A program made the translations under genes and the position numbers. Positions 1 through 64,000 of a stretch of 64,000 nucleotides of DNA are shown here, one piece after another (positions within the stretch are counted from its first letter, which is position 1; every line of letters starts with the position of its first letter). Below the pieces are notes generated by a model. That model had not been told where the DNA came from and ran no database searches. It saw only the letters and a program-made list of their open reading frames with translations. The stretch is taken from contig OX597826.1 in the NCBI GenBank assembly GCA_951406725.2, forward strand, positions 77,438,001-77,502,000, read 5' to 3'. The stretch is from Octopus vulgaris (taxonomy: Eukaryota).

Positions 1-1
1 A

Positions 2-443
2 GTATCTAAAGGCACCAATATATTCTAAAATTGAATGTGAGTTAATGTAAATCTTTATATATAAAAGTCAAGTTGTCTGTCTCCTACGATTTGGAGCATG
101 AAAGAGTTCGATGCAGCTGCCCTCATCTGCACCTCCTGCCGTAAAGTTGGTTCATCTGGGACACCTGACAAGAAGAGATCCAGTTTTATTTTAAAGACAT
201 CTGCATCCACCCCATGCAGGTCTCTTAGGTTCTTCGGGAGGATATTGAAAAGCTGTGGGCCTCGGAAGCCCAGGCTATCACAGTATCTCGTCCTACATCT
301 TGATGGCAAATTTGGAGTCCTTGGCCCTGTGCAGTGGCGCCCAGTTCAGGCATTTGTGTAACTCTCGATGCCAAAGTTATCTTTTATCTTTGGACTGATT
401 GTATTTAAAGGCACCAATATATTCTAAAATTGAATGTGAGTTA
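2..443 (+). repeat. 43-bp direct repeat (2-44 and 401-443) flanking a LINE fragment
   Basis: GTATCTAAAGGCACCAATATATTCTAAAATTGAATGTGAGTTA vs the same sequence with one mismatch (GTATTTAAAG...). Confidence 0.9.
55..378 (-). mobile_element. CR1/L2-group LINE ORF2 C-terminal fragment (decayed)
   Basis: NFGIESYTNA...SLGFRGPQLFNILPKNLRDL...FKIKLDLFLSGVPDEP; same family as the RT-bearing copy at 26541-28050. Confidence 0.85.
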
Positions 444-519
444 CTGCTAGTATACCTATAAATGTATTCCTGTTACACGGCATTTCATTTTTCTTCCAAC
501 AACGGTAAAGTTAATCCCG

Positions 520-642
520 GTTTCAAAATCTGGCACCAAATCAGCAATTTCGAGGGAAGGAGGAACTCAGGATGTAAAGACGGACGAAATGCCGCTAAGC
601 ATTTTGTCCGGCGTGCTAACGATTCTGCCAGCCCTCCGCCAT
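520..642 (-). mobile_element. Internally deleted Nin/Deu-domain tRNA-SINE fragment
   Basis: Matches the 5' head (GGCGG..GCTGGCAGAATCGTTAGCACGCCGG) of the full copy at 10937-11167. Confidence 0.75.
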
Positions 643-756
643 AACAGTAAAACTAACATCGGCCAATGAATACAGTCAACCGGGCCTCTGGTGCCGATCT
701 CTAATAATATTATCGCTATTATTATTATCATAAATATCTGAAGAGGCATTATTCTC

Positions 757-1284
757 TCTTTTTTACTTGTTTCGGTCATGCGACTGTACCCATGCTGGAG
801 CACCGCCTTTAGTCGAGCAAATTGACCTCAGGACTTAGTCTTTGTAAGCCTAGTACTTATTCTATCGGTCTATTTTGCCGAACCGCTAAGTTACGGGGAC
901 GTAAACACACCAGCATCGGTTGTCAAGCGATATTGGGGGGGGGGCAAACACAGACACACAAACATACAAACATACCCATATACATATATAAATGTATATA
1001 TACTTTATAATTAGGGTTCATCAAAGATTTGCTTCACCACATACCGAAGTAGGTGGTTTGTTTTCAAGAGCTTTGGTTTTTCTGGGAACCCCCTTTAAAG
1101 TAGAAGGAATAGCTAAGATTTTTTGACTGCTATTTCTAAACTTCGGTATGTGGTGAAGCAAATCGTTGCTGAACCCTAATCATAAAGTATTACTTAAGCT
1201 TACCATGAAATGGTCCTTTTCATGCCGAATTCTACTTGGTGAAATTACTGATTACTTCTTAAATAATTAATTTCACCCTTTGTT

Positions 1285-1358
<74 letters not shown>

Positions 1359-1520
1359 CGACGGTGCTTCTTTCAGTTTCCGTTTACCAAATCCACTCAC
1401 AAGGCTTTGGTCGGCCCGAGACTATAGTAGAAGACACTTGCCCAAGGTGCCACGCAGTGGGACTGAACCCGGAACCATGTGGTTGGTAAGCAGGCTACTT
1501 ACACAGCCACTCTTACGCCT
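757..1520 (-). mobile_element. tRNA-derived SINE with CORE-like segment and internal (TA)n linker, interrupted by a nested insertion
   Basis: Reverse strand: A-box TGGCTGTGT.., B-box GGTTCAGTCCC, CORE-like GGCACCTTGGGCAAGTGTCTT, 3' tail GGCGGTGCTCCAGCATGG...GAAACAAGTAAAA; many other copies in the window. Confidence 0.9.
1000..1288. mobile_element. Fold-back insertion in (TA)n (Penelope-like terminus, inferred)
   Basis: ~51-bp inverted arms 1000-1050 and 1140-1190 (TTAGGGTTCATCAAAGATTTGCTTCACCACATACCGAAGT / ACTTCGGTATGTGGTGAAGCAAATCGTTGCTGAACCCTAA), then an unpaired ~100-nt tail; (TA)n on both sides. Confidence 0.65.
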
Positions 1521-2130
1521 ATTATATAGATGATTAAATTAATTTATATAATTGATTGATACCTATATTATCGATATAAGAAAATATGTGAACTACTATT
1601 GATTCTAGCTAGATTTGAACTCGGGATAGATAATGTAAAGTCTTTTCGATTCTAAGTTGGGCAGGGAATATTGGGTATTGTAGTGTCATTTTCATAACTT
1701 TCTAAATGAGAACTTGGAAACGCTACAAAGAGAAATCGAACCTACGTCACACGGTCGAGACTTCGAGGGTTTAACACAAAGTTACGACGCTCGTGCTGGT
1801 TTATATGAATAATGTATATTATGCGTAGAAGTAAATATGTATTTTATGTGCGTATAGATGTATGCACGTATATAAATGCAGTTGTATGGATGCGTGTAGC
1901 TGGGTATGTAAATAGATATGTGCGTAAGTGTATACATTTATTATGCAAGCAATTATTTTTCATTCCATATATATACATATATGCGTATATATATATACAT
2001 ACATATTCATATATAAATATTATTGTATCACTTTTGTTCTTTCTTCTTTATTTATTTTATACCTGTTCGCAAATGAAAAGATAAACTCGAAACGTTCTCA
2101 CAAATTCTCGGCTTGCTTCACAGCACCGTG

Positions 2131-2316
2131 TTGGCACGTGTGGTCCACAATGAGCGCCAAAGATCCACGAAGAAAATATCTAAGCCTAATCGAACTTATC
2201 CTACCAGCAGCGCAAGGCCAAAGAATTCAAACCCTCATTACAGCTCGGGCACGTGTCCTGTCACGTGACTCTTCAGCCTGTACAACACCGATGACTTCCC
2301 AAATAGATGGCGCACT
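2131..2316. promoter_or_regulatory. Candidate cis-regulatory island (E-box cluster plus CTCF-like motif)
   Basis: CACGTG at 2135, 2250 and 2262 (GTCACGTGAC); CCAAATAGATGGCGCA at 2299-2314; CpG-retaining unique sequence. Confidence 0.35.
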
Positions 2317-3088
2317 GTACACTGTATTGTTGAACATATATACTGATCGATACGGAAATATCGCACGCACACACGTTTTATATGTGCATGTGTGTGTGTA
2401 GGGGGTGTATACATATGTACACATACTTATATATACATACGTACATATGTATACACATGTACGTATATGCATGCATACATGCAAAACAACATATAGACAT
2501 ACAGACATGCACACGCACTTACGCAAATGCAGTGTTTAGTTCCGGCCCATTACGTTCTGAGTTCAAATCCTGTTCGTATCAGTTTTTCCTTTCATCTCTC
2601 CGAAGTTTATAAAAATAAATATCGGTTATTGTTTAACTTTAAGTCAGCGCTGAATGAATATATCTGTGATAAAGGACGTTCCAGCCGTGACAATTCGATA
2701 AGTTAAGAATCCTGTTATCCAATGTTTAAGATAGTAGAAGATTTGAGATAGATTCGGCTTCTGTTTTTTTTTTTTTTTTTTTATCAGGTACAGCAACCAC
2801 GAAGACCCTTATTGTCAGGTTCAGCAAACACATCGGTGCCCTTGCTTACCTGTGTTAATTCCTAAAAAGAAATACAGTCATTTACATGAATTCACTATAT
2901 TTTGGAGAAATTGCTGTCGAATAAGCTGACAACTTTCGGTTGATCCGGGAAACGGATTCTCGCAGATTTTTTGTATCCAGGCAATTCAAAAAACGATTCA
3001 AGCTGAGCTACCGAAAATGAACAACAATAGGGGAGGGGTAAAACTTAATAATAATAATAATAATAGTAATGATAATAATAATAATAAT

Positions 3089-3573
3089 ACATTGTTTTGT
3101 CTTAGTATAAAAGATGGGCTACAGCAAATATTCTGCTCAATACCACAGATTTGTTTGTCAGTTGTTTGACCGTAACCAGTTGAGCATGTCCCTTAGTGGC
3201 TGACGATATGTGCATCTCTGATCACGAGCAGAAGTAGTGGGGGAGCATCATAGCCATGTGTTGAGGGGGATTCTTTGAAGTTTGAATAATTCACCTCTGG
3301 AAACATAGGTCGTTCGTTCAACATCCTTGAACAACTCTTATTCAGGGACCTTTTGAGCGGGATGGGTTACTCAAGCAGAAGAAAATTCTAGCTGGGCCCC
3401 ACCTGCAAGGTCATACGCTGTTTATCTTGATATGAGATCACCATGTCGCGCACATATGGTTGTGATGCATGTGCCTAGTGTACCCTTATCAGACGGGTCG
3501 TCATGACGGGTATACTAGGCTTCGTATATTTTACCTCAGTGTCACTTTGATGGCATGCACTGCTCACTCACTC
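3089..3573 (+). mobile_element. ~490-bp interspersed repeat embedded in (TAA)n, probably the 3' UTR of a TAA-targeting R4/Dong-type element
   Basis: Complex non-coding block flanked on both sides by (AAT)n and directly followed by an R4/Dong RT relic; family assignment is inference. Confidence 0.45.
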
Positions 3574-3593
3574 AATCATAATAATAATAATAA

Positions 3594-4575
3594 TAATGTG
3601 TAAACTAATGTCAGGTGCTTTGGCTGATGGTCTGTACAGATACTTGGAAAAAAGTGGGCTGCTACCCATTGAACAGAAAGGGTGCCGAAAAAGGAGCCGG
3701 GGAATGAAGTATCAGCTCTTAATTGGTAATCTAATTATCAGGAACTGCAAGAGAAGACATACAAACGTGAGCATGGAATGGGTTGACTATCGCAAAACAT
3801 ACGATATGAAACCACACTCCTGGATAATAAGAACAATGCGGCGAATAAAGAAAGATATTGGCTTCTTCAAAGCTGAATGCCAGAAACATAATTTTGGCAA
3901 TAAACTCACGCGCAGTCGCAGTAGTTCGGTATGGCTCTGGATTCCTGAAGTGGACAGAAGAGGAGCTAAAGGAGATAGACAGGAAGTCAAGAAATCTCCT
4001 AACGATGCATGGAGCCCATCATCCACGCGCAGACACTGATCGCCTATACATGAAGAGAGCAAATGGAGGAAGGGGACTGATAAGTGTGAAAGACTGCATG
4101 CGTATTGAACTCGAGAGCTTAATGAGATGATATCAAGCCCAAAGTAAGGAAACCGTGCAAGTGCCATTGAGGAACGAGGGAGTATTGAGAGCAGAGGAAA
4201 AAGGGAATACAAAGGAAGAATTACAAAAAGGACATCAAGAAGAATAACGCAACAGGGGACTACAGAAGTTGCTGAAAAAATAGATGGGATTGGCTGATGA
4301 AAGGAACCTTAAAAAAAGAGACCGAGAGCAGTATACTGGCAGTGCAAGCTTTGGCCACGAACTGAAGGGTCCGCCTTAAGAATGAGCAAATGGTTCTGCT
4401 GCGTTGCATCTACAATGGGGTGGATGAAACCATTGCCCATACCACGAATGAATGCTCTACACTTGCTCAAAATAATTACATGTTGTGGTGACGTAATCAG
4501 GTAGCGAAAGTGTTACATTGGAAATTACGAAAAGTGGGGGCTAGGGAGAGGTAAGACGTGGTATGAGCACAAACC
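3594..4575 (+). mobile_element. R4/Dong-clade non-LTR retrotransposon relic (RT plus zinc-finger region, internally deleted)
   Basis: LPIEQKGCRKRSRG..QLLI..IIRNCKRRHTNVSMEWVDYRKTYD..PHSWI; AINSRAVAVVRY..HHPRADTDRLYMKRANGGRGL; DETIAHTTNECSTLAQ..VAKVLHWKL; starts right after (AAT)n. Confidence 0.9.
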
Positions 4576-4885
4576 GTAGTAATTTCGGAGAAGGGTTTAG
4601 TCGATTACATCGATCCCAGTGTTCAACTGGTACTTATTTATATCAACTCTGAAATGATGAAAAGCAAAGGCGACCCCGACGGAATTTGAACTCATCGTAT
4701 AAAGCTAGAAGAAGAAGAAGGAGAAGAAGAAAAGAAGAAGAGTCAGGTGTCTACAGACCAGGAAAAAGACGTGTTGCGCCTGACTTACAATGTCCGTCCA
4801 AGCTTATAACAACGCTACTGCAATTCCATCTCTTATTTACATTATTTACATTTGACGGATATTTGTCCTCATCTTATTTGTTGTT

Positions 4886-4931
4886 AACACAACGTTTCGG
4901 CTGATATACCCTCCAGCCTTCATCAGGTGTC
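4886..4931 (-). ncRNA. Minimal type-I hammerhead ribozyme motif
   Basis: GACAC-CTGATGA-A-GGCTG-GAGGGTATAT-CAGCC-GAAA-CGT-T-GTGTT on the reverse strand. Confidence 0.8.
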
Positions 4932-5003
4932 TTGGGGAAATTTCGAACCTGGGTTCTCATTCCTAAGGTATTTTTCGATGCCATTATTATTATTATTATT
5001 ATT

Positions 5004-5352
5004 CAGTAGTTTTATTTTTATTTTTATAGCGTGCTTTCACTTCACTACCGAGCGCAGCTCTGTGTGCCTTGGGTATGTGCTGTGATTTGTTGTGATGCTC
5101 TGATGGTTATTGTATGGAAAGTGTTCTGCGTAGGATATGTGCAGTGCCTAGTAGTGCAATTTTCTGTATGTTATATGTGTTTGTAAGTCCTGGTGTTTTT
5201 GTTATGTATTTGTCTGAATATTTTTTTATCATGCCTAATGCACCTACTATGATAGGAATTGTTTCTGTTTTCAGATTCCACATTCTAGTTACCTCTATTT
5301 CCAGGTCTTTGTATTTTGAGAGTTTCTCCATTTCTTTTTTTTTCTCCATTTC

Positions 5353-5358
<6 letters not shown>
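5004..5358 (-). mobile_element. 5'-truncated R4/Dong element (restriction-like endonuclease C-terminus plus 3' UTR)
   Basis: EKLSKYKDLEIEVTRMWNLKTETIPIIVGALG...IQKIALLGTAHILRRTLS; (AAT)n on both sides; 18-bp tandem duplication at its 5' junction (5323-5358). Confidence 0.9.
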
Positions 5359-5415
<57 letters not shown>

Positions 5416-5492
5416 CTCATTGCCCGGAATCGAACTCGGAATCTTGGGGCTAGTAGCTCGCACTCTTAACCATTACACCATATGCCCACGAC

Positions 5493-5562
5493 CATAAGGT
5501 GTAGTGGTTAAGAGCGCGGGCTACTAACCCCAAGATTCCGAGTTCGATTCCAGGTAGTGTTC

Positions 5563-5615
<53 letters not shown>

Positions 5616-5813
5616 CAACAACAACAACAACAAAATCGAAAAATACCTTAGGAATGAGAACCCAGGTTCGAAACTTTTCCAAGACACCTGATGAAGGCTG
5701 GAGAGTATATCAGCCGAAACGTTGTGTTAACAACAAACAAGATGACAAATATCCGTCAAATGTAAATAATGTAAATAATGTACATAATTCCTCATCTCTT
5801 AAATATAGAACTG
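5493..5813 (+). mobile_element. tRNA-headed hammerhead-bearing SINE with complete 3' end
   Basis: A-box-like GGTGTAGTGG, anticodon-like arm GGG-CTACTAA-CCC, B-box GAGTTCGATTCC, (AAT)n(AAC)n linker, hammerhead, 3' end ..AAATATAGAACTG; TSD AATTCC(A/G)TCTCT at 4822-4833 and 5814-5825 encloses the pair. Confidence 0.9.
5683..5728 (+). ncRNA. Minimal type-I hammerhead ribozyme motif
   Basis: Stem I GACAC/GTGTT, core CTGATGA 5688-5694, stem II GGCTG/CAGCC, GAAA 5716-5719, palindromic stem III ACGT, predicted cleavage after GTT (5723). Confidence 0.8.
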
Positions 5814-5934
5814 AATTCCGTCTCTGGTTTAAGGACTCAAGGAAGGAATACCGGAAGAAAGGAAAGGAGGAAGGAAGGATGCGTGAGTGTGCACATATAT
5901 ATGTATATTTGCATGTGTGCATATATAACAAAGT

Positions 5935-6269
5935 AAAATCCCCCTTTGGTCACGAATGAGCATGGAATTGCACCTAGAAAGTTCCTTTCCGGGGCACAAA
6001 TCCGAGCAAGGTTGTTTATGGAAGATCAGCATTCGCCCATGCATACCAGGATCCTCTTTTCACGCTACCGAGGTTATCAAAAGGAAAGGCAAAGAGGCCT
6101 ATAACAGCTTGGCACCAGTGATGCGGCAACTCACTTCTGCAGCTGCATGAATTGGAGCAACGCGAAATAAAGTGTCTTGCTCAAGAGCACAACACACAAC
6201 CCGGTCCGGGAATCGAGCGCGCAAACTTCACGACTGTAATCCCGACGCTCTTATCACTGAGTCACACGC

Positions 6270-6270
<1 letters not shown>
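5935..6270 (-). mobile_element. tRNA-derived SINE with Meta-like central domain
   Basis: Reverse strand TCGATTCCCGGACCGG..TTGTGCTCTTGAGCAAGACACTTTATTTCGCGTTGCTCCA; homologous to 20075-20397. Confidence 0.8.
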
Positions 6271-6311
<41 letters not shown>

Positions 6312-6909
6312 TGTGTATGTATATATTTGTGTGGCCGGGTATAGATATGTGTGTGCGGATGTGTATACATACATATATATACACACATGCATGTGTACAC
6401 ACATATACATCATTACTAGGGCCACACTAACCTCCTAATTATTCCCATCACCACCACCACCACCACCATCATTATGACTGCTTGCGCCACCATTAATTCA
6501 ACCATAAACATTGCCCCTATCACATCATCACTAGCTTCCATACCACCCGGTGCCCCTCCTTCAGTGCAATCTCTATCACCACTAACCCCATACCCTTACG
6601 CTCCATCAACCCTCACCCAACCCTCGTCACAACTACCACCATGATGTCATCCCCACCCCACCATCAATACCACCCTCGCTATTTTTTCCAACACCACCAC
6701 TCCTGTCGGAAAGGTAAATCCCCTTCAGATGTGTCACGTGCTGTAATCATTCACCTGTGACAGAAGCCAACCAACCAAAGGCCAACAGAAGCAGCATTAT
6801 TGGTCTTTGACTGCAGGTGGGGCTCTTGTTTAACAGGGTGCCCACCCGGATTTTTACAAAACAACTACACTAATTAAATATTTTGTGATGAGTGTTGAGT
6901 GTGCGTAGA

Positions 6910-7080
6910 ATATGAGTTTGTGTGTGTGTGTGTGTATATTTGTGCGTGTATGTTTGTGCGCGAATATGCGTGCGTGCGCGGGCATATGTATACCGGGTTT
7001 TGTCGGATATATTTGTCACTGTGGGTCTATGTATATGTTTATGTGTGGGTTTATATGTTTATATATATATAAGTATAAAC

Positions 7081-7149
<69 letters not shown>

Positions 7150-7400
7150 ATATATATATATATATATATCAATACATATACACAAATATATATATATATG
7201 CATATATATATAAGTATGCATGTATGTATATATATATATATATATTTATGCATATGTATTGATATATATGTATATACATACACGTATACATACATACATG
7301 CATGCATACAAACATACATAAATACGTACGTACGTGCATAGAACCATCCAAACACATATGTGTGTGTATATTTGTATACATTTAAGCATGTATATGCAGT
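6910..7400. repeat. Mixed (TG)n/(TA)n/(TACA)n microsatellite field
   Basis: Directly visible. Confidence 0.9.
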
Positions 7401-7699
7401 ACTTATAGAATGGTGTGGTGCAAGAAGTTGAGTAAATGTGTGTGTGTCTGTGTTTGTATGTCTAAATATACGTACGGTTCGTTTCGTGATCTCATAAGCC
7501 CAAGTTCATTTCCACTGCACGGCACAACAGGCAAGGGTGACTCAGTCCCACATGGCTCAGAACATGGCTCTTCCTCAGATCTAAGGCGCTATCTAAATGT
7601 GGGGCCACATTCTATACCCACAAACCTTTGAGTAAGGATTAAGCTTGATTGTAACTAAATACGAATACAAAATCTCAGTTCGTGATGGTCATTCATTGT

Positions 7700-8474
7700 G
7701 ATCATGTTATTACTGCAAGAACTTCCTCTATTTTGACGATCTCTTGTGCACAGCTTCTGGAATGCCTCTCATCAACCTCCAGCACTAATCTGCCATGATG
7801 TTTGAGTCTCATCGGCCTTGGTAGTTACCGTTCTGCCATTACTTTTACATCTTGATGAAAGCGTTCACCTTGTTCCTTGCTAACTTCACTCAGGAGGTTT
7901 TCTGGAAAACTCACCCAAGTGACCCTGTAAATAGAGCAAGTTAATGCTCATTCTATATCCAAATGCTTACAAATTCAAGACCAGCTCCCCCGAAATCTCT
8001 TGATAGTTGTCACCATTTTTGTTTCCAAGGAAATTTCGCACAACATCAGAGAAGGCATTCCAGGCTCTAGCCTCCGACGCACTCCGAGGATCTCCGAGGA
8101 GTGTTCTTATTTGACGTCCATCAAATATTCCTGCTTTCTCTCATTACTAGACCTGGAAAGGTTGTACATATATACCAAAAGCTTTGATGACTTGCTTCAT
8201 CATACAAAGTTTCAACACAGGTTTTGCAAACTGTGTGGGAAGCCTAGGTTTTGTCCTGGTCTCCAGGTATTACTTTAAAATAAACAAGACACACCTTCTT
8301 GACTAAGTGGTGTAAAGTTAACTTTTGGTATGCACCAGGTAAATAAAGGTATATACCAATGGCACAAAAATGTGACATGATAGAGCAAATGTGAGGACAT
8401 TTGGAATCAGCAGCCAAAAATTAGTTTAAAAGATTTTATGCCAGAAAATAAAAGTCTTATTTTGTTGACCAGTG
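7700..8474 (-). mobile_element. Chapaev3 (CMC superfamily) DNA transposon relic
   Basis: Reverse strand 7770-8050 reads VVRNFLGNK..NYQE..GYRMSINLLYLQGHL..FPENL..EVSKEQGERFHQDVKVM..YQGR*DSNIMAD*CW with frameshifts; terminus CACTGGTCAACAAAATAAG at 8474 flanked by TAA (TWA-type TSD). Confidence 0.8.
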
Positions 8475-9589
8475 TAATAGATGGTGACAGCAAAAGCGAA
8501 AAACTTCTTAGGCAAAACGAGTAATAAACAAATTGATATCTGTCCAGAAATACTGTTTAATGTGTCCTAATATCAGACGACACGGTTTGATTTGAGGGAG
8601 ATTAAGCTGCTGTTTCTAATAACTCAAAAGACTACGAAAAAAGTTTCATTATTGATTCGAGAGAAAGAAGGTTAACATGCGTAACAAAATTCACAAGAAG
8701 CAACGGGCAGCAATTCTGAAGTAAACTCTGTGGACGTTTAATATTTTATAATACTGACTCCTATGAACAGGTTATAAGAACTTCAGTAGTCGAAGGTTAC
8801 TGGAAGATTTTTTTTCGGTGACTTCAGACAAAGAAGAGCAAGGCTTCTTACCATTTCCAGTCCCTGCGCATCAATAATGAGAGGAAAGGCGGAAAGTGTT
8901 CTCAAACTGATGACTTCACTCGAATTCTTACAAGAAGTGACATCTCCGCTAAAGGCACTCAAAGACGATGAAGTGTCATTAGACAGAGTTGTGGATCAAG
9001 TCTAAAGAACAGCTTCCATATATTTTACGTTTGACAAAGTTTGGTCGACTTCAGGCTACAATAGGCGTTGCTGGCCTCACGTACCGCACAATGGTCTCAG
9101 GGCTGAAGCTAAAACGTCCATTCCTGTACTCTGAGAGTTGAGCACAGGCAGTGGGGAGAAGAAGAAAAGAGAGAGAGAGTTCAAGACAAAAACCGCCCAA
9201 GAAATGTTTGCATTGTGTTTACAGAATGAGGAGAGAATCGCCGTAGTAGATGGCGCTGGTATCCACTTTACCGCACGTGACGGCGATGACCCTAAATATT
9301 AATCTCTAAAATCAGTGCAAGGTTCTTTGGAGAATGGGTTCAGTCAATTATATCGATACGAGTATTTGACTGGTACTTTATCTTATTAACCTTAGAAGGA
9401 TAAAGGGAAAAGGCGACTCCAGTGCAGGATTTGAACTCCATATGTAAAGATCTGTGACGAAACATACCCAAACAATTTTTCCAATTGATCGCCTTTATAA
9501 GTGACAGCATTAAGAAATGCTGGTAAATAAGATTATAAAGAGTTACTTGAGATTTTGGGAGGGAACAAGGGATCCAAAAACATTGTGTG

Positions 9590-9970
9590 CTACAAATTAA
9601 GGAGTGTTTTAATTTGTTTACCTAAGCAGCTGTTTAACGGGAAGTGGCTGCATGATTAACATCCGTGATAGAAATCTAAGAACCATTTTAGGGATGTCGG
9701 TAAAAAGAAAAGAACCTTAAGGCTCTTTGTGTGGGTGATAACGGGACGGGAGAAGATGATGGGAAATCGATCAGTTTGGAAAGAAATGATCTACAATGGC
9801 TGTAAAGCATTTGAAAGATGGGGGACCGAGCGCTCCAACTTGAAACGAACACTTCGTAAACAGGAGTTCACTTCAATCTCTAACACTATTCTGTCTGAAA
9901 AATGTTTGTGGCATCTACCGTAGGGTCTGTTTGTCTGAAGCCGGACTTGGAATTCATATGAGATCTAATA
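9590..9970 (+). mobile_element. RTE-clade LINE ORF C-terminal relic
   Basis: ..FRDV..LKALCV..EKMMGNRSVWKEMIYNGCKAFE..LKRTLRK..RVCLSEAGLGIHMRS (terminal C2H2-like finger, decayed). Confidence 0.7.
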
Positions 9971-10360
9971 ACAACATTTCCTAATTGAAGAAATGGCTCT
10001 CATTTGTAAAGTGACAACCACCATGCGCGCGCATGTGTGTATACATACATGCATACATACATGTTTGTATACATATACACATTATTCCTGACTGTTCACT
10101 CGGTTTTAACTGATAAGTGTGTCCCTGGCATGGGTGCCTATGGTTACGAATATTTGGCGATATGTCAAGACGAAGTGAGACGGTAGGGCGCGGCTGTCTG
10201 GACGCTTAGAAAGCTGAGAAAACATGTCTTGGTTAAGATATGTTTTGGCGCTGAGGGGCAAACTCACACACATGCGTGCACGCTCGTTGAGAAAATATAC
10301 ACGAGTGGGAGATATATTACACATACATACAAAAATAACTTATTGCTCAAACAGAGGGAA

Positions 10361-10393
<33 letters not shown>

Positions 10394-10936
10394 TGTAGAG
10401 GCAGAGAGAGATGGGGGAAAACGAGAGAAGCATTAAAACGTCTGATGTCAAATAAGTCAGCATCGAATCAGCGATGCAAAATAGGTGAAAGCAAAACGGC
10501 TCTGAGAAATGTTCCGTTCCAACATCAAGAGATCAAGACTCCACCTTGTAGATGCTGATGGGATTTCAATGATGGACACAGCTGCTTTTGTGATAGGCGA
10601 TTAGCAACTACTCTCGCATATAATAAAAAAAAAATATGTACCGTGTTAACCGAGGAACTTATGGAAGGGTTGATGTTTCATTGTCGCAGACTTATGTGAC
10701 AACCGATCGCCTCAAAGAACTATCTGAAGTTGCACTAAACGACTCGATTTTTGGACTTTAAAAACGCTTCGATAAGTGACAACACTTGAAACTTTTTGTG
10801 AGACATATCTACGGGATTCGAATATCTTTCAGTAAACATTTGAAAAAAGCTGAACGTCAAGAAAATTGGCCAGAAACTACAATCACAGAAGTGCAAGGAT
10901 AACGTTCTTTCGTGTGTGTATATACATGCATATGAA

Positions 10937-11167
10937 GGCGGCGAGCTGGCAGAAACGTTAGCACGCCGGGCAAAATGCGTAGCCGTATTTCGTCTGTCGT
11001 TCCGTTCTGAGTTCAAATTCCACCGAGGTCAATTTTGCCTTTCATCCTTTCGGGGTCGATAAATTAAGTACCAGTTACGCACTGGGGGCGATGTAATCGA
11101 CTTAATCCCTTTGTCTGTCCTTGTTTGTTCTCTCTGTGTTTAGCCCCTTGTGGGCAATAAAGAAATA
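10937..11167 (+). mobile_element. Full-length tRNA-derived SINE with Nin/Deu-like domain
   Basis: GGCGGCGAGCTGGCAGAA.., B-box GAGTTCAAATTCC, TTTGCCTTTCATCCTTTCGGGGTCGATAAATTAAGTACCAG, 3' end GTGGGCAATAAAGAAATA. Confidence 0.9.
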
Positions 11168-11251
11168 TATATATATGCATATCTGAATACACACAAACAT
11201 TCAAACCTGCGTGCAAGCACTTACGCGTAGACGCATATATGTGTGTGTATG

Positions 11252-11317
<66 letters not shown>

Positions 11318-11914
11318 ATGCATGATATACGAGTACATGATTACATGCATATAATACCTAACGCATATGTTTATAATTATATATAGATATTGATGGGGAG
11401 TGCGTGTGTGTGTGTATAAATGCATGTATGCACATTGAAGTGTGTGTAACGCATGTCTGAATGTGCTTAAGTGTGTATGGTATGTGTTTCAGTGCATATA
11501 ATACTCCTGTTAAAAGTACGTGGTGTGTATACACACGTGGGCAACAAAAGCGACCCCATTGTGCAGTGTCAGGGTTAATAGGACCAGAGCCAGCATTAAT
11601 TGCCAGAAAACAAAAGCTCTGTCTGCCAATATCTATAAACGACCAACGCCACCCTCAATGAATAAAAGACTTTCTATGGCTGCCACCACTTCACTTCCCC
11701 ACTTTCCCACTTTCCTTCCAACCGCCACCGCCACTGCCGCCACACCACCAGTCTCAACCATTCTCTGTCTTCAGACCGACTCGCACACTCTTTTCGCCAA
11801 TGCGCCGTCATTACCACCAGGTAAGCTTCATTCAGACGCACAAATTAAATTGAAAAAACAAAAGTACGTCTATACTCTCTTTCTGTTTGTGTGAATGCAA
11901 GTGCATGCGAGCGT

Positions 11915-11952
11915 GCATATATTTGTGTGTGTGTGTATGTGTGTGTGTCTAT

Positions 11953-12048
<96 letters not shown>

Positions 12049-12110
12049 ATATATATAGCTATATATATATATATATATATATATACATACACATATATAT
12101 ATATATATGT

Positions 12111-12153
<43 letters not shown>

Positions 12154-12230
12154 CGAGGGAAGAGAAAGAGATAGAAAGAAAGAAAGAAAGAAAGAAAGAA
12201 AGTAAGAGAGAAAGAAATAGAGAGAGAGAG
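11915..12230. repeat. (TG)n/(CA)n/(TA)n/(AAAG)n microsatellite field
   Basis: Directly visible. Confidence 0.9.
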
Positions 12231-12495
12231 TGATGTAGTAATGGGTTTAAATACAATTTGGTCTCATACAAATATATTTACATGGAGTACAAAAAAAAAA
12301 GTGCACAACAAAAGTACAGAATAAGCAAATATGTTTCAGAAAGCTCGGAGTTGCGTAAAAACTATAATAAGCATAAATTGCAGATGGAATAAGCAGAAGA
12401 GTCATGAGTATGTAACTGATAACCAATCGCATGGAGATACTACAGTAAGTCCGGCTTCTTTCATTAAGAGAAGATTGGCAAATACGGTTCATATA

Positions 12496-12838
12496 TATTT
12501 CTTTATTGCCCACAAGGAGCTAAACACAGAGAGGACAAACAAGGACAGACAAACGGATTAAGTCGATTATACCAACCCCAGTGCGTAACTGGTACTTAAT
12601 CTATCGACCCCGAAAGGATGAAAGGCAAAGTTGACCTCGGCGGAATTTGAACTCAGAACGTAGTCTGCCGCTACGTTGTGAGTTCAAATTCCGCCGAGGT
12701 CGACTTTGCCTTTCATCCTTTCGGGGTCAATTAAGCAAGTACCAGTTACGCACTGGGGTCGATATAATCGACTTAATCCATTTGTCTGTCCTTGTTTGTC
12801 CTCTCTGTGTTTAGCTCCTTGTGGGCAATAAAGAAATA
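12496..12838. mobile_element. Inverted dimer of two 5'-truncated Nin-domain SINEs (~168-bp arms, 7-nt spacer)
   Basis: 12496-12663 (-) is the near reverse complement of 12671-12838 (+). Confidence 0.9.
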
Positions 12839-12905
12839 GGTATTTCATCCGACCACTTTCTGAGTTCTAATCTCAACTATAGCAGCCGTACATTTTATTG
12901 TTTTC

Positions 12906-12969
<64 letters not shown>

Positions 12970-13495
12970 AGTCAGACACATACTCAAGTGTGTGTGTGTG
13001 TGTATATATATATATTCACTTATGAATTGGAAGCATCACGAGGTATTAAGACTTACTTTCAGGTGTTTCTAACGCCAGGCGTATTGAGAATATATTCTCT
13101 TGTGTCTAAAACGCAACCAACCCACGAACTAACAACACACACACACACACACACTTTGAATATGTGCATTCGATTTTGTATATATATATATATATATAAC
13201 AAGAGAATGGAATGAACCGGTTTTAATCACAAGTCGCAACATTTGTTTCTGTGCACTGGTAACAGTTGTTAGTCGCTGAGTTTCCCATATCATACTATTA
13301 TAAATAATTACATAAATATAACAGTCTATTCCTTTTTCATATTCCACCTCTTCAAAGTCAGTGTCGCCCATAACAGTTAACGAAGAGGCTCGAATTACGA
13401 GAAATAACAGCCAATATCCTTTAAATCACATACATTCTACTGTTTTTAAATGAAGGTAGGACACATTTTTGATAATGTAGTGCTAGGTCCACTGT

Positions 13496-13890
13496 TACTT
13501 GTACTTGTGGCGACATTCACCCTGGGCGGGTTGAGTCGGCTTCTTCTCCCACCCTCGAAGCATCTCGAACCATGGCAGCGGAAGAAGTTTCGTGGGGAAT
13601 ATGAATTTCATAAGCGGTCCCCAACAATCCCGCATGTAGAGACATCCTGTTTGCCGCAGATTGTCCGCAGACGCAGGGACAGAAAGGACCGAGGAGCCGC
13701 CGGTTGCCGAAACAGACACTCTGAGGATTTTCACCAGAGCCCCGTCTGCCGGGTTGTGGCCCTAATACCACTCGGTGTCAGACCAATCCGCCTTGGGTGG
13801 CCCTACCAGGAACCGAAGTTCCCGACGGCATAGCTCTGACACTACCCGTTGCCAGCGTCCCCACCACGGTGAGGAGGGGATGGACTTTGG
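13496..13890 (-). mobile_element. Short non-autonomous RTE-type element (5' UTR fused to 3' tail)
   Basis: GC-rich; 5' part CCGTGGTGGGG..GAGCTATGCCGTCGGG..CCTGGTAGGGCCACCCAAGGCGGA resembles RTE/BovB 5' UTRs; ends in CAAGTACAAGTA repeats. Confidence 0.65.
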
Positions 13891-14227
13891 GTCCTCTCTG
13901 AAACCAAGTAATTTTCAAGACTTGAATGAACACCATTAATTAGAGTTCTGGTCGACCACGGATTACCTGAAGCCAAACAACAACAACAGCAACAACAACC
14001 TGCAATCAGCCAACATTAATTTCCAGTTAACCATTTCGCTTATCTCGGTTGTCAATCGGTTTTCACTTTATACCATATCTGTTATATCTTAATATCTTAA
14101 TAATGCTTTTTGATTTCACATGTGTCTGCGTGCACGTGCACGTGTATGTGTTCACGCGCGCATGCGTTCTGCTTATTTGAGTTTCAATAACTACTTATAT
14201 TTTTTTGTGGGTGTGTACTTACCTGCC

Positions 14228-14256
14228 TCTTTCTTTCTTTCTTTCTTTCTTTCTTT

Positions 14257-14328
<72 letters not shown>

Positions 14329-14402
14329 CCTGCCTTCCTTCGTTTCTTTCTTTCTCTGTTTATTTTTCTTCTATTTCAGTTACTTTTGTTTCCCTTTCTC
14401 TA

Positions 14403-14465
<63 letters not shown>
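14228..14465. repeat. (TTTC)n/(TC)n polypyrimidine microsatellite
   Basis: Directly visible. Confidence 0.9.
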
Positions 14466-15477
14466 ATTTCTCTGTGTCTGTGTGTGTTTTCTGGTGGCGA
14501 AACTCAGTGAACTCTAATGATCGTCGAATCGCTCCATCTACCGCGAGGTATTTGCTCAAATGAGAAGAGAACAATCTCAAAATAAGAAACCTTTTAAAAT
14601 TCCTCTCAGCAGCAAGTATACCGTCGATGCCTGTTAACACATTTGTATGGTATTGGACTGGAACGTGACAGACCTAGATTCCATAGACACGAGAAATCTA
14701 GTAAAAACTTACTACGTTCCACATTACAAGTCCGACATCAAAGAAGATAGTAAAACGTAAAGGAACAACGGATTAATTATTCCTGTTCTCTATCTTTCCG
14801 ATTCAATATAAATGCTTGCTTTATATGTACAATGGTTGATTAGGATCGTATAAAAATGGCGGTCTATTATAAGGTGACATGAAACTGTTAAAAATGTGAT
14901 ATTAATGAAAATAATAAGAATAATTTCTTAGGTAAGCAGAAGGCTATCAATTGTTGTGGGCAGAAAACAGTCGATTATATCGATCTCTGCATTGTATTGA
15001 GGCTTATTTTATTAACACAAGAAATATAAAAGAGAAAGCTGACCTCGGCAAGATTTGAATATAATCAAGATTTTCTTTATTAACCACAAAAGTCCACATC
15101 GTAAATAAAGTTGTTTTTTTTTAAATGATTACTAAAACATTACAAAACATGTTTGATACATTTATACATTAAACGGACAGTTTAAAACCGAATAAAAAAA
15201 TTAAACTGTAATATATAAAAGGACCCGCGATTGGGGTAGGTACTCCGTCTAGAGTCTATGAAGGCAACACTAAAGCCCGAACATCTTTCGCTCTGGATAC
15301 TTCAGTTTTCTAACTGAAACACCCTGGTTAAATTTAATGACTGACCTTTTCATCCATGGTAAGTTTGTGACTTGCAACAAATTTTCTTAATTGCAAACTA
15401 TATATATATTTTTTTTTGTGTGTGTGTGTGTGTATGTGCTTCTCCCCCCACTATCGCTTGTTTATTTCCTCGTGTTC

Positions 15478-15513
15478 CTTTCTGTTGAAGAGCGTAGGCT
15501 CGAAACGTAAAAG
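15478..15513 (+). ncRNA. Minimal hammerhead-like motif, core variant
   Basis: CTTT-CTGTTGA-A-GAGC-GTAG-GCTC-GAAA-CGT-A-AAAG; all stems pair but the core has A6>T. Confidence 0.55.
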
Positions 15514-16485
15514 ACTTTCTCTCTGTCTCCCCCACCTCTCTTTCTCTAACACACACACACATGTGTATACTCTCATACACACGTAAATAAAGAATGCATA
15601 AACACTTTTACAGAGTTCGAAAGAGTACAATGGAATGAGTTCCATCAAGAGACAGCATCAGACGTTTCAATACTGCATCACATCACAATCACCATCACAT
15701 ACACATTGCTTTACATAAAATCAGCAAAATAATTCTTGGTACAGCTAAAAGCATATCCCACAATGCAACACGAAAATACAACTCCCCCACACACCCCTGC
15801 AACCAAGCAACCAGAACACCAGAAACCGAGAATCTCATAAAAACCAGATTCAATTTCAAATACAATAAAACTAAATGATATACAAGAGCAAAAAAAATAA
15901 ATAAAAATAAATAATAAAAATTTAAATTTAAAAAAAAAAACATGTAAAGAAATATCTAAATACAATAAAGAAACTAAAACAATAGTATAACTCTATACAG
16001 GCTAATTAGCATCTCCCTCCTCTTCCTGCTCCTTTCATCATCATCATCATCGTCATCAACAACGGTCATGCTACATGTGATAAAAACAAACTCCAATACT
16101 CTACCCATCCGTTTTGCATAACCAAGCAAATACGTTTATCAAATGTCTCTCGAAAAGCAGCCAGGGAAAGCCACAAAAAGAAGGCAGGTACTCGAAGCGA
16201 AACACCACCTACCTTCCCTAAACCCTGATTTTGAAGCTTTCATTCCACCAGACAACCAAAACAACAACAACAACAGCAACACTCAAAACTATTGAGAAAT
16301 AAAAAATTGAAAACTGTCAGAGCTAAACAGGATCACAAACATACAAAACATGTAGACTTAGGGCTGGAAGGAAACGGTACGCAGACCGACACCGACAGCT
16401 CTTTTTATTCAACTGACAAATTCCAAGAAGGTAGATGATGGATAAAATTATAACAATTCTAAAGCCTCCACAAAATCTCAAGTGA

Positions 16486-16591
<106 letters not shown>

Positions 16592-16782
16592 TAGTAAAAA
16601 GTGAAAAAACTACAGAAGGCTTGTTTTAAAAGGTTAAAAAATATATATTTGAGTCCATATGTCTGAAGAATATTAAAAAATTTTTCATACAATGACATAG
16701 TTTAGAAGAAAGACCGGTTTCGCGTTTAGCTTTTCAAATTTCTTACGTCGTTATGTTTATGTTGAGCAGAGTTATCGTTATT

Positions 16783-16818
<36 letters not shown>

Positions 16819-16823
<5 letters not shown>

Positions 16824-17232
16824 TTTGAGGGAATATTAATCCTAACTTACAGGGAAAAAAATTCAATTTAGAAATACTAAATCAAATTTCACACAATATA
16901 ATATATATATAAAAATTAGAAAAAAACACATATTATTAATTCAAAATGAACAATTAAATTACACCATCTGAAAATTACATATAATAGAAATATTAAAATC
17001 AAAATCATAAAATACCGATGATTAAGTAAATTGCAAAAAAATAATAAAAACGTATATAATTGTTATTCTATCAATTATATACGTTTTTTTATTTTTTTGC
17101 AATTTACTTAATCATTGGTATTTTATTATTATTTTAATTTTAATATTTCTATTATATGTAATTTTCTAAACGGTGTAATTTAATTGTTCATTTTGAATTA
17201 ATAAAAGGTGTCTTTTACTAATTTATATATAT
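16819..17232. mobile_element. AT-rich fold-back element in (TA)n (~160-bp arms plus ~85-nt unpaired tail)
   Basis: Arms ~16903-17062 and 17072-17232, spacer TTATTCTAT; second partial copy at 46793-46975. Confidence 0.8.
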
Positions 17233-17270
17233 ATATATATATATATAACAAAGTATATATATGTATGTTA

Positions 17271-17301
<31 letters not shown>

Positions 17302-17479
17302 TGTGTGTAATAAAAGATTGTAAGTTGCTTTACGCAGGCGACGAACTAGTATGGCATTTCGTCCAATCAATAACACTTTACTCACCAATTTTCACCCAAC
17401 ATTTTAATGCTGTCACTCAAACTGCATAATACCCGCCAACATGGCTGCTTCTGTCAAAACCATTGCTTTCGGTACCATC

Positions 17480-18320
17480 AACGCCGCCACCGCCACCACC
17501 ACCATCTACCCCCCACAGCTTACACTAACTGTACAACAAAACCATTAACCACCATCAAGACCACTAATACCACGCCTCCCCCCATCACTACCACCTCCAG
17601 TATAACTAACACCAACACTGCCACAGCTACCCACTTCCGCCACCACATCATAACTACTACTACCAGCACCACAATTACCACCACCACCACCACCACCATC
17701 CCATCACCACCAAATCATCACTACCACCACCACCACCACTACCACCACTACAACCACCTCCATCGCTACCATCACCACCACCGCCACCACCACCACCTCC
17801 ATCACCACTATCACTACCACCATCATCACTACCACCACTACAACCACCTCCATCGCTACCATCACCATCACCATCGCCACCACCGCCACCACCAATACAC
17901 CACCACCTCCATCACCACCATCATCACTACCACTATCACCACCTCCATCACTACCATCACCACCACCATCACCACCACCACCACCACCACCACCTCCATC
18001 ACCACCACCTCCATCACCACCACCACTACAACCACCTCCATCGCTACCATCACCATCACCATCGCCACCACCGCCACCACAAATACACCACCACCACCTC
18101 CATCACCACCATCATCACTACCACTACCACCACCGCCGCCACCACCACCACCTCCATCACCTCCATCACCACCATCATCACTACAACCACCTCCATCGCT
18201 ACCATCACCACCACCATCACCACCACCACCATCGCTACCATCACCACCACCATCACCACCACCGCCACCACCACCACCACCATCACCACCACCACCACCT
18301 CCATCACCACCACCATCAAC
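17480..18320. repeat. (ACC/ATC/ACT)n trinucleotide low-complexity array with higher-order units
   Basis: CACTACAACCACCTCCATCGCTACCATCACCA recurs four times. Confidence 0.9.
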
Positions 18321-18742
18321 AAGCCACTTTGTCCATCTCGGTGTTTCCCTAACCATTTCCGTTAGAAAACAATCCGGTCCGTCCAATGGCTGGGTTTTGT
18401 TGTTTCGTCTTCTTTCAACGCTGCAACATTTGGTCACTCTTTTGTCTTTCTCCATCAATCTTCTGTTTTACTCTTCCATCTTTTGTCTTTATTCATTGTT
18501 TCGTGTCAGCATTTCCAACTGTTTTCCTATCATTGTTATATTACGACGACTTTTCCGAATTTATTATTATTCTTTCATTTTGTTTTGTTGTTTTTTTTTG
18601 CCCTGTTCCGTTTTGTTTTCGTTTTCTTTTTTCCTTCTTCTCTCGAATGTTTGGTTGTTTTAGCTTTTGGTTTTGCTTCCAATATTTCTTTAGGTGACAA
18701 CGTATGTAATTACCTGGACATAGCATCATAATATAATGTGAA

Positions 18743-19025
18743 TGAGAGGGAGAGAGAGAGAGAGAGAGAGAAAGAAAGAGGGAGAAAGAGGGAGAGAGAA
18801 AGAAAGAGGGAGAAAGAGAGAGAGAGAATGAGAGAGAGAGAGAAACAGAGAGAGAGAGAAAGGGAGAGAGAGAATGAGAGAGAGAGAATGAGAGAGCGAG
18901 AATGAGAGTAAACGACAAAGAGAGAGAAAATGAGAGAGCGAGAGAGATAGTAAAAGACAGAGATGGGAGAGAAAGTGAAAGAGAGGGAAGAGAAGAGATA
19001 AGAAGGAGGAGAGAGAGGTGAGAAA
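18743..19025. repeat. (GA)n-rich polypurine tract
   Basis: Directly visible. Confidence 0.9.
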
Positions 19026-19053
19026 ATGAAAGTCAGCATAAGAGATTGTGAGT

Positions 19054-19462
19054 GGCGAGCTGGCAGAATCGTTTGCACGCCGGGCGAAATGCTTAGCGGT
19101 ATTTCGTCTGAGGTTACGTTCTGAGTTCAAATTCCGCCGAGGCCGACTTTGCCTTTCATCCTTTCGGGGTCGATAAATTAAGTACCAGTTACGCACTGGG
19201 GTCGATGTAATCGACTTAATACCTATGTCTGTCCTTGTTTGTCCCCTCTGTGCTTAGTCCCTTGTGGGCAATAAAGAAATACGATTGTCTGAGGTTACGT
19301 CCTGAGTTCAAGTTCAGCCGAGGTCGACTTTGCGTTTCATCCTTTCGGGGTCGATAAATTAAGTACCAGTTACGCACTGGGGTCGATGTAATCGACTTAA
19401 TACCTATGTCTGTCCTTGTTCGTCCACTCTATGTTTAGTCCCTTGTGGGCAATAAAGAAATA
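19054..19462 (+). mobile_element. Tandem direct dimer of Nin-domain SINE (full copy plus 5'-truncated copy)
   Basis: 19054-19281 and 19287-19462; direct repeat GATTGTGAGTGG at 19044-19055 and 19464-19475. Confidence 0.9.
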
Positions 19463-19475
19463 CGATTGTGAGTGG

Positions 19476-20850
19476 TGTGAATACGATGAGGTAATAGGAG
19501 CACACATTAGTTAGGAACAAAGTCGGTGGGTATGCATTTCGTCACTTGAATGGGCAAGTCCAGTCTGCCAGCTTCAACGTTAGATGTCACTAGATCAAGG
19601 TCTGATTAAGGTACGTAGGGCTTGATTCAGTGCAGGTCTTCAAGTGGATAACATTATGGACGAAATTATGAGTAGAGTGGACCTTCCAGAAATGGGCCGA
19701 AAGAAATCTTATACGTTATTGCCTGATTATCGTTCCTTGATCCAGGTTGGCGGTCCTGCTCTTTCATTTCTTGTGAAAGGATCATGTTTCTCCGATCAGA
19801 GGATCTACTTGATATCACTTTCAATCTTCTCTGCGCAGAAAGCTCGCCATGCTGTGGCTGATATTGCACGAGCACGTTTTATGACTGCGACATCTGCATA
19901 GATTCCTGGATGTTGATCGTTGATCAGATGAGGTCATCGTTTTTCAATCACACTGTCTCACAAGGTCATCTTGATGGATCTTCGGTCCTGGATTAAGTGA
20001 AGACAACAATTAAGGCGTCTGGCATCTGGAATATTGTTTGGCTCTCACAGCATCGTGTTATCTGGACAATACCGAGCTCAGTGGTTAGAGCGTCGGGTTC
20101 ACAATCATGAGGTTAGTGAGTTCGATTCCCGGACCAGGCTGCGTGTTGTGTTCTTGAGCAAGACACTCTATTTCACGTTGCTCCAGTTCACTCACTTGTG
20201 ACGTCACTGGTTTCAAGCTGCATTGGCCTTTGCCTGTCCATTGGATGACACCAGTGGTGTGGAGAAGGGGGGCTGGTATGCATGGGTGACTTCTGGTCTT
20301 CCATAAACAACCTTTCCCGGATTTGTGCCTCGGAGGGGAATTTTCTAGGTGAAATCCCCATAGTCATTCATGACCGAAGGAGACCCCTCCCTTTACCGAC
20401 GGTAGAATATTCACTTAAGATCAACGGTAGCAATGAGCATTGATGTTCTTGAGAAGATCTGGGCTTCAGCGAAGACCTGCTAAGTACTTTACTCCTAGAA
20501 ATTTACTACCCAGGAAACCATGGGTAACTCTGAAAAGATCCATAGGTTGGTCTACCGATTCGGTAAAAACTCTCCAAGTATAGATACAGAATGGGGGTTG
20601 TTCAAAATACGGGGAGAACGACGAATCCAATCTACACTCACTTGTTCAATGTCAGAACATTGCTGATATGTGAGACTATAGCAAACAGTTGCTGGATCAA
20701 ATTGTCCACCGAGGCCCTTGTATAGATCACCCCCAATGTCATCATATAACAAGGAGGAGCAGGCAGTTTCCCCCTGTCTGGTGGCTACGACAAAATAAGC
20801 TGTAGAGTGGATGTGCTCGAAAGTGCTGAGGACATCTATATCTCTGATTA
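19476..20850 (+). mobile_element. Tx1/L1-clade LINE ORF2 relic (post-RT region and C-terminal zinc finger), interrupted by a SINE
   Basis: GAHIS*E.KSVG..*FSAGLQVDNIMDEIMSRV..QKWAERNL (~19495-19710); CSKYGENDESNLHSLVQCQNIADM*DY..NKEEQAVSPCLVA (~20598-20790). Confidence 0.65.
20075..20397 (+). mobile_element. tRNA-derived SINE with Meta-like domain
   Basis: GCTCAGTGGTTAGAGCG..GAGTTCGATTCCC..TTGTGTTCTTGAGCAAGACACTCTATTTCACGTTGCTCCAGTTCACTCA. Confidence 0.85.
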
Positions 20851-21043
20851 GTTCCCCCTCAGCTCTTTTATGTATTACTTGAAACGGAAGATGAGTTTGG
20901 AGAAGGAACCCGGAACCATGTGGTTGTGAAGCAAGCTACTTACCACATAGCCTGTATATATATATATATCGGCACAGGATACAATTATAAGATGATATAT
21001 TTTCGGTCGCAGAGTTGCCGATATAACAGCAGAAACATTTGGT

Positions 21044-21453
21044 AAATTACCCTTACATTGGTTTGGAAGACGGGGCAGCATGGAATGGTCTCCACGGTCA
21101 CCTGACCAGACACCAATGGATTTCTGTTTTTGGGGTGTTGTAAAGAACAAGGTTTATGAGAAGAATCCCAAAACAGTAAATGAATTAAAAGATTACATTT
21201 CTGACGCATTTCACTGAAATTGATGGAGATCGGAATTGGTGCTGCACTGTGTGTCAGAGTGTTCTGAAGAGGGTTGAAGAATGTTGCAATGTTGAAGGAG
21301 GACATTTTGAGCATCTGAGAGATGAAACATTGTCTGTTTAAGATGGGCATAAACAATGTGATTGTAAGGTAGAAATTTAAATGTAATAAAATGTTCTAAA
21401 AGAAATTTAAGGTGCCTACGTGATAACAGTAACCCTACTTTTGGGCCGCCCTG
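21044..21453 (+). mobile_element. Tc1/mariner-superfamily transposon 3' part (transposase C-terminus plus right TIR)
   Basis: WFGRRGSMEWSPRSPDQTPMDFCFWGVVKNKVYEKNPKTVNELKDYISDAF/TEI..RVEECCNVEGGHFEHL; ends ACTTTTGGGCCGCCCTG followed by TA. Confidence 0.9.
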
Positions 21454-21614
21454 TATATTGCACAGGGCCTGAACTTGACCTCGCGGTTACAGTCAATTTG
21501 ATTATTGATTGTATCGCTTTGAATTTTGACCGATTCTGAATTTCTCGACCCGGAAAAGAAATTAGTAATAACCTCGACATGATTTTAACTCAATGTAAAA
21601 AGAAACACAATTAA

Positions 21615-21990
21615 ATACTCTTTTCTACTCTAGGCACAAGGCCCGAGATTTTTGGAGAGGGCGCCAGTCCATTAGATCGACCCCAGTACACAACTGGTAC
21701 TTAATTTATCGATTCCGAAAGGATGAAAAGCAAAGTCGACCTCGGCAGAATTTGAACTCGGAACGTAAAGACAGCGAAACCTATTTCTATTTCTTTACTA
21801 CCCACAAGGGGCTAAACACAGAGAGGACAAACAAGGACAGACAAACGGATTAAGTCGATTATATCGACCCCAGTGCGTAACTGGTACTTATTTAATCGAC
21901 CCCGAAAGGATGAAAGGCAAAGTCGACCTCGGCAGAATTTGAACTCAGAACGTAAAGACAGCGAAACCGCTAAGCATTTCTGCCAGCTCA
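21615..21990 (-). mobile_element. Two tandem Nin-domain SINE copies with different 3' tails
   Basis: 21615-21781 and 21787-21990; both share CGTAAAGACAGCGAAACC at their 5' side. Confidence 0.85.
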
Positions 21991-22299
21991 CCACAATTAA
22001 ATACTGCGAGATTAATGGTTTCTTCCGGTTCTAACAATACCTCTCCCCGCCCCCATTCCTGCTTTTTCTGTCAATCATTTCTAACCTAGACTCGGGTCCA
22101 CGGATCGAATCGAATCGGATAATTTGACCCAAGCACTTGACTGCTCCTTTACTTAATATACACTCCGGAAGGATATAACACAACGCTGACGTCCGCAAGG
22201 TTTGAACTCGGTATGTAAAGAGCGGGAACAAATACTTCACGATATTTTGAACGGCCCCTAACGATTCTAGCCGTTCAGTCCACAAACGGATGGGATGAG

Positions 22300-22470
22300 T
22301 CGTATTTTGTCTGCCGTTACGTTCTGAGTTCAAATTCCGCCGAGGTCGACTTTGCCTTTCATCCTTTCGGGGTCGATTAAATAAGTACCAGTTACGCACT
22401 GGGGTCGATATAATCGACTTAATCCGTTTGTCCCCTCTGTGTTTAGCACCTTGTGGGTAGTAAAGAAATA
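22300..22470 (+). mobile_element. 5'-truncated Nin-domain SINE
   Basis: Matches 10937-11167. Confidence 0.85.
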
Positions 22471-23802
22471 TATATTCTTCAAGAAAAAACACAAACGAAA
22501 AACAAAATAAAAAGGCTGATACAACTTGAGTTAAGTATTTTTCTCTCCTGCTTTTATTTCACTTGTTATTTGTTGCGGTTTTTGTTTCCTCCACGACAGC
22601 AGGCATATGAGCGACGACCGTCGCAATATCGATCAATCGATTATCACTTTGGCTCTATTAAATCTTTTTCACTGATTTACACCACCGCCGCCGCCACCAC
22701 CACCACCATCCTCGTCGTCGATTATTCTCTTTTCTTCTCCCCTTCCCCTACTTAACTTTGTTTTCTCTCTCCCACCCCCACCCCGCTTCTTTCTTTGTCT
22801 TTACCTTCTCTATTTCTTCCTTTTCTTCTCTCTCTTTCTCTCCCTCTTTCTTTTCTGCTCTTCTTATTACGATAAATTCTTTTCACAGCCATTTTGTTGT
22901 ATAGACCAAGCTCTAAACAGCTGTAAACCTGCTACAACGAGTAATCATTAATTCCACACATACAAACACACAAATTAGAATCGAATATATACAAATGCAT
23001 ATATATATATACATACACACACACACACACTTGTTTTTCTATCATAGCTTGCTGAGATGACTTGGTGAGTTTTTGTAATTGTTTCTCAACCATAAAGCAA
23101 TATTATTATTATTATCATTATTATTATTATTATTATTATTATTACATATTACTTATTTTTGATAACAAAAATTGAACAATAATGTAGAACAACAGTATTG
23201 TCTTCGAGTTTTGAGTGCTGTGGTCAGGACACAATTATAAGTTTTTTTGTTTTGTGAGAGAGGTTTTTTCCGTCGGGCTGGGAGAGAGTTGGCTTATATT
23301 TTCATTAGTATCATTTTTTTCCCCTTTTTACTGTTTGTTTTGTATATTTTCTTTTGTATTTTTCCTTTTTAAAATCACACATCCTAAATACCCTGATTCG
23401 TATATCTAAATACATATGAATTATAGATCTAAATTGAATGAATTCTGCATCTAGAAGCACTAATGAATTATACAGCATTGTACGGTGAATGAATGACAAT
23501 TGTCTGTATTATGAATTGCCTGCAACTTGATGTGGTTATTGCACCTGATGAGCTTGCAACGCGACGAAACACCACGTGTTTTTTTTATCTAAAATTGGGG
23601 TCAGCGACAGATGGACTGCAACCAACAAGTGAACCAATGAGGTGCTCCCTAAAGGGCTCTCAACGGTCCTTTAAAGAAACTCAAATTTAATGCATCTGTA
23701 TATTATTGATAAGACGGTCTCTTTCGGGTAGATTTTTAGGCTCGGTTTGTTTAATTTTAGCTTAGATAAACATAGCCAGTGGGGCGGGGGATTGAAATAA
23801 TA

Positions 23803-23962
23803 GACGCAGTTGTGGCTGTGTGGTAAGTCGTTTGCTTCCCAACCATATGGTTACGGGTTCTGTCCTAATGTGTGGCACCTTGGGCAAGTATCTACTATAG
23901 CCTCAGGTCGAACAAAGCCTTGTGAGTGGGTTTGTTAGACGGAAACTAAAAGAAGCCTGTCA

Positions 23963-24004
<42 letters not shown>

Positions 24005-24090
24005 TACGTGTGTGTGCGCGCCCCTATGTTTTTGAGTTGTACGCACATGGCTCTGTATTTGTCTCCCACCACATATAGATAGATAGACGA

Positions 24091-24134
<44 letters not shown>

Positions 24135-24510
24135 AGAGGAGTAGGTGTGTGTGTGTGCATTTGTTTACGTACCACATGGTTCCGGGTTCAGTTCCGCTGC
24201 GTGACACTTTGGCCAAGTGTCAGCAATGATAGCCTCGGACTGACCAAAGTCTTGCGAGTGGATTTGGTAGACGAAAACTGAAAGAAGCCCGTCTTATATC
24301 TATGTGTTTGTGTGTGTGTGTGTGTGTGTGCTTGTCCTCCACCACTACTTGACGACCGGTGTTAGTATGTATACGTCCCTGTAACTTAGTGGTTCGGCAA
24401 AAAAAATCACCAAAAAAGAGTACTGCGATTGAGCCATTCAACTAAACATTTTTCAGGGCGGTGCCCCAGCATGGCCGTAGTCTTATGACAGAAACTAGAA
24501 AGAGATAAAA
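23803..24510 (+). mobile_element. Two CORE-like tRNA-SINE copies (23803-23960 and 24170-24510) separated by (TA)n/(TG)n
   Basis: Match the family at 757-1520 and 25731-26126. Confidence 0.8.
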
Positions 24511-25069
24511 TAAAAGATGCGAAACAGGTTTCTGATCAAAACATAAACTTTTCCTTCTTCTTCTTCTTCATGATGTATCTCACGTTTTGCCGCCACTGGC
24601 CTACCTTCACAAGTTCCTTTGGATTCTTCTGTTTCATTAAATAACTCAACTTTTTTCGGTTTGAATGACATAAAACAGAATTCACTTAGTGTTTCACGGT
24701 CGAGTGGGTTTTGTTGTAGGAAGGGCATCTAGCTTTGAAAGCAATTGTTCCGACGAATAAATAAAACGAAATAAGCCAGAACAAAAATTGCTCCACCCAT
24801 GCAGGACAGCGGAGCAGAAACTACTTACACACATAAACACACACATACACACACACACCACTTACACACAAACCATCTCTACTCATGGAATCGATCGATC
24901 GATCCTCGGTAGACAGGTCGATTTGCTTCGTCGTGCCCAGAGCATTTAACCAACCAAACACAAGTATTGTCTTCAAAACGACTTTATCAAATATTTATAA
25001 AGAAGGAATAAATGAACTCGTGGAGTGGAATATATTCTTTTCACAGATCAAAAGATTTCTCTCTCCCCA

Positions 25070-25106
<37 letters not shown>

Positions 25107-25730
25107 GTGTGTATATGTGTGTATGCGTGCATGTGGGTGTGTGTGTGTGTGCACCTTTAATGGTTCCCGAATAACAACTGTTAACAGGCCAAAGAAAGGG
25201 ATGAGTGATAAACGGTTTAACAGCGAGTTCTCAGAATCTCTACTCCTGAATCCGTTCTGGAAACAAAAGTCTTAAAATTTGTCAAATGCATAGAGATGGG
25301 TTAGCTGAGTGTATAAAGTACTAAAGATCAAATCCAGGCAGAGGTTCCTTGTTTCTGAACAGAACCCATTATTCTACCTCACCTCAGCATCCGATATTTG
25401 TGTTTAAGTTAACATCCTAGCCAGCCTCTGATTGGTCTTCCTTCACTTAATGTCGGGTAACTCAAGTAAAGCGCTTAAAATGTCTCCCCTCCCTTGGACG
25501 TGTAAAACAATTACATGTTCCAAACTTTTGTCAAATTAACAGGAAATGCGAGTATTCCTTTGATTATCTGTGGTACATTTTTCTTCATTTCAACCATTTG
25601 CCTATGCTGTATACTACATGATACACAGAACTTATTTCCCGGGTATCCATGCATCATATTTGATACACATTCCCAATTTTGTTTTTCAAACACAAGAATA
25701 ACTTGGGACGTATGAAAAGAAAGATTTATA

Positions 25731-26126
25731 ACCAACCACAGGGTTCCGGGTTCAATTCCACTGCGTGGAACCTTCGACAAGTGTCCTCTACTATAGCCTC
25801 GGGCCGACCAAAGCCTTGTGAGTGGATTTGGTAGACGGAAACTGAAAGAAGCCCGTCGTATATATGTATATATAGATAGATAGATAGATATGTATGTATG
25901 TATATTTGCGTATATGTTTGTGTGTCTGTTTTTGTCCCCACCCAACATCGCTTGACAACCGATGCTGGTGTGTTTACGTCCCCGTAACTTAGCGGTTCGG
26001 CAAAAGAGACCGATAGAATAAGTACTAGGCTTACAAAGTATGTCCTGGGGCCGATTTGCTTAACTAAAGGCGGTGCTCCAGCATGGCCGCAGTCAAATGA
26101 CTGAAACAAGTAAATGAGTAAAAGAG
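25731..26126 (+). mobile_element. CORE-like tRNA-SINE, nearly complete
   Basis: GGTTCAATTCCACTGCGTGGAACCTTCGACAAGTG..(TA)n..GGCGGTGCTCCAGCATGGCCGCAGTCAAATGACTGAAACAAGTAAA. Confidence 0.9.
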
Positions 26127-26540
26127 TTGCAGGGTTGATATAGAAAATAGTTCTCCAGCATGGGCATAGTTCATTGGCTACAATATTATGATAGTATTCC
26201 ATATATAGTAAAGGCATAAACGTCACGAGGTCTTATTTACCTAAAACACAAATACATAACTTAACGAGCCAAGGAGGGGCCCTCTACATGCCCGCCCGAA
26301 ATGCTAGACAACTAGCCAACACACACACACACACACACACTCTCTCTCTCTCTCTCTGAATAAAACATGCTGGAAAATGTAGTCTTCGATGTACCGTTCC
26401 ATGGAGCAAGATGGGATGGTCACTGTTAGAAAACCTTCGATAACAGATCTGCTGTACCAGGTCTACTCTGGGTTTAAATGACGTGTAATTTTGTCGGTAT
26501 GTAAATTGTTTGTGCGCATATATATATATATATATATATA

Positions 26541-28050
26541 TTTGTAGTTTCAGCTCAGGGCTGTGGCCATGCTGGGGTGCCGCCGTTTTGCTACACTGTT
26601 ATTACTGAGAGCCTCCTCTAATATGTGGCACTTGGTGAAGAATGGAGTTTGATGTCGCTACTTTCATTTGCACTTCTTGCCGTGAGGTAGGTTAATCTGG
26701 GACTCTCGACAGGAAGAGATCGAGTTTTGACTTGAAAACGCCTACATCCACTTTGTGCAGGTTCCTCAGGCTCTTTGGTAGCCTGAAACCCAGGCTGTTG
26801 CAGTAACTGATCCTGAAGCGCATTGGTGTAGCTTTCAATGCCAAAATTTGGCACAATTCCTTCCAGGATCTTCCAGATGTATATTACAGCATGCCTCTCC
26901 TGCCTTCGCTCTATGGAGTACAGTCTTAGCTGTTTCAGCCTTTCCCAGTAGCTGAGCTGTTGCAATGAGACAATCTTCTTTGTGAAGCTTCACTGGATTG
27001 CTTCAAGATCCGCTGTTAATTTTACACTTTTGGGTGACCATAGCTGGGAGCAGTAATCTAGGAGGCTGTTGACGAAAGTCCTCCAGACGACCATCATGGT
27101 TTCCTTTTCTCTGGTTCTGAATGTTCTCAAGATCCATCCAGCAAGTCGTCTGCACTTTGTCGCCATCTTGGTAATGTGCACTTGGAAAGAGGTGTCATCA
27201 CTCCTATCGATACCCAGGCCCTTTCAATGATTTTGGCTTTGGGATTTAATCTCCTGTAGACCAGTGTACCCTGTAAGCTTCATATTCAGTTTTGGACGCT
27301 AGTAGCGCAGGGCTTGGAATTTTTCAGCATTGAACTGCATATTATTATCCTCATCCCATCTGTAAATTGAGTCCAACTCCTGCTGCAGATGTGCAACATC
27401 GCTGGAGTTCTGTATTTTCTGCGAGGCTTTCGTATCATCTGCGTAGCTAGCAAGAATGGCTATCTGGGCAGTTGAGGACATATCTGAGATGGCCACTATG
27501 AAAAGCAGTGGTCCCAGGACAGTACCCTGTGAAAAACCGCTCGCTATTTGTTTTTATTGACGTGGCTCCATTAACCACTACTGCCTGACTCCTATCCCTC
27601 AAAAAGTCATGTAACCACTCTCCAAATTTTCCAGCTATGCCGAGATCAGGCAATTTGTGGCATATCATACCATGATCCACTTTATCAAAAGCTTTTTGCA
27701 AAATCAAGGTATATTACGTCCACATTTGAGTTGTTGAGTAACTGCCGCAACACCCAATCATAATGTTGTAAGAGTTGGATCATGCAGCTCCTACCTGGTC
27801 GAAAGCCGTGCTGGGCATCACTCGGCAAGTTATTTTCTACAAGGAATGCGATGAGTTTCCCTCTGACTATCCGTTCCATGACTTTGCTGTTGTGTGAAGC
27901 CAGAGAGATAGGTCTATAGTTTTTGACATCTGCTCTGCTTCCCCATTTATGGATTGGGCACATTATTCCCCACTTCAGCTTGCTTGGCAGCCTGCCATTT
28001 GCAAGAAAGCTCTTGAAGAGAATCTGGAGGGGTTTCCCCAGGGCACGCTT
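26541..28050 (-). mobile_element. CR1/L2-group LINE, 5'-truncated, with frameshifted reverse transcriptase and 3' tail
   Basis: KNYRPISLASH..QHGFRPGRSC..VDVIYLDF/KAFDKVDHG..YADDTK..NNMQFNAEKF..LDYCSQLWSP..LSYWERLKQLRLYS. Confidence 0.95.
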
Positions 28051-28515
28051 ACACGATTTGCCAGAGTAATCGTGAGCGGACATATATACCTTCTAGGACT
28101 CTTTACCCTTTATTCTGGATGTGACAATTGAAAGATGAGAGGGAGCTGTACTCGCACCCGACTGCCACTTATATGAGTAGTTTGGGTCCATATGAAATGA
28201 TGTGCTTTGCCCAGTCGATCCGATTACTTTACAATCGTGAGCCAGTCTCTCTGACCGCTAGACCACGTGGTTCACTCACCAATACAAGCACGCACGCATG
28301 TGTGTGCTTGTATATATAATACGTAAGCACTGTATTGCCGTATAGTTAAGAGTTCGATACATACGAGGTGCCAGGGTCTATCCAGCTGCGTGACATCATG
28401 AGTAAATGTTATTTTCTATATCCTCGAGTCGACCAAGTTATGTGTTGAAGAAAACTGTAGAGAAACCTGCGGTGTAGATTGCTCGATTCATTTCAAACGA
28501 ATGATCACAGACTCT

Positions 28516-28925
28516 TTCTTATTTCTTTATTGCCTACAAGGGGCTAAAAATGGAGGAGACAAGCAAAGACAAAGGGATTAAATCGATTACATCGACCCCA
28601 ATACGTAACGGGTATTTAATTTATCGACCCCGAAGGGATGGAAGGCAAAGTTGACCTCGGCGGAATTTGAACTCAGAACATAGCGGCATACCTATTTCTT
28701 TACTACCTACGAGGGGCTAAACACAGAGAGGACAAACACGGACAGACAAAGGGATTAAGTCGATTATATCGACCCCAGTACACAACTGGTACTTAATTTA
28801 TCCACCCCGAAAGGATGAAAGGCAAAGTCGACCTCGGCGGAATTTGAACTCAGAATGTAACGGCAGACGAAATACCGTTTAGCATTTCGCCCGGCGCGCT
28901 AACGTTTCTTCTAGCTCACCGCCTT
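28516..28925 (-). mobile_element. Tandem pair of Nin-domain SINEs
   Basis: 28516-28690 (truncated) and 28693-28925 (full). Confidence 0.85.
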
Positions 28926-29313
28926 CATCACAGACTCTTTCTGTTGATCGAATTAAGTTCCAAAACCTCTCAAGACTGTCGAGCGGCATTCTACTGAAGC
29001 GGGCAAAAAAAGTTAAAACCTTGCTGTTATAAGCACAAACACGGTTTTGTGGTTGAGCCCGCTTTACAAATAGAAATTTCGGGTTCAGTCCCGCTGTGCG
29101 CTGCCTTGGACAAGTGCCTTCTGCTATAGCTCCGAGCCGACCGGCGGCTTGTGAGAGAATTTGGTAGACAAGAACTGTGTGGAAGGCGGTCGTTTGTGTG
29201 TGTGTGCGTGTGCATACTTATCAATATTTGGCAGCAGTAATAGTGACTCAAGGGTCGAGAGTTTTGTGCATTAGCTTTCATCAAACCGACAGATAGATAG
29301 ATATAATGTATGT

Positions 29314-29434
29314 ATGTTTTTTTAATGAAACTGGAAACGAGATTTTGTTTCATGATTCGAGTCTTACGCCACTGCGATCTTCATGTAAAACACGCCTGAA
29401 GATCGCAGTGGCGTGAAACTAGAATCTCGAGACA

Positions 29435-29507
<73 letters not shown>

Positions 29508-29532
29508 GATTTCAGTTTCAATGAAAAATATG
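29314..29532. repeat. Nested inverted repeat containing a hammerhead-like core, interrupted by (TC)n
   Basis: Perfect 18-bp arms 29366-29383 and 29397-29414; outer imperfect arms 29314-29341 and 29505-29532. Confidence 0.8.
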
Positions 29533-29619
29533 TCTTCTACATGTACCCAGCCCTCGTTTCTCTTTCTTTAAACATTAAACAACGCGGACGTGCATGTTTC
29601 TGTGTTTGTATGGGTATTT

Positions 29620-29939
29620 ATTCTTTTATTATTTTGCTTGTTTCGGTCATTAGACTGCGGCCATGCTGTGGCACAGCCTTGAAGTATTTTAGTCGAATGA
29701 ATCGACCCCAGTACTTTTTTCTTAATTTTTTTAAGCTTGGTACCGAAACGCTAGGTTACGGGGATGTAAATACACACACACACACACATACACATATATA
29801 TACACACATACATATATATACGACGGGCTTTTCAGTTCCGTCTACCAAATCCACTCATAAGGCTTTGGTCGGCCTGGGGCTATAGTTGAAGCCACTCGCC
29901 CAAGGTGTCACGCAGTGGGACCACACAGCCACGCCTGTA

Positions 29940-29990
<51 letters not shown>

Positions 29991-30198
29991 TATTGTGCGT
30001 GTCTTTGTGTCCCACCGCTTGACAATTGGATGTTGTTTGTTCACGTTATCGTAACTTAGCCGCTCGGCAAAGGGGTTCTACGGAATAAGTACCAGACTCT
30101 GAAAATACGCTCTCGTTTCGATTAGATCGACTAAACTCATCAAAGTGTTGCTCCAGCATGGCCACAGTATAATGACCGAAACAGGTAAAAGAATAAAA
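29620..30198. mobile_element. CORE-like SINE fragments (29620-29935 on -, 30000-30198 on +)
   Basis: Match to 25731-26126 with deletions. Confidence 0.75.
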
Positions 30199-31014
30199 TG
30201 CATTCATACAAAGAAAATGTGATGGATTCGCATTATATTCGAGATTGCGTGCTACACGAGTGAACAGAGCATCGCGTTGCAGTTCCTCGCTTCTGGTAGT
30301 CTCGAAGACAACTGTCTTGAGATTACGCAGCATATTTTGTTTAAAAAAATGGTTTCTTTATTATTTTTTTTTTGTCCAAGGTAGATAACCGTGCTTCACT
30401 TTTTATACGTAAAAGATTAACTTTTTCTCAACAACAACAACAACAACAAAAAAGGCAGAATTTTGTATTCATTTATTTATTTTATTTATTTATTTTATTA
30501 ATTTATTAATCTCTGCACCAACTTTTTAAAATAAAAAAAAATGAATGAATGCATAATTAATTTCATTTTATTTTTTATTTATTTATTTTTTTTTTGTTTC
30601 CTTTGTCTCATCACAACAAACGGTGTGGAAGTGGGGGGGTGGGGCGGAGAGAAAATAAATAACGATGGAGACCTGTTTGACATAAAAGGTTTACTGTTGT
30701 AAGGGATTTTAGAGTGAAGCCTGCAAACAAACAAACAAAATTTCATTGTATTTTGTTTTCAAGTGTCTGTGTGTCTGTATGCGATGTTGATGGTAGGAGT
30801 AGTTGTAGGAGACGTTACTGATAAAACCGACCTGTAATTTCCTCCTAACAGTAAATATTACTTTAAAATTTTAAAAAAAAAATATAAATAATGAACATTG
30901 CTGGCGGCGGTGGAGATGGCGGCGCTGGTGGCGCTGTTATTACCCCTTATTTTTTTGTCGAATCTTTTATACACCCTTCCACGAAAACAGCTCCAGTTCC
31001 CATCACTTCCTCAC

Positions 31015-31048
31015 TCTCTGATGAAGGACAAACGTTTGAAACGTAAGA
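31015..31048 (+). ncRNA. Minimal hammerhead motif with intact core and weakened stems
   Basis: TCT-CTGATGA-A-GGAC-AAAC-GTTT-GAAA-CGT-A-AGA. Confidence 0.55.
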
Positions 31049-31952
31049 TCTTTCACTCCTCTCAACAACTGAGTTCATCAAACTTCATGAAACTTCCAAT
31101 AATTACTCGTGGTGGTGGTGGTGGCTGTGGTGGCTGTGGCAGGGGTTGTCATCCCAATCAATATATTACGTTTTACACACACACACACACACACAAAGTA
31201 CGAATGGAAGGCTAAATAAAATAAAACTATATGTAGCAAATATTGTATTAAAATAGTAATTAACAGCGGTGGTAGTGTTGGGGCAGTCGTAGAATATTAT
31301 TTTCATGATTAAACAACCTCCATTCCGAACATCCCCTTCAAAATTCCCCACACCAGGTTGAAGTATAGCAACAGAAATTATTAGTTGATGATGATGATGA
31401 TGATGACGATGATGATTGTTAAAGAAATTAACTTTAACGAGTGGCTAAAATTCCTTATTTTGCGGCTTTCCATTTCAGATTGCAAAAACCTCACAGTTCC
31501 CTTGCATGAGACGCTAGTACTACAAGTACTACAAGAGACTTTTCTTTAGGAAAAGCATGATCCCTATTCAGGGAAGCGTGAAACTGATAGACTGCTGTTT
31601 TGTCTATTACTAGCACCTCTTCCTGTTCCACCAGAAGAAATTCTTGAATTGGTGGTAAACATTTTTTTTTTTTTATGATTATTGTTCTGTTTAATACGTC
31701 TACACCATTTAATGATTTAGACGATATTGCTTTTGATGCATTTAGATTTTTTCTCTGAACATTCTGAGAATAAATCCCCGCTGGAGCTACTTTTTCTGGG
31801 CTTAATAAACTCAAGTGCCGGGGTCCACTTGATCAACTGTTCCCTTCATGAAAATACGTGACTTCAAGCATATGCTAGAAATCAATAATCAATGACCCAT
31901 TCATCCGACGCCTCTGTGGCAATAATAATAATAATAATAATTATTATTATTA

Positions 31953-31992
<40 letters not shown>

Positions 31993-32640
31993 CATTATTA
32001 TTATTCTGGGGTCGATAAAATAAGTTCCAGTTGAACACTGGAATGGATGTAATCGACTCGGCCCTCTCCTCCAAAATTTCAAGCCTTGTACCTACAGTAG
32101 AAAAAATTGTTGCTGCTGTTGTTGTGGTGGTTGTTTTTGTTGTTGTTAAGGTGGTGTATTTCAAAAACTATAGAAAACTGGACAACATGGTTTGCCATAT
32201 TTAAGTCCTGAATTCAAATGTTTCGGTTATTGATTTTGCTTTTCATTATTCCCGGGTCAGTAAAATAAATGCCAGTCACGTGTAGCAATGAACCAATATT
32301 AAAAACAATTCTAATAATCAACAGAACTCGTATATACATCAGGATTCAGTTATATTCAATAGAATTAATTCAGATGAGCAGAGGGCAGTGGTTGTGCTGG
32401 ATCAGGAAACTTTAGATAGGACCTCCTAAGTTCTAATTCTATCATGGTTAGCTTTACCTTTCACTTTTTTAAGTCGACAAAAAATAGGTACCAGAATATA
32501 TTTGCTGCCAGTTCAGAAATTCTTATCATTGACTTTGCCTTTCATCTGTTAGGGATCGACAGAACCTTTGTATCAGTCAAAACCAGTGGTCAGTCTCTCC
32601 CTCTCTTCAACAAATACTCAGACTTGTGCCTATATCAGAA

Positions 32641-32672
<32 letters not shown>

Positions 32673-33159
32673 GAATGTTGTTGAAGAGTGCTGAATTTTT
32701 CAGGATTTTCTCAAAAAACTAGATATTTATTTAAAGTATTTTTTTTTCATTTTATAAACAAGTGACTTCGAAATGTTTGCACTTCTAGAATACATTTTAA
32801 TATAATACGGCCTTCTACGAAAACGGGAAGATGTGCGAATAACATTTTTCAAACTATGAACACATTATTTTTTAAAAAGTGAAAATGCTTAACATGCAAA
32901 TGCAGAAAACACTTACATTTTAACAAATGAAAAAAATAACGAAATTTCTAATAACGTTAATGGCGGTATCAATAATTTTTCTAACGTTGCTAATCACAGT
33001 AAGGTATCGATATAGGTCAACCTCCTGAAGAAGAAAAAAGAAGACAGATGTGTTACAAAGGATAGTGCTTCCTTGCCTACAAAATAAGACGAAAAGTACG
33101 GCAAGAGTGTACCCTTAAGTAGCGTACCTTTACATTTCCAAATGAAGTTTTCATATACC

Positions 33160-33391
33160 TATTTCTTTACTGTCCACAAGGGGCTACACACACAGGGGAC
33201 AAACAAGGACAAACAAACGGATTAAGTCGATTATATCGACCCCAGTGCATAAATGGTACTTCATTTATCGACCCCGAAAGGATGAAAGGCAAAGTCGACC
33301 TGGGTGGAATTTGAACTCAGAACGTAAAGACAGACGAATTACCGCTAAGCATTTCGCCCGGCGTGCTAACGTTTCTGCCAGCTCCCCGCCT
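33160..33391 (-). mobile_element. Full-length Nin-domain SINE
   Basis: Reverse complement match to 10937-11167. Confidence 0.9.
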
Positions 33392-33429
33392 TTTTCATAT
33401 ACCTATAAAGGAACAGCGGGAAGAAATCC

Positions 33430-34600
33430 TAGCCGAAGTGTATTCCATTGACCAAAGTTAATCCAATGGAAACATCTGCCCGGTCTTTAAGAACGTTGTG
33501 AGACAGCAGGCAGTATCGGTATTTCACACACTTAACCATAGGCCGGTACTTCAGTATATAGTGAAATGGTTGGTCATCAGCTTTACAGTAGAGTCAGAGT
33601 AGATTGTGAGTTCGGGGGTAACACGAAATGATAAACTGATGAGCAAGTTTTAATTATACTTCTCCTCTTCCTCCGAAGACCATGAAGCTAATCAAATGTA
33701 AGGGTAGAGAGGAAAGCCGTTAGAATGGTGGTTCGAGATCGCAAGGCTAGTTGCAGTATGTATGGCATTCAAGATCGACGTGAATGTCTTCCGTTGCAGT
33801 GGAGCAAAGGAAGGCATAAGAGAAAGAGAGAGAACAAAGAAACATCGACAACAGTAGACTGAAGAAATTACTGGTTGTGAAGCACCATCATTTACAACTC
33901 CAAGAATGTAAGAAAAAAAATCCCCCTCGTTGTTACTGCTAGGAACAGGGAATGGGAAAACTGATCCCACCCCCGTCATCTCATTGTCTTCCAATGATGA
34001 GGAAGAAAATGAAGATTTGAGAAGAGTAGTAATCTGTCTGGGACAGTAAAGAAATGAGGCCAGGCCGTGGCAAGTGCTACAAGAAGAGAAAAAGATAACT
34101 CCCTGGGAAATGATGGGAAGATCCAGTGAAGAGTTGAGGAATCACCTAAGCCGTTTGAAACAGGATGGAGGAGGGGAATATGGCAATTGAGGCGGGAATA
34201 TGAGGTCAGATTTTGTAGAGCATTGACATAAACACTTACTGCTCGCGAAAATTCAGTCGGAACCACATCTAAATCTATCCAGATGGCATGGCTGGATTCA
34301 AGCCTTGTCCAACACAGAATGTCCATGGATATTTTCAGAAGTTCTAGCTTCCTACTTGAATCATGGTGTGTGGGGAGACTAAAGCCAAGCCATGTGGCGG
34401 TTTCTCACCCGCACCTGAATAGATTGCCTTCATTTGCTATCATTTCTGTTTTATACGTTTTTATTTTGCTTATTTATTCCTCTATTTCTGTTTTGTCCAG
34501 ACTTTTTAATGTCTTTAAACACTGTGTAATAAATTTGTACCTCACAGTTAATTTTTATATAAGTGTGTACTCACTATATATCTTGTAGCCATCTTCTTTG
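33430..34600 (+). mobile_element. Decayed coding-like relic, possibly a Tx1-type ORF1 with a zinc knuckle
   Basis: VRMVVRDRKASCSMYGIQDRRECL (~33718-33790) resembles a degenerate CCHC knuckle; purine-rich body followed by a T-rich 3' region. Confidence 0.3.
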
Positions 34601-34645
34601 TAACATGTTCTACTGTTGAATGGGGCCCCTGTGGCAAATCAACTA

Positions 34646-34692
<47 letters not shown>

Positions 34693-35082
34693 ACTTGAGT
34701 GATTCTTTATCGACCATGAAAGGATGAAGCGCAAAGTTGACCTTGCTGAGAGTAGAACTCAGAAGGTAAATAATAATTGCTTTTAACAGAGGCAAAAGAC
34801 CATAAATTTAAAGAATGAAAAACAAAGCCGATCTCGGTAGGATTTGAACTCAGAACGTAAAAACTGAAAATACTGCAAAGTACTTTGCATTTATGCCTTT
34901 AATACATTTTTCCCCCTAATAATAGTGGTAATGTTATTTAAATAATGATGGAAGAAAATTACTAACGATAAAATAAAGGAAAACATCGGTCGTGAAATGG
35001 CATTGATGGTGCAAACCGTGCTTGTATTAGCTACAGAGAGGAGGCCCTTAAGGTAAGGTTTTGTTTGTAGACGTAAAAATCC

Positions 35083-35301
35083 TTAACCCATTAAGTCCCA
35101 GAGTTCTTAAATTTCTAAACTTTAAAATTTTTACAGATGATTGAAAATAGGTTAAAATGAAAAAATTAATTATTAAAACTCCTTTACTTCAAGTAGAAAT
35201 AGAAATACTTAGTGTCCTATAAATAGGACACTGAGACAATGTGATATAGCTTATTTAATGTTCTCATTTAGTGTCCTATTTATAGGACAGTGGGACTTAA
35301 T
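35083..35301. mobile_element. piggyBac-like MITE relic
   Basis: TTAA-CCCATTAAGTCCCA ... TGGGACTTAAT; internal palindromes AGTGTCCTATAAATAGGACACT and TGTCCTATTTATAGGACA. Confidence 0.55.
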
Positions 35302-35519
35302 ACAATAATAGGTGCATTAACTAAATATAATATTTGGTGTATACAATATCTGGTGTGTAAAATTTACACTCCCTATTCCCGATACCCACTAGATCAGACC
35401 TGCAAAATGTTGGGTAGAATCAGAACCTTCAACAAATGGTTAGTTTTGTATTTAGGTCTTCACTTAACCAATTTATGTTTCAAGATCTAAACGCAGGTTC
35501 CCTCTGGGTTTAAAACTTG

Positions 35520-35672
35520 AAACGCCAAGTTCGGCGCTAAAAGTTTGTTGACAGAATAGCTTTACGGAAAGATTTTTTGAAAACCTGTTTATGCTCGCGT
35601 TGTTCTGCAGGCCTGGTCAGTACTGTAAGTTATGGTCATTCTAAAATTATTTAGGAAAATTTAAGGTGAGAA
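35520..35672 (+). promoter_or_regulatory. Candidate promoter or non-coding first exon with splice donors
   Basis: CpG-retaining unique sequence; donors ACT|GTAAGT (35625) and AAG|GTGAGA (35666); CpG-depleted domain begins ~1 kb downstream. Confidence 0.3.
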
Positions 35673-36292
35673 TATTATTTCCCTCTTAAATTGTTAAAAT
35701 AGGAGGAGCAATATTGAACTAACTAAATTGCTATATTGAGCAAGCTGAACGAATATGCAGAAGATTGTTGGTTTAAGATTTTCTTGGTATTTAAATGGGT
35801 CAAACTATAAGAAAAGGCATGAATGATGGGCTTTACACATTTATTTGGGCATCGCAGACTTACAGCTGTTTCTGATATGCGTTCAGAATTCCGTTTTCTT
35901 AATCGGTCGACAGATCGATTGAAAACAGTGAACGACCTTTACAAATACTATCATCTTCGGAGTTCGCATAGCAAATGCCAAAGTAAACAAAAATAATATT
36001 AAAGATATGAAAACGGGAGCGAAGATTATATAATCGGTCATCTCTGACCCCTGTACCTGGAAGGGTTGTCGGAGTAGAGTCTTTAGACACCTCCATCATA
36101 GAATCCTGTCAGATGCAACCATCATTACACTTTCCAGTTCTAATTGGATGTCCGACCAACCGAGACTGTGGATATTGTGTCCTACTTCAAAGGTTACAAT
36201 TTTCAAAATGCTTCATCTGAAGAATAGTTTAGCTGGGTACAGAATCACCAAATAGTGCGTACGCGCGCATTCATATATATATATATATATAT

Positions 36293-36449
36293 AGTTAATC
36301 CAAACAAGAATAGTATTATTGGACGCAAAGGAAAGAAGGAGGGTTTAACGTTTCGAGCGGAGCTCTTCGTCGGAAACATAGGAGAAGGAAAGATCCAGAG
36401 AAGGGAAGACAGAGGAAAAAAAATCGCCAACGGTACACACGAGGTCACA
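36293..36449 (-). mobile_element. Short hammerhead-bearing element inserted in (TA)n (Penelope-like terminal fragment)
   Basis: 36343-36377 reverse: GTTT-CCGACGA-A-GAGC-TCC-GCTC-GAAA-CGT-T-AAAC; (TA)n on both sides. Confidence 0.7.
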
Positions 36450-37252
36450 TTATATATATATATATGAACCTTTGCTGTGCAATTTTAGTTCATCTAAGCG
36501 AGATGTTTAATCACCGAGCCTAGTATTTGGTGCTCATGTATGTGTGCCCATGAACTGTTTGCCAGTCTCTGAAACAGAGCTAGGAAAGGTCTGGGAACCT
36601 GCAAACGTTACAAAGAATATTTAAGCAACAGCTTATATAAAAACTTTCTAGAATATATTTTGCATTGCAGCACCATTCAAATTTTATTGTCTTCGAGAAT
36701 CAGACATGAATGATACGATAGTTTTAATACAAGATACAAAATCATGTTTTGTTTTTTGTTTTATTTGGAAAGTTTGGTTGCTATCATTATTTAGCTCCAG
36801 GTTAGTATTGCTTGACCAGACTAGGGTCAAAAGCCTCCTAGCAGTGACCATTTTGCCTTTATGTTGGGCATACAGGTTTAACTTCAGGCCACACTGTCTT
36901 ACATCTTTTTTAACAAAAAAGACAAGTTATTTGAGAGAGAATGGATCTTATTTCTAACAGATCGAATGAACACGTAGGGAGTTCCTTTAGTCCACCCCTT
37001 TCGTGCTAGAGTCAGGGTGCTTGTTTGTAAGAATTTCCCTGCTGTATTTAGCTGTGCTTGGAATATGGAAATATCTAATCCCAACACTTTTGGGAAGAGA
37101 TTAAGGACTCCATTTAAGAAGGAGGCGATTTCAGTTTTTGCGTTAACACTTTTCCCATGGAAAACTTGCACAGCCTCCCCCAATATGTTAGTGTGGGATT
37201 TAGGATTTGTTTTAGCTTGGTAAATGATACTGTGAGGTCAGCCCTGAGACTG

Positions 37253-37481
37253 TTAACCCCTTTAGCATTTAAGCCGGCCATATCCAGCCAAAGTATTCTA
37301 CCCGTTTTACCTTCAAACTAATCAGATCTGGCCTTTTACACCTCCCCTACAGTGTCATTTTAAAAATAAGCAATCACGTCATCAAAATCTCAAAGCTATG
37401 AAATAATGAATGATTAATTCAAAATGACATGAATACTCAAGCGTTTCATTTGACAGAGCAATCTGAACGCTAATGGGTTGA
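37253..37481. mobile_element. piggyBac-like MITE
   Basis: TTAA-CCCCTTTAGCATTTA ... TGAACGCTAATGGG-TTGA (degenerate TIRs and TTAA site). Confidence 0.65.
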
Positions 37482-37599
37482 GGGTTTATCAAATGACCCA
37501 GGATCAAGATGTGTGCAGGAAATGTGTTGTATTTACAGACCCAGCCAACCCAGACAGATTAATGAGAGTACAAAAAAAAATAAAAAGGATGTTGATATG

Positions 37600-38320
37600 A
37601 AGGAAGATGACAACGGATATGATGGTGAGGGTGATTAAAAACAACAATGATGATGATGGTGGTGGTGGTGATGGTGATGATGATGATGGTGAGGATGATG
37701 GTGTGGACTAACTTCTTGAATTCTTAAATGATGTTTATAATGACCGTTGTTAATGTTAATATTTCTACTTTTAATGTTTAGATGATGGTGGAGATGAATG
37801 TGTTGGTTATAGTGGTGGTAGTTGTGGTATTATTAATGGTGGCAGTGGTAGTTGTGATGATAGTTTTAATGCTCTGGTGGTAGTAATAGTAGCTATACTG
37901 AAGGTGGTTGTTTGTGGTGATGGTTGGGTGAGGGTAGTGGTATGGTAGAACTAGTAGTGGTGCTGCTGCTGCAGGTAATTGTAGTGGGAGGGTGTAGGAG
38001 TGGTAGTGAGGGTGTTGATGATGATGATACTGTTGATATTAATGGTGAAAAGGATATTGTTGTTGAAGTAGTTTCGTTGATGGTGGTGGTAGTAGTAGTG
38101 GTGGTGATATACTATTATTATTGATGATGATGTTGACATTGTTTTGATGTTTGTTGGTTGTATTGGTTTTGTTGTTGGTTATTGATGTGTTGCTGATGTT
38201 GTGATGATGATGATGCTGCGCTGTTGATAATGGTGCCTTGACGTCATGTTGCTGATGTGTTGATGTGTGAAGATTATGTCGGTGGTGTTGTTGTTGTTGT
38301 TGTGTAGATGGTGAGTTGAT
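37600..38320. repeat. (GGT/GAT/GTT)n low-complexity tract
   Basis: Directly visible. Confidence 0.85.
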
Positions 38321-39507
38321 GGCAGTGTGATAAGATGACCTATGACAACAAGTAACCTGTATTGTCCATAGTAATAATAGTTAAACTAGATCACAGATTC
38401 GCTGAGAGCATTTTCAATAGGAGATTAATGTGACTCCCCCATAAAATTCTCATGGGTGAGCTGTACACATTAGTGACCCAATAAAAGTATTATGTGATCC
38501 TGTACATTAATTAAATCAACTGAAACAAAAATTACAGACTACATACAAATATAAACAACCAAATTAAGAAACACTTACAAAACTGGTGTTTCTAATAACA
38601 CTTGAAAAAAGGGGTCTCGAATAACATTGTAGCCCTCTAAATTGTAGTGTCTAATCGACTAAAATTCAGCATCTAACAACACTTTAAAACATGGCATTAA
38701 ATAGGGTTCTTATCCATCTAACATGGAGTGCCTAAAATAAATAAAATCCTGCATAAAGCATCTCTTTAAAATGGTGCATGGAACAACATGGTGCAAGAAA
38801 GGGGCAGCATAAAAACAGTGTGGTGCCACTCCAAACTAGAGTGTCAATGCTGCCTCACAGTAAACAAGAATGTCAAATTATGTGACATTTTGATTTGGTG
38901 CCGATTAATACAATAACATGATCAAAAACAGAATAACAGATAAGACCGTAAATCTCCTAAAATGAAGGATCAAACAACATTGTAACTCTCTAAAATGAAG
39001 TACCAGATAGTGCCATAACATGTGAAACAGAATTAAAAGCAATGGAAAACTCTAAAGCCTTTTACTAAAATAGCCTTATAAGCGTCTTGTAAAAGAGTAG
39101 CAGACAACATTGTGAAGTCCTGCATGTTATAGCGTGTAACAAAATTCTTGTAGATTGTAATTCATAGAACGGTAACAGAATGTGCACACTGAGAGCATCT
39201 TGGGAGAGACGCAGTCATGCAAGACGGATGTTATTTTATATGGTGGAGCCAGGGACAACAACTTCACAGAAGAGCGAATTGGAATGTTGCTCACTATGTT
39301 AAGATGGAGGATAGTGTGTTGTTTATATACAGACGTGTTTATTAAGACATGGAATACTAATTAATACAACACTGTACAACTGAAGCTTTTATAACATTGT
39401 TTGATATCTTAAATGGAGTGTATACTGACATTCGTTAACACTTTTAGTGGAGTGCCTACACTATACAACTAGATATCTCACAACATCAATAAATTAATAT
39501 TTATATA

Positions 39508-39685
39508 TAAGGGGAGAATTCACAAAAAAAAAACAAAAGACAAAGTCAGGTGGTGTAGACAACAAACAGATGTATTAGTATAACGCTCAGGAAGTGAAAA
39601 AGTCTTTAACGTCTCAAGCCTACGTGCTACCACAGAAAGGAACAGGGAGAGAAAATAATGTGTTGTGGCTAGCGATCTATCATGG

Positions 39686-39690
<5 letters not shown>
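39508..39690 (-). mobile_element. Short element in (TA)n with decayed hammerhead (relative of the 15478 motif)
   Basis: 39604-39639 reverse: CTTT-CTGTGGT-A-GCAC-GTAG-GCTT-GAGA-CGT-T-AAAG, followed by ACTTT as at 15514. Confidence 0.55.
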
Positions 39691-39722
<32 letters not shown>

Positions 39723-39878
39723 AAACAGCTTGATTCAGACCCCTAGGTACTCCAGTGGTTGAATACTAGCCACACATTTGAAACTCAGAGTACCAACAAG
39801 TCTGAATCAAACTGTTTTGACCGACACATGTAACTCCCAATAAATGTGCTGAGTGCCCTGCTTTCATTTTGTCTACTC

Positions 39879-39921
<43 letters not shown>

Positions 39922-40691
39922 TTAGTGTATATATATTTATTTATACATATACATTAGTGTAGATATTTTTATTTATACATATACATTAGTGTATATATAT
40001 ATATATATATATACATTAGAGTATATATATACTTATTTATATATATTAGTATATATATATATATATATATATTTACATTAGCGCATATGTGTGTGTGTGT
40101 GTGTATATAATGTCAAACAAGAATTTGATTGACAGTGACATCAAAGTTTCGACCAGTTAAGCCATCATCAGATTGCAATGCATTGAAGTTGATCTAGGCT
40201 TCATCATTCAATATACATATATATATATATAGATATATATATATATATATAAACACCCACACACACATGCACACAATGTTAAGCTGCCAATCACATGTGT
40301 CAATATATAATCACAATGTAAAATGAAATTACCTCCAATGGGCAAATCCCTAAAAGTAAATTTATAAACACAACAACACTTTATATGTATAAAGTCTAGC
40401 AACCAAAAGTTATTTAAGACTGTTAAATAATTCAGAATGAAGTTCTGAGTCAGGCTGTGCAACACTTGAAATGGAGTGTTAAATCCTACCCTTTAAAGAC
40501 TAAAGAATTGTCTCACAATTTCATTTGCTTCATAAAACTGTTGAACAATTAAAATGGAGTGCTGGATTACACTGCTTTGACACTGCAAGTTAAGAGTCGA
40601 TCACTACTTTTCTAAACACTTTAAAAAGGTGCACTTACAGCACTAAATTATTAGACATATTTAACAGCAGCACTGTTAAACAACCTAAATA

Positions 40692-40924
40692 TATTTCTTT
40701 ATTGCCCACAAGGAACTAAACACAGAGAGGACAAACAAGGTCAGACAAAGGGACTGAGTCGATTATATCGACCCCAGTGCGAAACTGGTACTTAATTTAT
40801 CGACCCCGAAAGGATGAAAGGCAAAGTCGACCTCGGTAGAATTTGAACTCAGAACGTAACGACTGACGAAATACTGCTAAGCATTTCACCTGGCACGCTA
40901 ACGAGTCTGCCAGCTCGCCACCTT
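40692..40924 (-). mobile_element. Full-length Nin-domain SINE with CpG decay
   Basis: Match to 10937-11167 with several CG>TG/CA changes. Confidence 0.9.
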
Positions 40925-41994
40925 AACTAAATAGTCTAATGACACTTTGCTTTCACACATTAAACACAAAATAGCAAAACACCAAATTGACACTATTATC
41001 ACAAGAGTGATGTTCATTCTTAAATAAACCACAATATTTCAAATCTTCAAAGGGAATGAGAAATACTACATTTTTAATGCTGCAAAAAGTTTAGTCTAGT
41101 GAGATGAATTTCATTCGAATTTAATTTAATTTAATTAAATCAATTTAATGCAGTAAATTGTAATTAAAAGAATGTTGTTGAATGCTTTAAATGGAGTGTT
41201 GAGATACATTTTTAAACACCTGCAATGGAGTGTTAAATAATATTTGAGAAGGTCTTTCAATAACTTTGACAACAAAGTATATCTCAATAACTGTGATAAC
41301 ATTAAAAGAGATGAACAAAGAGATGTACAAAAGGCTCCTAAAATTGAGTTGTTTTTTTTACCCCCAAAAAAACTGTGACAATTCAAAACAGAAAAACCAA
41401 AGGTCAAACCACATTTGACTCTGTCACCAAATCAAATAACTTTACTACCTCAGCACTAAAAGACTTGCAGACAGTGAAAATAAATCTCTCACACACACAC
41501 ACACACACACACACACAATGTATTTATCACCCAGAGATCCACACAAGCTACAACAGAAAATCTGAAGCAAACTACACACAACATGTTAACACTTGCATCT
41601 TATAAAACAGATATGGAGTGGAAATAATTTCCACATTTCATCGACACCACGTGGATTGCGGAGACGATAAAATTATCTTGATGATGATAGAATTATCTAA
41701 ATGGCTGGTGATGATGATAGAATTATCTGGGTGGTTGGTGGCGCTAGAATTATCAGCATAATGGTGTGAAAGTTGAGAATATTTTTATGTCAGCACATCA
41801 TGATGAAAATAAAGCCTTGCAACTGTTTTGTCTCTGCACAGGGAATTAACGAAACAGTTGTCAGGGTTTACTGTGATTCCAAAGTTTACAGCAATGAAGA
41901 ATTCTCAGTTTGGTAGAGTGAGCCATTAGGAATTAAATTCAGGCATGGTAATGTGAGCGACAATTTGAAACCCCAAGAATTTTCTGCAATCAAT

Positions 41995-42219
41995 CTTTTT
42001 ATCTTTTATTTCTTTCGTAGACTGTGGCCCATGCTGGGGCACCGTTTTGAATTTTTGTTGAATGAATTGACCCCAGTACTTATGATTTTTAGGCCTGACA
42101 CATTGTATCAGTCTCTTTTGCCAAACTGCTAAGTTATGGGGACAGTAACCTATCACCACCAGTTGTCAAGTGGTAGAGGAGGACAGACATCCACATGCGT
42201 GTTTGTGTGTGTGTGTATG

Positions 42220-42259
<40 letters not shown>

Positions 42260-42445
42260 CATACACACATTCTAATGGGCTTCTTTCAGTTTCCACAACC
42301 AAATTCGCTCACAAGGTTTTGGTCAGCTGAACCCAAGGCTATAGCAGAAGACACTTGCCCAAGATGCCAAGATGCCGTACAGTGAGACTGAACCTGAAAC
42401 TATGTGGTTGGGAAGCAAACTTCTTACTGCACAACCACATATCTG
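41995..42445 (-). mobile_element. CORE-like tRNA-SINE, CpG-decayed
   Basis: Match to 757-1520. Confidence 0.8.
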
Positions 42446-42789
42446 CCTGTTGTTGTTGTTGTTGCTTCTGTAGTCAACTCAGTTATGGTTACATTTGTTG
42501 TTCCTTGAAATTCTTCAATTATCTCATCATGTTCCATTTTATTGTTCCTGCTGTTACCGTTGTTTTCTCTCTCTCGTCCTTCTCAGTTATTACATTTCTT
42601 ACTTGAGGCTTCTTTCCTTTTTTCTTTTACCTTTTGTCTTGTTTCTTCTGAAACTATTTGGTCAATATTTTATTGTGTGGCACCTTATTGTCCAGTTTTA
42701 TATTCCTCTGTACAATATTATTTATTATGATGAGGAAAACATGACGGTATATTTAGTTTGTATTTCTATTTTTACTACCATCGTCCTAT

Positions 42790-43031
42790 GTCTCCACAGG
42801 AAGCACCAACCAATCGTGGCTGTAGCCAGCCTCGCCTGGCACCTGCACCGGTGGCACGTAATTAGCACCCACTACACTCATGGAGTGGTTGGTGTTAGGA
42901 AGGGCATCCAGCTGTAGAAACACTTCCAGATCAGACTGGAGCCTGGTGCAGCCTTCTGGCTTCCCAGACCCCAGACGAACTGTCCAACCCATGCTAGCAT
43001 GGAAAACAGACGTTAAACGATGATGATGATG
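42790..43031 (+). mobile_element. 3' end of a retroposon terminating in (GAT)n (RTE-type tail, inferred)
   Basis: GGTGTTAGGAAGGGCATCCAGCTGTAGAAAC..ACCCATGCTAGCATGGAAAACAGACGTTAAACGATGATGATG; related fragments at 45828, 47830(-), 48865(-) and 52310. Confidence 0.7.
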
Positions 43032-43664
43032 AAAATGTCATCATACCTTCACTGAACATGTGGAGGTACATTCTTTTTCTGTTTAACCTCTTGCTCTCAT
43101 CTTCCCTGGAATATTAAAATGACAGTGATGAAACTACGGACCTTTACTGAAGATAACCTGGTGCAGGTTCACCTTCTGTCCTTCCTCTTTTACAGACTGG
43201 AATATATTGCCAAAGATCAAATGGTTGTAATGTGTCTTTACCAAAGAACACACAGCAGGTTCACATTCTGGTCATTCCTCTTGCTGACATCTTCCATGTT
43301 TCACAGATATTCATTGTGATTCCTTACTTTGTTAAAGGAAGAAAATGCTGTGAAGTCACTCATTTCCAGGATCCTGATGTTATTTTGGTCCTGAAGGAAA
43401 GAAATTTACTTCTTACTCACAAGGTCCAGTGTTCAAGTCTACTGTACAGCACCTTGGACAAGTGTCTTTATCAGGTCTTGTAAGTGAAATTCAATTGACA
43501 GGAACTGTGTGGTGGAAGCACATCGGATGGACTGTTGTCTGTGATTTGAAGACCCACTTTGTTACTCATTAAGTTGCACTCTGATTCTATCTGAGGATAC
43601 ACAGTATCTGTGGAATATTCAGCCACATTCCTATTCCTGAAGCCAGATAATAAATATATAACAG

Positions 43665-44850
43665 GAATAATAATAATAATAATTCTTTCAACTGGAAGCA
43701 CAAGGCCTCACATTTGGAAGAAGGGATTAAGTCAATTACATCGACCCCAGTGTGTAACTGGTATTTATTTGACCCCAAAAGGATGAAAGATAAAGTCAAC
43801 CTTGGCAGAAATAATAATTCTTTCTACCATAGGTATAAGACCTGAAATTTAAGGGGATGGGGTAGTTGATTTCATCAACTCCAGCACTCAACTGGCACTT
43901 AATTTATTAACCCTAAAAGGACAAAAGGCAAAGTTAACCTCAGTGGAATTTGAACTCAGAACATAGCTTCAGGCAAAATACTGCTAAGCATGCTAACAAT
44001 AATAATAATAATAATAATAATCCTTTCTACTACAGGCACAAGACCTGAAATTTGAGTGGGGAGCTAGTTGATTCCATTAACTGATGCTTATTTTATCGAA
44101 ACCCAGAAGGATGAAAGGCAAAGTTGAACTTGGTAGAATTTGAACTCGGAATATAGCAACGGGCAAAATACTGCTAAGCATTTCATCCAGTATGATAATA
44201 ATAATTTATGCATTCAACATGAGGAGGCCATAGACATTTCAATGAGGAACATAGGTTTTTGAACTGACTCTGAAAAATATTACTGGTACTTACTCGGTCA
44301 TCCTTTGATGGTTGAAATACTCATTTAGCACTCCACTGCAGAATTTCAACCTTTAATACTGAAGTGTGATATTATCTCTGCCCCTCTGGAACTCCTACCA
44401 TTTAGTCAATCGCTCTAGTATATCTATTTCTTTGCTACCCACAAGGGGCTACACACAGAGAGGACAAACAAGGACAGACAAACGGATTAAGTCGATTACA
44501 TCGACCCCAGTGTGTAACTGGTACTTAATTTATCGACCCCGAAAGGATGAAAGGCAAAGTCTACCTCAGTGGAATTTGAACTCAGAACATAATGGCAGAT
44601 GAAATACAGCTACGCATTTCACCTGGCATGCTAACGTTTCTGCCAGCTCGACGCCTTTATATCTACCACATGACCTGCCTTGGTAATAATGATATTGGTT
44701 TCAAATTTTGGCACAAGACCAGCAAGGTCAAGGGAGGGCTAAGTCAGTTACATCAACCCCAGTGTTCAACTGGTCCTTATTTTATTGACCCTGAAAAGAT
44801 GAAAAGTAAAGTCAACCTCAACGGAATTTGAACTCAGAACGTAAAGACAG
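43665..44850 (-). mobile_element. Cluster of at least five co-oriented Nin-domain SINE copies separated by (TAA)n
   Basis: Repeated GTCGATTACATCGACCCCAGT..AAAGGATGAAAGGCAAAG..GAATTTGAACTCAGAAC-like blocks. Confidence 0.85.
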
Positions 44851-46095
44851 AGGATTTTGACTCCTGCAGTAACACTGGAATAATCTTTAATGATTTCTAA
44901 CCTATCCACAAAGCCATTGATTGGTTGAGGAAATCTTTGTCAATATTTGACTGGCATTTTACTTTGTTAATAAATAACTGGCACATACAATGGAAGCTAC
45001 ATAAAATCAGGGAGGATGTTTTTATCAATTGCTTATTGTTATCAAAAAATTGTGCATCACAAATACCTTATTGATTAATGTTATTGTTATCAAAAAGGGT
45101 ACCCCCCAAAAGGGATCACAAGCTTCTAATCTATACCCTTTTCATATGAAACATAAGACCCAGTTAAATTGATTTGTATTTTGGCAAATAACCCTTCATA
45201 CATATTATAACAATCTTCAACAAGGAGACTGTGCCCAACCTGGAGCACTAATACAAAACCAAGGGGTTTTTAACTATACAGTTGTTATTGTATAGTGCAG
45301 TGACTATTGTTGGCCTTGCTGTTGGTGGTTTTCATATTTTTGTTTTTCTGTTACAGTTCCTTCTGTAGCCATTTGTAATGGAATAAAAGAAATAAAGAAC
45401 ACACACTCGCACAGAGTTGTGTACAGTTATATGTAACGCATTCATGTAGACTCAAGCATGGGAAGTCCTTCGCAGCACTAATTGTCTCAGGAGAGAAATC
45501 TCGTTTATAGTCACTGGTCTATGAATGATGTCATTGGACCATATTTCTTCTGAGGAATATAATCCAATGGGAAGATAGACACACGTATGCACACACACAC
45601 ACATTCCTTTTCTGAGAAGATGCTTTATGAGAAGAACCATGAAGTAATGCCATCATTCATACTTCACTATTGCCTTTAATAAGAATTTCTCTTCTGTTTG
45701 AATGTACACTAATGTGTTAAACATCAATGTACTATCATACACACTTATATTTCAATCAACACTGCCTTTATTTATATATATGTATATATATATATGTGTA
45801 TATATATATATATCATCATCATCATTTAGCATGGAAAACGGACGCTAAATGATGATGATGATGATGATGATGTGTGTGTGTATATATATGCTTTAATTTT
45901 GATTAAATTCAATCCTTGGTTTGTCACTGTGATGCAGCAATACTTTCAAGCTTTATTCAAAGAAATCAACAGTTGTTAAGTCTGGTACTCGGCCTATTGG
46001 TCTCTTTCATCAAACTGTTAAGTTATGGGAGATGTCAACAAACCAACACCGGTGGTCAAACTGTTGGGAGGGAACACATAGATGCTTACATATAA

Positions 46096-46156
<61 letters not shown>

Positions 46157-46792
46157 AACACACAGCAGGCTTCTACACATTTTCCCTCAACCAAGTTCAC
46201 TTCCAAGGCATTGGTTGACCCAGGGCTATATAGCAGAAGACACTTTGCCATGGGAGAAAATTACTCTTGGTGGTTACTTAGTTTCTGCTTTTGGTTCCAT
46301 ACTGGTTTACCAATTTCAAACTATTGCAGTGTGGAACATGAGTCATCCAAGAGTTTGTCAGTAAAACATTTGACATGCAGATCTGTCTCTTCCATCTTAT
46401 TTCTTGGCTTCTCTTTTTCAATTGTAAATCCAGACTTGAACTTCTGCGATCTATAAAACAAATGATAGATATTCCATAGCTGCAATCTGGAGTATGATGG
46501 TGAACTGTAGCTCCATAGTTTCCTCACACATTCAAGTCCAAGGAAGGCATAAGACAGGTAGGAGCAGTGTGATGCTCTGCTTTCCTGGATGGCTTCTGTT
46601 CAAGTATTATTGGTCTTTGGGTGGTGGAGTCTTCATCTTGCCATACTAGAGTTCTGTTATTATCAACATAATGGTTCATAAAAAAAAAAGCACAGTGTTA
46701 AGAAAGAACTGAGCACAGAATGTGGTCATATACAATAGTGAGTGAGGTCACAATGTAATACATACATTATATATATATATATATATACACAT

Positions 46793-46975
46793 AATTAATT
46801 ATTTGAGGGAATATTATTCCTAACTTACAGGGAAAAATTCAATTTAGAAATACTAAATCAAATTTCACAAAATATAATATATATATAAATTAGAAAAAAA
46901 CCACCTTTTATCAATTCAAAATGAACAATTAAATTACACCATCTAAAAAATTACATATCCTTTCTAGATGGTATA
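46793..46975. mobile_element. Second copy of the 16819 AT-rich element, with a short fold-back end
   Basis: ATTATTTGAGGGAATATTATTCCTAACTTACAGGGAAAA..ACCATCTAAAAA..TTTCTAGATGGT. Confidence 0.8.
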
Positions 46976-47344
46976 GGAATATCCTTCAAAGATGAATTCC
47001 AAAAGAGTGAATTTATTTTACCTATATATATACATATATATTTATATAAGCGTCTTACTAGTGGAACATTGTAAAAATTGAAAGCACTTAATTTTTCTGG
47101 CAGAGTTAAGTGCTCTTTAAACAACACTTAATATATATATACAATACGCTACTTAAGTTTCATGGCTAACTAGCTATCAGCTCTCCATCTAAATTGCAAC
47201 ACGGAATTTAGAATGCTGAAACATCTAATCATTTATGAAACTTGAAGAGTAACATTGCACATCTTAAGTGTTGCATGAAGATTACACTTACCTTTTTCTT
47301 ATTTTCTATCATATATATATATAAACTTAAAAATGAGTTAAAAC

Positions 47345-47580
47345 TTAGATATGTTTCAACCAAAGATTGGTCCAGGCCATGTCTAACTTAATAGCACCAC
47401 CTGATAGGATTATCTAAATCCTTTTTAAGTTAAGTTTTGTGGTATTATGGTCCATTTAAGTAGTGAGTTTTTGGCAAGTGAGTTGTATCCATGTATATGT
47501 GGCTTGTCCGGTATTCCTTGAAGAAATTTATCCAGACTCCGTTTAAAGGTGATGGGATTCTTTTCCTCTTTCATCAATTT
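47345..47580 (-). mobile_element. 3' end of a related CR1/L2-group LINE
   Basis: FKRSLDKFLQGIPDKPHIHGYNSLAKNSLLKW, then tail CATGGCCTGGACCAATCTTTGGTTGAAAC. Confidence 0.7.
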
Positions 47581-48086
47581 TATATATATATATATATATA
47601 CGCATTCCTGTATGAGCATGTGTATATGTATGTATGTAAAATATACAATGTATATATTTATCTATATAAATACATTTATACATAAATATTCCTATACAAA
47701 CATGATATCTGTGTGTAGGTACATTATATATACTATACAAACATGTTTCTCTCTCTATATATTTCTATATATACATGTCCCTTATGATGTGTGTATGCAT
47801 ATGTATATATAATATACCTACACACAGATATCATTTTAACGTCCAATTTTCCATGTTTCTATGGGCTGGACGGAGTTTATTGAGGCATATTTTCTACAAC
47901 CAAATGCCCTTCCTCTCACTGACTCTCACCTGATTCCAAGCAAAGTACCAGTTCCCATTCAGATATATTTTCATGGAATATTGAAAATTAATGTCACAAC
48001 ACTTATGACTGTGACCTGCATTTGCAGCTATCATATGGTCTATACAAGGTGACACAAATATACATTGTATATATGTACATAGGTAT

Positions 48087-48124
<38 letters not shown>

Positions 48125-48154
48125 AACACACACACACTATATATATATAAAACA

Positions 48155-48475
48155 GGAGCACTCTGTCGGTTACGACGATGAGGGTTCTAGCTGATACAAT
48201 CAACGGAGCAGCTTGCTCATGAAATTAACGTGCAAGTGGCTGAGCACTCCACAGACACACGTACCCTTAACATAGTTCTTGGGGAGATTCACCGTGACAC
48301 AGAGTGTGACAAGGCTGGCCCTTTGAAATACAGGTATTACTTATTTTTGCCAGCCGAGTGCACTGGAGCAATGTGAAATAAAGTGTCTTGCTCAAGGACA
48401 TAATGTGTCGCTAGGAATCGAACTCACAATTTTACGATCATGAGCCGGATGCCCTAACCACTAAGCCACGAACCC
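48155..48475 (-). mobile_element. tRNA-derived SINE with Meta-like domain (different 3' tail from 20075)
   Basis: Reverse: GTGGCTTAGTGGTTAGGGCATCCGGCTCATGATCG..GAGTTCGATTCC..TGTCCTTGAGCAAGACACTTTATTTCACATTGCTCCAGTGCACTC. Confidence 0.8.
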
Positions 48476-48503
48476 TCCATATATATATATATATATATAT
48501 ATA

Positions 48504-48582
48504 TATTGATCTTGTTATGTCAAAATAGAATCATTATATATATATATATATATGATTCTATTTTGACATACCAAGATCAATA
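48504..48582. repeat. Palindrome with ~31-bp arms around (TA)n
   Basis: TATTGATCTTGTTATGTCAAAATAGAATCAT / ATGATTCTATTTTGACATACCAAGATCAATA (one mismatch). Confidence 0.9.
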
Positions 48583-50317
48583 ACTAGTTGTGGAGCTTTA
48601 TACTTATAATGCACAATATTCCTAAGTTCTGGTGGTGAGATGGTTTGAATTCACACAACATCAGCTCCAAACACTTATATGAAAAGGAAGATAAGTACAG
48701 ACTGTAATATTAAATAATAAATGAATGAGTTTAAAAGAGGAGTTACATCATCATTACATTCATGAGCTTACCACTATTTCAGTTACAAGGAACTGTGCAG
48801 CCAGGGTGTCAGTGTGACACCTTACAGCTTCATCAGAGCCTTATCATGAAGTATCATCAAAATTATCATCATAGTTTTAACATCTAAGTTTTCCATGCTT
48901 GCATGGGTCAGATTGAGTTCTTTCAGACAGATTTTCTATGGGTGCATGCCCTTCCTGGTGCCAACCCGCACCTGCTTCCAAACAGGGTATTATGTTCCTA
49001 TGGTGAGATATGTTCTCATGGAAGATTGGAAATGAATGACACCAACTATTACACGATATCAAAATTCAACACATTCACACACACAAACACAAAACAGAAC
49101 ACACACACATGTCCACATGCACTCACTCTAAATATTTGCACATATACACACATACATGCACAAAAATCCTGTCGATGTTGTTGAAATTCTAATAAGGGAA
49201 CCAAGTCTAGGTTAGAAAACAGCTCTTTTTCCATTGGCAAAAACAAAAAGAAAAACTGGAAATAAAATTAATTACATACATACATCCGACAGGCTTCTTT
49301 CAGTTTCTGTCCCCCAAATCCGACACGATTTTGGTTAGGCAGGAGCTACATTAAAAGAAACAGAGCCTGAAACCATGTGGTCGAAAACCAAACTTTTTAA
49401 TTCCATAGCCATGCCTGCACCTTTATTTCCGTATTTGAATTTTGGGACTGAGACTCACAAATGCATGTAGACAAACACACACACACACATTCTTTCACAT
49501 TCCATTTTACATGCTAGCATAGGTGGTTTCCACAAATTTGGACAATTAAATATGATTAAGAATCTGCTTTTTAGGTGTTTCTGTGACATGTCTAAATGGT
49601 TATTTATGAAGATATGATAAAACCTGTTATCTCAACACTGAAATACAGTCATGTCCATGTGACACAACTTTTTGCAATAAAGTATTCCGATCTGACCTTC
49701 ATTGATACAAGGTCACAATGATTTAAGGGTCACTCAAGTTCACCCCTTACCTGATACCTATTTTAACTGATTACAGGATTTGAACATAGAGTTTAAAGAA
49801 AGGGAAATGGTATTAATGGCAATAATAATTCTAATTTTAACAACGTTTTGAAGAGACAGGGGAGTTGATTACATCTTATCAACACCAAAAGATTGAATGT
49901 CTAAGTTGATCTTGGCAGAACTTGAACTCAGAACGTGAAGAGCTCGAATGATAGCAACAATAACAATTTCTTATGATCAGCACAAATTCTTCAAGTTCTT
50001 GGGAAGAAATCAGTTCTTAATATCCACATTGGAGAATCAAAACCCAAACCAGAAAAAACAATGATGGAGAAAAATGAGATTAACTCAAGAATGGCTGGAC
50101 CAACTTTATGTAGATGGCACTGTCAAGGAATTGAGGTTCCACATAGAAAATGGTTAAAATAGTTTGAAAAGTATCTGTATCATCATCATCATCATCATCA
50201 TCAACATACATTTTTATAATGTCTTCATATCTTATTGAAAGTTTTGATTAGCCTAGTTTGCACAAACACACAGACAATATTTATACATAATAGATTATGC
50301 ATTTATTTCAGTATGGA

Positions 50318-50349
<32 letters not shown>

Positions 50350-50513
50350 AACAGGAAGTATACAAAATCAAACACATACTCACTTGTACACACACACACA
50401 CACATATACATATATAAAATACACATAGAATAAGCATGTGTTGATTTGTGTTGCAATATACAAAGCAATATTAAAAATAACACAATACACACACATGTGT
50501 GAGTATGTATATG

Positions 50514-50549
<36 letters not shown>

Positions 50550-51221
50550 TTTCTTTTACTTACTTTCACTGGTGTTGATGCTACTCTATTTCAATAACTG
50601 CGATACATAATTTATATTATGTTATATATATTGATAAAGAAATATCACACATGCTTATGCACTCACAATAGACACACACAGATGTTTATATTTAGGACAA
50701 ACACACACATTTATGATATAAACGCAATATACACACCGACATATATATTTGAGACACACACTCACACATACATACAATAATATGTATGATATACACATAG
50801 ATATTTATGACACACACCCACATAATATTTATGATATTCACACACAATATTTGCATTATATACACACATATTATTACCTTTTTTCCTTTTCCTGTAGGCG
50901 CATAACCACAAACCCCTTCATTGGAATTTCTTTGCACACAACCACACTATCAAAAATAAATTCCTTTTTGCATTTTTAAAACACTTTTTGCCTTAATTGA
51001 ACTTCTGTTTGGTTCTTTAAATATTTTCTCCTTCCTTTTTCTTGATTCAAAAAATAGTGAAATCCTTTTGAAGAACAATTTTTTTAAACAATATTTTAGG
51101 AGTTTGGAAGAGTCCACCTCAAATCCTTTTAATATTTTAGAAAGAAAACAGAACTATTTTCCTCTATTGGTTCTTTGAAGTTTGGAATAGATGAACAGAA
51201 AGCATTTTCAAAAGAACTTCT

Positions 51222-51261
<40 letters not shown>

Positions 51262-51591
51262 TAATTTTTAACTTCAGAATTCAGTATTTATTTTGTTGGT
51301 CTTCATGCAGTAGAGGTTGGGGTTTTGTTGTAGCAATGGGAGATGTGAAAAATTGATATCTGGAAAACCTCACTTATAATTCATCCCAGATAAATAATTG
51401 AAGACCAGGTCTTCTGTATAAACTTGCAACACATACATGCACACACACACACACACATCTGATATATGTGTGTGCTTAACTATTAATAGTATTTATTATT
51501 TATATAAAAAAACAAAATTTGATTTTGCCAAATGCAACTTAGTTTCATTGGTGGCTTGGCACAGGAACTTAGCTCATCAGATTCAGGCAAC

Positions 51592-51635
<44 letters not shown>

Positions 51636-51779
51636 CACTCACACTTATATATATATATATTCATATACACTCATACAATCAGCATTGTTTTCCATGCTAG
51701 TATATGAGTGAGAACAGACAAAATTCATTGAACCAGATTTCTTACGGCTGGATATTCCACCACTTACCATTCTTCAATT

Positions 51780-52131
51780 CAGTTCTGTATTTAAGAGATG
51801 AGGAATTATGTACATTATTTACATTTGACTGATATTTGTTCCTCATCTTGTTTGTTAACACAATGTTTTGGCTGATATACCCTCCAGCCTTCCTCAGGTG
51901 TCTTGGGGTAATTTCGAATCTGGGTTCTCATTCCTAAGGTATTTTTCGATGTTGTTATTATTATTATTATTCAGGTCACTGCTTGAAATCGAACTCGGAA
52001 TCTTGGGGTTAGTAGCCTGCGCTCTTAACCCCTATGCCATATGCCCATGGTTATATCAGCCAAAATGTTGTGTTAACAACAAACAAGATGAGGAAAAATA
52101 TCCACCAAATGTAAATAATGTAAATAATGTA
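51780..52131. mobile_element. Second inverted pair of the hammerhead-bearing SINE (full copy 51780-52046 on -, partial inverted copy 52052-52131 on +)
   Basis: Perfect 12-bp TSD CATTCTTCAATT at 51768-51779 and 52132-52143; hammerhead disrupted by CpG transitions. Confidence 0.9.
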
Positions 52132-52534
52132 CATTCTTCAATTGTTTCCAAACTGAGTAACACTTTACAATCACAGGACATATTTTCAGGGAAGATCGAA
52201 AATTAATTATACCACTTCAATCACATAATGCTAAGGCAAAGAGGCACAAACGAATAGATGCACACACACACATACATACACACAGACAGACAGAGGCATA
52301 TACAGAGGTAGGCATTAGGAAGGGCATCCAGCTGTAGAAACCATGCCAAAGCTGACACTGGGACACAGTGAAACCCTCGGACCCATTGGATTCTACCGAA
52401 GCATCCTTTCCGTGCCAATATGAAATGTGGATGTTAAATGATGTATGTAAGGAGCTATTGAAAAGGCAATGAAAATGTGGTGCTCAAGCATGGCCACAAC
52501 TCTTTAGGCTGAAACACGTGACAGAACAAAGGAA

Positions 52535-52544
52535 TATATATATG

Positions 52545-52579
<35 letters not shown>

Positions 52580-52890
52580 CATATATGTATAACACATATA
52601 TATATATATACATACATATGTATAACACATATATATATACATATATGTATTATATATATATATAAATACATATATGTATTATATATATATATATATATTT
52701 ATATATATACATACATATATGTATTATATATATACATACATATATGTATTATATATATATATATACACATACATATATGTACAATATATATATACACATA
52801 CATATATGTACAATATATATATATACACATACATATATGTACAATATATATATATACACATACATATATGTACAATATATATATATATAT
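52535..52890. repeat. (TA)n-based minisatellite (CACATACATATATGTACAATATATA units)
   Basis: Directly visible. Confidence 0.9.
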
Positions 52891-53846
52891 AGGTACCTGT
52901 TACATATTCAAATTGTATTCATATGTTTGACTATATATGTATATACACACACACATATATATAAATATGCACCATAAACACACTCCCAAATGTGTGTGTG
53001 TGTGCATTATTCATGTGCATAGAATTTGTAATATATATGGAAGGCATAAAAATAAAATTAAGAACAAAAGCACATATATATATATATAGACAGATTAATA
53101 TATGCTACAATACAAAAGTCTGTGCATGTTTATATTCACATAATTATAATGAAGATATTTTAATTACACAGCACTAACGAACACACTCATAATTTTGGCA
53201 TTTTCATTTGAGAAATGGGTGGCTAAATCATTTAAAGTTCCATCTATATTTTTGAAATATTTTATTTCAATTATTTCACAACCTGAAGAATAAAAAATAA
53301 ACAATAATAAAACGAAAAACACAAAGAACCTCCCATCAGCTTTGTTTTTTAGTTTTTGTTGAAAAAAAAAAAAAACAACAATCGAATATCATCATCATCA
53401 TCATCATCAGTATCATCATCGCAAGTCCCAGGGAAATATGAATCTACACCAACAACCGTCAGGTGATTCCCACATGCACACACACATTAACAATACCATT
53501 CATTATATAGCATTACCAGATATATTGCTTATTGCATATTAATTATTCCGTCAAATCATACACACACACACACACACACACACACGGTTAAAATCTACAA
53601 GCTATCAACCCATCTCCAATCTTCACCTGACATTATATACAGGTGTATATTACATACAAATACAATAACATATACCCTTAATTATAGTTATCCTTTTAAT
53701 CATAATTTTAATAATAATAATAATTAACTATAAGGTCTTTTCTTCCCATGTTAGCCACTTGAGATGATCGTTATTTTAAATAATGGTCTTATCCTTATTC
53801 ATACAATAATATATATATACATGTGAGCATACATATATATATATGC

Positions 53847-53878
<32 letters not shown>

Positions 53879-53925
53879 CAATATATACTCATCACTATGC
53901 TTTGTTGTACCTGTCATACATGCAT

Positions 53926-53959
<34 letters not shown>

Positions 53960-53984
53960 TACCATTTAATGTACGCTATAATTA

Positions 53985-54309
53985 CCATATTTGATGGCCT
54001 ATAAGACGCACAAGTGCATAGGACACACCCTAGCCTAGGCTATACTTTCATAAAATAAATTACCACTAAAATGTTTTAATTCCTCCACTTACCTGTATAA
54101 TTTTATGTTAATACAGGTAATTATAAGCAATTTAATACATCCACATTTAATATAAACATATCATAGGTGATTGTTCACCAATAGATGGCAGCACACGTTT
54201 TGTAAACATGCAAGTTTTGAGCCTACATTGAGTGAATTAGGAGCAGGGGGATTTTTAAAGCCATTTTGGGGTAAAAAAAATGGTGCGTCTTATAGGCCAT
54301 CAAATATGG
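53985..54309. mobile_element. Tc1/mariner-type MITE, 325 bp
   Basis: Perfect 27-bp TIRs CCATATTTGATGGCCTATAAGACGCAC at 53985-54011 and 54283-54309; TA on both flanks. Confidence 0.95.
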
Positions 54310-55107
54310 TAAATCTAGTGCTACTAATAGTTCTTTACTAGTACACATGACCAGGAAGAACATGCCTTGTTCCTCCAAGCAATCTTCGAGGCACAAAGCA
54401 CATTATAAAACCCTGCCCAGCCATGTATCTTCATAGTAAGGATCTATTAGGGACCCTTGGCTTAATTACAGGATACAAGATATGTTACTTATCTCTCATT
54501 AGATGGAGTACTTTCTTTGTTTTGTTAATCTTACCTTAATGAAATGGTAAACTATATACACACACAGACATATACATATATACACACAAATATATTATAT
54601 ATACACACACACACATACATATTATATACATATATTATATACACACACAAACATATGTATTATTTTAGAAAGCAATATACATCCATACACGCAGTAACTC
54701 TTCCAATGATCAGAATACATATATCACATATATGTGCAACCAACACACTTCCATACCTTACCATACATAATTTACATGCATGTATGTGTGTATGGACATT
54801 CATATACACCCCTTTCAAATGCTACCACCTCTCACCACACTATAAGTCACAATTCTTATATTCCCATCATATACACAAACTCACTCACTTTCATAGACTG
54901 TTAATTTCTTCTAGCAAAAATTTCCAACACCACCACAACCACACACACACCTTCACCTTCATGACACCTACACTAATAATAACAGCACCAAATTACTCTC
55001 TCTCTCTATTGACCCCATCAAATGCAAACTCCCATTTTTCACCAAAGTCCACCCATGACCACCACCACCACCATTGCAAACACTGCTATCCACTGCATAT
55101 AGTAATT

Positions 55108-55327
55108 AATGGTTTCAAATTTTGGCACACGGCCAGAGATTCCAGGGGGGAGAGGATAAGTCGATCACATCGACCCCCAGTACACAACTGGTACTTATTT
55201 TATCGACCCCGAAAGGATGAAAGGCAAAGTCGACCTCCGCGGAATTTGAACTCAGAACGTAAAGGTGGATGAAACACCGCTTAGCATTTTGCTTGTCGCG
55301 CTAACGATTCTTGCCAGCTTGCCGCTT
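55108..55327 (-). mobile_element. Full-length Nin-domain SINE (alternative 3' tail)
   Basis: Nin domain match; flanked by direct repeat CACTGCATAT. Confidence 0.85.
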
Positions 55328-55779
55328 CACTGCATATAATAATATTAACTGCATTAATGTTAGATCAAGCCATCCCTTAGCTTAGGCCAGACAAGAATAA
55401 GAAAAGATTAAAAAATTTTTTTTTAAATGATAGCAAAAACTAAGGGGTTATGTGCCACAAGGGCATCATTCACCCTCAGTTTTCTTCAGACTAGCAAAAT
55501 CAAAATAACAAATGAGTTTAAAAACAAATAATAATAATAATAATAATAATAATAGACACCAGATTGTGTCGTTTGGTTTAAATTTCTCTTCATCTGTTTA
55601 TTATTGTTCGTTCACATTGTTATTATTATTATTATTGCTGCTGTTGTTGTTGTTGTTGTTGTTACAGTTTATGTCTTGGCTTGAAATTTCATTCTTGTGC
55701 TTCTACGTTCTTCATGTTTCCAAGGAGTGAAGAGTCTTAAATTCTAGTTTCCGTAGACGTACCTGGAAGGTGGGCTTCG

Positions 55780-55828
55780 CTGTGTGTGTGCATGAAAATG
55801 TATGCATGTGTGTGTGTGAGCATGAATA

Positions 55829-55871
<43 letters not shown>

Positions 55872-56865
55872 ATATATATATATACAATATATATATACAC
55901 ACATGTATACATGCACATAATGTGCATGTGTGTATATACATATCTGTATATGCGTATATATTTATATACATCTGTATATGTGCGTGTGTATTTATATATA
56001 CCTGTATGCGTGTATAGGTATATATACATCTGTATGTGTGTGTATATATACACATCTGTGTATGAATATATATATATATGTTACAGATTATATATATATA
56101 TATATATATATATAATCTACATGCGTAAAAATGTATATGTATATATACACGCACACACGTGTGTGTGTATATATATATATACACTATATATATATATATA
56201 TATATAAACAATCTGCATGTGTAAAAATGTATATATACACGCACACACGTGTGTATATATATATATATTTATATATATATATACATATATATATTTATGT
56301 ATGTGTCAGTGTATTATATACATACATATGTGTGTATATATATATATATTATATATATACACACACACACATATATACATATACATCTGCATATGTATGT
56401 ATGTATATATATATATATATATATTTACACACACATATACATACACATATTTATAGACAAACATCTGTCAACGAGAAAAATGTTATAGAGTGCTTAACAT
56501 TATAGACATAGAATATAATATATATATATATACACACACATATATATAGTATACATGCTTTTGTGTGTGCGTGCGAGAGAAACACTTCATAATTTTTGTT
56601 TGACATAAATGTTTGCTTCTGTATACATACATATATAACATCACATACGTGTATGTATGTCTCACTGTGTCTGTGTGTGTGAGTGTGTGTATATATATAT
56701 ATATATCTCACATGTGTAAATACATCATGTATGTATAAATATATGTATACACATGTACAAGAAAATATAAAACATTTCCCAATGACATGCATATATATGC
56801 ACATTAAATTGATATCATTACACATATACATCCATCCACACACACATACATACATACATAAACAC

Positions 56866-56896
<31 letters not shown>

Positions 56897-57002
56897 TACA
56901 TACATACATACAGACACACATCCACAATTGGTTCCTTCCAAAATATAGACACACGATTTATGCAGAAAATATACAACACACTGTGCACCTACACATATTG
57001 CT

Positions 57003-57034
<32 letters not shown>

Positions 57035-57110
57035 TATATATATATATATATTTATGAGTGTATACACCCACATACATACATTCACACAGACATACCACCA
57101 ATGCATGCAA
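55780..57110. repeat. Large (TA)/(TG)/(CA) microsatellite field
   Basis: Directly visible. Confidence 0.9.
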
Positions 57111-57510
57111 TGTAAAAAATATAAAATAAAATAAAATTTATTATATTCTTAAACTCAGAAGGAAAAAAAAAACACCGTCACAAACACATTGAAAAATAAT
57201 GAGTGGAGTGGGGGGAGAAAAAATGTTTATTATTGCTTTAACGATAATTGGATAAATAATTTGTTTATTGCTTTTTGTTTTTCTCTTTATTGCTTTTTTA
57301 TTTTACCTTTTAATATTTATTGCTTTTCAAATTTTTTTTCAATGTTTAGTTTCTTTGCTTTTTTTTCATTTTATATACGTGTGTGTGTATGTGTGTTTTG
57401 TTTGATGTGTCTATATGTCTGTGATGCATGTATGTGTTTGAAAATATGTATGTGTATATAATGTATATATACACACTCACACAGGTATGTGTGTGTGTGT
57501 AGACATACAC

Positions 57511-57541
<31 letters not shown>

Positions 57542-60383
57542 ATACATACATGTATGTTATGTAACTTGTTATTGTAAATAATTATTGCTTTGAATTCTTC
57601 TTTTTTTCTTTTTCAAAATACAAAAACTCACCCTCATTTAACCCACCCTGATTAAATTGTTTTAGGGAAGAGAGACAGACAGACAGACAAGAAGAGAATG
57701 AGAAGAGAGATGGATACACGTGTCAGGAGAGAAGAAGATTGGACAGAAAAACACAGACTACAGGTAAGAAGTTGAGGAGAGAAGAGGGTGGACCTTGGAA
57801 AGAGATGGCAGAAGAGTTTCATTATTATTATTATTATTATTATTTATTATTATACACAATAGTGCAGATAATTAGGATTCATTAATCTTTCAGTAATCAG
57901 AAGAATCCATCAATCGGTGATTAGCACTACTAACTTTTATTCTGGGATTTTTAATTGCACTGCTTTCCAGTGTTGGCACAAGGCCACCAATTTCAGGAGA
58001 AGGGGGGGGGGGTAAGTCAATTACATCAAACCCCAGTATTCAACTGGTATTTATTTTATCGACCCCCAAAAAGATGAAGGGCAAAGTCTACCCTGGCATC
58101 CTTTGAAATCAAAACGCAAAATCAGAAGAATTGTCACTAAGCATTTTGTCTGCCATGGTAACAATTCAGCCAGCTTGCCACTTTGACATCCTAGTAACCA
58201 ACAGGTACTTGTTTTAACGACCGTTGATTATTATAGCAATGTCTGCTGTAATTTAACAGGGATTAATTTTAGGAGAGGGACAGAGAGCAATATCTTATTT
58301 TGGTTCAGTCTTGACTGCATCACGTAAAGGACCATATCAAAATAATGCATAGCATTTTCCCCAATATTCTGATGTATCCCCTAATCTACTGCACACACAT
58401 ACACACACAAGAGAGAGAGAGAAAGAAAGAAAGAAAGGTTATGTGGGGAAAGGGACTATGTGGGGTGGAGAATAGAAAGAGAAATAATATGAAGGTTGGA
58501 GAAAACCAAAGAAACTAACCAGAGACAAAAGAGAGAGGACACGGGAGATTGTAGGCCTGCATTCATGTTTGAGAGGCATATTTCTGTATTTAATATGAAT
58601 TCGGCATGGAAGGATGCATACTAGCAATTCAATACCACATTGTTTACTTGAACATCTATTATTTGGTGTCAGCCTCTTCCTCACACCAACTGCACCCTGG
58701 TCACTGACATGATTCCACTGGCTTAACATGAATGCAATTGATTTAGTTTCAACACCTGGTCTCTGATCAACTTACTTGCCTGGCAAGTAGAGGTGTAGCT
58801 AATTGGTTACGACTGGCTGCATAGATAACAAAGAAAACAGTTTGCTACAAAAGAGTTCCTGAACATTCCTGGTAGCATCAAAGCTACTAGGCACCAATGA
58901 AGGGAGTGGTACTGTCAAAAGGTATCAAAACAATTGTGATCCCCAGATGGCAGCAGATGAAGGGAATGTTGTGTAGTCCAAATGCTATGTAATACTTATT
59001 TATACGTAAATGTTTGTGTGTGTGTGTACATATGTGAGTGTGAGAGAGAGAAAAAGAGAGAGATATGCATATGTACACCTGTGTGGTTTCATACAGGTAT
59101 CTTTGTGTGGATGCTGCTGAGCAACTAAGACATATTGGCATATCGCAGTGATGTCCTTCATCACATGACATACTTCTGTTACACAAGTTCTAAAGATCTC
59201 CTGTTTGAAAATAGGAAAATGGAATTATTTACACAGACACCTATAATACAAACACACTTCTTTTGACATACATATTTCCCACAATGCACACAGACAGGAT
59301 GTCAAAAATAGAATGCATGTATCTACATACATACATACAAACATATATATGTATTTTATATATATATATGTGTGTTTGAATTGTGTAACATATATATAAT
59401 ACGATAGTGTACAAATGTATTCCATATAACTATAGGTTGAGAGGGAAAGAGAGAGGGAGAGAGAGAATGTACCACAGAAAAGATAGAATATGCGTTTTTG
59501 TCAGCAACATTATGAAATTTCAAAAGAACAGTGCATATTTAAGAAACATCTCTCAGACAACAGCAATCAAAACCCTGGTGTGCATATGATGCAATCTTGT
59601 TGCAGTGGAACTAGTTTTACTTCCAACCCCACTCTGGATCTGTCCTCAGAAGAGGACTCAATATTCTAGTAATAGGAATTAGACCACAACAAATTGGTTA
59701 TCTTTTTGTAGACCCCTCGTAGACAGATTAGCCTGTTGATTCGAAATGTGGTTTTAATTTTGGTGCTAAATAACGGCAAGATGCTTCTTTAAGCATCTTC
59801 AAACACCATATTACAATATGCACCAAAATGCAGCAACTTGTGTGACTGTTGTAACCACTGCTGCTGCAATTTAACTAATTTACCTGCACCTGGTCTTTAT
59901 GCCAATCTGAGTAATCACTGATATGCGCCTGCCGCATTGCACTTTGGCTGCAATGCAATGTGAGTGCAATGTGGCAGCATTGTAACAGCAATCTGGTTGA
60001 AATCTAGCTAAAAAAAAATTTAAATATAACAGCAAAAACAGGGAAGTGGAGGAGAACAGTTGCAGCTGAGTTGCAGAGATCTAAATCCCACTGAATGTCA
60101 GGTCAATGATTTCCGTATGTTGAGACTTGTGTTGGGCTGGGATTCAGCGAAAGAGGTGCCGATAAATATTCTTGGTCGATGGTCACTGTCGATGGTCGTT
60201 GTGGAATCCTCCTTCCTAGAACACTTTCAGCTACAGCTGCACATTAGCAACAACCTTGTTGCAACCAAGCATTAACGAAAATACTGCATTGCAATCCAGT
60301 TCCACAGATGTACAACTAACATAGGCAAACCTCAAGAAAAGTAACCAACTAACAAATACATGTCCCCAATAATAATAATAACA

Positions 60384-60414
<31 letters not shown>

Positions 60415-60639
60415 TGGTTTCAAATTTTGTTACAAGGCCAGTAAATTTAGGGGTCGGTTAAGTTAATGATATTAAGCCCAGGGCTCAACTGGTCCTTAAT
60501 TTATCAATCAGCCCCAAAAGAATGAATGGTAGAATCATCGTTGGAGAATTTGAATTTAGAAGATAGAGGCAGAAAAGAATTGTCAGGAATGATTTTGTTA
60601 ACGATTCTGTCAGTTTGTTGCCAATGACAAAGGCAACTA

Positions 60640-61120
60640 TACACTAACTTGTATCAGTCCATACATGCTGCAAGATCATGGCAAACTGACCAGATATTGT
60701 TATTGAGGATCGTCAAGAAAGGAAGCATCTCCTGACTCAAGTATCGGTCCTAACAGATAATAATGAATTCCTCAAAGGAATGGAGAAACTATCCAAATGT
60801 AAAGAACTAGAAATGGAGATAGCTAATACACAGGGTTTGAAAAAGGGAAACAAACCCTACAACAATAGTTGGTCCTTGGTCATGTTTAAAAATCATGACA
60901 ACGACCACATACATAACCAAAAATCTCAGGGCTTACACCTATACATGACACATGCATCGAAGTACCACAAGGCAAGTACATACATCACATATATTACAAA
61001 GAGTACTTTGAATACAATGAAAAGTACAAATCAAAACACAACCCACACCCAAGGCCCACAAAGCTGCACTCATTGGGGCAGTGAAAGCATACATACAAAA
61101 AAACAAAAACAAAACAAATT
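60640..61120 (+). mobile_element. Decayed R4/Dong 3' fragment (restriction-like endonuclease)
   Basis: SVHTCCKIMAN*PDIVIEDRQERKHLL..VSVLTDNN..MEKLSKCKELEMEI; homologous to 5004-5358. Confidence 0.75.
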
Positions 61121-61149
61121 TACTGAAATAATACTAATATAGGAACGAG

Positions 61150-62700
61150 ACTAGAAAATTTGTGATAATTTAGTCAAATTGACCCCATTTTTCTTTTTTT
61201 ATTGGCCCCACAGGGATTAAAGTCAATGCTGACCTTGGTGCAATTTGAACTCAGAACAACTGGAACAAGGTAATTTTTCTAATACTTTTATAATTTTACC
61301 AATACACTGCAACACTACCTACTGAATAATAATAATAATAATAATAATAATGATGATGATTTTGACAAGACACGAGTCCTCATTTTGTTAGTAGGGTGTC
61401 GATTTTATTGCCCCCAAAACACATGCTCATATTGACACACATGTGTGACACTTGAGGGTCACGTGATTCTACCAGCTTGCTGCCCAAATCATAATAATAA
61501 TAATAATGATGATGATGACGATTCTTTTTAACTTAGGGACAAGGCCAGAAATTTGTGAGGTTGGGGTTAGACAATATAGTAACCCCAGTACTTCAGTGCT
61601 ACTTTATCATATTAACCCCAGAAGGATGAAAGACAAAGCTGACTTCAGCAGGATTTGAAATCAGAATGTAAAGCATCTGAACATCAGTCCAATGCCTTAA
61701 GGATTCTACAATAATGTTAATAATAATAATAATAATTCTATAGACACGTGGCCTGAAATTGTGGTGGGGAGGGGGCAAGCCGATTACATCAATCTCAGCA
61801 TTTGACTGGTCCTTGTTTTATATCGATCCCAAAACGATGAATGACAAAGCTGACCTTAGCTGAATTTGAACTCAGAACGTCAAGACAAACAAAACGCCAC
61901 CAAGCATTTCGTCCGGCAACGATTCTGCCAGTTTTTGCTGTCTTATAAATAATTATAATAATAATAATAATGTATCTAACACAGAAGCGAAGCCTGAATT
62001 TTGGTGCAGAGGTGTTATATGTAACCCAGTGTATAACTGGTACTTCATTTTGGTGATGATGACAAAACTTCTATCAGTTTCAATGTTCAGCAGCCGACAT
62101 GTTCAATCAACTGAACTCCCAACTTGTTAAATTAATGTCAAACTGGTTGAGTATTCCACAGGCATCTGTACTCTCTCTGAAATCCTCAAGCAGAAAGAAC
62201 ATAATACTGTGTTTCACCTGGTCAGCTGTTTGCAATACAGGTACAATTTGTTGCTGCAATGCACCCAGGAGTACCCATAACCCAATTTATGGCAACCAAT
62301 TCCACTTCGGAAAACCAGACTGACCTGAGCTTAAGGTCAGAAGACTCTTACTCCAAATTCCACAAAGTGGAATTGAACCTGGAACCTGACGATTGAGAGG
62401 TGACTTTCTTAACTGCTTGGCCATGCCTGCATTTCACTGATTTATTTTACTGACCCTTGCCACCCTTGAAGGACAAAAGGAAAAGTTGACCACAGCAGGA
62501 TTTGAACTCGGAACACAATAATATTCCTTAAATGATTTCTAATATTGGCACAGGGCTATAAATTTGACAAGAGGTGTGAGGGGCACAGGTGATTCAACTG
62601 ACCCCTTCACAATTGTGGTACTTATTTTATCAACCCTCAACGCTGAACCCCAATGGGATTAGAACTTGGTAATGGGACATACCTAAATACCCCATGGCAC
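61150..62700 (-). mobile_element. Cluster of old co-oriented Nin-domain SINE fragments between (TAA)n tracts
   Basis: Repeated degenerate AAGGATGAAAGACAAAGCTGAC..GATTTGAACTCAGAA blocks. Confidence 0.75.
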
Positions 62701-63617
62701 ATTTTCTACCATGTTTTCGATTCTGCTGCTTCATTCTTCACCCCACCCACCCCTTCGCAAGGACACCGGATGAAAGGTCAGTGATAACTAACACAGACAC
62801 AAAACCTTAAATTTTTCATTCCCAATTATTTATATATATTTTATTTTATTTTTATTTTATTTATTTTTATTTATTTTTTTTTAGTGGTGGTGCAGAAATT
62901 TTTGATTATATCAAATGAATTCCTTGGTACTCTATCTTCTTGGTACTCTATTTCATTGACCCTTGGAAGGATGAACGGCAAAGTTAACTTTGGTAGGATT
63001 TGATCTCGGGATATAGAGGACCATAACACTAGCACAAGGCAGTTTGTTTGCCACTCTACCAATTGAGTTTTGCCTGCATCCTAAAAATGATAATAATAAT
63101 AATAATAATAATGGCCTTTACCATCGGCACACAACCACATTTTCGGAGATGGGGCAGAAAAGAGGGATTAGTATTCAATTAAAACACCCTTCCCCCAGTA
63201 TTTTACTGGTATTTATAATTGATAACAACAACAACAATTACAATAAAAACAACAATAATTACAATAACAACAACAAAGTGGCAGGACTTAACGAGAAGGG
63301 ATTTAATTATTTAATTATTTTGTGGGTTTAAATTTTCTTTTTGTGTTCTTAAAGGGTTTCTCAGTTTCTCTTGGGGGGATGGAAGAGGTGGATAAACAAC
63401 GGTGGGGGTTGCATTTTTTTTTTGTCAAGTGGGTGTTTGTCTGGGTGAGGTAGGGGGTTAGGGTAGGTGGTCATATTTAGATTTTGCTGGTTGTGGGCAT
63501 GGGTTAGAATTTAGAGAGGAAATGAGAGAAGGGGAGGGTGAAGGAAGAGGAAAAGAGTAAGGGAATAATGGTAGGAGGAGGAATTAGATATAAAGTGAGA
63601 CTGAGAGGAAAAAAGTA

Positions 63618-63655
<38 letters not shown>

Positions 63656-63714
63656 ATAGGAGGTGTGTGTGTGTCTGTGTAATGAAAAAAGAACTTCGTT
63701 TGTCTCAAGTCTAC

Positions 63715-63905
63715 AGGCCCATTAGCCTGGAGCTTCTCCCATTTTCCATGGCATGTCAGCAACTATGAGTCCAAGTCTGCCCACCACAATGGGACACCTG
63801 TCTAACCCAGGGGCAACATTTTCAGCTGAGTGGACTGAAGTAACATGAAATGCAGAGCTTTGCTCAAGAAAACATGCAAACTGCTCTGAGAATTGAACCC
63901 ACAAC
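63715..63905 (-). mobile_element. Degenerate Meta-like SINE
   Basis: Reverse: GGGTTCAATTCTC..TTTCTTGAGCAAAGCTCTGCATTTCATGTTACTTCAGTCCACTCAGCTG. Confidence 0.55.
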
Positions 63906-64000
63906 TCATGTGCACGTGTGTCCATGAATGTGTAACGTAACAAGGGTAGATTACGAGTTACTATAAAACTGCAATAGAAGTACCTAAGAGTACATTCATA

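Follow-up and report, generated by a model that had tools for sequence, protein, structure and literature searches.

A minimal hammerhead motif at the ORF start of an Octopus vulgaris Penelope-like element, in a pLTR whose tRNA-like head is a likely Pol III promoter

The reading that we consider probable for a minimal hammerhead motif in the genome of Octopus vulgaris is that it lies in the pLTR and the first codons of a Penelope/Poseidon-type retrotransposon, that the tRNA-like head of this pLTR is a likely Pol III promoter which sets the 5' end of the RNA, and that the locus represents one inverted insertion. The window, i.e., the whole stretch of DNA that was analyzed, comprises 64,000 nt (positions 77,438,001 to 77,502,000 of contig OX597826.1, assembly GCA_951406725.2). 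The first-pass annotation had described the repeat as a SINE with a hammerhead tail and had assigned its two motifs to two partner elements; the supposed SINE is instead the pLTR of a protein-coding Penelope-like element (PLE), the ORF start of which is overlapped by the hammerhead, and the two motifs lie in the arms of one insertion, whose 3' ends differ in length (one long, one short) and which is flanked by a 12-nt target duplication. The features, in window coordinates, are as follows.

4822-4833, no strand: target-site duplication of 12 nt, left copy, differing from 5814-5825 at one position
4834-4979, minus strand: left (inverted) arm, pLTR tail with short 3' end (tail position 147)
4886-4931, minus strand: twin minimal hammerhead of the inverted arm, differing from the plus-strand motif by one letter, in loop II
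4985-5352, minus strand: 3' end of another retrotransposon, inside the (AAT)n of the left arm
5353-5412, minus strand: (AAT)n tract of the left arm
5413-5487, minus strand: left-arm head, tRNA-like, with A box at 5480-5469 and B box at 5437-5426
5488-5489, no strand: head-to-head junction, where the 5' edge of the head is the start of both arms
5490-5564, plus strand: right-arm head, tRNA-like, with A box at 5497-5508 (mutated at its first T) and B box at 5540-5551
5565-5634, plus strand: (AAT)n/(AAC)n tract of the right arm, which would be a leader before the ORF start
5635-5813, plus strand: pLTR tail of the right arm, with long 3' end
5654-5813, plus strand: start of the Penelope-like ORF (~53 codons), with 5654 as the first in-frame ATG
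5675-5678, plus strand: copy-specific TTTT, a possible Pol III terminator (C at 5677-5678 in most family copies)
5683-5728, plus strand: minimal type I hammerhead of Penelope type, predicted cut 5723/5724, in codon 24
5683-5687 and 5724-5728, plus strand: hammerhead stem I, GACAC with GUGUU
5688-5694, plus strand: hammerhead core CUGAUGA, followed by one extra A at 5695
5696-5700 and 5711-5715, plus strand: hammerhead stem II, GGCUG with CAGCC, including G10.1-C11.1
5716-5719, plus strand: hammerhead core GAAA
5719-5722, plus strand: hammerhead stem III, a loop-less palindrome ACGU, with triplet GUU
5721-5734, plus strand: competing hairpin in which, by prediction, the cut site of the monomer is hidden (pair probability 0.96-0.98, against 0.001 for stem I)
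5772-5782, plus strand: zone of short 3' ends, putative second RT start, from which the ~35 nt to 5813 form the Penelope "tail"
5814-5825, no strand: right copy of the target-site duplication

The left arm was interrupted later, within its (AAT)n tract, by the 3' end of another element. We take this 3' end (4985-5352, minus strand) and a stretch at about 3600-4560 on the plus strand to be fragments of R4/Dong-like non-LTR retrotransposons, on the basis of a C-terminal motif; neither gave a Pfam match. The same R4/Dong-like 3' end precedes (AAT)n at another locus (L020), so the pLTR microsatellite is a repeated landing site. R4/Dong-like fragments like those of the window are present at loci L009 and L020, and a different inserted 3' end, common to L012 and L022, was seen at the pLTR microsatellite. 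The plus-strand copy in the window is probably a dead template for Pol III, because its A box is without the first T and a new TTTT is present at 5675-5678. A third and more worn insertion of the same pLTR family, again an inverted pair, lies at 51776-52134 of the window, while 12491-12843 and 19052-19471 hold another very common SINE-like family in close inverted pairs, which in the first case are 7 nt apart.

Inspection of the letters and a strict hammerhead descriptor agree that the full catalytic core, stems I and II, and the loop-less ACGU are present in both copies, and that these are on opposite strands (5683-5728, plus; 4886-4931, minus), just as the first-pass annotation had stated. 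Two matches to the descriptor occur in the window, whereas 300 local doublet shuffles gave none. All diagnostics of the PLE-type minimal hammerhead are present, namely the core letters, the nucleotide after A9, the G10.1-C11.1 pair, the palindromic stem III, and stems I and II. Searches of Rfam produced no match at gathering score anywhere in the window, and neither a hammerhead nor a tRNA family at E of 10 or below within 4800-5900. The motif is of the kind reported to need a dimer (PMC4209133), which upholds that part of the earlier description, and a lone ribozyme is predicted by folding to be inactive. Worn hammerhead-like cores at window positions 23545, 29396, and 31018 (plus strand) and 40171 (minus strand) failed the strict stem test. 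Another short repeat, found at L039, L069, and L107, carries a GUU minimal hammerhead with a different stem II.

The order of the parent unit is ORF start (with the hammerhead), reverse transcriptase (RT), endonuclease, stop codon, 35 nt, head, (AAT)n, and ORF start again. In some copies the ORF's C-terminus is found immediately upstream of the head, with the stop codon 35 nt before it. Among 30 loci picked by the endonuclease region the tail lies downstream in 26 and the head in 22, the eight loci without a head match each showing, by eye, a different deletion or insertion; among loci picked by the ORF N-terminus the sense tail is continuous with the ORF in 19 of 30. The frame from the ATG at 5654 is open through real copies, and joining the majority sequence of 77 arms (coverage of at least 18) to the tail majority of 30 loci yields a single RT-endonuclease ORF of 838 aa. 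RVT_1 scored above its cut-off, and Pfam GIY-YIG stayed below its own on this family; we take the C-terminal region to be the endonuclease from a GIY-YIG-type motif. The search for homologues returned 103, nearly all with RT and PF26215. None of the scored copies has an intact ORF, the longest open frames being of 569-694 aa. The N-terminus of one full-length homologue, P0006 (53% identical in the RT region), is 47% identical to the ORF start of the window over 45 aa, and P0006 keeps both peptides encoded by the ribozyme core and stems while its loop II peptide differs; since it begins with the same two ribozyme-encoded peptides, both the reading frame and the ribozyme are old. The closest homologues are P0001-P0004, with up to 77% identity over the tree alignment, and an insect protein (P0092) gave a short 63% match.

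The family thus characterized has what is found in EN+ PLEs, i.e., a single RT-endonuclease ORF (the endonuclease by motif), direct or inverted pLTRs with a 30-40-nt tail, and a hammerhead in the pLTR; the pLTRs of EN+ PLEs are defined as direct or inverted with a tail of 30-40 nt at one end (PMC8557442). Penelope/Poseidon is the likely clade, judging from the absence of the Zn-finger-like Cys linker between RT and endonuclease, which is present in the Neptune-type ORF of the same genome (L121), and from the position of the RT far from L121 and L128 in a quick, unfinished tree without a named Poseidon sequence. Neptune-type PLEs were considered as the partner and rejected, as 30 GIY-YIG loci share nothing with the tail and their hammerhead-like motifs have a U3-A8 core. 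Loci L097, L102, L121, and their kin constitute a young Neptune-type PLE family with many intact ORFs of 781 aa and a U3-A8 hammerhead variant that has a UGU-type cut region, near the 3' end. A second Poseidon-type family was sought in the genome as a control, and all 11 matches examined turned out to be the Penelope-like family of the window hammerhead.

The repeat unit itself is composed of the tRNA-like head, (AAT)n, and a 185-nt tail, which was present in 27 of 30 loci picked by the head (window included). The pLTR family was found in 21 of 128 arbitrary 10-kb stretches, which over the 2.8 Gb of the genome in 227 contigs corresponds to a rough estimate of 46,000 insertions; in only one of these 21 loci did the copy include more of the ORF than the final ~20 nt. 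Most copies stand alone or form inverted pairs, and they are not arranged in the head-to-tail tandem units by which non-LTR retrozymes are recognized. As the copies differ by about 6% from the majority sequence, the family is old. Arms that start at the head (n = 32) and arms linked to the ORF (n = 34) have variants in common, with a divergence of 6.5% vs. 5.8%. An independent SINE lineage was rejected because of these common variants and the matching age; no diagnostic variants were seen, and the head belongs to the coding element.

The head, which its A and B boxes mark as tRNA-like, occupies the 5' end, as a tRNA-derived head does in a SINE, which bears out the Pol III-type head that had been noted at first. 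ARAGORN identified no tRNA in the window. When compared with nine tRNA types of the genome (29 tRNA loci scanned, with no Ile tRNA among them), the head matched two Arg tRNAs best, with scores of 63 and 60 and the next at 57. Among arms reaching the head, in sets that were not chosen by the ORF, 54 of 65 start between -9 and +8 of its first base, against an estimated share of about 5% from the background truncation rate, and the other 11 run on past the head edge (6 by script, 5 by eye). Of the three ORF-bearing copies in which the upstream repeat reaches the head, two start at its edge. Mismatches amount to 7.2% in the A box and 6.5% in the rest of the head, with only the B box lower, at 3.4%. 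A 5-bp palindrome is located at the edge of the head and might by itself cause inverted junctions to cluster there; about 20 arms with a start at -2 to +5 are without its upstream half. In 79 metagenome loci with related ORFs, many on contigs too short for the purpose, no A/B-box pair was present within 900 nt after the ORF match, and one locus had a tRNA-like match upstream. RNA-seq covered the tail at equal depth in both directions, a pattern in which Pol III RNA and passive read-through are not separable. In RNA runs X22-X24, A>G and T>C changes within window positions 5628-5830 (e.g., 5644, 5689, 5712) were commoner than in the contig run X16; this excess fits A-to-I editing of inverted pairs and may reflect it, strain differences being an alternative.

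The 3' ends of the copies fall into two groups about 35 nt apart, both downstream of the ribozyme: of 166 arms, 62 terminate within tail positions 140-159 and a further 81 within 180-186, a number inflated by about 19 copies of the pLTR-ORF junction. A long end is combined with a short one in 47 of 59 candidate inverted pairs, and a target duplication of 9 nt or more flanks 39 of these 47 (one of them, situated in a TA repeat, carries little information), as compared with none of six long/long pairs, one of six short/short pairs, and 4% of shuffled flank pairs. RNA structure at the putative RT starts was not significant (z -0.1 and -1.1). In Anolis Poseidon the tail has been attributed to RT starting internally at two sites and to extension of both DNA strands (PMC11167929), and inverted 5' copies with the tail signature have been described for PLEs (PMC8557442). 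The RT of the octopus element would likewise start internally at two sites, and the combination of one long end, one short end, and one target duplication supports the two-start model of Penelope insertion with large-scale data from the genome. Under this model, the RNA's 3' end would be irrelevant, because RT initiation is internal. Pol III would begin transcription at the head and, as no terminator stands in its way, might continue past (AAT)n, the ribozyme, the ORF, and the second repeat as far as the flank; an internal RT start at the first pLTR-ORF junction would then copy ~330 nt back to the 5' end of the RNA and give rise to the SINE-like majority. It is likely that Pol III makes these short templates, and perhaps also the RNA of the whole element.

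It should be mentioned in this respect that the 2,640-nt unit contains no TTTT in the sense strand, an absence to which three synonymous-codon models assign probabilities of 0.032, 0.016, and 0.0013. Nor does it contain GGGG, of which 3.4 runs would be expected. In 79 related ORFs, however, TTTT is enriched (567 vs. 394 expected) and GGGG depleted (94 vs. 155 expected); because the relatives are rich in TTTT and poor in GGGG, it is the missing TTTT that is the unusual absence. The 34 relatives matched for T content have 2.36 TTTT per kb, which predicts 6.2 runs for the unit (P 0.002), and only one of them is free of TTTT, vs. nine of 19 long, decayed copies of the Penelope-like family. The two Neptune ORFs of the genome have nine and eight runs. 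A relative without a tRNA head (L334) also has a TTTT-free ORF stretch. In the A-rich family ORF, TTC is favored over TTT 14:6 for Phe and is used at all three Phe codons where TTT would create TTTT, a number too small to weigh alone. Taken as a sign of adaptation to Pol III, the absence of TTTT is suggestive and not proof.

As for the ribozyme, the genomic ends of the copies count against ribozyme-cut RNA as their template. None of 214 arms ends at the predicted cut, and internal 5' starts near it (six of 73, with 3.8 expected) are not enriched, so that cleaved RNA was rejected as the template and the uncleaved RNA would be the one copied. RNA-seq ends showed no pile-up at the cut in three runs (~6% of each was used, and 5,286-6,936 reads were placed per run), which is a weak test because the libraries are fragmented and the reads come from many copies. 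None of this supports the copy-number-dependent switch that had been suggested. The expectation that the core would be better conserved than its flanks held to some extent, with 35 mismatches vs. 53.8 expected from base-matched flanks, but the core also codes for protein and the copies are not independent. Within the motif only two common non-CpG variants occur, at N7 and in loop II; an intact core is found in only 49 of 105 spanning arms. Cleavage, if any, would take place in a cis dimer or with the help of protein, and a cut in codon 24 would remove the AUG, so the ribozyme is likely to serve in shutting down translation or in processing multimers and not in setting where a copy ends. Translational switching, or the processing of a pLTR-ORF-pLTR RNA with two ribozymes, would be its likeliest role. 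The trans partner that had been thought necessary for cleavage need not be invoked, because such an RNA carries two hammerheads in the same sense. The ribozyme of Anolis Poseidon is reported to cut only with protein, and its hammerhead mutants to insert normally (PMC11167929). A fuller scenario, which we put forward tentatively and at somewhat less than even chances, would combine a captured tRNA promoter, the loss of every sense TTTT over 2.64 kb, a full-length and perhaps translated uncapped Pol III RNA with an (AAT)n leader, an internal RT initiation that does away with the need for a defined 3' end, tens of thousands of SINE-like pLTR copies as by-products, and a codon-24 hammerhead as a protein-assisted off-switch of translation.

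Several of these observations could be read differently. The tRNA-like segment might be an old insertion that sits passively in the 3' UTR of a Penelope element transcribed by Pol II, with the short copies as 5' truncations piling up at the palindrome through RT stalling or annealing of cDNA ends. This would account for the location of the palindrome exactly at the pile-up of 5' ends, for the occurrence of both AC and GT centers, and for the lack of special conservation of the A-box letters, and it draws on the absence of GGGG runs alongside TTTT and on the TTTT-free stretch of L334. We nevertheless regard it as quite improbable: the ~20 arms lacking the upstream half of the palindrome start at the head all the same, an RT stalled by the stem would halt at its 3' foot rather than in or before the loop, and the related ORFs, enriched in TTTT and depleted in GGGG, mark the missing TTTT as the unusual one. 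Alternatively, the short copies might be a self-propagating SINE, in which solo Pol III transcripts of head and tail are mobilized again by the Penelope protein acting in trans. Solo copies retain the promoter boxes as well as the two 3' end sites, and they far outnumber those with the ORF, given that in a single sampled locus of 21 the copy reached into the ORF past its last ~20 nt; on the other hand, no separate lineage is seen, variants and age being those of the ORF-linked arms, and in Anolis the Poseidon RNA is described as having to reach ORF +172, past the start mapped at +111 to +118 (PMC11167929). Because the solo copies end at the RT start sites, they may lack a required part of the RNA. 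We think self-propagation unlikely, and it is compatible with a Pol III head in a coding PLE, so that both can be true.

The mechanism originally suggested, that abundant short RNAs pair in trans via ACGU and restrict their own spread by removing the 3' ~90 nt through cleavage, now seems very improbable, even though the palindromic stem III exists, the monomer is predicted to be inactive, and trans cleavage has been reported for SINE-like elements of schistosomes (PMC6765202). The absence of fossil ends at the cut is compatible with it, because cleaved RNA would leave no copies. Against it stand the ACGU duplex, worth only -1.7 kcal/mol, and the minimum free energy structure of the dimer, which is predicted not to be a hammerhead. 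PLE minimal hammerheads are reported to cleave poorly even as tandem dimers (PMC4209133), and that of Anolis to need protein (PMC11167929). The loss of an intact core from more than half of the spanning arms and, as a weak test, the lack of RNA ends at the cut point the same way. The preferred reading is still that of a Penelope/Poseidon-type pLTR with a likely Pol III promoter in its head.

The hammerhead, the tail, and the inverted arms are known features of PLEs, and what we have not found described is a tRNA-type head in a coding PLE. The element resembles Poseidon of Anolis carolinensis as described in PMC11167929, in which the hammerhead lies over the ORF start and the cut falls among the first codons, a tail of 30-40 nt results from two internal RT starts, no read ends lie at the cut, and a single ORF encodes RT and a C-terminal endonuclease. 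It differs in that its pLTR has a tRNA-like head with A and B boxes and (AAT)n, in that most of its copies start at the head and its sense strand has no TTTT, and in that the ATG is 29 nt before stem I and not within stem II (PMC11167929). With the metazoan PLE minimal hammerheads it shares the missing helix III, the palindromic 15.2-16.2, the extra nucleotide between 9 and 10.1, G10.1-C11.1, and a 5-bp helix I, whereas its helix II has 5-6 bp vs. 7-8 bp in the schistosome families, and a Pol III-type head is not part of those hammerheads as they are described there (PMC4209133). Opposite-strand hammerhead pairs 100-700 bp apart were already noted in metazoan PLEs in the same source (PMC4209133). 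The schistosome repeats Sm-alpha and Sj-alpha are also of high copy number, with a Pol III-type promoter followed by a hammerhead; they are non-coding, often in tandem, and with cleavage shown, unlike the dispersed, often inverted pLTR of a coding element seen here (PMC6765202). The metazoan non-LTR retrozymes are likewise short non-coding hammerhead repeats derived from PLE pLTRs, but form head-to-tail tandems, and a tRNA head is not mentioned in their description so far as it was available (bioRxiv 10.64898/2026.07.22.740005).

The search, which covered papers and not the repeat and SINE catalogues, returned none that describes a coding PLE with an internal tRNA promoter, nor was one seen in the part of the octopus repeat annotation that was accessible (PMC13282606); the short form may already bear a SINE name, and the family may be catalogued. 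The octopus repeat OR2 is listed as a CORE SINE (PMC4758252). A tRNA-like A/B-box head is fixed inside the pLTR of this coding element, which would be new. Tens of thousands of copies that could be annotated as tRNA SINEs are Penelope ends, and an internal RT start on RNA beginning at the promoter would offer a route to SINE-like repeats without a fusion step. Pol III promoters have been taken as a mark of short non-coding parasites, coding retrotransposons being held to need Pol II, and the autonomous partners of TRIMp3 elements are argued to need it too (PMC10886601). These TRIMp3 elements (Cassandra, Helenus, and Ajax) are a parallel in having a Pol III promoter derived from a small RNA in a terminal repeat, although they are non-coding LTR elements of at most 1.3 kb (PMC10886601). 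In the octopus family it is the coding element that carries a promoter-like segment, and a 2.6-kb coding unit would have become adapted to Pol III, provided that the lack of TTTT reflects selection.
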